In this document: piece by piece, positions 1-64,000 of the stretch | How positions within the stretch are numbered: position 1 is the stretch's first letter | How the letters are laid out: the number at the start of each line of letters is the position of its first letter | Source of the DNA: Squalus acanthias | Taxonomy: Eukaryota | Direction of reading: 5' to 3' | NCBI GenBank assembly: GCA_030390025.1 | Contig: CM059432.1 | Coordinates: 84,880,001-84,944,000 of the forward strand | Length of the DNA stretch: 64,000 bases | The notes under the pieces: model-generated | What the model saw: the letters and a program-made list of their open reading frames with translations, nothing else | Databases searched by the model: none | What the model was told of the DNA's origin: nothing | Made by a program: the position numbers and the translations under genes

Positions 1-750
1 AGGGCAGTGGTCAGTGAGTGTGGTGCAATGTGTTTGGGTGATGTGCCTGTCATAGTTGAATAGCTGGCAGTGTGTGCAAGCTGTAAGATGTGGGTGTGAG
101 GCTTGCAACAGTGGTAAGTGTGTGAGGGTGAGGTGAAGTTATGAATGTGCGGTATGAATTGTGATTGATAGAGATTGTTGGTAGGTGAGTGAAGGGGGTG
201 GTGTTGAATTGAGCAGTGTGTGAGCTTAGTGGTTCAGTTGTAAGGATATGGCATTTGAAGATGAATTCACTGACCATGACCATTCGTGTGAGGTCATTAA
301 ACTTTTTGTGGCGATGCATCCAGGTCCTCGGGGCTACACTGCTGGAATTGACTGTGATGACTATCTGCTCTCATTGCCTTGTCACAGTTTGTCTGGAGGG
401 CCTCCTGGCCCCCTATGTTAAAAACTAAGAGGGCTAAAAATTAGATTGCCCCCAAAAACTGGCATGAGGATTGTGATGCAGCCAGAATGCACCACCCCTT
501 TAAGAGGTGCAGGCTGGCTTTAATAAGTGCAGGCTAGCTTTAATTGGTGCTAGCCTCGCACAAACTTGGGCCCTCTGCTGAGCGTGCAGCTACTCAGCAG
601 CGCGTTCAGCACTGGGCTGCATGCCACAATCATTATAATTAGCAGGCAGCACGAAGTTTGCATGCTACTTGCATTACTTTGAACGGGCATGGGTTGATTG
701 TGCATCGCGATCCCCATGCCTGTTTTTGGGGGCAATCTAATTTTTAGCCC
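1..750 (-). mobile_element. Degenerate Harbinger transposon end with a Myb/SANT-like exon remnant
   Basis: Minus strand ~275-413 reads RRPSRQTVTRQ*EQIVITVNSSSVAPRTWMHRHKKFNDLTR, followed by a GTCAGT donor. A GGGCTAAAAATT-type terminus ends at 750. Confidence 0.7.
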
Positions 751-1659
751 TCTTAGTTTATAACATACAAATTCAATGCTGTTTTATTGTGATGGATTTT
801 GGCGGGCTCCTGAAAGTAGGCATGCTAAGCTCCTTTTAAATATGATCCAGGTTTTTTATAAATTGAAACAATCTAGGTGAAGTGTCCAGACCCATAGAAC
901 AGCACACCACTGGGCAGAACAGAGCTGGAGAGAAGATAAGGCAAATCTTTAAGAAGTGATTATGTTGTTGATATTTTCAATGACTTTATCTATTTACAAG
1001 CACACATTCAGAGAATTATATATTTGAACCCATAGACCACTTTGTTTACCCACATTCATCAGTGTCTTTCCATTCAGTGTATACTCCCATTCCTTGTATT
1101 TCCTCCCAAAATGTATTACCTCACACTTATCCAAGCAAACTTATATCTGGTGCCTGTCTGCCCATTCCTCTAACCTGCCTCTGCCTTCTTGAAATCTTTC
1201 CAGTCATTCTCAGTTTACTAAGCCAAACATATTCTATGCCCTAATAAAAACAGAAAATGCTGGAAATACTCAGCATGTCAGGTAGCATCTGTGGCAAGAG
1301 AAACAGAGTTAATGGCCGCGATCTCAGAGCGGCGGCGGACCTGCGGGAAACCAGGCGGCGGCGGCAAGACTCAAAAGAGGCGGCAGAGACCAGGTAGACG
1401 TACCAATCTCCGAGCTCAGAGGGAGGGAGAGAAATAAAAAGTAATCGAAGTGTGACATCACCAGAAAGCAGGTAAGTGATTGGTTGGTGAGTATTTCTCT
1501 CTTTTTAAACTTAAACTCTGTGGTTTATAGTTTCTAAGCTCTCTGTGGTTTAGCGGGGACTGTTGGTAAACCAGGGCCCTTATGTATATCATTTAACTGT
1601 AGTGTAATTGGTGGGATTGATTTGATTTAATTTAATTTGAATTAATTAAAGGGTAAGTC

Positions 1660-2610
1660 ATGGCAGGAGAGCTCGGCCCCGTGGTATGCTCCTCCTGCGC
1701 TATGTGGGAACTCAGGGACACTTCCTGTGCTCCTGACAACCACGTGTTCAGGAAGTGTATCCAGCTACAGCTACTGGCAGACCGCATTATGGCGCTGGAG
1801 CTGCGATTGGATACATACTGGACCATTCGCGATGCTGAGGACGTCGTGGATATCACGTTTGAGCAGTTGGTCACACCGCAGGCAAAGGATGCACAGGCAG
1901 AAAGGGAATGGGTGACCAACAGACAGAGTAGTAGGCGCAGGCAGGTAGTGCAGGAGTCCCCTGCGGACATCCCCCTCTCAAACAGATATACCACTTTGAA
2001 TACTGTTGGGGGGGATGGCTTATCAGAGGAAGGCAGCAGCAGCCAACTTCCTGGCACCAGGGGTGGCTCTGCTGCACAGGACGGGAGGAAAAAGAGGGGT
2101 AGAGCTATAGTGATAGGGGATTCTATTGTAAGGGGAATAGATAGGCGTTTCTGCGGCCGCAAACGAGACTCTAGGATGGTATGTTGCCTCCCTGGTGCAA
2201 GGGTCAAGGATGTCTCGGAGCGGCTGCAGAACATTTTGGAAGGGGAAGGTGAACAGCCAGTTGTCGTGGTGCATATAGGTACCAACGATATAGGTAAAAA
2301 AGGAGATGAGATCCTAAAAGCTGAATATAGGGAGTTAGGAGGTAAATTAAAAAATAGGACCTCAAAGGTAGTAATCTCCGGATTGCTACCAGTGCCACGT
2401 GCTAGTCAGAGTAGAAATAGAAGGATATTTCAGATGAATACGTGGCTAGAGGAATGGTGCAAGGGGGAGGGATTCAAATTCCTGGGACATTGGAACCAGT
2501 TCTGGGGGAGGTGGGACCAGTACAAACCGGACGGTTTGCACCTGGGCAGGGCCGGGACCGATGTCCTAGGGGGAGTGTTTGCTAGTGCTCTGGGGGAGGG
2601 TTTAAACTAA
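1660..2610 (+). CDS. CR1 ORF1p: Cys-motif/leucine-zipper N-terminus plus SGNH/GDSL esterase domain
   Basis: Intact 316 aa with CSSC, heptad leucines, GDS, HIGTND and DGLH esterase blocks. Confidence 0.9.
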   Translation: MAGELGPVVCSSCAMWELRDTSCAPDNHVFRKCIQLQLLADRIMALELRLDTYWTIRDAEDVVDITFEQLVTPQAKDAQAEREWVTNRQSSRRRQVVQESPADIPLSNRYTTLNTVGGDGLSEEGSSSQLPGTRGGSAAQDGRKKRGRAIVIGDSIVRGIDRRFCGRKRDSRMVCCLPGARVKDVSERLQNILEGEGEQPVVVVHIGTNDIGKKGDEILKAEYRELGGKLKNRTSKVVISGLLPVPRASQSRNRRIFQMNTWLEEWCKGEGFKFLGHWNQFWGRWDQYKPDGLHLGRAGTDVLGGVFASALGEGLN

Positions 2611-2797
2611 AATGGCAGGGGGTTGGGAACCTGAGCAGGGAGACAGAGGAAAGGGAAACAAGGATAAAAGCAAAAGATAGGAAGGAGAAAAACAAAAGTG
2701 GCAGTCAGAGAAATCAACGGTTTAAATCAAACATGGCCACTGTAAATAATAATTCTAATAGGTCTAAGAGCGTTAAAAAAACAAGCCTGAAGGCTTT

Positions 2798-3540
2798 GGG
2801 GTAAAAATTGAGTCGCGCCCCATTTGGGGCGCTAACCTCGCCGGGGCGCGACTTTTAGCGCCCCGAAAAAATTAGCGGCCCCGCGCCGGAACTTCAGTGG
2901 TTGCGCCCCAAGAGGGAAGCGGGGCGCAACTGGAAGCACCCCGCATCCCTCTTGGGGCGCTGCGAGGGAATATCCTGGCGCTACGTGCCGCGGTATTGCA
3001 GGCCTTCCTCCCCTTCTTAAAGGGGAGGGACCCTGCGCAGCGCGAACCGGGGCCCAGCTGGGCTCCCAGGGATCGGGAGTGCCGGCAAAAGAGCCCGGCA
3101 CTCAAGAGAAGTGCCGGGCTCTTGGAGCGCAGCTGGCACTTCACGGTGGGGGGGCTTCACGGGGGCCGGGGACAGCAACGGGGGCAGGTGCTGGCAGGCG
3201 GCCAGCAACAAAAATGGCCGCCTGCCACCTCCCCTTTAAATATCGCCGCCCCGGCCGCACGTACGCCTACCTGAACCCGTCGGACATAGCGTCTGGCGGT
3301 AAATCAGGGGGCGCGACTGAAGATCGCGGCTGGAGCGCGAGCGGGGTGCTGCGCACGGCGATGACGTCATCGCCGGCGGCGCAGCGCCACAGGGCGCTAC
3401 CGGCTGGCGCCGCCGCTAACCTCCCGCTGAATTTTACGGGAGGCGTGGGCGGCGCTGCGCCCGGGCGTTAGCTGCTTTACGCCCCATTAGCGCCCTCTTA
3501 AGGCGCTAACGGGAGGCGCAAGCAGCTGAATTTTTCCCCC
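2798..3540. mobile_element. GC-rich Harbinger-type MITE inserted in CR1 ORF2
   Basis: TIRs GGGGTAAAAATT / AATTTTTCCCCC and 3-bp TSD TTT. Removing it restores SLKALCLNARS. Confidence 0.9.
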
Positions 3541-6418
3541 TTTGTGTCTTAATGCGAGGAGCATTCAGAATAAGGTGGATGAATTAGCTGCGCAAATAGA
3601 GGTAAACGAATGTGATTTGATTGGGATTACGGAAACATGGCTCCAGGGTGGCCAAGGCTGGGAACTCAACATCCAGGGGTATTCAATATTCAGGAAAGAT
3701 AGGCAAAAAGGAAAGGGAGGTGGCGTAGCATTGCTGGTTAAAGAGGGGATTAACACAATTGTAAGGAAGGATATTAGCTCTGATGATGTGAAATCTGTAT
3801 GGGTAGAACTGAGAAATACCAAGGGGCAGAAAACGTTAGTGGGAGTGGTATATAGACCTCCAAACAGTAATGTGGAGGTTGGGAATGGCATTAAAAGGGA
3901 AATTAGAGAAGCGTGCAATAAGGGCACAGCAGTCATCATGGGTGACTTTAATCTACATGTAGATTGGGCTAACCAAATTAGTAACAATACTGTGGAGGAG
4001 GAATTCCTGGAGTGTTTACGGGATGGTTTCCTGGACCAATATGTCGAGGAACCAACCAGAGAGCAGGCCATCTTAGACTGGGTATTATGTAATGAGAAAG
4101 GATTAATTAGCAATCTTGTTGTGCGAGGCCCCTTGGGTCGGAGCGATCATAATATGATAGAATTCTTCATTAAGATGGAGAGTGAAGTAGTTGACTCAGA
4201 GACTAGGGTTCTGAATTTAAATAAAGGAAACTATGATGGTATGAGGCGCAAGTTGGGTAGGATTGATTGGGGAATGTCACTCAAAGGGTTGATGGTGGAT
4301 AGGCAATGGCAAACATTCAAAGACCGCATGGATGAACTACAGAATTTGTTCATCCCAGTTTGGCATAAGAATAAAACAAAAAAGGTGACTCAACTGTGCT
4401 AACAAGGGAAATTAGGGATAGCATAAGATCCAAGGAGAGGTCATATAAATTGGCCAGAAAAAGCAGTTAACCTGAGGATTGGGAGCAGTTTAGGATTCAA
4501 CAAAGGAGGACAAAGGGATTAATTAAGAAGGGGGAAATAGAATGTGAGAGGAAGCTTACAGGGAACATAAAAACTAACTGTAAAAGCTTTTTTAGATATG
4601 TGAAGAGAAAAAGATTGGTGAAGTCAAGCGTAGGTCCCTTGCAGTCAGAATCAGGGGAACTTATAATGGGGAACAAAGAAATGGCTGACCAATTAAATAC
4701 ATATTTTGGTTCTGTCTTCACAAAGGAGGACACAAATAACCTCCCAGAGATGTCGGCGAACATAGGGTCTGATGAAAGGGAGGAACTGAAAGAAATCAGT
4801 ATTTGTAGGGAAATGGTGTTAGGGAAATTGGCGGGATTGAAGGCCGATAAATCCCCAGGGCCTGATAATCTACATCCTAGGGTACTTAAGGAAGTGGCCC
4901 TAGAAATAGTAGATGCATTGCTGATCATCTTCCAACATTCGATGGAATCTGGAACAATACCCATGGATTGGAGGGTAGCTAATGTTACCCCACTATTCAA
5001 AAAAGGTGGTAGAGAGAAAACGGGGAATTACAGACATTGGTAGTGGGCAAAATACTAGAGTCCATTATAAAAGATGTAATAGCAGAGCACTTGGAAAACA
5101 GTGACAGGATCGGACAAAGTCAACATGGATTTACAAAAGGTAAATCGTGCTTGACTAATCTACTGGAATTTTTTGAGGATGTAACTGGTAAAATAGATAA
5201 GGGAGATCCAGTGGATGTGGTGTATTTGGACTTTCAAAAGGCTTTCAATAAGGTCCCGCATAAGAGATTAGCGTGTAAAGTTAAGGCACATGGGATTCGG
5301 GGCAAGGTATTGACTTAGATAGAGAACTGGTTGGCAGACAGAAAGCAAAGAGTTGGAATAAACGAGTCTTTTTCCGAGTGGCAGGCAGTGACTAGTGGGG
5401 TACCGCAGGGATCGGTTCTTGTACCCCAGCTATTCACAATATATATTAATGATCTAGACAAGGGAACTAGATGTAATATCTCCAAGTTTGCAGACAAAAC
5501 AAAGCTGGGTGGGCGTGTGTGCTGTGAGGAGGATACCGAGAAACTCCAGGATGATTTGGACAGGTTGGGTGATTGGGCAGAAGCATGGCAGATGCAATAT
5601 AACGTGGATAAATGCGAGGTTATCCACTTTGGTGTCAAAAACAGGAAGGCAGATTATTATCTGAATGGCAATAGATTGGGAGAAGGGGAAGTGCAACGAG
5701 ACCTGGGTGTCCTTGTGCACCAGTCGCTGAAGGTAAGCATGCAGGTGCAGCAGGCGGTTAAGAAGGCAAATGGTATGTTGGCCTTCGTAGCGAGAGGGTT
5801 TGAGTACAGGAACAAGGATGTCTTGCTGCAGTTGTACAGGGCCTTGGTGAGACCACATCTTGAGTATTGTGTGCAGTTTTGGTCGCCTTATCTGAGGAGG
5901 GAGGTTCTTGCCATGGAAGGAGTTCAGCGAAGATTCACCAGGCTGGTACCTGGGATGGCAGGAATGATGTATGAGGAGAGATTGGGTCGATTGGGCTTAT
6001 ACTCGCTGGAGTTTAGAAGAATGAGAGGGGATCTCATTGAAACTTATAAAATTCTAAAAGGACTGGACAGACTAGATGCAGGAAGGATGTTCCCGATGGT
6101 CGGGGAGTCCAGAACCAGGGGTCACAGTCTAAGGATAAGGGGTAAGCCATTTAGGACAGAAATGAGGAGGAATTTCTTCACCCAGAGAGTGGTGAACCTG
6201 TGGAATTCTCTACCACAGAAGGCAGTAGAGGCCAATTTATTAAATATATTCAAGAAGGAGTTGGATATTTTTCTTAAGGCTAAAGGGATCAAGGGATATG
6301 GGGAGAAAGCAGTGACAGGGTTCTGAATTTGAATGATCAGCCATGATCGCATTGAATGGTGGAGCAGGCTAGAGGGGCCGAATGGCCTACTCCTGCTCCT
6401 ATTTTCTATGTTTCTATG

Positions 6419-7253
6419 ATCTTACCTGAGGAGGCGCGTTGGGAGCGGGACTGCTGGATTCCGGGTTCTAGTCCTGCCTCCAGCGATGTCTGATGAACAG
6501 ACGCTATTTTTCCTTGGTCTTACCGGCCAATTAAGGGAAATTAAGGGAAAACCGGTGTCAGATGACGTCAGTGCATGACGCTTCATCTGCCGGTTTTCTT
6601 AAAGGGACAGGTCCCATAATTTTTTGACAGATGAATTGTCAGTGTTTGACAGCATTGAGGTGCTGTCAAACACTGACAATCACTGTCCAAAGGTGAGCCC
6701 TTGCAGCCAGGCACACCAATTACTCTCTCCTTAGGAGAAAACATATGGCAGCTGCATGTGAGATTGCAGAAGCCATCTGTCAATTCTCCTGATCAGATGA
6801 GGCTTCACAGAAACCTTAAATCTTGTCACCTGCAGATACATATAAACAGAATAAAAATATTTCTCACTACATTCTCTCACCTGTCATACTTACCTGTGCA
6901 CCATTGCACCCATCACACTACCTCTGCAGCTATCATTTGCACACTTACACTGCAGCAGACCCACAGCTCGCCTCGCTGACCCTGGCGGGGTTTCCCGACA
7001 TCCGGAAGCCCGCATCAGCAGGCGGAAAATGATGAAAAGCCTCTTAACTACCTGTTAACTACCGGTTAACAGGCAGTTAATTGGCTCTAATCCCCTTCCC
7101 GCCGCTAGGAGATGGGTCCCTGTGCGAGTCGGGGACCCGCCTCCTGGGAAGATGGTTCGGAGGCAGGTTGGGAGCGGGGTTGGGACCCACTCCCAATTTT
7201 TCCCAGCAGTCCCGCCTTCAAACCCACCTCCTCGGGGCTGGTAAAATCCAGCC
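6419..7253. mobile_element. Non-autonomous Harbinger-like element, right portion only
   Basis: Ends GGTAAAATCCAGCC followed by TAA. No left TIR is visible. Confidence 0.55.
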
Positions 7254-8488
7254 TAACGTTTCAGGTCGATGACCTGACAAAAGGTCATCGACCTGAAACA
7301 TTAACTAATTTTCTCTCTCCACAGATGCTGCCTGACCTGCTGAGTATTCCCAGCATTTTCTGTTTTTATTTCAGATTTCCAGCATCCGCAGTAGTTTGCT
7401 TTTGTATTAATGTTCTATGCCCCATTTGGCCTCCTTAACCAGGGGGGGCAATACAAAAATCTTGCTTTTTAAAATGCTCTTATATCTAGGGGTCTAGGCT
7501 GCTTCCCTGGTCTGGACCTCCCCAGTGGGGCCCCAGTGTAGGGAGCCCCCATTTCTGGTCCCACCTGCTCCACCTCTGTCACCCTACAATGAGTGGCACG
7601 GGGTTCCACCTAACACAAGCAGGAAATCCCAGTTTAGGTCAGGACTCAGCAGAATGGCTAAGATTATCATGAACAGAAGAGATGTTTTTACACAGAGGGT
7701 TGTTAGAACATGGAATTCCCTACCAGAAGCAATGGTTGGAGCAGAATCCATAATGGATTTTAAAAGGGAAGTGGATGATTATTTGAGAAAAAATTTTTTA
7801 AGGAAAATAGAAAGAGGCATGGGTCTAAGGGGATAGCTGTTTCAGGGAGCTGGCACAGGGTGATAGGTTGAAAGACCTCCTTCCGTGCTGAAAAATTCTG
7901 ATTCTAAAATATAATAGGGTAAGATGCGAGTCAGTGAGCGAGGCTCCCTGCCAGCCGGCCACTCATAAAATTACCCCAGTATGTAAAAAAAAAAGCCTTT
8001 TATTGTATGCAGTTCATCAAAACTTTTGCTGCAGGAATTTTGGGGCAGCTCAGCCCAGTACCTACTGAGTATGGATCCACAACATAAAACTGCTCAGAAT
8101 TGGTTATACGTCATTGTTACTACATTGTCAATCTTGCTTAGGGGGGGGCCATAAAACGATAGCTGGTGTGAGAAAAGAAGTGTTACATTGGTACAGTAAG
8201 GAGCATTCCTCTGAAGTGAGGATTAAAGTATATTGCTTGGACAGAATAGAAGAAACCTACCTGATGCTGAGTGCAAACAATGGGAAAGTGATCGATTCCC
8301 CAGCAGTGACACCTCTCACTGAGTTTAGCAAAAGAAAGAAAGAAATGGGAGGCCCTTCTGTGCTCATTTCTAAAGCCAGTAACTTGCTGCTTGTCTCAAG
8401 CTATAAAAGAAGCTACATAACCTATTTATAGTGAACAATCTGAAAGGTAGAAATTGCTCATGCAAAATCATTCTCAGTGCTCAGTTAC

Positions 8489-8653
8489 CGCATGAAAAGA
8501 GCTCCTTTACTGAGGAGCAGTTGAACCACTTTGGTGTGCCCGTTCTGGGCCGCCAGGAGCAGTGGAGTCATTCCTTTCTCATCTCCTTCATTCAGAGGTT
8601 TTGTCTCATTTATGTTTTGCAGCAGCAGTTTGCATGTGTTGAGCCGGCCATAA
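8489..8653 (-). CDS. TRPA1: TRPA1 exon 12 (YGRLNTCKLLLQNINETKPLNEGDEKGMTPLLLAAQNGHTKVVQLLLSKGALFM)
   Basis: actacag acceptor, GTAACT donor, 165 nt. No later exon was found inside the window. Confidence 0.96.
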
Positions 8654-9112
8654 CTGTAGTTAAAGATAAATTGGTGTCATTAGTGTTATTTTTGTACAAT
8701 TTGTCAAAAAAACATATAGGGAACTGTAAATATTTGTTTAAATAAATTGTCATGGGAATTAAAATAGGCATGCTAGATATACACAGTTGGTGTCTAAGGG
8801 GGGAAACCAATTAATTTTTCTGGTGCTTCTGAACTGCTGAAGAGTTTCACCAGAAATGTTAACCGGTCCCTCATTCAGTTACTGACTGACGTGCTGTGTA
8901 TTTCCAAGCCTGGACCCCAGGTGGGCTACACTTGATCCACTGAGCCGATAGGTTCACCCCTGTGTCCAAGTCACTCACCGGTACGGAGGCTGGGTGAACA
9001 AAGTGCCATTCCTCCTCCCCAGTATTGCTAAAGACCAGGAGACCAAAATTCCTCGGTCCCAACATCGCTCCGGCAGGGTAACTCAGGTGCAGGTGGCCAG
9101 ATAAAGGTAGAA

Positions 9113-10215
9113 ATGCTGGTGGAACCCAGGAATACCAGGTCTCCTGGCTTCTTTTCTCCACTACCAACTGTCTCCTTAAACCCCTCTCCCCTGCCCCCTT
9201 CACCTTCACCTCCAACAATGGGTGCGAAGAGCTCATGGATTTCTTTGTCACTAACATTGAGACCAACCTTTCAGCTGCCTCTGCTGCTTCCCCCCGCCCC
9301 CATTCCCCTTACCCACTAAACCAAACTATTCCAGTCACCCCCTTGCCCCAGCCTGAATCCGCGTCTCACTCGGGTTTCTCCGCCATCTTCCCTCATGCCC
9401 TCCCTGGGCTTATCTCGTCCGTAAGACCCATCTCTTGCTGCCTTGACCCCATTCCCACTACACTGATGACCACCCAACTTCCCTTCCTGGCATCCACGCC
9501 AGTTGACATTGTAAATGGTTCCCTCTCCTCAGCTACTGTCGCCCTCCTCCTCAAACCCTCTGTCCTTATAAACTACTGCCTCAGCTCCAATCTCCCTTCC
9601 CTCTCCAAAGTCCTTGAATAGGTTGGCACCTAAAAAATCCATGCCCATCTTTCTCGCAACTGCCTGTTTGAATCTCTGCAATCAGGTTTCTGCCCCTGCC
9701 ACAACACTGAAACAACTAAAACCAAAGTCACAAATGACAAACCTATCCAATCATAGTCATCTCCAGCAATGGCTTTACCCTCTGTAAACTTCAGTTAATC
9801 CAAAATTCTGCTGCCCATATTCTATCCCGCACCAAGTCCCTCTCACACACACTCCTGCCTGTGTTGAATTACACTGGCTTCCAGTCCCCCAACACCTTAA
9901 ATTTAAAATTGTTATCCTCGTGTTTAAATCCCTTCATGGGCCTCACCCCTTTCTGTGTATATAACCATGTCCAGTTCTACAATCCCCCACACCGAACCCT
10001 CCATTCCTCTGAATCTGGTCTCTTCAGCTTCCCCCCAACCCTTCATCTCACCATTGACAACCGTGCCTTCTGTCACCCAGGCCTCCTGCTCTGGAATTGT
10101 ATTCTTAATCCCTTAACCTCTCCACTTCCCTCTTCTCCTATAGAACCCTGTTTAAAACCCACTTCTTTGACCTAGCTTTTGTTTGCCCTTCCTAATATCA
10201 ACTTCTTTGGCTTGG
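9113..10215 (+). mobile_element. Degenerate L2 LINE fragments
   Basis: SCCLDPIPT, SNLPSLSKVLE and L2-like 3' region. Confidence 0.8.
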
Positions 10216-10629
10216 CATCCAGTTTAGCCATTTTTCTTTTGATGGTGTCAGCCAGTCAGTGGTAACATGCACGCCTCTGAGTCAGAAGGTTGCGGATTCA
10301 AACCCCACTCCAGAGACTTGAGTACGTAATCTAGGCTAACTGAAGGTGCCATCTCTTGGATGAGACATTAAACCGATGCCCCATCTGCCCTCTCAGGTGG
10401 ATTACATAGAATTTATTGCACAGAAACAGGCCATTCGGCCCAACAGGTCAATGCCGGTGTTTATGCGCCACATGAGCCTCTTTCCACTCTACTTTATCTG
10501 ACCCTATCAGTATATCATGCTATTTTGTTCTCCCTCATGTACTTATCTAACTTCCCCTTAAATGCATCTATGTTATTCGCCTCAACTAACCATTCTCGGG
10601 GTAAAGAAGTTCCTTATTAGATTTATTAG

Positions 10630-11065
10630 TGGCTCAGTTGGTAGCACCCTCACCTCCGAGTCAGGAGGTAGTGGGTTCATAATCCCACTCTAGAGACTTG
10701 AGCACAAAAATCTAGGCTGACACTCCAGTTCAGTACCAAGGGAGTGCTGCACTGTTGGAGGTGCCATCTTTCGGATGAGACATTAAACCGAGGCCCCGTC
10801 TGCCCTCTCAGGTGGATGTAAAAGATCCCATGGCACTATTTTGAAGAAGAGTAGAGGAGTTATCCCCGGTGTCCTGGCCAATATTTATCCCTCAATCAAC
10901 ATCACTGAAACAGATTATCTGGTCATTATCACATTGCTGTTTGTGGGAGCTTGCTGTGCACAAATTGGCTGCCACTTCAAAAAGTACTTAATTGGCTGTA
11001 AAACGCTTTGGGATGTCAGGTGGTCATGAAAAGTGCTATATAAATGCAAGCCTTTCTTTCTTTTT
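10630..11065 (+). mobile_element. tRNA-derived Deu-domain SINE (SacSINE1/AmnSINE-like). Further fragments at ~10250-10400, 11210-11525, 15316-15535(-) and 29120-29360(-).
   Basis: A/B-box head (tggctcagttggt...gggttca), core ggatgagacattaaaccgaggcccc...gatcccatggcacta, L2-like tail. Confidence 0.8.
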
Positions 11066-11982
11066 ATGACCCCTAGTTTTTGACTCCCCCACAAGTGGAA
11101 ACATCTTCTCTATGTCTAATTAGTCTAGATTCTAAAGACTAGTATGGGTACATCACAAATGCAAAAATTGCATTCAATACCTAGAAGTGTTTTGTGGTCC
11201 CAACAACCAGGTTATAAAAGATCCCATGGCACTTTTCGAGGAAGAGTGGGAATGTTTTCCCATGTCCTGCTCAACCAACATCACTAAAAAACAGATTATC
11301 TGGTCATTTATCTGTTTGTGGGACCTTGCTGTGTGTAAATTGGCTCCCGTTTTTCACAACATTACAACAGTGAGTACATTTCAAAAGTATTTAATTTACT
11401 CTGGGATGTCCTGAGGACGAGGAAGGTGCTATATAAATGCAAGTTCTTTCTCTCTTTATATGAAGCACTTTGGGATATTTTTCTATGTTAAAGATGCTAC
11501 ATAAATGCAAGTTGTTGTTATTGATGTCACTTATCACCTGCATTTTAACTGAGATGGTTGAGGAGCCCGCCATAAGCACATGGGAAACTCATGAATTTAT
11601 GCAAGTCAGGGTCCCATTACATCAATGGTACCTTAGTTGCATTTGAACCTGGGCTTGAGCGGGGAAACTGCCACAGCTTTCCAGCTAGATGGAAGCAGGT
11701 CGGAAGCTGTCAGGAAGGGCAAAGTGGCCCTCCAAGGCAAGTGAAAAACTTTCCTTTGTGGGGTCAGGAGGAGCTGCAGTGCTCCTCCAGACCCCGCAAG
11801 GAAAGTTTTATACTTGGCTTGGACTCCCTCCTGCGAGACCCACCCGAAACCCCTTCCCTGCATGTTATCTGCTTGCCAGTGATCCTCTCTTTGGTGATGG
11901 CCAGCAGCCTCTGACTACCCAAACGTCTTCGCCCTCCTGCTGGCTAGGTGCCGTTTTCTGCCTGTTTTGAGCGGCAGCTCAC

Positions 11983-12900
11983 AACAACAACAACTTGTAT
12001 TTATATAGCGTCTTTAACATAGTAAAATGGCCCAAAGTGCTTCACAGGAGCATTATCAAACAAAATTTGACACCGAACTACATAACGAGATATTAGGGCA
12101 GATGACCAAAAGCTTGGTCAAAGCGGTAGGCTTTAAGGAATGTCTTAAAGGAGGAAAGAGAGGTAGAGATGTAGAGAGGTGGAGAGCTTTAGGGAGGAAA
12201 TTCCAGAGCTTAGGGCCTTGGCAGCTGAAGGTATGACCGCCAATGGACAAGCGATTAATATTGGGGATGCTCAAGAGCCCAGAATTGGAGGAGCACAGAT
12301 ATCTCACAGGGTTGCAGGGCTGAAGGAGATTATGGAGATAGGGAAGGGGAGGCCATGGAGGGATCTGAAAACAAGGATGAGAATTTTAAAATCGAGGCCT
12401 TGCTTAATCAGGAGCCAAAGTAGGTCAGTGAGCACAGGGGCAATGGGTGAACGAGATTTGGTGCGAGTTAGTGCACGAGCAGCAGGGTTTTGGATGACCT
12501 CAAGTTTACAGAGGGTAGAACGTGGGAGGCCAACCAGGAATGATTTGGAAAAGTCAAGTCTAGAGGTAACCAAGGCATGGATGAGGGTTTCTGCAGCAGA
12601 TGAGCTGAGGCGGGGCGGAGTCGGGCGATGTTATGGAGCTCGAAATAGGCGATGTTAGTGATAGCATGGATATGTGGTCGGAAACTCAGCTCGGGGTCAA
12701 ATATGACAGCAAGTTTGCGAACAGTCTGGTTCAGCCTCAGTCACATGCCAGGGAGAGGGATGGAGTCTGAGGCTAGGGAACGGAGTTACTGGCGGGAGCC
12801 GAAAACAATGGCTTCGGTCTCCCCAATATTTAGTTGGAGGAAATTTCTCCTCATCCAGTATTGGATGTCGGTCAAGCAGTCTGGCAATTTAGAGACAGTG
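11983..12900 (-). mobile_element. 5'-truncated L2 LINE
   Basis: VIQNPAARALTRTKSRSPIAPVLTDLLWL; (TTG)n tail. Confidence 0.85.
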
Positions 12901-13534
12901 GCTGGCAACATCCAGATGTGGCCCAGGAGTTAAAATACCCCGGGCCTCAAACATAGGCCAGCGAATGTGTTTTTAACTTGCTCCACGCAGACCCCCACCA
13001 CCCCCAACCACCCCCCCACCCCCTCACCCCCCCCCCGCCCACTATGCACTTCAGACGACTCACTGGGGGTTAAAATCAATCCCCAAAATTTGCTGCTGAA
13101 AACATTTCAGAAAACATTTTGATTCATTTTATGTAGAGAAAAAAATAGTAAATAATGAGGAGGGTAGTAACAGACTTCAGGAAGACAGACAGACTGGTAA
13201 AATGGTCAGACACACGGCAGATGAAACTGTGCGCAGAAATGTCTGAAGTGATACATTTTGGTAGGAAGAATGATGAGAGGCAATATGAACTAAATGGTAC
13301 AATTTTGAAGGGGGTGCAGGAACAGAGAGACCTGGGGATGTATTACACAAATCTTTGAAGGTGGCAGGACAAGTTCAGAAGGCTGTTAAAAAAGCATATG
13401 GGATCCTTGGCTTTATTAATGGAGGAATAGAGTACAAAAGCAAGGCAGTTATTCCCTACATTACACAGTGACTACATTTCAAAAGTACTTAATTGGCTTT
13501 AAAGCTCTTTGGATGTCCTGAGGTTGTGAAAGGA

Positions 13535-15315
13535 ACACCTACATCCGCGATTCCTCTGACGCCCTCCACCACTTTAACAGTTTCCAGTTTCCCGGCCCCA
13601 ACTGCCTCCTTTTCACCATGGACGTACAATCCCTCTACACCTCCATCCCCCACCAGGATGGCCTGAGGGCGCTCCGCTTCTTCCTTGAACAGAGGCCCAA
13701 CCAGTCCCCATCCACCGCCACCCTCCTCCGCCTGGCTGAACTTGTTCTCACATTGAACAACTTCTCCTTTGACTCCACTCATTTCCTCCAAATCAAAGGT
13801 GTTGCTATGGGTACCCGCATGGGTCCTAGCTATGCCTGCCTTTTCGTGGGATATGTGGAACACTCTTTGTTCCAGTCCTACTCAGGTCCCCTCCCTCACC
13901 TCTTTTTCCGGTACATTGACGACTATATCGGTGCCTTTTCCTGCTCTCGCCCCGAACTAGACAATTTCATTCACTTTGCCTCCAATTTCCACCCTTCCCT
14001 CACCTTCAGATAGTTCATCTCCGACTCTTCCCTCCCCTTCCTCGACTTCTCCGTCTCCATCTCTGGGGATAGGTTATTGACCAACATTCACTACAAGCCC
14101 ACTGACTCCCACAGCTACCTGGACTACACTTCCTCCCACCCCGCCTCCTGTAAGGACTCTATTCCCTTCTCCCAGTTTCTCCGTCTCCGCCGCATCTGCT
14201 CCGACGATGCCACCTTCCATACCAGTGCTTCCGACATGTCTTCCTTTTTCCTCAACCGAGGATTCCCCTCTACCGTGGTTGACACAGCCCTCGACCATGT
14301 CCGTTCTATCTCCCGCACTTCTGCCCTCACCCCGGCCCCTCCCTCCCGGAACCACGATAGAGTTCCCCTTGTCCTCACCTTTCACCCCACCAGCCTCCAC
14401 ATTCAACGGATCATCCTCCGCCATTTCCGCCACCTCCAACGTGATCCCACCACCAAACATATCTTCCCCTCACCTCCCCTTTCAGCATTCCGTAGGGACT
14501 GCTCCCACCGAGACACCCTAGTCCACTCCTCTATCACCCCCAGCACCCCTTCCCCCTCGCCCGGCACCTTCCCGTGCAAGCGCAGGAGATGCAACACCTG
14601 CCCTTATACATCCCCCCTTCCCACTCTCCAGGGCCCCAAACACCCCTTCCAGGTGAAACAGCGATTTACTTGTACTTCTTGCAATCTAGTATACTGTATT
14701 CGCTGCTCACGATGTGGTCTCCTCTACATTGGGGAGACCAAACGCAGATTGGGTGACCGCTTTGCGGAACACCTCCGTTCAGTCCGTAAGGGTGACCCCG
14801 AGCTTCCGGTCGCTTGTCATTTTAATTCACCCCTCCACGCCCACTCAGACCTCACCGTCCTCGGCCTCGTGCATTGTTCCACAGAAGCTCAGCGTAAGCT
14901 CGAGGAACAGCACCTCATCTTTCGTTTAGGCACTTTACAGCCTTCCGGACTCAATATCGAGTTCAACAATTTCAGATCATAACCTTGGCCCCTACCACAT
15001 ATATATACATTTTATCCACCCTTTTGGTTCGTGCCTTTTTCCTTTTTTTTTTCTCTCTCTCCCCCTACGGCAGCTGTCTCTCATTCTGCCAGCATTTCAC
15101 ACCTCACCTTTTGTTTCTTAACCTGTCCCATTACCACCTCGTCTTGCCTTGAGCATCTCTTAATGTCTCTACTTATCATAGACCACCCCTTTTGTTCTTT
15201 TATTCCTCCCCCCAGCCTCCCCCTTGCTTTTTTATCCGTTTAATTTCCTGCTCTTTTCTCAGTTCTGACGAAGGGTTTCGACCTGAAACGTTAACTCTGT
15301 TTCTCTCTCCACGGA
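13535..15315 (+). mobile_element. 5'-truncated Penelope-like retroelement (RT plus GIY-YIG) with 3' pseudo-LTR
   Basis: MDVQSLYTSIPH, GVAMGTRMGPSYA, RYIDD, and VYCIRCSRCGLLYIGETKR...RFAEH. A single in-frame TAG at 14011 separates two same-frame ORFs. Confidence 0.95.
15261..15296 (+). ncRNA. Minimal type-I hammerhead ribozyme motif
   Basis: AGTT-CTGACGA-AGGGT TTCG ACCT-GAA-ACGT-T-AACT: core boxes, stem I AGTT/AACT, UUCG-capped stem II, palindromic ACGU stem III. Confidence 0.75.
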
Positions 15316-15645
15316 CACTGGGGAGAACTCCCCTGCTCTTATTCAAAAAATGCCATGCTATCTCTTACATCCATCTGCAAAAGCAGACAGGGCCACAGTT
15401 TAATGTCCCATCTGAAAGCCAGCACCTCCAGACAGTGCAGCACTCCCTCAGTACTGCACTGACGTGTCAGCCTAATTTATGTGCTCACTGCTCTGGAGTG
15501 GGAGTTGAACCCATGATCTTCTGATTCAGAGACAAGAGAGAGAGATTGATAGAAATAATTCAATTTTAAATTTATTCTGACCTATATTTGAGAAAACTAA
15601 ATCTTGACAATCAAACGGATGAATTGAAGATGTGAGATTTCCTAC

Positions 15646-15815
15646 CCTGCTGCAAAATGCAGTGATGATTTCTTGTCCATTGTTTTCAAATGAAGAGATG
15701 CTTTTAAGGCCAACATTTTATCCACAGAATTTGTTAGACCCTGTCTACACACATAGTGCAGTGGAGTACAGCCATTAATATCTTTGTCATTCAACAGCTC
15801 CTGTACTTTGTCGGA
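15646..15815 (-). CDS. TRPA1: TRPA1 exon 11 (SDKVQELLNDKDINGCTPLHYVCRQG...DKKSSLHFAA)
   Basis: ttttgcag acceptor, GTAGGA donor, 170 nt, GCTPLHYxCRQG motif. Confidence 0.96.
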
Positions 15816-16145
15816 CTGCAAAAGTATACATATAAATGTTAAAGACTAAAGAAATAAGATGGGGTAAATAGATTAAGACAAAATATTTTCTTAAAAAAAG
15901 AAGCCTCAAAATAGCTGATATAATTTTTACACCGCAAAGCCACAGCATTACAGCACACTTTTAGGTTTGAATACTCTGATGCCATCTGCAGTATCTGCCT
16001 AAACTGGAAACAATTATTTAGAAAAATCTGAATAAATCAGCTACTAGCCACTTTTTTACTAAGTATTGCTGTATTACTTGTTAATCATGAGAATTACTAA
16101 CAGGTCTGAAAATCTGTCAATGTAGAAACATAAATAAGTATTGAC

Positions 16146-16246
16146 CTGAAGAATTTCTTCACTGAGGTTTTTTAATCCTTTGGGTTGCAGGACAGTTAGA
16201 TGAAGGAAGTTACATTCCGCAGAATTCTTTATTTTCACATTAGCTC
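16146..16246 (-). CDS. TRPA1: TRPA1 exon 10 (GANVKIKNSAECNFLHLTVLQPKGLKNLSEEILQ)
   Basis: ttcttag acceptor, GTCAAT donor, 101 nt. NFLHLTVxQPxGLKNL is a diagnostic TRPA1 motif. Confidence 0.96.
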
Positions 16247-17277
16247 CTAAGAAAGTCACAACATTAAATATTTTATTAGTTTGATAAGGGGAGTTGATAT
16301 GCCTTGGCTCTAATGAAGAAGTGACAGCAGAAAGTCCTGTGATATGCTATGCATAAACTTCCCAAAAAGCCTTCGACTAAGTTCTGTATGAAAACATTTT
16401 TGGTACGCTGGGAGTGCGCACCAGAAGCTCGATCGAAATTGGGCCTCAGGCCTCATCAACGTATTTCTGGCAAGCTGCAGTCGCCAATCTGGCATTCTGA
16501 GGCAGCTTGCCAGACACTGGAACACCAATTTGGCCCTAAGGTAGATCCTGTGTAGTGGGGGGTGGGGGTGGGGGTGGTCGGAGAACAGGAGACGACGAAC
16601 ACAGACCGCCAGCGGCCCGCGGTAGTGGTGTGGAGCCGAGGAGCACTCTTAAAAAACACATAGCTTTTTGGTGGCAGCCATCAACAGATTTTCCTGCCTG
16701 AAACTGCTGAAAGGCTGCTTGCAAAATCATTTCTCAACAGTACAGCTGAGAAAAGATTTTTCTAATCGCGCCAGTAAAAACTGAAATTTCAGACAAACCT
16801 TGTGGCAATTGCCTGCGTGTGAACACCGCCATTTCCTAATTTGACAAGTCATGCAGATAACTGACTCTTTTCTACAGGCTTTAGTTAAGTCAGGGGCAAA
16901 TTCTGATGCAAATGCAGAATTTCTGAGACAGCAGAGTTTGTCCTCATTATCCTGTCATTTGCATACATCCACCACGTTGAAGATGTGCACGTCTGCCAAT
17001 TGCCTCTTCTAGTGGTATTTAGTGTAACCCTGGTATATCTCCTTTATGCCCCAATTTCTGGCCTCCTACACTAGAACAAGATCACCTCCCCCTGCCCTGC
17101 CACCACCCCCCCACCCCCCCAAAATCATTGAATTTTAGACCCTTATTTTAACTTTTTTTAAAGAAATGTAATTTGTAAGCTCAAAAGAAAATCAAACTTA
17201 CCGTAAGTTTGCTGGCAATTCTCTCAACTGGGTCCACCTTCTTGGCATTTCCAAGGCTCAACACTATAAGATGATAT

Positions 17278-17858
17278 CGGGACAATTTTAACTCTACTGG
17301 CAGGTCAGCAGTTAAAATGCCCCGGCTTACTTACCTGTCCTGGAGCTGCCCAGATCCCACTGTCTGCGATTTTGACACAGGCTTTTGGATGGATGGCTAA
17401 TCCGCCTGGCCAAAGGCAGCGGGGTCCTCATTAACATATGCAGGTCAGAGTCCAATGACATCACTGGGCCATGGCTGCTATTTTAACACTGGCCTGAGCG
17501 GGGAAGCCACTGTGGCTTTCCCACCAGGTAAAGTCAAGCAAGAAGATGATCCGGGACCAAATGAGGCCATTTAAGGTAAGTTGTATGTTAATTTTCCTTG
17601 TGGGGCTAGGAGGAGCAGCAGTGTTCCTCTGTGCCCCACAAAGAAAGTTTAGAGCTCCCGTGCCCTGGACTCCCCCCCCTCTCCCGCCAACCCTCCCTTC
17701 CCTTCCCACGAGACCATCCCGGAATCCCCTTCCCCACACCTGCCTGTGTGCCGGCGGGTGACTGTGGGCTGCCCGATTTCCGCAGGCCGCCAGCCACTTT
17801 CCATCTGTTCCACATGAGATGTGCATGTTAATGAGGCCTGGGAGTTAAAATTCTATCT
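17278..17858. mobile_element. Old Harbinger-type MITE
   Basis: Imperfect terminal inverted motif aattttaactc / gagttaaaatt. Confidence 0.5.
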
Positions 17859-19461
17859 ACTCCCTGGTCCATTCCCCCTTATATTTTTTAAATAGATGCT
17901 TGAGTATGATGCGATTGTGGAGCCTTAACCTGGAGTATTCTTGTAATGTTTATTCATTCAACAACTTAATTGTGACTTTGAACAGAGCGTAGCAAGAATG
18001 CAAAAACCTTTAATATACCTTTTACTAATATTTTGAAATTAGACTCATCCATATTATAAACAGAAACAAGAAAAAATGCAATGAACATCCTTTGCTTGGA
18101 CTAGAGATGATGTGACATTATTTATTTTAAGAATTGCAAAAATTCAGTAGTTAATGGCTGAGTAAAGTTATGGAACTAAGTTTTGTGGGCAGCTACTGCC
18201 TCCCTGTGGTTATGGAACTTAGCTAATGTTTAAACTGCTGTTAATAAATACTCACATAGATTCAACCATTATTTTGTTCCTGGTCAGCTATTTTATTCTA
18301 TTGAATTTGTAAAAGTCAGTTCTATTTCCAGACAAAGTTTGCTACAGAGATAATGAGGTGATATCTAAACTTACAGACCTTAAAACACTTTTGACATTTT
18401 TGCAGCAGTAAGTGCTATAAGTGTACGTGAGTTGATACCAGTTAAGAGCAGAGTTAGACTTGGTTGTGATGCCCCCACAATTGATAAGTGCTCTGGCACA
18501 TGCATAAGTGAAGGCCATTTGGGTTAGGTACTAGAGGGCCACTGCTCCACATGGAACAATAGGGTAAATTCACTGATCCCAAATTTCTTGTAATGTTGGA
18601 AGAAAATACAAGTCGGAGACAGGAAGGTAGAAATTGGTATACTTTGGTCTCTGTTTTTTGGGCATAAAACGGGCTCAAAGCACACCAATTTAGTAGTGGG
18701 TCTGCCTGCACCCAATTGCGCAGGTGTTGGTCCCACTGCTAAATTTGTGGGCCCTTTTTTTAGGCATCCCAGGCGTTGGGCTCCTTCAACACATAAAGGA
18801 CTCCATCGAGAAATTAGTTGGTGATGAGCGGGGCGGGCATTTGGCTTATTTCGCTCAGGATACTGCAGTGGCTCCTGCGGCCACCAACTCCAAGTAAGTT
18901 AAAAAAAAAAAATTCCTATGGAGCCAGAAGGAGCAGGAATGCTCCAGTGGAGGCATGACCAGTGCCAGCAACTCATGTCAAATATGATGATGAGTTCTGA
19001 GAACCGATTTCCTTCAATCCTTGAGCCTCTCTGTTCGGGTGAGCACTGGTTGAACAGTGCTGAGTCTGAGCCAAGGCCTCAGCAATTTAGCATGGATTTT
19101 CTGACCCATCAAGATTGGTACATCTGCCATTATTGGAAAGATACCAAAGCTTTGTTTAACATTTTGATAAATGAAGGAAGACTAATGCATACATAACACA
19201 TCTACAGTAGTAGTACAATATCCGTAGCAGAAAATAAAAAATCCTTCCTATGTTTCCTACATGTTGGCCCGAAAATTAGACCTAATACGCGAGAGTACGC
19301 ACTGTGTACTCTCACGTATTAGGTCCCGAATTGCCGGTTTCCTGCATGCACTGCGCATGCGCGGGAAACCGGCACTTCGTGTATTGCAAAGGGGGCGGTT
19401 CCTAAGTGAACCGCGTGCGCACTACAGGTTGTGCGCACGCAGTGCACTTAGTTTTTTTTTC

Positions 19462-21650
19462 ATAGAAACATAGAAACATAGAAGATAGGAGCAGGAGTAG
19501 GCCATTCGGCCCCTCGAGCCTGCTCCGCCATTCGATGAGATCATGGCTGATCATCTAAACTCAGTACCCTGTACCTGCCTTCTCCCCATATCCCTTGATA
19601 CCTTTAGCTTTAAGAAATATATCTAACTCATCCTTGAATATATTTAATGACTTCGCCTCAACTACCTTCTGTGGTAGAGAATTCCACAGGTTCACCACTC
19701 TCTGGGTGAAGAAATTCTTCCTCATTTCTGTCCTAAATGGTTTACCCGCTATCCGTAGATTATGACCCCTGGTTCTGGACTCTCCGACCATCGGGAACAT
19801 TCTTCCTGCATCTAGTTTGTCCAGACCTGTCAGAATTTTATATGTTTCGATGAGATCCCCTCTCATTCTTCTACACTCCAGTGAGTATAAGCCCAATCGA
19901 CCCAATCTCTCCTCATATGTCATTCCTGCCATCCCAGGTATCAGCCTTGTGAATCTTCGCTGAACTCCTTCCATGGCAAGAACATCTTTCCTCAGATAAG
20001 GCGACCAAAACTGCACACAGTACTCAAGGTGTGGTCTCACCAAGGCCCTGTACAACTGCAGCAGGACATCCCTGTTCCTATACTCAAACCCTTTCGCTAT
20101 GAAGGCCAACATACCATTTGCCTTCTTCACCGCCTGCTGCACCTGCATGCTTACTTTCAGCGACTGGTGCACAAGGACACCCAGGTCTCGTTGCACTTCC
20201 CCTTCTCCCAATCTATTGCCATTCAGATAATAGTCTGCCTTTCTGTTTTTGACACCAAAGTGGATAACCTCGCACTTATCCACGTTATATTGCATCTGCC
20301 ACGCTTCTGCCCACTCACCCAACCTGTCCAGATCATCCTGGAGTTTCTCGCTATCCTCCTCGCTGCACACACTCCCACCCAGCTTTGTGTCATCTGCAAA
20401 CTTGGAGATATTACATTTAATTCCCTTATCTAGATCATTAATGTATATTGTGAATAGCTGGGGTCCAAGGACCGATCCCTGTGGTACCCCACTAGTCACT
20501 GCTTGCCACTCGGAAAAAGACCCATTAATTCCTACTCTCTGCTTTCTGTCCGCCAACCAGTTCTCTATCCAAGTCAATACCTTGCCCCCAATCCCATGTG
20601 CCTTAACTTTACCCGCTAATCTTTTATGCGGGACCTTATCGAAAGCCTTTTGAAAGTCCAAATACACCACATCTACTGGTTCTCCCTTATCTATTTTCCC
20701 AGTTACATCCTCAAAAAATTCCAGTAGATTAGTCAAGCACGATTTACCTTTTGTAAATCCATGTTGACTTTGTCCGATCCTGTCACTGTTTTTCAAATGC
20801 TCAGCTATTACATCCTTTATAATGGACTCTAGCATTTTCCCCACTACCGATGTCAGGCTTACCGGTCTGTAATTCCCCGCTTTCTCTCTACCACCCTTTT
20901 TGAATAGTGGGGTAACATTAGCTACCCTCCAATCCATGGGTACTGTTCCAGATTCCATCGAATGTTGGAAGATGATCAGCAATGCATCTACTATTTCTAG
21001 GGCCACTTCCTTAAGTACCCTAGGATGTAGATTATCAGGCCCTGGGGATTTATCGGCCTTCAATACCGTCAATTTCCCTAACACCATTTCCCTGCAAATA
21101 CTGATTTCTTTCAGTTCCTCCCTTTCATCAGACCGTATGTTCTCCAACATCTCTGGGAGGTTATTTGTGTCCTCCTTTGTGAAGACAGAACCAAAATATG
21201 CATTTAATTGGGCTGCCATTTCTTTGTTCCCCATTATAACTTCCCCCGCTTCTGACTGCAAGGGACCTACACTTGATTTCACTAATCTTTTTCTCTTCAC
21301 ATATCTATAAAAGCTCTTACAGTCAGTTTTTATGTTCCCAGCAAGCTTACTTTCATATTCTATTTTCCCCTTCTTAATTAATCCCTTTGTCCTCCTTTGT
21401 TGAATCCTAAACTGCTCCCAATCCTCAGGGCTACCGCTTTTTCTGGCCAATTTATATGCCCTCTCCTTGGATCTTATGCTATCCCTAATTTCCCTTGTTA
21501 GCCACGGTTGAGTCACCCTTTTTGTTTTATTCTTATGCCACACTGGGATGAACAAATTCTGTAGTTCATCCATGCAGTCTTTGAATGTTTGCCATTGCCT
21601 ATCCACCGTCAACCCCTTGAGTGACATTCCCCAATCAATCCTACCCAATT
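19462..21650 (-). mobile_element. 5'-truncated CR1 LINE with an uninterrupted 695-aa RT frame
   Basis: FADD motif intact, (tttctatg)n tail, closely similar to the 1313-6418 copy. Confidence 0.95.
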
Positions 21651-21802
21651 TCAGGTTTGAACGCGCAGGTAAGTGGTGAAGATTTTACACATAAAGAAAG
21701 CAGACGTAGGACCCCCTTTTAACAAGGTAAGTAGTTAATTAAGTGTTATTTTAAAAAATTTCAACAGGTTTATCTTTTTTAGAGACTTTAAAGAAAGGTA
21801 AG

Positions 21803-24800
21803 TGTGGTAACACAATACAGCTTCCTGTGACTCGAACTTTATTGCATCACTTCCTGTGATTAGTCCAGGATAAATACTGGACTGATCAGTTGGATCCTGG
21901 AGAGGCATAGAGTAAGACCTCTTTTGTATGTAGCACCTTTTTTAGTTGATTAAAGCTTACTTTAAGTTCACCACGCGTAAGGCTCATTCTTACGACAATT
22001 TAATCAACTTTGGAAAACTTCGCACTCAAACTTTTTGGACGAACTCGGAACTAAGGATCCAGGGAATCACCCATCATGGAAAACATCCTTAAACCATCGC
22101 GTCTTGACTTGGACCCAAACACCCCAGCAGCCGGTAAGGTGTGGAAACACTGGTATCGCACGTTTGACAATTTTCTGGAATATTGTAAGGCGAATGATGA
22201 CTCAAAGTTGCGGATACTCATCAACTGTGTCACCCTGAATGTATTTCAGTATGTGGAGGAATGGGACAGTTACGAGGAGGCAATTCGGAAGCTTAAGAGA
22301 CTATATACTAAGACACCGAATGAGGTCTATGCCAGACATCTACTTGCTACAGCCCAACAAGGGCCGGAGGAATCCATTGATAAATTCCTCCAAGAGCTTC
22401 GCAGACTTAGTATGGACTGTAACTTTCGGGCGGCCTCAGCGGAGCTGTACCGTGAAGAAATGATCCGTGATGCTTTCATCTGCGGGCTTGCCTCCCCATT
22501 TATACGCCAGCGTCTACTGGAAAGTAAGACACTTGAGCTTCAGAGAGCTTATGACATGGCTTGCTCTCTAGATCTGGCAAAAAGAAATGCAGACCTCGGT
22601 CTACTGCCTTAACTACAGTCAGGCAATTTAAGAGGCCACAGGTGAACTCTATTAGGGAGGTCTTTATCCCTGACGATCAATCTGATGACTTCACTGATGA
22701 AGAGGATGATGACCCCACTGTGGCAGCCTCTTGGCAATCTAAGAAATGCTTCTTTTGTGGTGATGAGTTCCACCCTCGGAAATTCTGCCCTGCTCGCAAT
22801 GCGTTTTGCAGTCATTGCAACAAAAAGGGTCATTTTGCAAAGGTTTGCCTATCAAGAGCCTCTATGAGGGCTTATCAAGCTAAGTCCTACCGAACTGCCC
22901 CGGTAAGGGCCTATCAAGATTTTCCGGCTAAAATCTATCATGCTTCCTCTCGAAGAAACACAGCTAGAGTTTCAGCCACTCTTTGTGCAACGACACCACT
23001 TACAGCTGCTTGTCCTCAGAACCTATTCCATGCAGCTACAAAAGCATCAATTAATGGACATACTTTAGATGCCTTAATTGACTCAGGTAGCACTGATAGT
23101 TTCATTAGGGAACAGATTGTTGCAGAGTTAAAGCTACATGTTTTCCCATCGGACCAGGCAGTTGCGATGGCTCAGTCATCACTTAATACCAGAATTTCTG
23201 GCTTTTGTAGGGTTGAAATAATACTTAATGGTCACAGGTATCCCTCCACCTGGCTTTTGGTGCTCAAGGACTTATGTAGTGATCTTATCTTAGGGCTGGA
23301 TTTTCAAAAGCAGCATAAGAAGCTCACCATTGAGTTCGGCGGATCTAAACCTGAACTCACTATTTCTAATATACTACCTTGATTACCGTTCTGTGCAATG
23401 TCAGCAGCTTCACTGGATGAACCCTCACTGTTTTCCAGTATCCCTCCTCGATGCAAACCGATTATAACAAAGTCACGACGTTTCAGTCAGGAAGACCAGT
23501 CTTTTATTGCGGCTGAGATTTCTCGGCTTTTAGCAGAAGATATCATCGAGCCTTGTTCGTCGCCATGGCGCGCCCAGGTCGTTATTGTTAAGAACCCTCT
23601 ACAACCTCACAAGAAACGGCTGTGCATTGACTATTCACAGACCATCAATCAATATACGGACTTGGACGCATACCCATTGCCGCGCATCGATGATATGGTT
23701 AATAAATTGGCTGAGTACACGGTGTTCTCAACATATGATCTAAAAAGTGCCTATCATCAGGTACCCTTGAAGGTCTCAGACAAGCAGTATACGGCCTTTG
23801 AAGCCAATGGACGGCTGTATCAATTTCGTCGCCTCCCCTTTGGGGTCACTAATGGAGTGGCTGTCTTCCAGCGAGCAATGGATGACCTGGTCAAACAGGA
23901 AGACTTGAAGGATACGTTTCCTTATCTGGACAATATTACTGTCGCAGGTCGCAATCAGCGGGAACATGACGCCAATCTCCAACGATTTTGGGATGCACTC
24001 CAGCACCGTAATTTGACATTAAATGCGGCTAAATCCATTGAGTCACAACCAACCATCAACATCCTTGGCTATTGTGTGGGCAATGGCATCATTAAACCTG
24101 ACCCTGAAAGGCTTCGCCCACTCCAAGAACTCCCGCCACCTAAGAATCCGGCCTCCTTGCGCCGGGCCCTCGGCCTGTTTGCATACTATGCTAAATGGAT
24201 TCCTAACTTCTCGGACTGAATCCAACCTCTACTGAAGGCCAGCACATTCCCACTAGACACAGCGGCTGTTGCAGCCTTTAACGTCCTGAAAAAACAGTTG
24301 GAGAAAGCGACTCTTCACTCCATCGATGAGAGTCTTCCTTTTGTCGTTGAGTGTGATGCCTCGGAGGTGGCGATCTCGGCCACTCTGAATCAGGAAGGTC
24401 GTCCGGTGGCATTTTTGTCCAGGACTTTTCAAGGGGCTGAGCTACATTATCCTCCAGTCGAGAAAGAAGCTACAGCCATCATAGAGGCAGTACGGAAGTG
24501 GAGTCACCTCCTAGCTCGCCAGCACTTTACCTTAATCACGGACCAGCGATCGGTCGCCTTCATGCTCGATAATCGAAAACGGACCAAAATTAAAAATAAT
24601 AAAATCCAGCTTTGGAGGCTGGAATTGGCCTCTTTTGGTTACACCATCCACTATCGACCTGGCAAGGAGAATGTGGCTCCAGATACCCTCACACGAGCAT
24701 TCTGCTCCGCCATGGCACCCTCTACGCTCGTAGACATCCATGATGGGTTGTGTCATCCGGGCGTTACTCGCATGCTACACTTCGTGCGGTCCCGAAATCT

Positions 24801-26254
24801 CCCATTCTCTACCGGGGATGTAAAGAAGATGTGCTCGGACTGCAGAGTCTGTGCGGAATTGAAACCTCGGTTTTTCCGCCCCTCGGGTGGTATACTCATA
24901 CATGCGACCCAGCCAATGCAACGGCTTAGCATCGATTTTAAGGGGCCGTTGCCCTCTTCAACTCGCAACACTTATCTATTGACCATGGTTGATGAGTATT
25001 CCCGTTTTCCGTTTGCCTTTCCCTGCCCCAATATGCTGACGTCCACGGTTATCAGCTGCCTTGAGCAGGTATTTGCTTTCTGTGGCATGGCATCCTATGT
25101 TCATTCGGATCGGGGCCCTTCTTTTATGTCAGGAGAACTCAAGGCCTATCTCTCGGAACAGGGTATTGCTGCCAGCAAAACGACGCCTTATCATCTGGTC
25201 GGGAATGGGCAAGTCGAGCGTTTTAACGCTATCATCTGGAATGCGGTACGTCTGGCTTTGAGATCTCGGGGCCTACCCAACCAGCAATGGGAAGCAGTAC
25301 TTCCAGACGCATTACACTCCACACGGTCCCTCCTTTCGACCGCCATAAATACGACGCCTCATGAACGGTTCTTCCGATTTCAGCGTCGCTCATCCTATGG
25401 GATATCTCTCCCGTCGTGGCTGACTGCACCGGGACCAGTGCTACTCCGAAGATATGTCCGGGCGTCTAAGAATGACCCCCTGGTAGATGAGGTTGAGCTC
25501 ACTGACGTCAACCCTACCTACGCCTATATTCGGTATCCTGACGGTCGGGAATCTACCGTGTCATTGCGGGATCTGGCTCCCTGCCCGCCAAAACATAGAG
25601 GGACACCAGGGGATGATATTGTACCAGGCACATCTCTGGGCTCGCCAGGTGCCTCTCATCATGATCTGGATCTGACGCCGGCTGGTACCTCACTCCAGCG
25701 TGCCGACCTGGGGCAGACTGACTATGAGCCCGTCGGGGCTCGCACGCGCAGCCACGATCCACCCTGTACCGTACGCTCGGAAACTGATCTGCCACAGCCC
25801 TGCCCGACACCCGTTCGGGCACCAGTACACAGTCAGGATCGTCCTGACCCCTCACAGAGCGGGCTGGATCACTCGGACTCTGGTCCACGGCCCGCGGCGG
25901 GTAAACGGGCTAGGGGCCCTCTACCGCAACGAGAACCCAAACGGGTGCGGCTCTCCCTCGTCCAGCGGCTACGAAATGGAGGGAGAATGTGGTAACACAA
26001 TACAGCTTCCTGTGACTCGAACTTCATCCCGGCCTCCTAATCTTTTGGGGGGGGGAGAATGTGGTAACACAATACAGCTTCCTGTGACTCGAACTTTATT
26101 GCATCACTTCCTGTGATTAGTCCAGGATAAATACTGGACTGATCAGTTGGATCCTGGAGAGGCATAGAGTAAGACCTCTTTTGTATGTAGCACCTTTTTT
26201 AGTTGATTAAAGCTTACTTTAAGTTCACCACGCGTAAGGCTCATTCTTACGACA
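21803..26254 (+). mobile_element. Ty3/Gypsy LTR retrotransposon (Mag-like gag)
   Basis: 195-bp LTRs at 21803-21997 and 26060-26254 (TG..CA, identical by eye), 5-bp TSD GTAAG, PPT. Domain order is gag (double Cys/His knuckle), PR (DSGS), RT, RNase H (CDAS), IN (HHCC, DFKGP, SDRG). Confidence 0.97.
22076..25995 (+). pseudogene. Gypsy gag-pol with one frameshift and two in-frame TGA stops
   Basis: Frame change near 22590. TGA at 23380 and 24217, with the same frame continuing after each. Confidence 0.9.
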
Positions 26255-26749
26255 GTAAGTTTATTTTTATAACTTTTAAAAAGATTTTAAATTTTTTCAA
26301 AAATTTAATTTTTTGTTTAAAGTGGTTAATTTATTTAACTATAGTTATTTTATTAATGTGATGTCTTTTTTTTAAATTTAATTGAGGTTTAGCTGTTCTT
26401 TTGGGGGCTTGTAGTATTCATAGCTTTGACAGCCCTTGCTGTCAAAACTATGAATGAAAGATGGTGTGCTGCCATTGGCTCTAACTGAATCACATGATCC
26501 CAGAGCTCGCACGAACTAATTGCGCCTCTGGGACACGCAAGCACTGCACGGTTGCAACAGGGAGAGGCCCTGAAACTGAAGTTCGTGTGGGCCCCAAACA
26601 AAAAGGTAGGCGCGGAGTGCGATATCGCGGGGAATCCTTACCCCCGCGGGAACCATCGATGTTTAATTTCTGGGCCATTAATACACCTTATATAAGCAGG
26701 AGTTCATTATTGCTAATCTTTTGTTTTGTTTTCCTTAGCTACTTTTTAA

Positions 26750-28117
26750 AAATTCGCTTATGGGATCTGGGCGTCGCTGGCAAGGCCAGCATTTATTGCC
26801 CATCCCTAGTTGCCCTTGAGAAGGTGGTGGTGAGCCGCCTTCTTGAACTGCTGCAGTCCATGTGGTGAAGGTACTCCCACAGTGCTGTTAGGTAGGGAGT
26901 TCCAGGATTTTGACCCAGCGACGATGATGGATCGGCGATATACTTCTAAGTCAGGATAGTGTGTGACTTGGAGGGTAACTTGGAGGTGTTGGTGTTCCCA
27001 TGCGCCTGCTGCTCTTGTCCTTCTAGGTGGAAGAGGTCACGGGTTTGGGAGGTGCTGCCGAAGAAGCCTTGGTGAGTTGCTGCAGTGCATCTTGTAGATG
27101 GTATACACTGCAGCCACAGTACGCCGGTGGTGGAGGGAGTGAATGTTTAAGGTGGTGGATGGGGTGCCAGTCAAGCGGGCTGCTTTGTCCCGGATGGTGT
27201 CGAGCTTCTTGAGTGTTGTTGGAGCTGCACTCATCCAGGCAAGTGGAGAGTATTCCATCACACTCCTTACTTGTGCCTTGTAGATGGTGGAAAGGCTTTG
27301 GGGAGTCAGAAGGTGAGGCACTCGCCGCAGAATACCTAGCCTCTGACCGGCTCTTGTTGCCACAGTATTTATGTGGCTGGTCCAGTTAAGTTTCTGGTTA
27401 ATGGTGACCCCCACGATGTTGATAGTGGGGGATTTGGCGATGGTAATGCCATTGAATGTCAAGGGGAGGTAGTTAGACTCTCGCTTGTTGAATAGTCATT
27501 GCCTGGCACTTCTGTGGCGCGAATGTTACCTGCCACTTATCAGCCCAAGCCTGAACGTCGTCCAGGTCTTGTTGCATGCGGGCATGGACTGCTTCATTAT
27601 CTGAAGAGTTGTGAATGGCGCTGAACACTGTGCAGTCATCAGCGAACATCCCCATTTCTGACCTTATGTTGGAGGGAAGTTCATTGATGAAGCAGCTGAA
27701 GATGGTTGGGCCTAGGACACTGCCTTGAAGAACTCCTGCAGCGATGTCCTGGGGCTGTGATGATTGACCTTCAACCACCACAACCATCTTCCTTTGTGCT
27801 AGGTATGACTCCAGCCAGTGGAGCGTTTTCCCCCTGATTCCCATTGACTTCAGTTTTACTAGGGCTCCTTGATGCCATACCTGGTCAAATGCTGCCTTGA
27901 TGTCAAGGGCAGTCACTCTCACTTCACCTCTGGAATTCAGCTCCTTTGTCCATGTTTGGACCAAGGCTGTAATGAGGTCTGGAGCCGAGTGGTCTTGGTG
28001 GAACCCAAACTGGGCATCAGTGAGCAGGTTATTGGTGAGTAAGTGCCGCTTGATAGCACTGTCGATGACACCTTCAATCACTTTGCTGATGATTGAGAGT
28101 AGACTGATGGGGCGGTA
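26750..28117 (-). mobile_element. 5'-truncated CR1/L2-group LINE. Other copies at 42980-43410(+), 46935-47988(+) and 57720-59640(+).
   Basis: ALDIKAAFD, QGSVLGP, MFADD; shared 3' end ggcaataaatgctggccttgccagcgacgccc. Confidence 0.9.
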
Positions 28118-28254
28118 ATAATCAGATACTAAACAGATAAATATGTAGAACTGCTAGAAAGAGCAGATAACTCTCCATATCATTATCGGCCAAAATCTGT
28201 TCTTTCCAACCCACTGCAATAACACAAAAGTAAATTATTCTTAATTAACTTTGG

Positions 28255-28675
28255 GTACGATAGTGTAGTGCTTGGTTACTGGACTAGTAATCAGGAGATG
28301 CAACAATCACGGAAAATGTGAGTTCAAGTATGAGAATTTGAATTCAGTTTTAAAAATCTGGAAATAACAAACCAAAATAGTGACCACGAAGCTGTTGGAT
28401 TGTCATAAAAACCCAATTCCTTCACTAATGCCCTTTAGGGAAGGAAACCTGCTCTCCTTACCCGCTCTGGCCTATACATTACTGCAGTCCCGCACCAACA
28501 TGGTTGACTCTTAACTGCCCTCTGAAGTGACCTAGCAAGCCACTCAGTTGTATCATACCACTGCAAAGCAGAATTGTGGGAACACCTTCACCTCATGGAG
28601 TGCAGCAGTTCAAGTAGAGGTGGACAATAAATGCCAGCTTTGCCAATGACACCCACACCGAGAATTAAAAATATT
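28255..28675 (+). mobile_element. V-domain SINE (HE1-like)
   Basis: Core ttcactaatgccctttagggaaggaaacctgc...ggttgactcttaactgccctctgaa. The tail resembles the 3' end of the adjacent LINE family. Confidence 0.7.
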
Positions 28676-28818
28676 TAAAATATTACGGTCAAGGTAAGTG
28701 TTGAGAAATAGCTGGCTCTTCAGTCACTGCATGAAAACATAACCTTAAAGCAACAGGGAATCAGCACAAATGTACTATCTCCTCTCACAACTATACATGG
28801 ACAGTAAAGGTGGCTGAC

Positions 28819-28918
28819 CTCTCGTCACCAGAATTCTCACAGTATTCCAGGCTCCACGTGAAGCAGCCCACAGTAGAGGAGTGCGGGATTCATTGTCGAT
28901 CATATTCATGTCTGACCC
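28819..28918 (-). CDS. TRPA1: TRPA1 exon 9 (GSDMNMIDNESRTPLLWAASRGAWNTVRILVTR)
   Basis: tgacag acceptor, GTCAGC donor, 100 nt. Confidence 0.94.
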
Positions 28919-29799
28919 CTGTCATAAAAAAACCAAAAATGACTTGCACATAAATTAAGTAGAATTATTTACTCACTTACAAATTAATTAATTTGCATAT
29001 AAGTTCTAGTTTTCTGTCTTGTTGGAATACACCTCCCCTGCTCCAAACCATCTAATATAAACTAGCCAAAGGCCTTGGGACAGTAAGGGAGGGTGGGAGG
29101 GAGGAAGGAAAGAGAAAAGAAATTAAGTACTTTTGAAGTGTAGTCACTGTTGTAATGTAGGAAACGTGACAACCAATTTGTGCACAGCAAGCTCCCACGA
29201 ACAGCAATGTGACAATGAGCAGATAATCTGTTTTAGTGAAGTTGGTTGAGGATTATAAAATCCCCTGCTCCTCTTCAAAATAGTCCCATGGGATCTTTTA
29301 CGCCCACCTGAGAGGACAGACTAGACCTTGGTTTAATGTCTCATCCGAAAGACGGCATCAAACATCAAAGGTGCTATCTAAGCACAAAATGCTGTTGTGT
29401 CCACAGTGAGATAGAAAGACAGAGAAATAGAAAGAGCATAAGAGGCCAAGCCTAATCCTGTCCTCACTAATCTTTGTACACATGCATATTCAGTGAAGGG
29501 GTTGGATTGTGAAACTCTGACCAATTTCTGCTCCCTACTCCAGGGGAATAGAGGCTAATTGTAATATCCCTGCCATCTATGCGGCTGAGATCAGCAAACT
29601 CAGCACAGACTAGAGATTCATTGTTGGTCCTTCCCAGTCTTTATCGCTAAGCTACTCATTGGATAAACGAGTTCAGACATTGGGGAAACTTCTTAAAAAT
29701 TATTTTGTTCTTATGATCATTTTTATCTTATTCTCTGTCTAGCATACAGCTAGTAAAATTTAACATTTTTAACTGCTTAGAAGAGTTGTGTGAGAATAC

Positions 29800-29848
29800 C
29801 TGTTCAATTAAGTATTCCACTAGTTCTGAGTAGTCATACGTTGCAGCC
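29800..29848 (-). CDS. TRPA1: TRPA1 exon 8 (AATYDYSELVEYLIEQ)
   Basis: tatacag acceptor, GTATTC donor, 49 nt, phases 2/0 fit both neighbours. Confidence 0.92.
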
Positions 29849-29973
29849 CTGTATATAAAAATTACACATTATACATTAAAAATTACCACCATCAATAGAG
29901 TTTGAATTACTTTACTGGAAACACACAGTCAACAAACTAAAATCCGTTCAGTTTCAAATTAATCTTCTCTTAC

Positions 29974-30110
29974 TTGTGCAATGGTGTTTGTTTAATGTCA
30001 TCCAGAAGGTGAAGTATATCATTTTCTCCCTTGTATTTGGACAGCATGAGCTTGACTGCCTCAACTGCCCCCTGCATACAGGCAAAGTGAAGGGCAGTAG
30101 ACTTATCCTT
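29974..30110 (-). CDS. TRPA1: TRPA1 exon 7 (KDKSTALHFACMQGAVEAVKLMLSKY...QTPLH)
   Basis: tgacag acceptor, GTAAGA donor, 137 nt. Confidence 0.95.
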
Positions 30111-30739
30111 CTGTCAATTATAAACAAAAAGCAAACATATTCATTCAGAATTTATTCTATAAAGTTTAATAGATATAAGCCTAGAAATTATTGTTTGAAA
30201 TAATAGTGGGCTTTCATTTAGTAGGTGAATTTCCTCACCGTCTATGGCATACTTACAGTGCTGGAACGGAGTAGGATCAATTTCAAATGGGGAAACTTGG
30301 GTGGAAGTGATTTCAGCTGCCTGTGCACCTTTAAATCGCTTCCCCCCACCCCGACCCCCGAGTTTCCTCAATCTTCTGGGCCCTTCCCACGACCTGCTCA
30401 CCAAACCCCCACAGGACTCATTTACATACAGCTTCTGTCACCCAATGGCACTGCAGATGCGAGATTCCTGCTTTGTGCCCCTATTGCACTCAATTAAAAG
30501 AGGCACAGCAGCTCCCCCATCACCTGATCCAGGTGCAAGTGAGAGGCTTGGGAGCTTTGAAGAGTCACAAAACTTTGTTTACTAATTACTGGCTTCTGAA
30601 AACATATTTTCATTCCTTTTATTTTGCTTTGCCCTTACTGAGCCTGCACTTCATTTTGACTGAGTGTTACTGTCTCACTCCACTCAAAGATTTTCACCAC
30701 CCAATCCTCCCCCCCGCAGTCAGATCGACTCAGAGGCAG

Positions 30740-31830
30740 GTATGGATTTCCCCATGAGGATACCTCGCTTAGCTTTAATTTTAAGGAGGAGGGACAGCAG
30801 CAGCATTTGGTGAGAAGGAGAGTCAGGCAGCCTGGCAAACGACTGCAGCCCACAAGATATTACCACCCCCTCCCAAAGAAGCTATCGGCAGGACAGGTCC
30901 TATGAGGACTTCTCTGAGGAGCTGTGTGTCAGAAAGGTTCGCTCTCCAAAGGTGCCAGTGGTCATCTCTGTGACCTTCTGAATGAAGATCTGAAGCTACG
31001 CTCATCTGCCAACACTGCTCTCTATCTGTGACTAAGAACGTCACCACTGCCCTCATTTTTTTTAAATCTCAAGCTCATTTCAAGCATCCACAGGGGATCT
31101 CTGCAACGTAAGACAGGGAGCAGTAAGGGTATCAGGGAGAAGAAAGGGCACCGGGGAGCAGTAAGGGCACCGGGGAGCAGTAAGGGCACCGGGGAGCAGT
31201 AAGGGCACCGGGGAGCAGTAAGGGCACCGGGGAGCAGTAAGGGCACCGGGGAGCAGTAAGGGCACCGGGGAGCAGTAAGGGTATCAGGGAGAAGAAAGGG
31301 CACCGGGGAGCAGTATGGGCACCGGGGAGCAGTAAGGGCACCGGGGAGCAGTAAGGGTATCAGGGAGAAGAAAGGGCACCGGGGAGCAGTAAGGGCACCG
31401 GGGAGCAGTAAGGGCACCGGGGAGCAGTAAGGGCACCGGGGAGCAGTATGGGCACCGGGGAGCAGTAAGGGCATGCATATGCCAGATCACGGACAGCCTG
31501 TACAGCAGAGTAGCCCACTTCATTATGGGGTTGCTGGCTTCCCCAAGGGACAAGTGTCCAATCGATGGCATCCATGTCGCATTGAACCCCTTCACCTATG
31601 TGAACAGGAAGGGATTCCAGTCTATGAATGTGCACATAGTTTGTGAGGCCATTCAGAGGGTCCTTCATGTCAATGCCCAGTATGCAGGAAGCTTCCATGG
31701 CACATTCATCCCCCAACATTTAGCGCTCCCTCATCTCTTCAGAGAAGAAAATAATATAACCAGATGGCTACTGGGTGACAAGGCATTCCCCTGGGTGGAT
31801 TACCTATATCCTGGCCAGCACTCATCCCAT
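30740..31830 (+). pseudogene. Harbinger (HARBI1-like) transposase remnant
   Basis: IDGIHVAL, YVNRKGFQSMNVHIVC, AQYAGSFH, WLLGDKAFP. Confidence 0.8.
31114..31472 (+). repeat. 19-bp minisatellite (gggcaccggggagcagtaa)n, about 19 copies
   Basis: Direct tandem units, with a recurring variant gggtatcagggagaagaaa. Confidence 0.95.
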
Positions 31831-33195
31831 AATCAACGCCTCCAAAAAGATTGATCAATTGGTCACTGTATTTGCCTACATAACAAGAGCCACTTCACTT
31901 CAAAACCATTGAATATGAAGCACTTTGAGATGTTTCTGAGAGGTGTGATAATGTGGTAAATGCAAACCTTCAAGTTCTCATACCCTTTGAAATAGACTTC
32001 CTTCATGTCTCTCACAAATCTAATCAACAGCTAGCTACAACCTCTTATATTCTATGATTCCAGCAGCTATCTTTAATCATTCTTCATCTAATGATATTTA
32101 TTGCTTCACATTCTACCCCACCTCAAATGGAACTCCCACATCATTTTCATTATTAAAATTGCCTTCAAGAGGCTTAATTTTCTCTTTCATGTGAAGTACG
32201 TTCTCCCCAACAACTTTTAATTCATTATAAAGCCAAAGACCATTCAAGACTAGAATATTACTCCCATATCTGGAAAGCTCTTCTAACACCGCTGCCACAC
32301 TTTTGGATAGGTTACCATAAAAAACTTGCCAATTGATAAGGTGATTAATTTCTCATCTTCAGCTTCCAAACTCTCTCTGTCACAAGTTGTAGTAATTCAT
32401 CTATTGCAATGCGCGAGGACTAGCAGTTGCATGTACTGGGAGCTTTCTCTCTATCTTGTTGAAGGGCAGTGCTCCTCTGAAATTTCCTCTCTTGTTCCTC
32501 TAAGCTCCAAATACAGTGATCGACAGGCTCTTCCTTCGCCCTGCATCTTCACTGAAATCAAGACACATCAGATATGCTGGGAATTTCCTTGGAGCTGCTT
32601 TCGCTCAGCCAGCATAACTTCGCCGGAAGTACAGCATAAACCCCGTTTATTTGTGAAAATGGGGTTTCAGCCGCATTTCCAGCGAAGTTACGGTGGTAGA
32701 ACGAGAGCAGCTACGAGGAAATTTCAGGTCATAATCTTGCACTAACTCGTTCTTACACAGGACTTCAAATCTGTAAAATATTTTACCTCTCCTTCCTCTT
32801 ACCATTGTCAGACTTTTCAAATCTTAGCTTGAAGTAGCTTAATCACTAATCCCTGATTTATCTTGTGTTCTCTTACTCTTTTGAACACTAATGCCTGCAC
32901 TATAACCTTGGCCCTTTAATTTAAAAAAAAATCATAATTGTTTCAGCAAGAGGACAAATAAGTGATACATATGATAAAAGATAATTACCAGCGGGGCAGC
33001 ACTTATCACTAAAATTATTATCTTATAACTAGCCAGTTCTAAAAAAAAGTTATACCAGCAGTATTGTATGTTTTTATTTCAGTTGCTGACTGATCGGCTG
33101 TTCAGTTGCAGGCTTTTCTGTTTTTATTTCAGAATTTCTAACATTCATTTTTTTTCCTTTTTCCTTCACCTTATGAGTGTTCTGTAAACACATAC

Positions 33196-33341
33196 CTCCT
33201 GTAAATCAATTTTTGCTCCATTTTCAATGCAGATTTTAATTGTCTCAATTTTTCCACCAAGTAAAGCCAAATGAAGAGGGGTATGGAGTCCTTCATCGAG
33301 AAAATTTGAATGTTTTTCACGAGGGTAGCCCAGTTCCTCGC
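33196..33341 (-). CDS. TRPA1: TRPA1 exon 6 (GEELGYPREKHSNFLDEGLHTPLHLALLGG...GAKIDLQE)
   Basis: ctttcaag acceptor, GTATGT donor, 146 nt. Confidence 0.95.
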
Positions 33342-33443
33342 CTTGAAAGACAAATACTGTGTGATTAAACTGTTTGTATAAAATAAATAAAGACATAAAG
33401 GCAAACTGCCTCTTCAATCATTAACGTTTTCCTTTATACTAAC

Positions 33444-33552
33444 CATTCTGAAGTATTGCTTCGAGTGTCTTCTCTGCACCTGAAAAAGCAGCTTCATGAA
33501 TAGGAAAACGTCCCAGCCTATTCTGTTTGCATAATAATGCTCCATGCTTCAG
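33444..33552 (-). CDS. TRPA1: TRPA1 exon 5 (LKHGALLCKQNRLGRFPIHEAAFSGAEKTLEAILQN)
   Basis: ctttttag acceptor, GTTAGT donor, 109 nt. The FPIHxAAFSG motif is typical of TRPA1. Confidence 0.95.
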
Positions 33553-34129
33553 CTAAAAAGAATTAATCAAAGGGCAACTTTAATATAGTTCTAGAAAAAC
33601 AGGCTTAGTAAGATAACTCTGAGTATTGCTCTTAATAGCTATTTTCATAGTCATGGGAATTAAGTACATGTCATAAAGTGCCGTGTAACATTGAGTTGAA
33701 ACTGCTCAGAACAAACCTTTTACAAGCTGCTTATTCCAAAATAGTTCCTTATAATATATTGTTCCAATATGAAATCCACAGTTTATAGGCCACTGATCAT
33801 CAGGAAAACAAATTAATCGTTTTCTGCTATGGTGTTCATGTTTGATGAATCCAATTTGTGTCATATGGAGTAACCTAATTAGGGCTTATAGGAGCATCGG
33901 AACGTAGGCGCCCCTCGCGGCTGCTCCATCATTCAATTAGATCATGACTGATCTGTACCTCAACTCCATTTACCCGCCTTAGCTCCATATCCCTTGATAC
34001 CCTTACCTAACAAAATCTATCAATCTCAGTCTTAAAAGCTCCAATTGTCCCAGGATCTACAACCTTTTGGGTGAGAGAATTCCAGATTTCTTGGGACTTC
34101 CACAATCTTTTCTGATTTACAAGCAGCAG

Positions 34130-35510
34130 ATAGTTTCAGCATTGCACCCCTTGCATTCTCCTCCACCCTCACCACAACCCTACCCTTGTGCCTTTCTCCT
34201 TTCAGGTAGCCAAGAACTCCAACCTGGCCAAGCAGTGGTGGAGGAGCAGGAACTGTAAGAGGAAGAAGGCAGTGATGCTGAAGACACAGCACCATCACTC
34301 GATTTCACACTCGTAGCCACCAACTCAGATACTTAAACTGCGCATACTTTAGAGGGTAGCGTAGAGGTGGGATCTGCATGTGGTGAGTCAGCCGGCACAA
34401 GTGAGCTGCAGCCAGGGCAGGGCTAAAGGGGAGCGCAGGTCCCAGCTCCCTGGAGGGTGAGGTCGCACATGAGTTCTGCTGCACAGGACTCAGCTGAGGA
34501 CTTCGATGGGGCAGCCTTCAGACCAGTACTGATGGGTATACACAATGAGATGCTTGGTGCATTGGCAGGCCTGCCAGAAAGCCTGAATGCAATGTCAAGG
34601 AACATAGAGGAGTCCAGCACCAACCTTGCACAGGGTTTTGTGCAGAGCTTGGAGCCCATCCTTTCCAGCGTGGAAGTGGTGGGCAAATCCATTAGCGCAC
34701 TTGTGGACCCAACCGTCATGCAGTATCTGATGGCGGATGTCGCAGCTTCCATTGCAGCACAATCAGAAGACACCCAACGTCTAAGTGCTGCAGTGGAAGC
34801 TCAAACTGAAGTCATGCAAGCACAGACTGCTGCCACACAAGCACAGACTGCTGCCATCATGGCTACGTTTACCAGTGTTGAAAGGGGCTTGCAGGGTGTC
34901 ACAGCAGTCCACCAATCTGTCATCCAATGGCAGTGGCTCCGTGGAGCACGAACCGGCCATCCTCTCTCAGGATGATAGCATTCGTTCTCCCACCCCTGCC
35001 ACTCAGTCAGTGCCCTTGCTTTTGCCTGTCAGTCAGCCAGCCCGGACTGCTGCCGCCTATGCCAAGGTGGTGCAGTCCGAAGCCTGGTCTTCTAGGCCCA
35101 GAGCTGCTCGAGGTCATCCTCCAAGGTCATCTGTAGTCTCCTCCACTGAAAGTCAGCAGCCTTCCACCAGCCATGCTGCAGCCACTGGGGTAGCACTGCG
35201 TAGGAGCACTAGGACAGGCAAAGGCACATGGAAGACAAGCATTAAGGGACTGCACAAGAGTGATTAGTTGACTTTGGAATGTAATATTGGATGGTTTGAT
35301 TATAAATTTGGTTTGGAATGTTTGTTTTGAGATGGCATTTTTTGTAGCCTTGTGGCCAAGAAGATGCTGTGATGGTCAATAACAGAGGGAGGTAAGGTGT
35401 GGGACTGTTTGTGAATGGAGAATTAGGGTTGCATTCACTGGTACCGCAGTTGAATGAGTCAATCACGGCCAGCCTGGCCAGAAAGGGGCTGTGTTAGTTG
35501 CCTCCTCCCT

Positions 35511-35542
<32 letters not shown>

Positions 35543-36345
35543 CTCCTCTTCAGCTCTTCGCCGTATACATGGTGGCAAGGGCTGTGCCCTCATGATGCCG
35601 AGGTTGTGGAGCATGCAGTAGAAGATGACGAATCTTGAGATGCACTCTGGCAAGTACTGCAGGTCTTCTCCAGAGTGGTCCAGGCAGCGGAAGCATTGTT
35701 TAAGCACGCCAATGGTCTGCTCTGTCAGATTCTGTGTGGCAGCATGGCTTTTGTTATATGCATGCTGCCCACGCATGCTTGGGTTGCCCTTGTCGCCCAG
35801 TAGCCACCCTCTGGTTTGTCGTGGTAGTTCAAATGCTGATGGTACAGCGGACTGCCACAGAATGAAGGCATCATGACTGCTGCCAGGATACCGAGCATTG
35901 ACCTGCATGATGCGCTGAGTATGGTCGCACAGCATAGGCAGCATCCATCCTGATGTGATAGAGCAAACCTCCAAAGTAGAGCAAACCTCCAAAGTGTAGA
36001 AAGTAACCTCTAAATTGTACAACGTAATCTCTCAGCAAAAGTACTGTGAACAAACTCTTTCGCACTAGCAGGTAAGAAAGCAGCTGTGATTACTGAGTAT
36101 TTATTGGCATCCTTGCCTGAGATTGCTTCAGCCCCCTCACTGGCGAGTTTCAGGAAGTCGGCAAACCCATGGACCCGATGTTAAAGTGAGAACAGTGTGT
36201 CAGTATCACTTTAATTGAGCAATTAGCATATGAAAATTGGCAACCCGAGGGGGTTGCACGCAGGCAGCCTAACGCACTGGAGTCAAATGCAGAAATCTGG
36301 AGGTTGGAGCCGGCTTCCTGACGTGCTGTCAATTTTGCTGGTTTT
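34130..36345. mobile_element. Degenerate autonomous-type Harbinger: accessory gene 3' part (+) converging on transposase (-). Continues at 41836-41990.
   Basis: Minus strand VNARYPGSSHDAFIL, WLLGDKG, EQTIGVLKQCFRCLD, MLHN with an acidic tail. Plus-strand coiled-coil-like ORF at 34457-35267. Confidence 0.85.
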
Positions 36346-36688
36346 ACTCTATCCTTGCCCATCCGTTGCCATCCTTTGCCCTTTCTCCCCCAATCTCCTC
36401 TCTTCCACTGTTTAAGTTCCCCTGGCACTAATAATGGGTGCATTTTAGCCCTAACTACAACTTCAAGCAGCAAGTTTAAAGTTACCTGGTCCCACTGCCC
36501 ATCCCCCGACCATGCTTGCTCTTTGTTTTCATCAGTGAGCACTGGATCTTTGCTCAAATCTGGCTTTCAAGTCCCTGGACTTCTCTTGACATCAAGACGA
36601 AGCTACTCCGTTGGACTACACTGCAAGGGTCAGCTGCTATGAATCTGATCTTCTATTCAGATGCTTAAATTTTAAGTTTTAACCCTAC

Positions 36689-38054
36689 AGAGATCACGAG
36701 GTGAGCTCGGGGCCAGAGATCGCGAGGGGAGCTCGGGGCCAGAGATCGCTAGGGGAGCTTGGGGCCGGAGATCGCGAGGGGAGCTCGAGGCCAGAGCTCG
36801 CGAGGGGAGCTCGGGGCCGGAGATCGCGAGGGGAGCTCGGGGCCAGAGATCGCGAGGGGAGCTCGGGGCCAGAGATCGCTAGGGGAGCTCGGGGCCAAAG
36901 GTCGCGAGGGGAGCTCGGGGCCAGGGATCGCGAGGGGAGCTCGGGGCCAGAGATCGCGAGGGGAGCTCGGGGCCGGAGATCGCGAGGGGAGCTCGGGGCC
37001 AAAGATCGCGAGGGGAGCTCGGGGCCAGAGATCGCGAGGGGAGCTCGGGGCCAGAGATCGCTAGGGGAGCTCGGGGCCAAAGGTCGCGAGGGGAGCTCGG
37101 GGCCAGGGATCGCGAGGGGAGCTCGGGGCCAGAGATCGCGAGGGGAGCTCGGGGCCAGGGATCGCGAGGGGAGCTCGGGGCCAAAGATCGCGAGGGGAGC
37201 TCGGGGCCAGAGATCGCGAGGGGAGCTCGGGGCCAAAGGTCGCGAGGGGAGCTCGGGGCCAGGGATCGCGAGGGGAGCTCGGGGCCAGAGATCGGGAGGG
37301 GAGCTCGGGGCCGGAGATCGCGAGGGGAGCTCGGGGCCAAAGATCGCGAGGGGAGCTCGGGGCCAGAGATCGCGAGGGGAGCTCGGGGCCAGAGATCGCT
37401 AGGGGAGCTCGGGGCCAAAGGTCGCGAGGGGAGCTCGGGGCCAGGGATCGCGAGGGGAGCTCGGGGCCAGAGATCGCGAGGGGAGCTCGGGGCCAGGGAT
37501 CGCGAGGGGAGCTCGGGGCCAAAGATCGCGAGGGGAGCTCGGGGCCAGAGATCGCGAGGGGAGCTCGGGGCCAGGGATCGCGAGGGGAGCTCGGGGCCAG
37601 AGGTCGCGAGGGGAGCTCGGGGCCGGAGATCGCGAGGTGAGCTCGGGGCCGGAGATCGCGAGGGGAGCTCGGGGCCAGAGGTCGCGAGGGGAGCTCAGGG
37701 TCAGGGATCGCGAGGGGAGCTCGGGGCCAGGGATCGCGAGGGGAGCTCGGGGCCAGAGCTCGCGAGGGGAGCTCGGGGCCAGGGATCGCGAGGGGAGCTC
37801 GGGGCCGGGGATCGCGAGCGGAGCTCGGGGCCAGGGATCGCGAGCGGAGCTCGGGGCCAGGGATCGCGAGGGGAGCTCGGGGCCTGGGATCGCGAGGGGA
37901 GCTCGTGGCCTGGGATCGCGAGGGGAGCTCGGGGCCAGAGATCGCTAGGGGAGCTCGGGGCCAGTGATCGCGAGGGGAGCTCGGGGTCAGGGATCGCTAG
38001 GGGAGCTCGGGGCCAGAGATCGCTAGGGGAGCTCAGGGTCAGGGATCGCGAGGC
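36689..38054 (+). repeat. 26-bp GC-rich minisatellite (ggggagctcggggccagagatcgcga)n, about 52 copies
   Basis: Direct tandem units with point variants. Confidence 0.97.
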
Positions 38055-38440
38055 TCACAGGCACAAATACAAAAAACTGATGGGTTCCACTAACCTCTCC
38101 CCGGTTAACCTTCACCAGAATATTGGTGCTATTTTGATCTTGTGAAAGACAACATCATTCATGTCCGAGGCCGGGTCCCAGGAGCGAGGATGAGGCCCAG
38201 GAGCGAGGTCGAGGCTCAGGAACAGGGGCGTGAGGAGCAGCGAGGTCGGGGCCCAGGAGTGAGGACAAGCCCAGCAGCATGGTCGAAGCCCAGGAGTGGC
38301 GCAGCGTGGACCAGCAGCAGCGGGGTCGCAGCCCAGGGAAGGTGCAGCACCGGCCAACAGCGAGGTCGGGAGGACCTCACTGCATCCTTTGAAACCCAGG
38401 CAGAGAGGACCTGCGGGAAGGAGGGAGGAGGACAGTAGGA

Positions 38441-41400
38441 GTATGTTTGTGTGTGTGTGCTAGGCCGATGTAGCAGAGCCTGGTCTCCAATCATCTTGGA
38501 TCCCTTGCCATTGGACCAAGACCTTGCTCTGTCAAGCCCGTGTGGTAGCTGGTGTGCAACGGCCAACCCACGTTAAAAGAATTCACGCACAGGCATCTTC
38601 CACCCTTTAAAATGAAGTTCGGAACCTGGAACGTCAGGACCCTCATGGACAACCCCAACAGTGACAGACCAGAACGCAGTACTGCTATCATTGCCCGGGA
38701 GCTCAGACATTTTGACATTGACATCGCCGCCCTAAGCAAGGGCAGGGGAAGGCCAGCTCAAGGAGCAAGGCGGTGGTTACACCTTCTTCTGGAAAGGCAA
38801 ACCTGAAGAAGAACGCCGCCTCCATGGGGTAGGCTTCGCCATAAAAAATGAGCTAGTTGGGCGTCTCAGAGATTCCCCTAGCGGTATAAACGAGCGCCTC
38901 ATGACTCTTCGGCTCACCCTAGCCCGGAACCAGTGCGCTACGATCATCAGTGCGTACGTGCCAACACTGGAAGCCACAGACGAGACCAAAGAGGAATTCT
39001 ACTCCAGCCTCGAACAATCCCTGTCCTGAGTCCCAACGGGCGACAAGCTGATCCTCCTTGGCGACTTTAACGCCAGAGTTGGAAAGGACACAGACCTCTG
39101 GGGAGGTGTGATCGGCAGAGAGGGGGTAGGGAAAGCCAACTCCAACGGTACCCTCCTCCTGTCGAAATGCTTAGAACATGGCCTTGTCATAACCAACACC
39201 TTGTTCCATCAGAGAGACAAGTACAAGGCTTCATGGCAGCACCCTCGCTCCAAGCACTGGCATCTGCTGGACTACGTCATCGTCTGAGCGAGGGACCGCA
39301 AGGACGTCCGCATCATCCACGCCATGACAGGAGCTGACGACTGCTAGACAGACCACCACCTAATCCGCTCTGTCATCTCCATCAACGTAGCCCCAAAACA
39401 GTGGCGGCAACAGAAACAATGCCGCAGGAAAATCAACGCTGGAGCACTCAAAGACCCCGCTAAGAAAGCCTTATTCAGCCTGCGCCTCACAACCAGCCTG
39501 ACGACTCCCAGTGATTCAGAGACACAGAGTGTCCACAGCGCCTGGTCTGCACTCAAGGCCTCCATAATCAGCACCTGTGAAGAGACACTCGGTCACTCGA
39601 CCAGGAAACACCAAGACTGGTTCGATGAGAACGACCAGGAGATCCAGGAGCTAATAAGCCATAAGCGCAAGGCATTCCTGATCTGGAAACAGCAACAGAA
39701 CTCGAGAGCAAGAAAGCAGCTCTACAGACGCCTGAAGGCTGAGGTCCAACAAAAAACTCGCGACCTAAAGAACAGATGGTGGGTGGAGAAAGCGCAGGAG
39801 ATCCAGCAGCTAGCTGACAACCACGACGTGCGTGGATTCTTTAGCGCAGTCAAGACAACCTACGGCCCAAGCACCCAAGGTCCTACCCCACTGCGGGCCA
39901 AGAATGAAGAGGTGCTCATCAAGGACAGAGAGGCAGTCAGTGCCCTCTGGAAGGAGCACTTCGAAGATCTCCTTAACCGAGACTCTGTCTTCGACGCAAG
40001 TGTCCTCAACTCCATCCTGCAGCATGCTACCCGCCACCAACTCAGCACAACCCCAGCCCGGCATGAGGTTGAAAAGGCCATCTGACAACTGAAGAACAAC
40101 AAGGCCTCAGGAGCAGAAGGAATCCCTGCCGAGGCACTAAAGCATGGTGGTGAAGCACTATTGGCGCAAATACATGAACTCATTTCTCTTATTTGGAAGG
40201 AGGAGAGCATGCCAGGGGATCTCAGAAATGCCGTAATCGTGACCATCTTCAAGAAAGATGACAAGTTCAATTGCGGTAATTACAGAGGAATTTCCCTGCT
40301 GTCTGCCACAGGGAAAGTCATCGCAAGAATCTTCCTCAATCGCCTTCTCCCAGTGGCTGAAGAGGTCCTCCCAGAGTCGTAATGCGGATTCCGCCCACTA
40401 AGGGGCACAATGGACATGATCTTCACCGCGCGTCAACTACAAGAGAAATGCAGGGAACAGCATCAACCGCTGTACATGGTCTTCTTTGACCTCACAAAGG
40501 CCTTCGACACTGTCAACCGTGAGGCATTATGGAGTGTCCTCCTCAGATTTGGCCACCCTCAAAAGTTTGTCACCATCCTCCGCCTGCTTCACGACGACAT
40601 GCAAGCCGTGATCCTGACCAATGGATTCACCACAGATCCAATTCACATACGGACTGGGGTCAAGCAAGGCTGTGTCATCGCACCAATGCTCTTCTCGATC
40701 TTCCTTGCTGCAATACTCCATCTCACCCTCAGTAAGCTCCCCGCTGGAGTGGAGCTAATCTAAAGAACAAACGGGAAACTGTTCAACCTCCGTCGCCTCC
40801 AGTCCAGATCCAATGTCGTCCCATCCTCTGTCATCGAATTACAGTATGCAGACGACACTTGCATCTGCGCACACTCGGAGGTCGAACTCCAAACCATCAT
40901 CAACACCTTCACCGAAGTGTATGAGAGCATGGGCCTTACACTAAACATCCGTAAGACAAAGGTCCTCTACCAACCTGCCCCCGCCACACAGTACTGCCCC
41001 CCATTATCAAAATCCACGACGAGGCCTTGGACAACGTGGACCACTTTCCATACCTCGGGAGCCTACTGTCAACAAGGGCAGACGTCGATGACAAAGTCCA
41101 ACACCGCCTTCAGTGTGCCAGTGCAGCCTTTGGTCACCTGAGGAAGAGAGTGTTTGAAGACCAGGACCTCAAACCCGGTACTAAGCTCATGGTCTACAGA
41201 GCAGCAGTGATACCCGCCCTCCTGTATGCTTCAGAGACATGGACCATGTACAGAAGGCACCTCAAAGCACTGGAGAGGTACCACCTCCGCAAGATCCTGC
41301 AAATCCATTGGCAAGATAGGTGCACCAACGTCAGTGTTCTCGCTCAGGCCAACATCCCCAGCATCGAAGCTCTGACCACACTCGATCAGCTCCGACGGAT

Positions 41401-41835
41401 GGGCCACATCGTCCGCATGCCCGACACGAGACTCCCAAAACAAGCGCTTTACTCGGAGCTCCGACACGGCAAGAGAGCCCCAGGTGGGCAGAGCAAATGC
41501 TTCAAGGTCACCCTCAAAGCCTCCTTGAAAAAATGTAACATCCCCACCGACACCTGGGAATCCCTGGCCCAAGACCGCACAAAGTAGAGGAGAAGCATCC
41601 GGGAAGGCGCCGAACACCTTGAGTCTCTTTGCTGGGAGCAAGCGGAAGCCAAGTGCAAACAGCGGAAGGAGCTCACATCAACCCAAGCACCCCACCCACC
41701 CGCCCCTTCAACCACCGTCTGCCCCACCTGTGACAGAGACTGTAGGTCCCGCATTGGACTCATCAGTCACCTGAGAACTCATTTTTAGTGTGGAAGCAAG
41801 TCATCCTCGGTTCCGAGGGACTGCCTAAGAGAGAG
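38441..41835 (+). mobile_element. Full-length RTE-clade LINE, with ORF 38612-41788 disrupted
   Basis: MKFGTWNVRTL endonuclease start, FFDLTKAFD, GVKQGC, QYADD, C-terminal CPTC..SHLRTH zinc finger, (AG)n tail. Multiple stops. Confidence 0.95.
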
Positions 41836-44701
41836 AATTGAGCAATTCGCATATGAAAATTGGCAACCCGAGGGGGTTGCACGCAGGCAGCCTAACGCAC
41901 TGGAGTCAAATGCAGAAATCTGTAGGTTGGAGCCGGCTTCCTGATTTTGCCGGTTTTAACACCCTGCCCGCACCCAAACCCACCCAAGGTTTAATGAAGG
42001 GTTTTATTTTAGAAATTACAAAGAGTCTGGTAGGGTGAAGAGGGAAAGACTACTCTCTTTAGTTTCAGTATTAGTGACAAGAGGTCATCAATTTATAATA
42101 TTCATGGAAGGAGGTTAGGAGAAATGTCTCTAGCCGAAGAGTTAGAGCTTGGAATGCTTTGCCACAAGGAATAGTTGAGGCAGAGACCATTACTCATTTT
42201 AAAAGAAAAGTGGATCAATATTTGAAGCAGAAGAAAATACTAAATTTACTAGCATGTTACCAGATATGAAGGCTCATAGAGAAACTTGAAAAGTCAGGAC
42301 TTTTATCATTAGAGCTGTGAAAGTAAAGGGGGACCTGATAGAGGCCTTCAAGATTACGAAGGATTATGATAAATTGAGCAGCAATAGATTGTTTTCACTG
42401 GTAGAAAAAATAGTCACAAATTTAAGTTAATCTCAAAAAGAAATAAAGGAGGAATTAGAAAAAATCTTTACACAGAGAATGGTTAGAATGTGGAATTCTC
42501 AGATACAGATCATTGGTGAAGCAGAATTCATGAATTCATTAAAAAAGCCATTAGTTGCTTGAAAAGGAGAAATAGTAAAGTATATCGGAAGTGAGCAGTA
42601 GAGTGGGAAATAGACTAGATGGCTCGTAGAGAAAACCAGCAGGACTGACTTCACGGACCAAGTGGCCTGTTTCTGTACTGTAACATTCTATAGGACTGAT
42701 TTTAACTCCCGGTGGAATGCTGGCGGTATCATGGCAGTCTTCATCAGAGGCCCAGCAGATTCTAACTGCTGGGCCTCATTTGAATGTCACCAGTCAGCTG
42801 CTCACCCATTTCAGGCAGAAGGCGGCAATTGTCCAGGCGGGATAGGATTGGCCGCCTGCCGGCAGCAAGGTAAGTCTGGGAGGGGAGATATTGTGAGGGT
42901 CTCACAGCTGGGGAGGGTGGGAATCAAAGAGCAGCAGAGGTCCGGACTTTCCTTGTGGGGTCTGGAGGAGTACTCCTGCTAGGTATTCTGCGGCGACTGT
43001 CTCACATCCTGACTCCCCAAAGCCTTTCCACCATCTACAAGGCATAACTCAGGAGTGTGATGGAATACTCTCCACTTGCCTGGATGAGTGCAGCTCCAAC
43101 ACTCAAGAAGCTCGACACCATACAGGACAAAGCAGCCCGCTTGATTGGCACCCCATCCACCACCTTAAACATTCACTCCCTCCACCACCAACACACCGTG
43201 GCTGCAGTGTGTACCTTCTACAAGATGCACTGCAGCAACTCGCCAAGGCTTCTTCGGCAGCACCTCCCAAACCCGGGACCTCTTCCACCTAGAAGGACAA
43301 GGGCAGCAGGCGCATGGGAACACCACCACATCCAAGTTCCCCTCCAAGTCACACACCATCCTGGCTTAGAAGTATATCGCCGATCCTTCATCGTCGCTGG
43401 GTCAAAATTTGTGACTATATTTCCTAGCATGGTTCAAGGCCAGAGATAATTGCACCGGGTGCACAATGATAATTCAGTCTCCATTTTAAAGTCATGCATT
43501 CTGTCTTTATTTTTAAATAATACTTTGATTTTATATTATTATTTATAGTTAAATGGCAAGTTGGGAAGGAGAGTAGCAGAGGTGGTTGGTGCATAGGAAT
43601 TTCTCTGCAGTACAGGTTGAGAAGCTAGGAGGTTGAGATGCTACATCACCACCACTGGTGGGAGGGTGTCATTACAGCATGACAAATTTACATAGGAAGG
43701 TTCCATTGTAAATATGGCCATAGGAATGTATAATTTTAAAAATTGACACAGGAACTGGATGTAGAAGTCAGATTTTTTAATATACTATAGTTAGATATGC
43801 AGGAATAGTGCATTGCATGAAGCAAGCTTTAGCATCACATGAATTAACTTGTAGCAGACTGTGTGTGTAAATTAAGTTCTGCAGTCATATTAAAGGTCAA
43901 ATGGAAGATGTGCTGGTGGAGCAGGTAGCCTGTGGAATGTGTTCTCATACCATTTTCAAGCTCCCACATTCTCAAAGCCTGCTGGCAGGAATGATTCCAC
44001 TGCACAGAAAATCCACTGTAACTAACGGAAATAACTTACCGATTTGTCTTTTCTTCTTGTCAGGAAATATCTGATCTTAATTCAGTATCTTGACTGACAG
44101 CTCAGCCAGGATCAGAAACTCAGTGTGTGGACTGATAAGTATTACTATAACAATTTGCTTGCATTACTAGGTCACTCAATTTCACTTAATTTTTTTGTGC
44201 TTTTACGCTTATTAAGGTTAGTGCAAGGGAGTGGAGGACTTTCAATATTGTCAGCAACCAGAACTTCCAGGTCAGGTCCAGCATGGAGTGGACACAGAGT
44301 AAAAGCCCTTTCACTATGCCCCAGAAACGTATCTCAACCCCAACCTCAGAAGAGCGCTCCCTTTTGCACCACGATGACATTTTTTCAATTCCTACCACGG
44401 TCATCTTGTGGTCTCTAAGTGAGATTACCAACTTTATGCCAAATTAAGGATAGTTTTGTGGTTTATTCCCATGGGAACTAGATTAAGATTACCCAAAGTC
44501 ATTTTACCTAGGACCCTTACAGCAAGTAGACAGGGGACACTTTTGTTCAATTGGCCTGGGCTAGATTCAAATCTATTTCCCCAAAGGTGAACATTTTTTT
44601 TAAACAAGTATGATCGAGATAATTGCAGAGTCTCAAGCAGAGAAATGCTTTTTCTTTTGTTATAGATTTAAGTTTATGCCTAAAAAAGAGTAAGACAAAT
44701 A

Positions 44702-45595
44702 GGGGGAAAAATTCAGTTGGTTGCGCCTCCCGTTAGCACCTTAAGAGGGCGCTAATGGGGCGCAAAGCACCTAGCGCCCAGGCGCGGCGAAGTTTGCGCC
44801 GCTCGCGAAATTAACTAGACATTTTGCGGCGGCGCTAAACACTACCGCCACGATCTCCTGCGCCGGCAGATTGTGACGTCAGTCGAGTGCGCAACGCCAC
44901 GGTATCGCCCCGGAGCGGATATTGAGTGGCGCCCCCTGCCTTACCGCCTGACGCTAGCAACGACAGGTTGAGGGGAGCGTTCTCCAGTCATGAAGGGAAA
45001 GGGGGAGCGCTATTTAAAGGTGACCGCTTCCTGCCTTTTATTGTTGGTGCCATTTTTGAACCACGCATTCTGAGAGAGAGAGAGAGAGACTTCTGGAGAG
45101 ATTCAACGTTGTGTGAAGGAGTTTTGGGTACTGAGCAGCACTTTGCAGGTTTCATTTTGATTTGCCATTCCTTGTATCGATTTAGAAGAGACTGTGGGGG
45201 CTGCACTCTGAACTATTTGCCTGGTACTCTCCATTGTTCTTTCCAGCAGATTTGATGTGCAGGTCTCTCCAGGCCGAGATTCAAGGCTGCAATGAGCAGG
45301 ATGTGGATGGAAAGCAAGATTAACCATCCCCTTTAAGAACTGGCCCGTGCCATTGTGTGTGTGTTCCATTGCTGACTGACATCACATGAGCTTCGCCAGC
45401 GCTCTGAGGTAGCGCCTCGCTCCTCGGCCTTTGCGCCTTAAGACAGGTGTGAAGCACCTGATTTAGTGCTCCAATCACCTCCAGGGGCGATAAAAGTCAA
45501 GTTTGCAGTCGGTGGCGATAATTAGCGCCAGGTGCTAATCTTTGCGCCCGGCCGATAATTGCACCCCAAATGGGACGATACTGAATTTCTCCCCC
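44702..45595. mobile_element. Harbinger-type MITE related to 2798-3540
   Basis: TIRs GGGGGAAAAATTCAGT / ACTGAATTTCTCCCCC, TSD ATA. Its terminal sequence matches the reverse complement of the 2798-3540 end. Confidence 0.88.
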
Positions 45596-45626
45596 ATATA
45601 GTACAAATAAGAACTCAAATACATAC

Positions 45627-45734
45627 CAATATGGACAGTCCTTCATCATTATCTCTGGAACATGCTAACATCAATGGTGTGTTTCGAAGATCACCTTCCA
45701 GGTTCAGCTCTGTAGTTTTGTGTGAGGCTAGTAC
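45627..45734 (-). CDS. TRPA1: TRPA1 exon 4 (VLASHKTTELNLEGDLRNTPLMLACSRDNDEGLSIL)
   Basis: cctctag acceptor, GTATGT donor, 108 nt, in frame. Confidence 0.95.
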
Positions 45735-45788
45735 CTAGAGGAATTGATAATAGTAAAGGAAATTAAAATTTTATATACCAAAACACTT

Positions 45789-45932
45789 AGGGGTAGATCT
45801 TAACTTTGTGCGATGGTGTAAAACAGGTGATAGCGAATCGGTAGCCTGTTTAACATCTCTCTCGTAAGTAGAGATGTAAAGTGGACTGCCGACTCGCTAT
45901 CACCCATTATACACTTTCGCACAAAGTCAATA
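45789..45932. mobile_element. Short palindromic MITE (related element at ~51694-51792)
   Basis: actttgtgcga...tcgcacaaagt and ggtgatagcga...tcgctatcacc inverted arms. Confidence 0.65.
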
Positions 45933-46819
45933 TAGCGAAATAGAAATTTCCATTTGAATGGACCAAAATAACTGGAAATGCACTAACTGCAGCAATTATT
46001 TATGGTTAGGAATATCTCAGGCTTCCTATTGATTAGGACAGCAAATAGAGAGATGGACACAGGCAGAATCTAAATTGCAAGTCGTGCACAACTGGGATGC
46101 ACATAATTAGATGATGTTTCTCTATATGTCTAATTATGCTTGGGGAATGGGGATATGAAGCATTCTAACCAAACAGCCCTGTCCCAAAGGCCAGAACTGT
46201 ATGCAGAAATATCATTAAGATAAAAATAAATCAATTGTGATCAAATGATTAGCTTGTTATGTAGCCAAGTACTCCAAAAAATGGAGATCACATGGACTGG
46301 AGTTTCACTTGATTGAAATGTATATTTCCAAGATATACTTAGTCTGCATTAGGAGACTCAAGTGCTTCCATTGGAGTGGAATGCAGCAACATGCTGAGAG
46401 CAGCAGGACATTTGTAAGTTTCCTAGGTCAGAGTTTAAGGGGATAGTAATTCTGGGTTACAATGGAATGTGTCTCAATGTGTACTAATTTGAATGAGCTC
46501 CAATAGCGCTATATCCTGTGATATGGCTGATAAGATGAAACTAAGCCCAGCCTTCTGCAGTCCGGCCAACAACTTGATGGCATTCAGGGATGAAATTGTG
46601 AAATGCGTGGAAATGAGATGCATCCTCCATAATATATTGATCTGGCTTCTTTGTAACTGCTGTAACATGATCAAAGTCTAATATTTGCTGTATTGCTGAC
46701 ATGATCTCTGGCCTCATCTGAATGCAGCAAATACATAAGGATAAAGTAATTTTAATTTATTTCCTGAAATAAGATTTCTTGTGAGATTGCAAGTCTGGTC
46801 ATGTGTGCACAATAAGAGA

Positions 46820-49350
46820 AGTTGTAATCACAGACAAGGCCATCTCTGATCACTTCCTTGTATCCATCACCACTCATATCCACCTTCCAACCCCACTTCC
46901 TTCTGCATCCACCACTAGGAAAAGCTTTCCCCCAAGTCGTGGTTGTGGTTGTTGGGGGTCAATCATCTCAGCCCCAGGACATTGCTGCAGTAGTCCCTCA
47001 GGGCAGTGTCCTAGGCCCAACTATCTTCATTACTTCATCAATGACCTTCCCTCCATCATAAGGTTAGAAGTGGGGATGTTTGCTGATGACTGCACAGTGT
47101 TCAGCACCATTCACAACTCCTCAGATAATGAAGCAATTCATGCCGGAATGCAGCAAGACCTGGGTGACATTCAGGCTTGAGCTGATAAGTAGCAAGTAAC
47201 ATTCGCACCACACAAGTGCCAGGCAATGACTATCTCCAACAAGCGAGAGTCTAACTACCGCCCCATGTCATTCAATGGCATTACCATTGCCAAATTCCCC
47301 CACCATCAACATTCGGGGGTCACCATTGACCAGAAACTTAACTGGACCAGCCACATAAATAATGTGGGAACAAGAGCAGGTCAGAGGCTGGGTATTCTGC
47401 AGTGAGTGTCTCACCTCCTGACTCCCCAAAGCCTTTCTACAAGGGCATCTACAAGGCACAAGTCAGGAGTGTGATGGAATACTCTCCACTTGCCTGGATG
47501 AGTACAGCTCCAACAACACTCAAGAAGCTCGACACCATCCAGGACAAAGCAGCCCGCTTGATTGGCACCCCATCCACCACCTTAAACATTCATTCCCTCC
47601 ACCACCGGTGCACCGTGGCTGCAGTGTGTACCATCTACAAGATGCACTGCAGCAACTTGCCAAGGCTTCTTCGGCAGCACCTCTCAAACCTGTGACCTCT
47701 ACCACCTAGAAGGACAATGCCAGCAGACGCATGGGAACATCATCACCTGCAAGATCCCCTCCAAGTCACACATCATCCTGACTTGGAAGTATATCGCCGT
47801 TCCTTCATCGTCGCTAGGTCAAAATCCTGGAACTCCCTCCATAACAGCACTGTGGGAGTACTTTCACCACACGGACTGCAGCGGTTCAAGAAGGCAGCTC
47901 ACCATCACCTTCCCAAGGGCAATTAGGGATGGGCAATAAATGCTGGCCTTGCCAGCGACGCCCATATCCCATGAATGAATAAAAAAAAGTCACTTCTAAT
48001 AGTGCTTTCAAACTCCCAACAGCCTTTGGCCCGCCATTTGCCACAATACTTTTGCAACTTTTGATCTGCTTAATCACTCAATCACCTCCGTCTTTGATGC
48101 CCTTGTCCCCAAAAAAACCTTTACTCACTCCCATCCTGGTCATTCCTCCTGGTACAACCCCCAACTTCACTCCCTTAAGATCAACGGGTGCAGATATGAG
48201 CGTAAATAGTACACAACTGATTTAGTAATTTATCGCCTGATTTGGCTGGACCATATCAAGCACTATCAGGCCCTGCTCTTCTCTTCCAAAACTACTCAAT
48301 ATGCCAAGATCATCCTGGAGAGCAAAGATAACTCCTCGCAACAACTGTCTCCATAAACCCCTCTCTCCTGCCCCCTCCACCCTTATTTCCAACAAGTGCG
48401 AGGAGCTCATGGACTTCTTTGTCACTAAGGTTGAGACCATCCATTCAGCGGCCTCTGCCATCTTCCTCCCTTTGCCTTTTCCACCAAGCCAAGCTTCCCC
48501 TAAGGTTCCTTCCTGCCCTAGTCCTGAACCTACATCTTTCTCTAATTTCTCTCCTATCGACCCTCATGCCCTATCTGGGCTCATCTTGTCCATGAGACCC
48601 AACTTCTGCTCTCTTGACCCTCTTCCCACTACACTACTGACCACCCAATTGACCTTCCTAGCCCCCACACTAGCTGATATTGTAAACAGTTCCCTCTCCT
48701 CAGATACTGTCACCCTCCCTTTCTAATCTGTCGTCACCACCCCCCCTCAATAAATCCACCCTTGAGAGCTCTGTTCTTGCAAGCTACCGCCCTATCTCCA
48801 ACCTCTCTTTCCACGCCAAAGTCTTTGAATGCATTATCGCCTCTCAAATTTCTTTCCCTTCTTTCCCACAACTCCAAGTTTGAACCTCTCCAATCAGGTC
48901 TCCGCCCCTGCCACAGCACCAAAACGGCCATCATCAAAGTCACAAATGACATCTCTGTGACTGTGAGAATGGTGCACTATCCCTTCTTATCCTTCTCCAC
49001 CTCTCTGCAACCTTTGACATGATTGACCACAATATCCTCCTCCAATGCATTTCCTTCATTGTGATACTGCCCTCGCCTGGTTCCACTGTTACTTAACAAG
49101 AAGTAGCCAGAGAATCTCTTGCTTCTCTTTCCATCCCCTACACCGTTATCTCTGGAGTCCCCAAGAATCTATCCTTGGCCCCCCTCCTATTTCTCATCTA
49201 CTTATTGCCCCTTGACAACATCATCCAAAGAGATGACTTCAGGTTCCAGATGTACGCTGATGACACCACCACCTCTCACGATCCCTCAATCGCCTGTGTT
49301 GTCAGCCTGCATGTCCAATATTAAAGGTGCTATATAAATGAATGTTGTTG
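46820..49350 (+). mobile_element. Degenerate L2 LINE interrupted by a LINE fragment (46935-47988)
   Basis: ISDHFLV endonuclease end, LDPLPT, QSGLRPCHST, YADD and L2 tail. Confidence 0.8.
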
Positions 49351-49780
49351 TTGGTGATAAGTTGTATAAAACAATGGTCAGAGTACTGCGTACAGTTTTA
49401 GACTGGAGATACAGAAAAAGTAGCAGAGCAGATGGAAAAGGGATTTGATTGCATTGCATTACAGTAATGAAGATTGTCAGCCCTTTCCCCTTGGCCTTCC
49501 AGCTATCAAAATGGATAGAGGAGGAGATGGAGAATCAGTGCATGAGTCATACCAAGTGACTCTTGTGTTCATCCCAAGTGAACAGTAAAACGGTAGCACA
49601 AGCAGATGGCTGAGGACTGATCATCTGCCTATTCTCTCACCTGAGAAACTGTGTCGGGCACTGGGGGCATTACAGGATAAGGGTTGTTATTTGCCACATT
49701 GAGGAGAATGAACAGTTTAACTGACAATATGGTATTATAATTATTGTTATATAATAATAAAAAATGATTAACTCTCTCAC

Positions 49781-49956
49781 CTTCACCACTGCATTGTGAT
49801 TTAAAAACACAGCCAGATGAAGAGGCGACATCTGTGCGTTATTCAGAATATTGGGGTTCGCACCTCTGTCAAGTAGAGTTTGGACGCAATGTGTTTGATT
49901 TTTCTCTGTAGCCCAGTGCAAAGGTGTGTTTCCATTGCAATCAATCACATTTAAAA
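49781..49956 (-). CDS. TRPA1: TRPA1 exon 3 (VLNVIDCNGNTPLHWATEKN...SPLHLAVFLNHNAVVK)
   Basis: ttttccag acceptor, GTGAGA donor, 176 nt, two ankyrin motifs. Confidence 0.95.
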
Positions 49957-52034
49957 CTGGAAAAGGAAACAAAATACAATGTACTGCATGACCAGACATA
50001 CATCCTTCATTAGACAAGAGATTATGAAATTGTTCCTCAGATGATATGAGATCATTAATGAGCTCTATTGTTTTCCAGGACAGTTATTCCATACTCATAG
50101 AGACTAGATTCATTTTAGGGTACACCATTAATTATTTATATAAAAGCTATTTCATTCACATGAAATAACAGCAGGATAGTGAGCACAAAATGTATATACA
50201 CATAAAGGGCAGGAGTTGTTAATACTTCCAGTGCAATTCGCCCGAAATCGGCCAAACCAGCGCAAAAGATCGAAGAATTTTAAGCACAAATTACGTTCGT
50301 CACAAATCAAGTTTCCGCGATCTTCTGCGCTAGTTGAAAAAACATTGCATTAGAATCCGGGTCCACCCACAAACCTGGCCACGCCCTCAGATCGAATGAA
50401 TCACCATTGCAAGTGTTCGCTAATTGCGCCCGTTTGCGGGCCTTCGAGGAGGCTCTTAAAATTAAGCTGTTTTTGTTAGGCGCAAGGACACGAATAGGCA
50501 GGTTTTAAGAGCTTTTGAATTTTTTTTTAATTTACTAAGAAACTGAGGGATAAAAATTGGGTAGCATCCCCTTCAAAGCAAACATTTTTCTTTAAAAAAT
50601 TACGTTCTAAAATGCTGCCCAATTGCACTGGTTTGTTGAAGATTTTACATTCGGCGATATGCAAATGAGCTTGAGTGGAAACTTGAGTAAAAAAATTTTC
50701 TCAAAACAAGCGCAATTTTGGGCACAATTTGCGCCTAGATCACCGATTGGGCCCAAAGCGGAAACTCTAACCCAAACTGTATTTCTCAGTGAGCACCTTG
50801 TAAAGGACGTTAATTAATACAATGGCCAGGCTTGTGTCTGTGAACGAGTGCTCATTAGCTTCGTACTTGTTCGTCCAACAAAGCAACACAACCAGAGAGG
50901 TTCAGAGGTCTGCACTGAGATTCTGTGACTAACTTCTAAATTATTTGTAGTTTTTTAAATAAATCTACAGTCATCTTTCTGATGTAAGGATTTGCCCTAT
51001 TGTCAATTTCAAAATAAAGGGGCCATCATGTTACAGCAAATCAGGTTGTAGTAACATTCTTCAAAAACTGCAGAGAGTTGGGGGCATCCCGGGTCTGTCA
51101 TTCCTCTTTTACTGAAAAATGTAACAAATCCTTTTTCTTCCCCCATAATTAATGAACTGTTATAAACTGCAGCTTTGAGCTCTGCAATTTCTGAGAATAT
51201 AATTTCATCAGTGTGGCAATGATAAGTAGCAGGCAACCACTATGCACCTCCAATAATACAGTGGTAATGATTTTCAATTTGCTGATGAATTACTTAACGA
51301 GAATCATTTTCAAAAAAAATTGATAATCCATCTGCACTAATGCTCTGAGAAAATTCCTCTGAATGATTTACTTCTCTCACAGCTGTGGAGATCCTTTGGC
51401 ACCTTTCCTTCATTTAACTCACTAACCTCAGGTCTGACCTACAGTAAAATATATACATTTTAATTCGACTCTTCAGCTGTGGAATGCTGCATGAGTTTAT
51501 AATTAATGATCTTAAAAAAGTCTTAACGCATAAAGAAACAAACTTCTTCTCACTTTTGGCTAAGGTATTTTATTCCTTTTCGGGGGGTATGAATGCTTAG
51601 ATCAACATTAAACATGCATAACTGGCCCGCGGCATTTTCTATTGACATTTTATTACTTCCTATACTCTAAAACTGGCAAAAAGAGGATTGTCAGGGGGTA
51701 ATTTTGGAATTGAAAATCAGGAGTGATGTATAATGGGCGGCTGAATCGATATCGTCTGTTTTACACTATCACCCAAAGTGAAAATTACCCCCGAGAGAGA
51801 AGGAAATAGAAAATTTGATAGTAGAACTAATTGCAAAGGATTAAATTGGACACATGCAATCATGAGAGAGGCGCACTAATGGTCCAACATTCCCACATTG
51901 TTAACAGTCAAAACAGCATCCAAAATACAACTGATTGGAAAAAGAATCTTCAATTATCAAAAACTGAAAACCTTCTGAGTGCTCCAGCTCAGCTCAATTC
52001 AAATACCATTTTAGATTATGAAAGCTCGCATCTG

Positions 52035-53531
52035 AGTCTAACATCTGTGGTGGGTAAAATTTTGGAGTCTATTATTAAGGAGACAGTAACGGAACATTTA
52101 GATGAACATAATTTAATAGGACAAAGTCAGCATGGCTTTATGAAGGGGAAGTCATGTCTGACAAATTTGCTTGAGTTCTTTGAGGACATAACGTACAGGG
52201 TGGATAAAGGGGAACCAATGGACGTAGTGTATTTAGACTTCCAGAAGGCATTCGACAAGGTGCCACATAAAAGATTATTGCTCAAGATAAAAAATCACTG
52301 GATTGGGGGGAATATTCTGGTATGGGTGGAGGATTGGTTATCTAACAGGAAGCAGAGAGTTGGGATAAATGGTTCATTCTCGGACTGGCAACCAGTAGCC
52401 AGTGGTGTTCCGCAGGGGTCGGTGCTGGGTCCCCAACTCTTTACAATCTATATTAACGATTTGGAGGAGGGGACCGAGTGTAACATATCAAAGTTTGCAG
52501 ATGATACAAAGATGGGAGGGAAAGTAGAAAGTGAGGAGGACATAAAAAACCTACAAGGGGATATAGACAAGCTGGGTGAGTGGGCGGAGATTTGGCAGAT
52601 GCAATACAATATTGGAAAATGTGAGGTTATGCACTTTGGCAGGAAAAATCAGAGAGCAAGTTATTATCTTAATGGCGAGAAACTGGAAAGTACTGCAGTA
52701 CAAAGGGATCTGGGGGTCCTAGTGCAAGAAAATCAAAAAGTTAGTATGCAGGTGCAGCAGGTGATCAAGAAAGCCAATGGAATGTTGGCTTTTATTGCTA
52801 GGGGGATAGATTATAAAAACAGGGAGGTATTGCTGCAGTTATATAAGGTATTGGTGAGACCGCATCTGGAATACTGCATACAGTTTTGGTGTCCATACTT
52901 AAGAAAAGACATACTTGCTCTCGCGGCAGTACAAAGAAGGTTCACTCGGTTAATCCCCGGGATGAGGGGGTGGACATACAAGGAGAGGTTGAGTAGATTG
53001 GGACTCTACTCATTGGAGTTCAGAAGAGTGAGAGGCGATCTCATTGAAACATATAAGATTGTGAAGGGGCTTGATCGGGTGGATGCGGTAAGGATGTTCC
53101 CAAGGATGGGTGAAACTAGAACTAGGGGGCATAATCTTAGAATAAGGGGCTGCTCTTTCAAAACTGAGATGAGGAGAAACTTCTTCACTCAGAGGGTAGT
53201 AGGTCTGTGGAATTTGCTGCCCCAGGAAGCTGTGAAAGCTACATCATTAAATAAATTTAAAACAGAAATAGACAGTTTCCTAGAAGTAAAGGGAATTAGG
53301 GGTTATGGGGAACGGGCAGGAAATTGGACATGAGGCTGAGTTCGGATCGGTCGAGGCCCTGTGGGTGGCGTAGCGGGCCCAGGGGCTGAGTGGCCGGGTC
53401 CTGCTCCTACTTCTTGTGTTCTTTAGATTTAAGGTGAGGATCAGATCAGCCATGATCTTATTGAATGGCGGAGCAGGCTCGAAGGGCCGATTGGCCTACT
53501 CCTGCTCCTATTTCTTATGTTCTTATGTTCT
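52035..53531 (+). mobile_element. 5'-truncated CR1 LINE with an intact RT frame and a double 3' tail
   Basis: Homology begins at SLTSVVGK, FADD intact, stop at 53333, (ttcttatg)n tail. Confidence 0.95.
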
Positions 53532-55948
53532 TATATTAGATATATACACTGTATTGGAAACTAACCCAATATCACCGATAATTCAGATATTACTGCAGCA
53601 AATGACTTTCTTACAAATGCATTTCTGCACGTGTTATAGTCAAGAATCAAAGCCAATTGAATGTCAACAGAACTGTCCACAGGCTGCTTGTTTGTTCTCA
53701 GTGTTACACTGTCAATATATAAAAATGACTTTAACCGTTAAAGTCATTGGCATGAGAACTCAACTCAATTTAGTGTGCCCTGCAAAATGTTAGAGGTAAT
53801 AAATCCCATAGATTACAAACATGAATGTGCACAAGTACGACACGGTGCTAGGTGCATGACCTTACTGAATAGACACAAACTGATGCTCCATCAGCATAAA
53901 AGTAATGTAAAATCATTAACTGAAAATATGCGCTGTCACTTTTATAAGGTGGCATCCATGGCACCTGCATTGTCAGGAATAACTGTGTCTGTTCGAAATA
54001 AGCCCAACTCCTGATCACTGACCCTCTGGTAGATTAGAACCATGTTTGTTACCCTTTTTCTTCTCTCCAATCCTATCCTCTCCAGCTGACTCACTGGTCT
54101 GTTTGGATCGATTTTAACTCAGGGCAGAATCGGTACGTGGGGGGTCAGAGAATGGAGCAAGGCCTGGCTAATTTTAACAGCTGGGCCTCATTTTAATATT
54201 GGACATCTGGCTCCTGGCCAAAGCAGGTGGAAATTACGTCAAGGCCAGCAGGCGGGAGCTGGATGGCATCAGGGACCCAAAGGAACAGTCCTTGGCATTA
54301 GGTACTTGTGGGAGTTTGCAGAGCTGATGGCTGTTGGGAGAGGGAGAGGCAAGATCAAGGCAGAGGAGGCCAAAGGATTCCTTGTGGGGCGCAGAGGAGC
54401 ACTCACGCTCATCTTGGTCCCCATGGAATCTTTCCAAAAGTTAAAAAACTTAACTTACCTTGATTTCTTCTGGCCACTCTTCTGTCTCCCGCCAGGTTTG
54501 CCTCCCCTTGATTTGCAGCAAAATTAACAGTACCAATGACATCATCATCCGCAACTATAATATTTCAATTAGGCCCCAGCCTGCTTACAGCAAGAGCCTC
54601 AGCTGACTTGAAAGCTGGCGAAGAAAAAATGGCATCGGGCAGGAAGGGAGCAACCTCCGGCCGATAAGTCAACTCACCTAATTTTAACCCCGCCCTTGCT
54701 CTGTTCCTGCCCAGCAGAGGGCAGTTTAAATCAACCTCACTGTTTCATAGGGAGCATAGTTCTTCAATATCACCACCAAATGGCCGTTAATACGTGTATC
54801 CTTCTACAGCGAGTACTGGCAAACGATTCAACAAAGGAGGGCATCACAGCTGAGTACCATTTGAGAAGGGCCACCAGAAGGCAGTTACACATCGGTATAT
54901 TCATTAAGGGCCATTGGATAGTGAGCAGGAGCAGGAACCCTAACTGATATTAATTTTGCTAACCCTGAAGCACAATGGCCAATGGTAGCCTCCTACCACT
55001 GCCCTGCCTGAAATCAGCACAGGCTGGGGATCGAATCCATGATGTTGAATGACCTCGTCAGGAGTTTACAATGGTTAATTTTAACTATTTTGGTCTTGAT
55101 ATACTCGTATCATTTTTACTACAGTTTACTATACCTTTTTTACAGACTGATTCCAATGCCATGCTATTTATAATGTAAACTATGCAAGGGGTGGCTCTCA
55201 GTTCGAAATTTCATTTGATGAGAGTGTTGATTGGAGAATACTCTGCAGTCCCCTCAAGGGAACCGTGGAATTCTGAGAACAACGCAAGGTTGGTGGAGAT
55301 CCAGAATCCCAAGTCTCCACCCTTTTCCTTTTCTTGGCACCTGAAAACAAAGTGTTCCCCAGACTCTAAGGAAGGAAAATATGCACCCAATTTGTGGAAG
55401 TCTTAATTTTCCAATAATTAATTCCATGGCCTCTGCACCCAAATTGCCAATTTGTCCTCCCACCACACGAGGCTCTGTGGTAGGAGGACAACCACCAAAA
55501 ATTATCTTTGTTATCTCTTTACAGGCTGAATCCAACAGCAGGTGAGGTTTGTGTCTTTACAGATTAAATCTGCTGACCTATGACTTTCCTCTGCTTACCA
55601 TTTGATAAATGCTCAGTTGCCAGGCACAGAGCAGAGTTAAAGCAAAGGTTACCTTTGCATTTCTCTGGAACCAGGATGCTGCTTGGCGCTAGCTTTCGCT
55701 GGCAGGTCTGTGACTGCAACCCTAAGTCGGCCTACAGTTAAAACGTCATTTAAATTAGGCCTCCACCCCCTGGGCAGGCAGATTTCCCGTGCCTCACTTC
55801 GGGTAAGTTAAGACGTTGAGCGGCGGAAACGCATAACCTGCCGGGTTAGGGTGTTAAAATACCCCCTTATAAATTAGTGTGCTTTATAGCATAATCGTAT
55901 GTAAACAGTGTATGTTTTCTTACATTTTATCATCTAATTACTACTTGC

Positions 55949-56111
55949 CTTCAAAGTCAGCATGTTTGGTGATCAATGTCAAGATGCTATGGTTACCGGC
56001 TCCAGCAGCGTGGTGCAGTGGGGTGGATATATGTTCATCCATTCTGCTGAGGCAGTCAAGGTCTTCCTCCATTAACTTTTCAATTAGTGTTATATCACCA
56101 TTGTCAACTAG
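55949..56111 (-). CDS. TRPA1: TRPA1 exon 2 (LVDNGDITLIEKL...STPLHHAAGAGNHSILTLITKHADFE)
   Basis: Acceptor tctcttag, ankyrin motif TPLHHAA, 163 nt. The donor AAG|GCAAGT gives the phase 1 required by exon 3. Confidence 0.88.
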
Positions 56112-56307
56112 CTAAGAGATAAAATTAAACTTCAAAATTACCCATTTCCACAAGAATAGATACAATTTTTCACTTCTTGGTGAGGTGTTAAATATCTGAT
56201 GAGGTTATATAGATGTATTTATGTTTTATTTTAGCAAAAAAGAAATGTCATATTTCACAGACAATAATTTAGTATTTTTTTCTTCAAACACCGCATTTCA
56301 TACTTAC

Positions 56308-56424
56308 TTTAAATATGTTTGCTCTGTTCTGTGAATTTAGTTCATGTGTCCTTTGTGCTGATGAATAAACACTATTATTTTGCTGTCTTCTTTTGAAAAG
56401 ATTTTTCATTGCAGATTTTTTCAT
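56308..56424 (-). CDS. TRPA1: TRPA1 coding exon 1 (MKKSAMKNLFKRRQQNNSVYSSAQRTHELNSQNRANIFK)
   Basis: ATG at 56424 (second in-frame ATG at 56409), 117 nt open, GTAAGT donor, phase 0 into the next exon. A possible upstream acceptor at 56506 suggests a further non-coding exon. Confidence 0.75.
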
Positions 56425-58159
56425 CACTCCTCTGCCAATAATTTGCCTTGCTATCCCAAGCACAATTTAATTTACTTTTAAACATACATTTACACAGTCT
56501 CGATCCTGAAAAACAACAGAAAGCACTCTAAAAAAATTAATAAAGCACACAGAAGTTTGTTAATTTGACAGTAATTATGACGAGCATTTGTGGAAGTACC
56601 ATCATCAATTCGTTGATGTATCCTGCAAAAATATGTTGGGAAATCTATTGAAATAATAGCCCAAAAATTGCTGTGGCAGGCCAATGAATGATGCCCACTG
56701 TTAGTTAGACTTGCCCTTGCCCGTTTAATCTCCATGATATTTTGCGTAGCAAGTTGTTGGAATGGCAAGATGGAAATGGTGCAGCGAGCTATACAGGGCA
56801 TCTGGGATCTGAGTGAACAGGGCAAGCAACTGTATCTCCTTAACCAATCAGATTGAAGGATTGTAAAATTAGCAGCGCAAAGATTGAACAAGGAAATGTA
56901 ACTTAGAATAGTGAATTCAATATAAAATCAGTTACAGAAAGAGAAATAAAGAGAGGGAAAGAAGGATTGGATTAAGAGAGAGGAAAAAAAAGAGACAGAA
57001 AGAAAATGTTTAAAAATATCAAAACGATTAAAACCTGAAGGAATGAGACTCCACACTTTTTAGTTAATTTTCAGGGCCAGAGAGGTTAACTGGCAGTAAT
57101 TAATACTTAAAAGGGTAATTAGCCTTGAAATGATTTGACTTAACTTTCTGTAGCGAGTTTAATTCGTATCTACTGCACAAGTACAGGAACTTCACACTGC
57201 TCAATGCATTTGAATAGGGAACCAGACAGCAAGATGCTGTTTTTACGAAGCTAACAGTGGAGCGGCGCATCTCCGACAGCTACTTTTTCGATTTCCACAT
57301 TTAATAGCATATCTGCTCTCGCCTGAAGTTGCTGTAGCATTTGCACATAAATAACGGCCAGCACTATTAGCCTCACCGTTACTTTTGAATGCAATTTTTG
57401 GGCCAATATTTATGCAGGCAAAAGATACTAATCTTCCTTCTCTTGCCATACACCTGTCTCATTTTGTTTCCATGTAGTAATAAGGTAAGCTTTGTTTTAG
57501 CAAAAATGCAGGAAAGCATTGTTCCATTGCTCCCATGACATGACATGATCTGATCTCATGGATCAAACATCTTGGTTCATCCTTACTATTCCTGTACGTC
57601 CTGCCTATTGTATATTTTCCCATGTAGCTATGACTGTAAGCATAGAATTTCTTTTCTTTTATCTTTTTCTGTATTTCTTTTCTCATCTCTTCTGGTTCTC
57701 TGCTTCTTTGCTTTTCATGGATGGACAAAAGGGCTGAATTCCAGAGTTGAGGTGAAAGTGACTGCCCTTGACATCAAGGCAGCAATTGAGTGAGTGTGGT
57801 ATCGAGGAGCCCTAGTAAAATTGAAGTCAATGGGAAGCAGGGGGAACACTCTCCACTGGCTGGAGTCAAACCTAGCACAAAGGAAGATGGTTGTGGTTGT
57901 TGGAGGCCAATCATCTCCGCCCCAGGACATCGCTGCAGGAGTTCCTCAGGGCAGTGTCCTAGGCCCAACTATCTTCTTCAGCTGCTTCATCAATGAGTTT
58001 CCCTCTATCGTAAGGTCTGTTCACTGATGATTACACAGTGTTCAGCTCCATTCACAATTCCTCAGATAATGCCCACATGCAGCAAGACCTCGACAACATC
58101 CAGGCTTGGGCTGATAAGTGGAAAGTAACATTCTCACTATACAAGTGCCAGGCAGTGAC

Positions 58160-58900
58160 CAAGGCTGGGGCTCTTTTCTCAAGAAAAGAGAAGGCTGAGG
58201 AGTGACTGAATAAAGATCTTTCAAATTATGAAGGGAATTGATAGACTAAACGTAGAGAAGATGTTTCCACTTCTGGAGGAGTCCAAAACTAGGGGTCATA
58301 AATATAAGATAGTCACTAATAAATACAATAAAGGAATTCAGGAGAAACATTCTTTACCCAGAGAGTAGTTAGAATGTGGAACTTGCTACTTCACGCAGTA
58401 ATTGAGGTGAATAGCATAGATGCCTTTAAGGGGAAGTTAGCTGAGTACATGAAGGTGAAAGGAATAGAAGAATAGAAAGGATATGCTGATGGGGTTAGAT
58501 GAATTTATTACATAAATTTAAAACCGAAATAGACAGTTTCCTAGAAGTAAAGGGAATTAAGGGTTACGGGGAGCGGGCAGGAATTTGGACATGAGTCTAG
58601 GTTCGGATCGGTCATGGCCCAGGGGCCGTGTAGCCTGATCCTGCTCCTATTTCGTGTGTCCAATTCTGTTGGGTTCAGGAGATGGTTCTGTGACAGTAGA
58701 TTGGCGGTTAGGATCAGATCAGCCAGATCTTATTGAATGGCGGAGCAGGCTCGAGGGGCCAATTGGCCTACTCCTGCTCCTATTTCTTATGTTCTTATGA
58801 AGGAGGGTGGAAGGAGGCTCGTGTGGAGCATAAACACTGGCATAGATCAGTTGGGCCGAATGGCCTGTTTCTGTGCTGTATATTCTATGTAATTTTATGT
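58160..58900 (+). mobile_element. CR1 3' fragment containing a second CR1 3' fragment (~58505-58799), nested inside another LINE
   Basis: The host LINE breaks at gtgacca| and resumes at tctccaa. The inner fragment resembles 53250-53531. Confidence 0.8.
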
Positions 58901-60009
58901 AATCTCCAAAAAGAGAGAGTCTAAGCACCTCCCCATGTCATTCAATGGCATTGTCATCACCGAATCCACCACCATCAACATCCTGGGGATCACTATTGAC
59001 CAGAAACTCAACTGGACCAGCCAGATTAATGCTGTTGATAATATATATCAGGTCAGAGGCTAGGTATTTTGTGTCAAGTGGCTCACCTCCTGACTCCCTG
59101 AAGCCTCTCCAACACCTACAAGGCACAAGTCAGGAGTCCAGTGGAATATTTTCCACTTGCCTGGATGGATGCAGCTGCAACAACATTTGAGAAGCTCAAC
59201 ACCATCCAGGACAAAGCATTTTGCTTGATCGGATGCCCATCCACCACCTTAAACATTCACTCCCTCCACCATCAGCGCACAGTGGCTGCAGCATGTACTA
59301 TCTATAGGATGCACTGCAGCAACTCGCCAAGGCTTCTCCGATAGCACCTCCCAAACCCACAACCTCCACCACCTAGAAGGACAAGGGCAGCAGGTGCATG
59401 GGAACACCATCACCTCCAAGTTCCCCTCCAAGTCACACACCATCCCAACTTGGAAATATATCGCCGTTAGTTCATCGTTGCTGGGTCAAAATCCTGGAAC
59501 TCCCCACTATGGGTGTACCTTCACCACACGGACTGCAGCGATTCAAGAAGGCAGCTCACCACCACCTTCTCAAGGACAACTAGGGATGGACAATAAATTC
59601 TAGCGTTGCCCGCGACGCCCACATCAAGAATGAATTAAAAAAGCTTTTTTTTTTAATTTGTTGGTGGGGGGGAGGGGGGAAGTGTGGGCGATTAGGGTTG
59701 CCAACTCTGGTTGAACATATTTCTGGAGGTTGGATCATGCGATATTTAATCACTTGACATTTGGGCTGGGGAATAAGTAGAGTGAGAGACCAAACCCTTA
59801 TGATCTAGAATTTAGGAGAGGAAAGCAATAAACATTGGAGTAAGAATAGGAGCCTGAAAATCAGTGATGTTGCAAAAGCTCCAGGACAAAAGTAGTATTC
59901 TGTACTAGTAGTAAATACCAGCAGCTTGTCAGACCAAATCATCAAACCCAGAGTCTGAACAATCATGACCAAAATTCTATTGATATATTGAGGTTTTAAT
60001 TCACTTCAC

Positions 60010-61660
60010 TTCACTTCAACAACAAGTGAAAAGAGCCCATGGACTTCTTTGTCTCTAAGATTGAGACCATCCGTTCAGCTGCCTCTGCCACTTCCCTTCC
60101 TTCCCCTAGCCTACCGGGCCAAAATTCCTCTAAGGTTCCCCCCTTGCCCTAGCCCTGAACTCACATCTTTCTCCAGTTTCTCTCTAATCTCTCCTCATGA
60201 CCTCTCCGCACTCATCTTGTCCATGAGACCCATTTCCTGCTCCCTCGACCCTATTCCCACCAAACTGCTGACCACCCAACTTCCTTTTCTGGCTCCCATG
60301 TTAGCTGACATGGTTAACGGTTCTCTCTCCTCAGGTACTGTCCCCCTCTCCCTCAAATGTACTGTCATCACCCCTCTCCTCAAAAAAACAACCCTTGACC
60401 CCTCCGTCCTTGCAAACTACCACCCCATCTCCAACCTCCCTTTCCTCTCAAGTCCTTGAATGTGTTGTCACCTCACAAATCCGTGCCCATCTTTCCCGCA
60501 ACTCCATGTTTGAATCCCTCCAATCAGGATTCTGCCCTTGCCACAGTACCAAAACGGCTCCCATCAAAGTCACAAATGACATCCTTTGTGACTGTGACAA
60601 AGGTAAAACTATCCCTCCTCGTCCTTCTTGACTTATCTGCAGCCTTTGACACAGTTGACCACTCCATCCTTCTCCAACGCCTCTCCACTGTCGTCCAGCT
60701 CGGTGGGACTGCACTCACCTGGTTCCATTCTTATCTTTCTAATCGTAGCCAGAGAATCACCTGCAACGGCTTCTTTTCCCATTCCCGCATCGTAACCTCT
60801 GGTGTCCCCCAAGGATCTATCCTTGGCTCCCTCTATTTCTCATCTACATGTTGCCCCTTGGCGTCATCATCCAAAAACACAGCGTCAGTTTCCACATGTA
60901 CGCTGACGACACCCAGCTCTACCTCACTACCTCTTCTCTCGACCCCTCCACAGTGTCTAAATTGTCAGACTGCTTGTCCGACATCCAGTTCTGGATGAGC
61001 AGAAATAATCTCCAATTAAATATTGGAAAGACCGAAGCCATTGTTTTCGGTCCCCGCCACAAACTCTGTTCCCTAGCCACTGACTCCATCCCTCTCCCTA
61101 ACATCTGTCTGAGGTTGAATCACACTGTTCGCAACCTTGGTGTCATCCAAAACTCGGCTGCCCATGTCCTAACTCGCACCAAGTCCCGTTCACCCATCAC
61201 CCCTGTGCTCACTGACCTACATTGGCTCCTGGTTAAGCAACGCCTCGATTTCAAAATTCTCATCCTTGTTTTTAAATCCTCCATGGCCTCACCCCTTCCT
61301 ATCTCTGTAATCTCCTTCGGCCCCACAACCCCCTGAGATATCTGCGCTCCTCTAATTTTGCCCTCTTGAGCATCCCTGATTATAATCGCTCAACTTTGGT
61401 GGCCTGTGCCTTCTGTTGCCTAGGCCCTAAGCGCTGGAATTCCCTGTCTAAACCTCTCCGCCTCTCTACCTCTCTTTCCTCCTTTAAGACGCTCCTTAAA
61501 ACCTACCTCTTTGACCAAGATTTTGGTCACCTGCCCTAATTTCTCCTTATGTGACTCGGTGTCAAATTTTTTGTCTTATAATACTCCTGTGAAGCGCTTT
61601 GGGACGTTTTACTACGTTAAAGGTGCTATATAAATACAGGTGGTGGTGGTTGTTGTTGTT
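60010..61660 (+). mobile_element. 5'-truncated L2 LINE
   Basis: [31 protein letters not shown], (TTG)n tail. Confidence 0.92.
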
Positions 61661-61915
61661 TCTTGGCTATATCCAATTTCTAGTCCAAAGCCTGTGCCTG
61701 ACATGACTGGGAATTAGACTGGACCTGATATTGGCCCAGCTGTTGAGCGGTAAGCCAATGAGCATCAGTTTTAGTGCTGAGATCAGCACCACAATCATGT
61801 TAATGAGGATTGAGCACAAATTTTGCATGCTACCTAGACCATTTTGACCCGGTGCAGCTTAACATCGTTGGGCCATGACACCGCCTGTTTTGTGGCCATA
61901 TCCAATTTTTAGCCC

Positions 61916-62660
61916 AATGGTTTTGGTCGTCCCAGTGTTTAGTTGGAGGAAGTTATAGCTCATTCAAAACTGGATGTTGGACAACCAATTTGAGAGTATA
62001 GAGCGAGTTGAAGGGTTAAGGAAGGTGTGGAAAGACAGAGCTGGGTGTCATCAGCATACATATGGAAGTTGACCTTTTGCTTTTGATGATAAACCAAGGA
62101 ACAGCATTTATATGAGGAAGCAGGGGGCCTCCAAAGGGTGGGAAGAAAAGCCATTGATACATCTGCTCTGGCTACAACAGGGCAGATAAGAATGGAACCA
62201 AGCAAGGGGAGTCCCATAGGGATGTTGGAGGAGGATCATGTGATTGACTTTGTTGAAAGCTGAAATGAGATCAAGGAAAATGAGGAGGGATAAGGCACCA
62301 CTGTCACAGTCAATAAGAATGTCATTTATCATTTTGATTAGGGCTGTTTCAGTGTTATGGAAGCGGCAGAAACCTGATTGGAGGGTTTCCCACAGGAGAG
62401 GTAACATTGTTGGGCCATGACACCGCCTGTTTTGTGGCCATATCCAATTTTTAGCCCAATGGTTTTGGTCGTCCCAGTGTTTAGTTGGAGGAAGTTATAG
62501 CTCATTCAAAACTGGATGTTGGACAATTAAGGACCTTGGAGACGAAAGAGGTTGTAGGTGGGACAGTAGTTAATGAGGACAGAGAGGTCATTGGTGGATT
62601 TTTTGAGGAGTGGGATGATGGTGGTGCTTTTGAATAGTTGTGTCTGAAGAGAGGAAACCA
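61916..62660 (-). mobile_element. Degenerate L2 fragment
   Basis: [26 protein letters not shown]. Confidence 0.8.
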
Positions 62661-64000
62661 TTAGCAATATCAGCTAAAATGTTCCTTTAAGAGGCCTCCT
62701 GGAGCTGCTGAGCTCCAAAAGGCCCTGTTGTGTTGTTTTTCTGGGCGAAGCTCATACTGTATCTCACCCAAACTCATAAAATTGGGCCAGTGCTGTTTAA
62801 AGTGCCATTTAATGAGATGTCCGCACACATCTGAACTGCTGGCCTCAAAACAGCCCCCAAATCTGTTCTTGCAACATTTTGTGCACCAGGACTTAGACAC
62901 ATTGCATCCTAATCCTAACCCCAATTCTGTGAATCCCACTGGCTACATGCAGGGCCCCACCAGCAGCTTGAAGCCTCACAAAATCAAGGTTATAAAACCC
63001 ACCTCTAAAAATCAGTATTTGATTCATCAATAGTTCAGGGCTCAGAAGGGTGCAGCATTTATCATGCTGTGTACATATAGAGTATCGACTTGTTCTACAG
63101 TCACAGCTGCTCTGTACAGAAGCAGGCAGATACTTATCTTTAGGGCCAGTAAAAGACTCTGCACACAGGCCAACCCAGTAAACTAGAAAAACTGACCAAA
63201 ACCTACAAATAAGCTTAGGTTTGCCCAAAATAGTTGACAGCTCAAAAACTAGCCTGAAAGTAGCCTAAGGACATGTGAAGGCCCATTTCTCAGTGTCAGC
63301 ATCATTTTCATATGGAGGGTGGGTGTCGGGGCCACTCGACGCATGCTCAGTTGGGTGGGGGTGGGGAGATGGCAAATTGCTGCAGCATTGTAGCATGGGC
63401 AATGGTGGTGGATCAAACTATTTTTAATTTAATTTAATAGTTCTTAATTAATTGCCTTAGAAAAAGCAGCCATTTTCATTCGAAAGAGACACAGGCCTGT
63501 CATAACTTAAGCTGTGGCTGCACTTCACAATGCAGATTGCAGGAATGACAAATTTCTAAAGGGCAATTTGAGTGCTGAAGGCATAAGATTTATTTCCCTG
63601 AGGGACCTGGGGAAAATCCTTGGAAATTTTAAAATTTTGACACTTTATTTGCTAGATTTTCAAGACATTTTAGAGCCTACTGTCGTGTTGCCCTTCAAAT
63701 CATTAAATAATTTAGTTTGGAAAGGGTACAAATATTTTATATATGAAAATAAAAGTAATTGTAGGAACTCCAATACAACTTTACCAGGCCTAGTTCTTTT
63801 CATTGGGAATCAAACCCCAAACATTATCATGTTTGTTTGTGAATTGAAACCTTTTACAACATGCCCGTACACTAATCCCAACCAACATTCTATGTTCACA
63901 AGACAAATATGGCTCACTGTCTCTTCCTGTTGCCATAATGCCCAAAGGGAGGAAAGTGGAGATTAGTTGAAATAAGAGTATGCCAATTTAATTGTTTTAA

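Follow-up and report, generated by a model that had tools for sequence, protein, structure and literature searches.

The Gypsy retrotransposon at positions 21803–26254 of the analyzed window (a stretch of 64,000 nucleotides of the Squalus acanthias genome) carries, in place of a tRNA primer-binding site (PBS), an exact complement of a segment of its own LTR, and the sequence comparisons described below indicate that Tf1-like self-priming with an 11- to 16-nt primer is very probably the best explanation of this pairing. More tentatively, we lean towards the view that a widespread, Mag-related clade of animal Gypsy elements evolved tRNA-independent self-priming apart from the Tf1/sushi group and with an RNA architecture of its own (an 11–16-bp duplex ending in TAAA, a hairpin behind the cut, and no pretzel), its PBS being rewritten from the primer in each cycle and an untemplated-base scar marking the primer 5′ end. 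The element is a complete copy on the plus strand, with two LTRs, a target-site duplication (TSD), gag, protease, reverse transcriptase (RT), RNase H and integrase, and it shows both Ty3/Gypsy hallmarks, namely TG...CA LTRs with a TSD and the gag-PR-RT-RH-IN order. Its features are as follows.

21798–21802, plus strand: 5′ TSD GTAAG, 5 bp; duplications of 5 bp were seen at other copies too (comparison by eye)
21803–21997, plus strand: 5′ LTR, 195 bp, TG...CA, 100% identical to 26060–26254
21869–21876, plus strand: TATA-like GATAAATA; the LTR arm lies 75 nt downstream
21886–21891, plus strand: initiator-like TCAGTT
21944–21954, plus strand: LTR arm AGTTGATTAAA, the predicted self-primer, with the predicted cut 3′ of 21954
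21949–21954, plus strand: ATTAAA poly(A) hexamer within the LTR arm
21955–21967, plus strand: short hairpin GCTTA/TAAGT adjoining the predicted cut on its 3′ side; mostly RCCT/AGGY in relatives
21976–21994, plus strand: U5-end hairpin CGTAAG/CTTACG, not conserved across the clade
21998, plus strand: one-base spacer (A) between the LTR-terminal CA and the PBS
21999–22009, plus strand: PBS TTTAATCAACT, complement of the LTR arm
22076–22848, plus strand: gag, with CCHC knuckles at 22747 and 22807, broken by a frame change near 22590–22612
22555–23382, plus strand: nucleocapsid and aspartic protease, with an in-frame stop at the end
23383–24219, plus strand: reverse transcriptase, with a YLDN motif at 23923 and an in-frame stop at the end
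24220–25995, plus strand: RNase H and integrase, without a chromodomain or SH3_Tf2-1 match
25973–26026, plus strand: extra purine tract and the first ~39 nt of an LTR; the true 3′ LTR lies 72 nt further on
26047–26059, plus strand: polypurine tract GGGGGGGGGAGAA
26060–26254, plus strand: 3′ LTR, without a downstream pairing partner
26255–26259, plus strand: 3′ TSD GTAAG

Despite the identical LTRs, the coding region is disrupted by one frame change and two stops, and for this reason the element is probably a defective copy that was mobilized in trans. Other copies have open frames of 1300–1325 amino acids, and in intact homologs gag-pol is a single frame. The family of the window element (family A; 912 first-look candidates, 40 of them scored, in a 3.7-Gb genome) is young and abundant in Squalus acanthias. 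A second purine tract with an LTR start, 71–72 nt ahead of the true 3′ LTR, was also seen in L343, L345 and L347, that is, in three of seven other copies, and was missing from the other four (12 copies were fetched, 5 of which had no anchor); it is an inherited variant that perhaps arose via aberrant plus-strand priming. The insertion site (flanks 21700–21802 and 26255–26300) is itself repeated sequence, and many deep contigs run from the flank into the post-insertion flank. Elsewhere in the window, segments 1657–6326, 14014–14982, 19561–21684, 31059–31531 and 51831–53333 hold other repeats and ORFs, including LINE pieces (esterase-type ORF1, endonuclease, RT), a GIY-YIG ORF, which we take to be Penelope-like, two further RT ORFs and a 19-nt minisatellite.

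The initial annotation had proposed that an 11-nt match to the element's own LTR replaces the tRNA-type PBS, and this was confirmed, as TTTAATCAACT, which starts one base past the 5′ LTR, is the exact reverse complement of AGTTGATTAAA. The positions that it gave for the TATA-like box, TCAGTT and ATTAAA were correct as well, the gag that it described as Mag-like does have two CCHC knuckles, and it was right in its remark that the partner is present only after the 5′ LTR, since no complement was found downstream of the 3′ LTR. It had also reported no TGG-type tRNA site after the 5′ LTR. The nearest TGG (22011–22013) lies 14 nt from the LTR and was rejected as a tRNA site because it is polymorphic in family A (A at 22013 in 29 of 32 protein-selected copies) and absent in two further families, B and C. 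The chance of such a match was assessed by counting complements of at least 11 nt that begin 0–5 nt past the LTR, both for shuffled LTRs and for other window positions; they occurred in 11 of 20,000 shuffles (5.5e-4) and at 1 of 9,015 positions. Furthermore, RNA begun at 21944 folds into the arm-PBS duplex (z = −2.6 for 21944–22020). A second LTR variant, seen in contigs assembled from four runs, has an A at 21943 and hence a potential twelfth pair; these contigs stop short of the PBS and leave arm and PBS unlinked, so the variant was not counted.

Families B and C were found by searching the same genome with diverged Gag proteins. Their LTRs differ from those of family A, and the core pairing is the same, with a covarying twelfth pair added (C:G in B, A:T in C). 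In subfamily C2 the core itself is altered on both sides (AGTCGATTAAA/TTTAATCGACT), and the pairing is perfect in 16 of 29 parsed copies. Ten of 30 C2 copies have a T in the LTR arm facing a G in the PBS, a wobble that speaks against immediate re-copying of the PBS and could stem from CpG decay or from recombination with family C. One copy (L240, G000:C4:156657500-156664999) is a recombinant, its LTRs being 88% alike and derived from different subfamilies (C2 and C), with C in the arm of the 5′ LTR and T in that of the 3′ LTR. The genome also holds retrovirus-type copies (L221–L225 and L236; YVDD, a single CCHC, about 9 kb, TGGCG-type primer site), which served as outgroups and controls only.

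Beyond this genome, Gag homologs were identified in records labelled as proteins of a sea anemone, a woodlouse, a scorpion, a spider, a rotifer and a nematode, and a metagenome scan with an RT alignment left 80 loci, 49 of which were examined; gag was recognized in 40 of them, and 37 entered the analysis. In 29 of these 37 relatives, the 11-mer located one base past the LTR-terminal CA pairs, with at most one mismatch, with an LTR stretch 21–68 nt upstream. The one-base spacer is given in every anchored family by the construction of the anchor, and LTR ends were checked against paired repeats. Among the remaining eight, three (L105, L111, L115) had no anchor and five (L117, L141, L151, L154, L162) had two to four mismatches, the latter being decayed, truncated or interrupted copies as judged by eye. 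L144/L150 and L170, excluded for partial gag, show imperfect arms in the same layout (again by eye). The same anchored procedure gave a match in 0.8% of shuffles and left four mismatches in each of six tRNA-type control elements of the same genome.

Covariation was analyzed in 21 hand-grouped families, each represented by its best-pairing member. Watson-Crick pairs occupied 227 of 231 duplex cells, against 196 for the best of 100,000 partner permutations, although these statistics are optimistic because the representatives were the best-pairing ones, the families are related and the permutation ignores phylogeny. Duplex positions 1–4 (TAAA/TTTA) and 10 (G:C) are nearly fixed, positions 5–9 vary on both sides, and all four pair types occur at each of positions 6 and 7; comparison of L103 with L102 revealed a further double change in arm and PBS. 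The initial annotation had inferred that a Gypsy element with a Mag-like gag could prime itself as Tf1 does, without a tRNA, and had put forward covariation as the test; this covariation was indeed found. Because the PBS tracks each family's own LTR, a single fixed tRNA primer is excluded, and we give almost no credence to the more general idea that priming is done by a tRNA or a piece of one, with the LTR match a coincidence. The D-loop of tRNA-Ile could pair with the family A PBS if two G-U pairs are allowed. Examples of priming by half-tRNAs come from Copia lineages (PMC6317226, PMC10886601). However, the PBS differs widely among families and follows each family's own LTR. A search of the genome for tRNA genes gave 63 matches at 30 loci, representing 7 distinct genes of two types (Lys and Cys), a set too small to be informative, in which no gene pairs with the PBS over at least 8 nt; no tRNA gene was found within the 64-kb window.

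The extent of the pairing would indicate the size of the predicted primer. At position 12, arms pair with their own PBS in 20 of 21 families, compared with a cross-family frequency of 0.32; the corresponding values are 16 of 21 versus 0.28 at position 16 and 3 of 21 versus 0.28 at position 17, with background beyond. This sharp drop at 16/17 implies that the pairing partner has a defined 5′ limit. As to the 11-nt piece invoked in the initial annotation, the exact 11-nt match holds for the window copy, but 11 nt is the lower end of the observed range and the primer need not have this length, since most families pair over 12–16 nt. A further sign comes from position +14 of the PBS, the first base past the 13-bp duplex, which is the sole site at which three or more alleles recur, both in family C (327 sites, alignment of 48 out of 50 copies; A 39, G 7, C 2) and in C2 (27 of 30 copies over 340 sites; A 16, C 6, T 3, G 2). 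The alleles are spread over several haplotype backgrounds, and the site-specific P values are 3e-4 (C) and 1e-4 (C2), those for any site being 0.11 and 0.05 for a signal that was spotted post hoc. In families A (two alleles, at +15) and B (length variants and other multi-allelic sites) such a signal is unclear. This hypervariable base fits an RT that overruns the 5′ terminus of a short primer while making plus-strand strong-stop DNA; for the Tf1 RT, untemplated base addition and copying of the PBS into cDNA 3′ ends have been described (PMC11042837).

The position of the transcription start bears directly on this interpretation. A TATA-like box upstream of the arm, at 75 nt in family A and 90–92 nt in B and C, argues against a short self-primer, as it points to an upstream start that would place the arm inside R. 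The RNA might accordingly begin about 30 nt past this box (near 21899), in which case a 55–75-nt 5′ piece would be released, its last 11–16 nt would pair with the PBS, and the outer duplex edge would mark a second cleavage or a point where copying halted. Such a long primer, which we regard as very unlikely, agrees with the conservation of the ATAAATACT box in A, B and C, with the finding that folding begun at 21887 retains the arm-PBS duplex, and with an outer duplex end that coincides with a pyrimidine-purine start in some families only. Yet a TATA-like box at comparable distance is present in only 7 of the 21 families, the pairing ends abruptly at 16/17, and copying of a long primer would have turned +14 of C and C2 into the templated base T, yet T is the rarest base there, with none among the 48 copies of C and three among the 27 of C2. 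No TATA-like box near −30 of the arm was detected by regex in the 21 families; an A/T-G at −11/−10 is conserved among them, and the first base of the arm is the A of TTAGTT, which we take to be an initiator-like motif. For Tf2, alternative starts have been reported, a single one of which supports replication (PMC5341516), and by the same token both the arm start and an upstream start could be used here. In L129, L135, L142, L147, L149 and L161, a pyrimidine tract ending in CAG was noted by eye in the 5′ LTR, 10–20 nt upstream of the arm, and some of them have GT donor-like motifs further upstream; the tract is a possible intron or trans-splice acceptor.

The initial annotation had offered another function for the duplex, namely that it conceals the ATTAAA poly(A) signal of the 5′ LTR, which would suppress premature polyadenylation. 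In this reading, the duplex hides the signal or else regulates gag translation, and something else primes. In 11 of 21 families the last bases of the arm indeed read A(A/T)TAAA, TAAA is nearly invariant, and the partner occurs only after the 5′ LTR. In many relatives (L102, L106, L109, L110, L134, L147) the gag ATG lies 0–21 nt past the duplex, close enough that the priming fold might in addition decide whether the RNA is translated or packaged. Masking is nevertheless not the general function, because in 10 of 21 families the arm is devoid of a hexamer, and in two of these a free one lies in the loop. Furthermore, it requires no partner fixed one base past the LTR, leaves the element without a primer site and does not predict the hypervariable base at +14. 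We therefore judge this explanation of the duplex to be decidedly improbable; poly(A) masking is at most a secondary effect that may help in some families.

The region behind the predicted cut shows a structural feature of its own. A hairpin of 4–6 bp directly 3′ of this site was found in 16 of 21 families (3.5 expected) when Watson-Crick cores were counted, although under a looser test that allowed wobble pairs it was not above shuffles (6 versus 4.9). The additional duplexes of the Tf1 pretzel are absent at this level of comparison, the U5-end duplex occurring in 3 of 21 families (3.8 expected) and the 3′-flank duplex likewise in 3 of 21 (2.8 expected). The conserved hairpin is also relevant to the question of whether the primer acts in cis. 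Complementarity alone cannot tell cis from trans, and in an abundant family (912 first-look candidates) the PBS of an RNA might anneal to the arm of the other RNA packaged with it, or to a short transcript derived from a solo or 3′ LTR. We find such priming in trans very improbable, as the loop is short and constrained (21–68 nt), the hairpin beside the cut is conserved and the cis fold is favorable (see the z value above).

Self-priming is favored by the location of the complement, one base past the LTR-terminal CA and thus at the place required of a primer, in an element without a tRNA-type TGG, and it can be described as the following series of predicted steps. The replicating RNA would start at 21944 or a few bases upstream, and its first 11–16 nt would fold onto the PBS (21999–22009). 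By analogy with Tf1, from which both the enzyme and the cut site are taken, the element's RNase H would cut after TAAA (21954/21955) and thereby free a 3′ end. Minus-strand synthesis would then copy U5 and the part of R that lies 3′ of the cut before jumping to the 3′ end of the RNA. Plus-strand strong-stop synthesis would copy the short primer to its 5′ end, so that the PBS would be regenerated from the LTR arm, and it would leave untemplated or miscopied bases just past the PBS. The ATTAAA in the arm would do its work in the 3′ LTR, and hiding it in the 5′ copy may be a side benefit in some families.

The placement of the clade was examined in a tree of 602 RT-RH-IN columns and 31 sequences, in which the chromovirus-type references are unnamed records from viral contigs rather than Tf1 or sushi themselves. 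The self-pairing elements form one clade (support 100/100), which is sister to Mag-type elements of the same genome (99.6/100) and apart from the chromovirus-type clade (100/100). The RT phylogeny suggested in the initial annotation thus groups the element with feature-defined Mag-type elements, but a forced sisterhood with the chromovirus-type records was not rejected (AU test, p = 0.067). With RT-RH alone, the support was 95.8 and the p value for forced chromovirus sisterhood 0.34. At L125 a different element had been picked, and this row was dropped from the RT-RH tree and restricted in the RT-RH-IN tree. The Mag-type sister elements have two CCHC arrays, ~120-bp LTRs and TGGCG-type tRNA sites, and show no self-complement; RT-RH identity between them and the self-pairing clade is only 26–31%, and the latter has a long stem of its own. 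The label "Mag-like" is accordingly a provisional one, given by features and by a tree whose outgroup consists of feature-defined Mag-type elements, not of named Mag sequences.

Neither Chromo nor SH3_Tf2-1 was detected in the integrase piece of the window element or in any of the seven homologs scanned (P0030 being partial), and the same scan recovered a chromodomain and SH3_Tf2-1 in L241 and L242, two chromovirus-type elements near the ends of which no self-complement of at least 11 nt was found. An SH3_Tf2-1 search of the genome led to retrovirus-type copies, and the chromovirus outgroups were taken from viral contigs, in which no relatives of the window element's gag were found. DUF4939, a sushi-type gag family, had no match in the element's own genome, and the control likewise matched nowhere. 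Two CCHC knuckles are present in 20 of 21 long homologs. Moreover, the RT motif reads YxDN rather than YxDD in 18 of 30 homologs that have it (P0001–P0048), as well as in young families of this genome (23923–23934 in the window), so that the last aspartate of the motif seems, from these sequences, to be dispensable in much of the clade.

The arrangement resembles that of Tf1 and Tf2 of Schizosaccharomyces pombe, of Tj1 and of Tf1/sushi chromoviruses, which have an LTR-adjacent PBS that complements their own LTR over a core of about 11 nt and have no tRNA site (PMC7175516, PMC4600332, PMC5341516, PMC10085805). In Tf1, the first 11 nt pair with the PBS and RNase H cleaves between nucleotides 11 and 12 (PMC7175516), so that for yeast elements self-priming has experimental proof; Tf1 also has the three-duplex structure known as the pretzel (PMC10085805). 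By contrast, the window clade has no chromodomain or SH3_Tf2-1 module and, in place of the pretzel, a hairpin 3′ of the cut; its duplex measures 11–16 nt, its loop is short, and a poly(A) hexamer often lies in the arm. It also carries two CCHC knuckles, where chromoviruses usually have one (PMC2577118), and falls outside the chromodomain-bearing elements in the tree. The clade probably works like Tf1 yet lacks two features of Tf1/sushi membership, the chromodomain and the pretzel, and its self-priming is probably of separate origin. In Mag elements, a tRNA-type PBS is usual. The Mag lineage (A-, B- and C-clades; Mag, CFG1, SURL, Jule) is otherwise alike in its two CCHC arrays (PMC2577118), LTRs of about 200 bp, length of about 4.5 kb and fused gag-pol frame (PMC11117352 for short LTRs and the fused frame; cf. 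also PMC6238403), and the window clade differs from it in the YxDN motif and, compared with Mag-type elements of the same genome, in having the self-complement instead of a TGGCG-type tRNA site.

Self-priming has also been predicted for plant Tcn1 (Gypsy) and TAR/Houba/Osr-1 (Copia) by looking for at least 10 nt that start 0–5 bp past the LTR and are complementary to it (PMC6317226), a pattern seen in the window element too. These plant elements belong to another superfamily or lineage and to other hosts, Tcn1 being related to Tf1/sushi, and on their account self-priming has been proposed to have arisen more than once. Papers that mention self-priming tie it to Tf1/sushi, Tcn1 and the plant Copia TAR lineage (PMC3601003, PMC6317226, PMC6934838, 10.1101/2023.10.26.564294, PMC5341516, PMC6238403, PMC11042837, PMC2774666, PMC4600332, PMC7175516, PMC10886601, PMC11117352, PMC2577118, PMC10085805). 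Our literature search met no description of self-priming in a non-chromoviral animal Gypsy clade, though Repbase or subscription papers may carry an earlier note.

Self-priming has so far been regarded as characteristic of a single group of chromoviruses, and a second case has been proposed in plant Copia elements. If our interpretation is true, a separate, animal-wide and currently amplifying self-priming clade exists, the switch away from tRNA is repeatable, and RNase H is able to cleave an RNA duplex that is embedded in another kind of structure. The finding is also relevant to the question, raised in PMC3601003, of whether hairpin priming is the ancestral or the derived state. With the hypervariable base next to the duplex, primer length can be estimated from sequence alone in further families suspected of self-priming, and since young, abundant copies reside in a vertebrate-sized genome, the start site and the primer are directly measurable in host RNA. 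Finally, elements of the window clade would, if they indeed prime themselves, evade silencing by 3′ tRNA fragments aimed at tRNA-type sites.

Follow-up and report, generated by a model that had tools for sequence, protein, structure and literature searches.

How did an RTE-type LINE and a long GC-rich minisatellite come to lie between two near-identical copies of a direct repeat of more than 100 bp in the genome of the shark Squalus acanthias? The features found at this locus within the 64-kb stretch of DNA analysed (the window) are collected in the table below. Inside the repeat, the order given by the initial annotation was found as annotated, with unrelated sequence followed by a 26-bp minisatellite, a GC-rich stretch and the RTE open reading frame (ORF); a (GT)n lies between the last two.

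Features of the repeat-bounded RTE locus, in window coordinates
Feature	Position	Strand	Details
Harbinger-type DNA transposon remnant, putative insertion target	34427..36212	-	DDE_Tnp_4 fragment
DDE_Tnp_4 nuclease remnant	35462-36031	-	Pfam PF13359, E 1e-14
Left direct-repeat copy, putative 5' TSD	36213..36346	+	134 bp; has 11 bases absent from right copy
X1	36347..36687	.	341 bp; CpG-poor (o/e 0.25); no homologue found
26-bp GC-rich minisatellite	36688..38053	+	52.5 units; 1.37 kb; CpG o/e 0.98
X2, AT-richer spacer	38054..38160	.	107 bp; CpG-poor (o/e 0.24); native leader or captured
GC-rich leader, closing (GT)n	38161..38461	+	Within 224-408 nt native span of relatives
Degenerate 19-bp units in GC-rich stretch	38166-38296
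Structured RNA module of RTE leaders	38462..38605	+	Long stem with inner stem, then second stem
Single disabled full-length ORF	38612..41788	+	APE endonuclease, reverse transcriptase, C-terminal zinc-finger-like motif
3' UTR ending in (AG)n tail	41789..41835	+	47 nt; from sequence
Right direct-repeat copy, putative 3' TSD	41836..41958	+	123 bp
C-rich sequence	41959..41995	+	Harbinger arm likeness

The direct repeat and the LINE it encloses

Over their whole length the two repeat copies align across 123 bases and differ by 3 substitutions, besides a gap of 11 bases. Both the 109-bp match first described (36213-36321 and 41836-41944; 109 columns, 2 mismatches, 98%, BLAST E 6e-48 within the window) and its extension past a short indel (15 bases with 1 mismatch beyond an 11-nt gap, 36332-36346 and 41944-41958) were recovered, and the right copy does begin at the (AG)n tail of the LINE, a single A being common to the tail end and the copy. 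No third copy of the repeat is present in the 64-kb window, and a search for a short target-site duplication (TSD) around the LINE found no 7-14-base copy of the target start in 36330-38640. The start of the repeat at the tail end, its 1-nt A overlap and the lack of a short target copy support a single insertion with a long TSD, and one insertion with a TSD of ~134 bp is, in our judgement, the best and a probable reading of the repeat. The original proposal of one insertion with a very long TSD agrees with the start at the tail, the leading A and the missing short TSD, and the single event is what we infer from them.

In the available text of RTE-clade sources, TSDs normally measure 7-15 bp (PMC1291365, PMC6007223, PMC8501958); at roughly tenfold that length, the 134-bp repeat falls outside a range that is a usual trait of RTE elements, not a defining one. 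TSDs of animal RTEs start at the tail end with an A overlap, according to the accessible part of PMC6007223, and this trait of TPRT is present here, the right copy adjoining the tail with an overlap in the 1-2 nt range. None of 40 complete loci of relatives carried a long TSD, microsatellites common to both ends aside; these relatives are distant (38-59%) and their contigs are probably collapsed.

The LINE inside the repeat, annotated as a full-length RTE, does run from an ATG at 38612 to a stop at 41788, but it is decayed: within 38736-40985 its 750 codons include 6 stops, and it carries three or more frameshifts. Three of the stops in this 750-codon frame are non-CpG (about 3.6%), and 3 of 4 in-frame CGA codons have decayed. 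A single ORF is indicated by RVT_1 matches and by homologues with PF03372/PF14529 and PF00078 across the whole query; there is no large ORF1, as the upstream frames are solely repeat-derived. The nearest named proteins are from Pristiophorus japonicus (82%, over the endonuclease), Heptranchias perlo (73%) and Anolis carolinensis (59%); they carry no RTE label at source, and the RTE-clade name rests on architecture and general knowledge. The (AG)n tail recurs in two relatives (L001 and L071). A search with the RTE protein found 0 relatives in viral contigs and 1 short match in prokaryote genomes, and no description of this RTE family or of its leader RNA module was found in the literature searched, which was partially covered.

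The DDE_Tnp_4 nuclease remnant of the Harbinger-type transposon is found to the left of the repeat, which lies past the remnant's 5' side. Plus-strand ORFs at 34427-35267 had no Pfam match and may represent a second Harbinger gene. The C-rich sequence next to the right copy probably extends the Harbinger arm toward the element end, on a likeness that is no more than suggestive. With the target site rejoined, the best match in the window was a Harbinger-type element end (7163-7228) that runs across the join, a score equalled by 9 of 40 shuffles and obtained with a query picked post hoc.

The repeat copies have diverged by 1.2% per copy (95% interval 0.25-3.6%), and the upper estimate for non-CpG decay of the ORF is 3.2% (1.9-5.1%); the intervals overlap, and the two values are compatible. 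At 3.2-2.5% decay, the probability of three or fewer substitutions in the repeat is 0.05-0.14, and by this measure the ORF seems somewhat the older of the two. The lower divergence of the repeat would suit an unlikely alternative in which the repeat is not a TSD: a templated insertion, made during DNA repair or by template switching in replication, would have produced it, and X1 and the array would be separate from the RTE. The window does hold a 125-bp, 99% direct repeat at 61860/62402 that has no LINE tail, 62402-62526 being a copy whose template lies 540 bp away and which went into an L2-like LINE in place of a few tens of bases; that the Harbinger arm runs on across the repeat is only suggested, which also leaves room for this alternative. 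However, such a copy would have had to land by chance exactly at the end of the tail, and the RTE must have left no short TSD. An assembly artefact, in which joined haplotypes show the target twice, is hardly credible: over 134 bp, alleles do not usually differ by as much as 3 substitutions plus an 11-bp gap (general knowledge), and the join would need to coincide exactly with the tail. Elsewhere in the window, a 195-bp repeat (21803/26060) considered as a second long TSD was rejected, as it is a pair of Gypsy LTRs.

The leader and its RNA module

The module ahead of the ORF was recovered by a profile built without the window sequence (E 2.9e-14), two-sided changes occur at 16 of its 19 pairs across 20 sequences, and Rfam holds no match to it. 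This covarying RNA module is common to RTE leaders, from the shark copy through distant metagenome relatives, and may merit more attention than the direct repeat.

Four related families with a defined 5' end keep 224-408 nt of leader upstream of the module, and the native 5' end of this RTE therefore probably lies near 38050-38240; the GC-rich leader, and the sequence on to 38611, is probably native RTE 5' UTR. The non-array sequence upstream of the module here amounts to 748 nt, and the window sequence in this region showed no match to the leaders of relatives. The initial annotation had counted 2.1 kb of extra 5' sequence, which is an overstatement: native leader should account for about 0.22-0.41 kb upstream of 38462, and the 1.37-kb array is at least partly post-insertion.

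Some RTE families carry a self-cleaving ribozyme at the 5' end, but no HDV, twister or other Rfam RNA was found in the window leader with Rfam. A ribozyme descriptor search gave no score above 9 in the window; among 60 relatives three reached 13, and seven of 49 background tiles scored 8-11. In searches of the relatives, Rfam found no ribozyme in a set of 19, none at gathering score in a set of 20, and one HDV-like match in a set of 2. Exact leader and array motifs had 0 matches in viral contigs.

Origin of the front piece

The 26-bp array grew at least partly in place, after insertion, since units 11-21 and 24-34, which form a higher-order duplication of 286 bp (36948-37233 and 37286-37571), differ at only 1 of 286 bases. 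The likeness of the 26-bp unit to the other array was not significant. Seven protein matches to the array translation, at 27-38% identity, were rejected as compositional. Elsewhere in the window, X1 had no notable match, and X1 and X2 together contain 5 CpGs vs 12 expected at the level of the element (P 0.02). After the native leader and the array are set aside, a residue of 0.35-0.45 kb of CpG-poor sequence is left, for which capture is slightly favoured over a native origin; given a single event, a little over half of our confidence goes to X1 being captured host DNA, the other option being the far 5' end of the leader. X1 may bear a likeness to an LTR-type shark repeat; if it does belong to such a repeat family, a read-through promoter would be suggested.

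Taken as a whole, the reading that we prefer, which falls somewhat short of even confidence, is a single TPRT event with a long TSD, 5' transduction of the front piece and later growth of the array. It builds on the observed repeat, tail position, missing short TSD, leader module and recent array growth. The RTE endonuclease would have nicked an arm of the old Harbinger between TTT and AATT, and the (AG)n tail, with one base of overlap, would have been the priming site of reverse transcription. A distal second-strand cut, ~134 bases downstream vs the usual 10-12, followed by fill-in, would have duplicated 134 bp, and the right copy would later have lost 11 bases, if that is the direction of the change. 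The cDNA would have comprised the whole RTE with its own leader to about 38050-38240. Ahead of this it would have carried ~0.35-0.45 kb of DNA that is CpG-poor and host-like, together with a 26-bp array shorter than the present one. This front piece would most likely stem from 5' transduction, the source locus having given a read-through transcript, and the array would subsequently have grown at the insertion site.

Points that sit against the preferred reading are the younger look of the repeat relative to the ORF, the non-TSD 125-bp repeat in the window, the 0 of 40 relatives, the relative L031 and the 899-bp length match. L031 is the one of five relatives with a CpG-poor native leader.

The length match belongs to an account that we consider possible but doubtful, in which the TPRT and the long TSD are the same, nothing was captured, and 36347-38611 is the 5' UTR of the family, composed of ~0.9 kb of unique sequence and a CpG-rich monomer array of variable length, as in mouse L1. 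Whole leaders in five related families measure 704-932 nt, and the non-array length from TSD to ATG here is 899 bp. No poly(A) signal occurs at the junctions, and the array CpGs are near-intact (4 of 156 changed) vs the decayed CGA codons of the ORF, which fits an unmethylated promoter or recent homogenisation. Sawshark gene models, which we take to show GC-rich tandem units ahead of related RTE leaders, would favour the same account. However, relatives have ~330 nt between module and ORF and just 224-408 nt upstream of the module; as the ~330-nt segment is absent from the window, the length match may be chance. X1 and X2 are CpG-poor, and the likeness between the 26-bp unit and the 19-bp leader units was not significant, being matched by 176-488 of 1000 shuffles. 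No protein model with leader or array was found; the leader search covered one of six frames and proteins of 266-2000 aa, and none of its 284 candidates scored. L1 has both tandem units and leaders of up to 3.2 kb in the portion available of PMC5381506, a precedent for a long native leader.

A single event in which the front piece was joined by a reverse-transcriptase template switch to another RNA or DNA, instead of by read-through, is very improbable. L1 chimeras made by such switching are known (bioRxiv 10.1101/2025.02.02.635956, as far as its available text goes), but the front piece contains no tRNA or Rfam RNA at gathering score that would point to a small-RNA origin. A switch to an mRNA 3' end finds no poly(A) signal to go with it, neither AATAAA nor ATTAAA occurring in 36200-42100.

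Comparison with known systems

Long TSDs and 5' transductions are already known in other LINEs. The rotifer element R9 reportedly makes long TSDs regularly, and C. elegans RTE-1 is said to have a ~200-bp direct repeat; no passage stating a long direct repeat of C. elegans RTE-1 was found in the literature searched, whose coverage was partial. SVA elements carry a GC-rich VNTR, to which the shark front piece may be compared.

Like RTE-clade LINEs (C. elegans RTE-1, schistosome SR3 and Perere-3), as far as the available descriptions reach, the shark copy has a single APE-RT ORF of about 1060 codons, a very short 3' UTR with a microsatellite tail and a TSD starting with A. It differs in its 134-bp TSD, in the 2.3 kb from TSD to ATG with a minisatellite, and in that no 5' twister or HDV-like ribozyme was found. 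According to the accessible part of PMC5223499, L1 TSDs of >100 bp make up to 10% of insertions in HeLa cells and most of those in NER-deficient cells. The shark repeat resembles these long TSDs of cultured and NER-deficient cells, so far as the excerpts of PMC5223499 and PMC4245944 describe them, in running for >100 bp from the element tail, whereas it stands as one copy in the germ line of a cartilaginous fish. The available text of bioRxiv 10.1101/2025.02.02.635956 gives 17 mRNA/lncRNA cases of L1 5' transductions or chimeras in hg38, which likewise place non-coding sequence ahead of the element within one TSD; in contrast, no splice or poly(A) marks were found in the shark front piece, and part of it is native leader. 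L1 5' UTR monomers are also CpG-rich tandem units upstream of the ORF, but they are 70-650 bp long and family-wide in the part of PMC5381506 available, as compared to 26 bp in one copy here.

The shark copy appears to exemplify, in the germ line, a known though rare result, a distal second nick that duplicates >100 bp. Such a repeat would escape TSD searches with an upper limit of about 50 bp, as described in the available part of PMC6007223. It is improbable that TSDs of >100 bp are regular in this shark RTE family and that its leader contains, or is preceded by, a 26-bp array that is CpG-rich and unmethylated; if true, the family would be SVA-like and autonomous in spreading minisatellites and small duplications. 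Should either the long TSDs or the array be family-wide, the family would offer a natural system for the control of second-strand cutting and for the seeding of minisatellites by LINEs, and would matter also because RTE-1 proteins are, in the text available of PMC13708176, under development for gene insertion.

A long direct repeat around an RTE copy

The element was named as a putative member of the RTE clade from its single APE-RT ORF and its 3′ UTR with a microsatellite tail (Table), RTE traits according to the accessible text of PMC1291365, which describes a single APE-RT ORF and a short 3′ UTR ending in a microsatellite. The ORF carries 6 stops in the 750 codons of 38736-40985 and at least 3 frameshifts. 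The nearest named proteins come from Pristiophorus japonicus (82% identity in the endonuclease), Heptranchias perlo (73%) and Anolis carolinensis (59%); they indicate a cartilaginous fish, and none carries an RTE label at its source. The accessible parts of PMC4245944, PMC1852546, PMC13708176, PMC6765202 and PMC5737381 hold no description of the shark family. An (AG)n 3′ end also occurs in 2 of 40 complete relatives. Five relative loci (L021, L043, L051, L069 and L074) are embedded in or abut a (GT)n or (ATGT)n microsatellite; in four of the five this holds for both ends.

Table. Features of the RTE locus and of other elements in the window
Feature	Position	Strand	Description
Non-autonomous Harbinger-type element	6430-7253		internal palindrome 6622-6691; right end resembles rejoined target site
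Penelope-like GIY-YIG frame	14014-14982		Pfam E 3e-4, under cut-off
Young Gypsy LTR retrotransposon	21803-26254		LTRs 195 bp, identical; 5-bp TSD; gag-pol interrupted by stops
Extra copy of Gypsy LTR start	25978-26027		~40-50 bp
Second minisatellite	31116-31473		purine-rich; 19-bp unit, 18.8 copies
Harbinger nuclease remnant	31393-31851		fronted by second minisatellite
Left repeat copy	36213-36321		134 bp with extension
X1	36347-36687		341 bp
26-bp array	36688-38053		52.5 units
X2	38054-38160		107 bp
GC-rich stretch	38161-38461		probably native leader
Structured RNA module	38462-38605		conserved in RTE leaders
RTE ORF	38612 (ATG)-41788	+	endonuclease, RT, C-terminal zinc-finger-like motif
RTE 3′ UTR			47 nt; microsatellite (AG)n tail
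Right repeat copy	41836-41944		123 bp with extension
125-bp direct repeat	61860-61984 / 62402-62526		99% identity

Alignment within the window bears out the 109-bp repeat of the initial annotation, with 2 mismatches in 109 columns, and past an 11-nt gap the similarity continues for 15 bases with 1 mismatch. As had also been claimed, the right copy begins where the (AG)n tail ends, with one A common to both; the insertion target is TTT/AATT. The window holds no third copy, and an assembly join is an extremely improbable source of the structure. Pieces of 7-14 bases from the target start are absent from 36330-38640; the LINE itself is thus not flanked by a short TSD. According to the accessible text of PMC6007223, animal RTE TSDs begin with A, overlap the tail by one base and usually measure 7-15 bp; that of PMC5223499 gives TSDs of >100 bp for as many as 10% of the L1 insertions made in HeLa cells (most of those in NER-deficient cells) and attributes them to a distal second nick.

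The repeat is most plausibly a TSD of unusual length from one insertion of an RTE-type LINE, and that a single event took place is probable. The analysis behind this reading drew on the window, on distant relatives and on published papers. The tail position, the A start with its one-base overlap and the missing short TSD favour this earlier claim; a 125-bp repeat elsewhere in the window, which has no LINE tail, counts against it. The repeat copies have diverged by 1.2% per copy (0.25-3.6%), and the ORF differs at 17 of ~530 sites, non-CpG and in columns invariant in 12 relatives, giving 3.2% (1.9-5.1%) as an upper bound on decay; a decay of 3.2% would give 3 or fewer substitutions in the repeat with a probability of 0.05, one of 2.5% with a probability of 0.14. 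The two ages are compatible, though they do not agree tightly. The 125-bp repeat arose by templated insertion into an L2-like LINE; the copy spans a MITE-like end and L2-like sequence, its source lies 540 bp away and a few tens of bases were replaced. Such repeats therefore arise in the window by other routes too, and this one is the precedent for templated repair in separate steps, an unlikely account of the RTE locus.

When the flanks were rejoined, the top match was a Harbinger-type element end at 7163-7228, spanning the join and using the 11 bases that the right repeat copy lacks, a match equalled by 9 of 40 shuffles and made with a query picked after the likeness was noticed. A long TSD is also missing from all 40 complete relatives, a weak negative that counts against the reading. 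C. elegans RTE-1 reportedly has a ~200-bp repeat, for which the literature search returned no passage, and long TSDs are also reported for R9. Both long TSDs and 5′ additions are of known kinds.

The probable native leader and its RNA module

Metagenome contigs yielded 79 loci, drawn from the 80 top-ranking of 448 relatives at 38-59% identity, and prokaryote genomes added one more. Leaders, the sequences upstream of the ORF, were compared in 60 loci using same-family pairs with different flanks. The common leader spans 704-932 nt in five families and 315 and 586 nt in two more groups; one pair common over 1450 nt is probably one and the same locus.

A structured RNA module is conserved in these leaders (L001, L004, L005, L051, L061 and others). 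Its profile, built from 8 relatives with the window left out, matches 38480-38601 (E 2.9e-14) and 35 of the 80 loci. In most relatives, 430-520 nt separate the start of the module from the ORF (201 in one, 738 in another), compared with 151 nt in the window, from which ~330 nt of downstream leader is therefore absent. Four families combine a module match with a defined 5′ end, and their leaders extend 224-408 nt upstream of the module. By analogy the native 5′ end would lie near 38050-38240, which would make the GC-rich stretch probably native RTE leader. Its CpG level (0.57) matches that of the ORF (0.62), and it has no sequence match to the relatives' leaders.

Two-sided changes occur at 16 of 19 predicted module pairs in 20 sequences, and 0 of 500 shuffles score as high on four of five measures, in both cases for a structure derived from the same alignment. 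The module matches no Rfam family, and the conserved letters in its loops suggest a possible pseudoknot. A candidate HDV-like ribozyme lies upstream of the ORF at L061 87-160 (Rfam 36 bits, below the gathering score); HDV-like descriptors match in 3 of 60 leaders, L057 and L060 being among those with candidates. The RTE Perere-3 has a twister variant at its 5′ end, according to the accessible text of PMC8501958, whereas no twister was found in the shark copy.

Origin of the front piece

The front piece, between the left repeat copy and the native leader, had been taken as 2.1 kb of captured sequence. The relatives' leaders and the near-identity of array units reduce this to 0.35-0.45 kb of uncertain origin and an array grown in place. 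Over 286 bases, a single mismatch separates array units 11-21 from units 24-34; because these two blocks are closer than the TSD copies, the array grew partly in place after insertion. Deamination is seen at just 4 of its 156 CpG sites. Likeness of the array unit to 19-bp leader units is not significant, and the second minisatellite is unrelated to it.

X1 and X2, which border the array, are CpG-poor (5 CpG observed, 12 expected at the element level, P 0.02), although 1 of 5 relatives has a native leader just as poor in CpG. Tentatively, we favour target-primed reverse transcription (TPRT) with a distal second nick, capture of a read-through transcript and later array growth. The second strand would have been nicked distally, the native leader in the copied RNA would have been preceded by 0.35-0.45 kb of host-like sequence and a short array, and that array would have lengthened after insertion. 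It is possible, with somewhat lower probability, that in the same TPRT event the entire front piece belonged to the family's leader, which would include a monomer array of the kind described for L1 leaders in the accessible text of PMC5381506. Addition of the front piece by a template switch, with L1 precedents in the accessible text of bioRxiv 10.1101/2025.02.02.635956, appears very doubtful.

Searches of the front piece for a poly(A) signal, a tRNA, an Rfam RNA or a convincing HDV-like ribozyme came back empty, and no further copy of the leader or the array emerged from protein searches that used one translated frame of each. The locus is one decayed copy, its outcome rare yet known.
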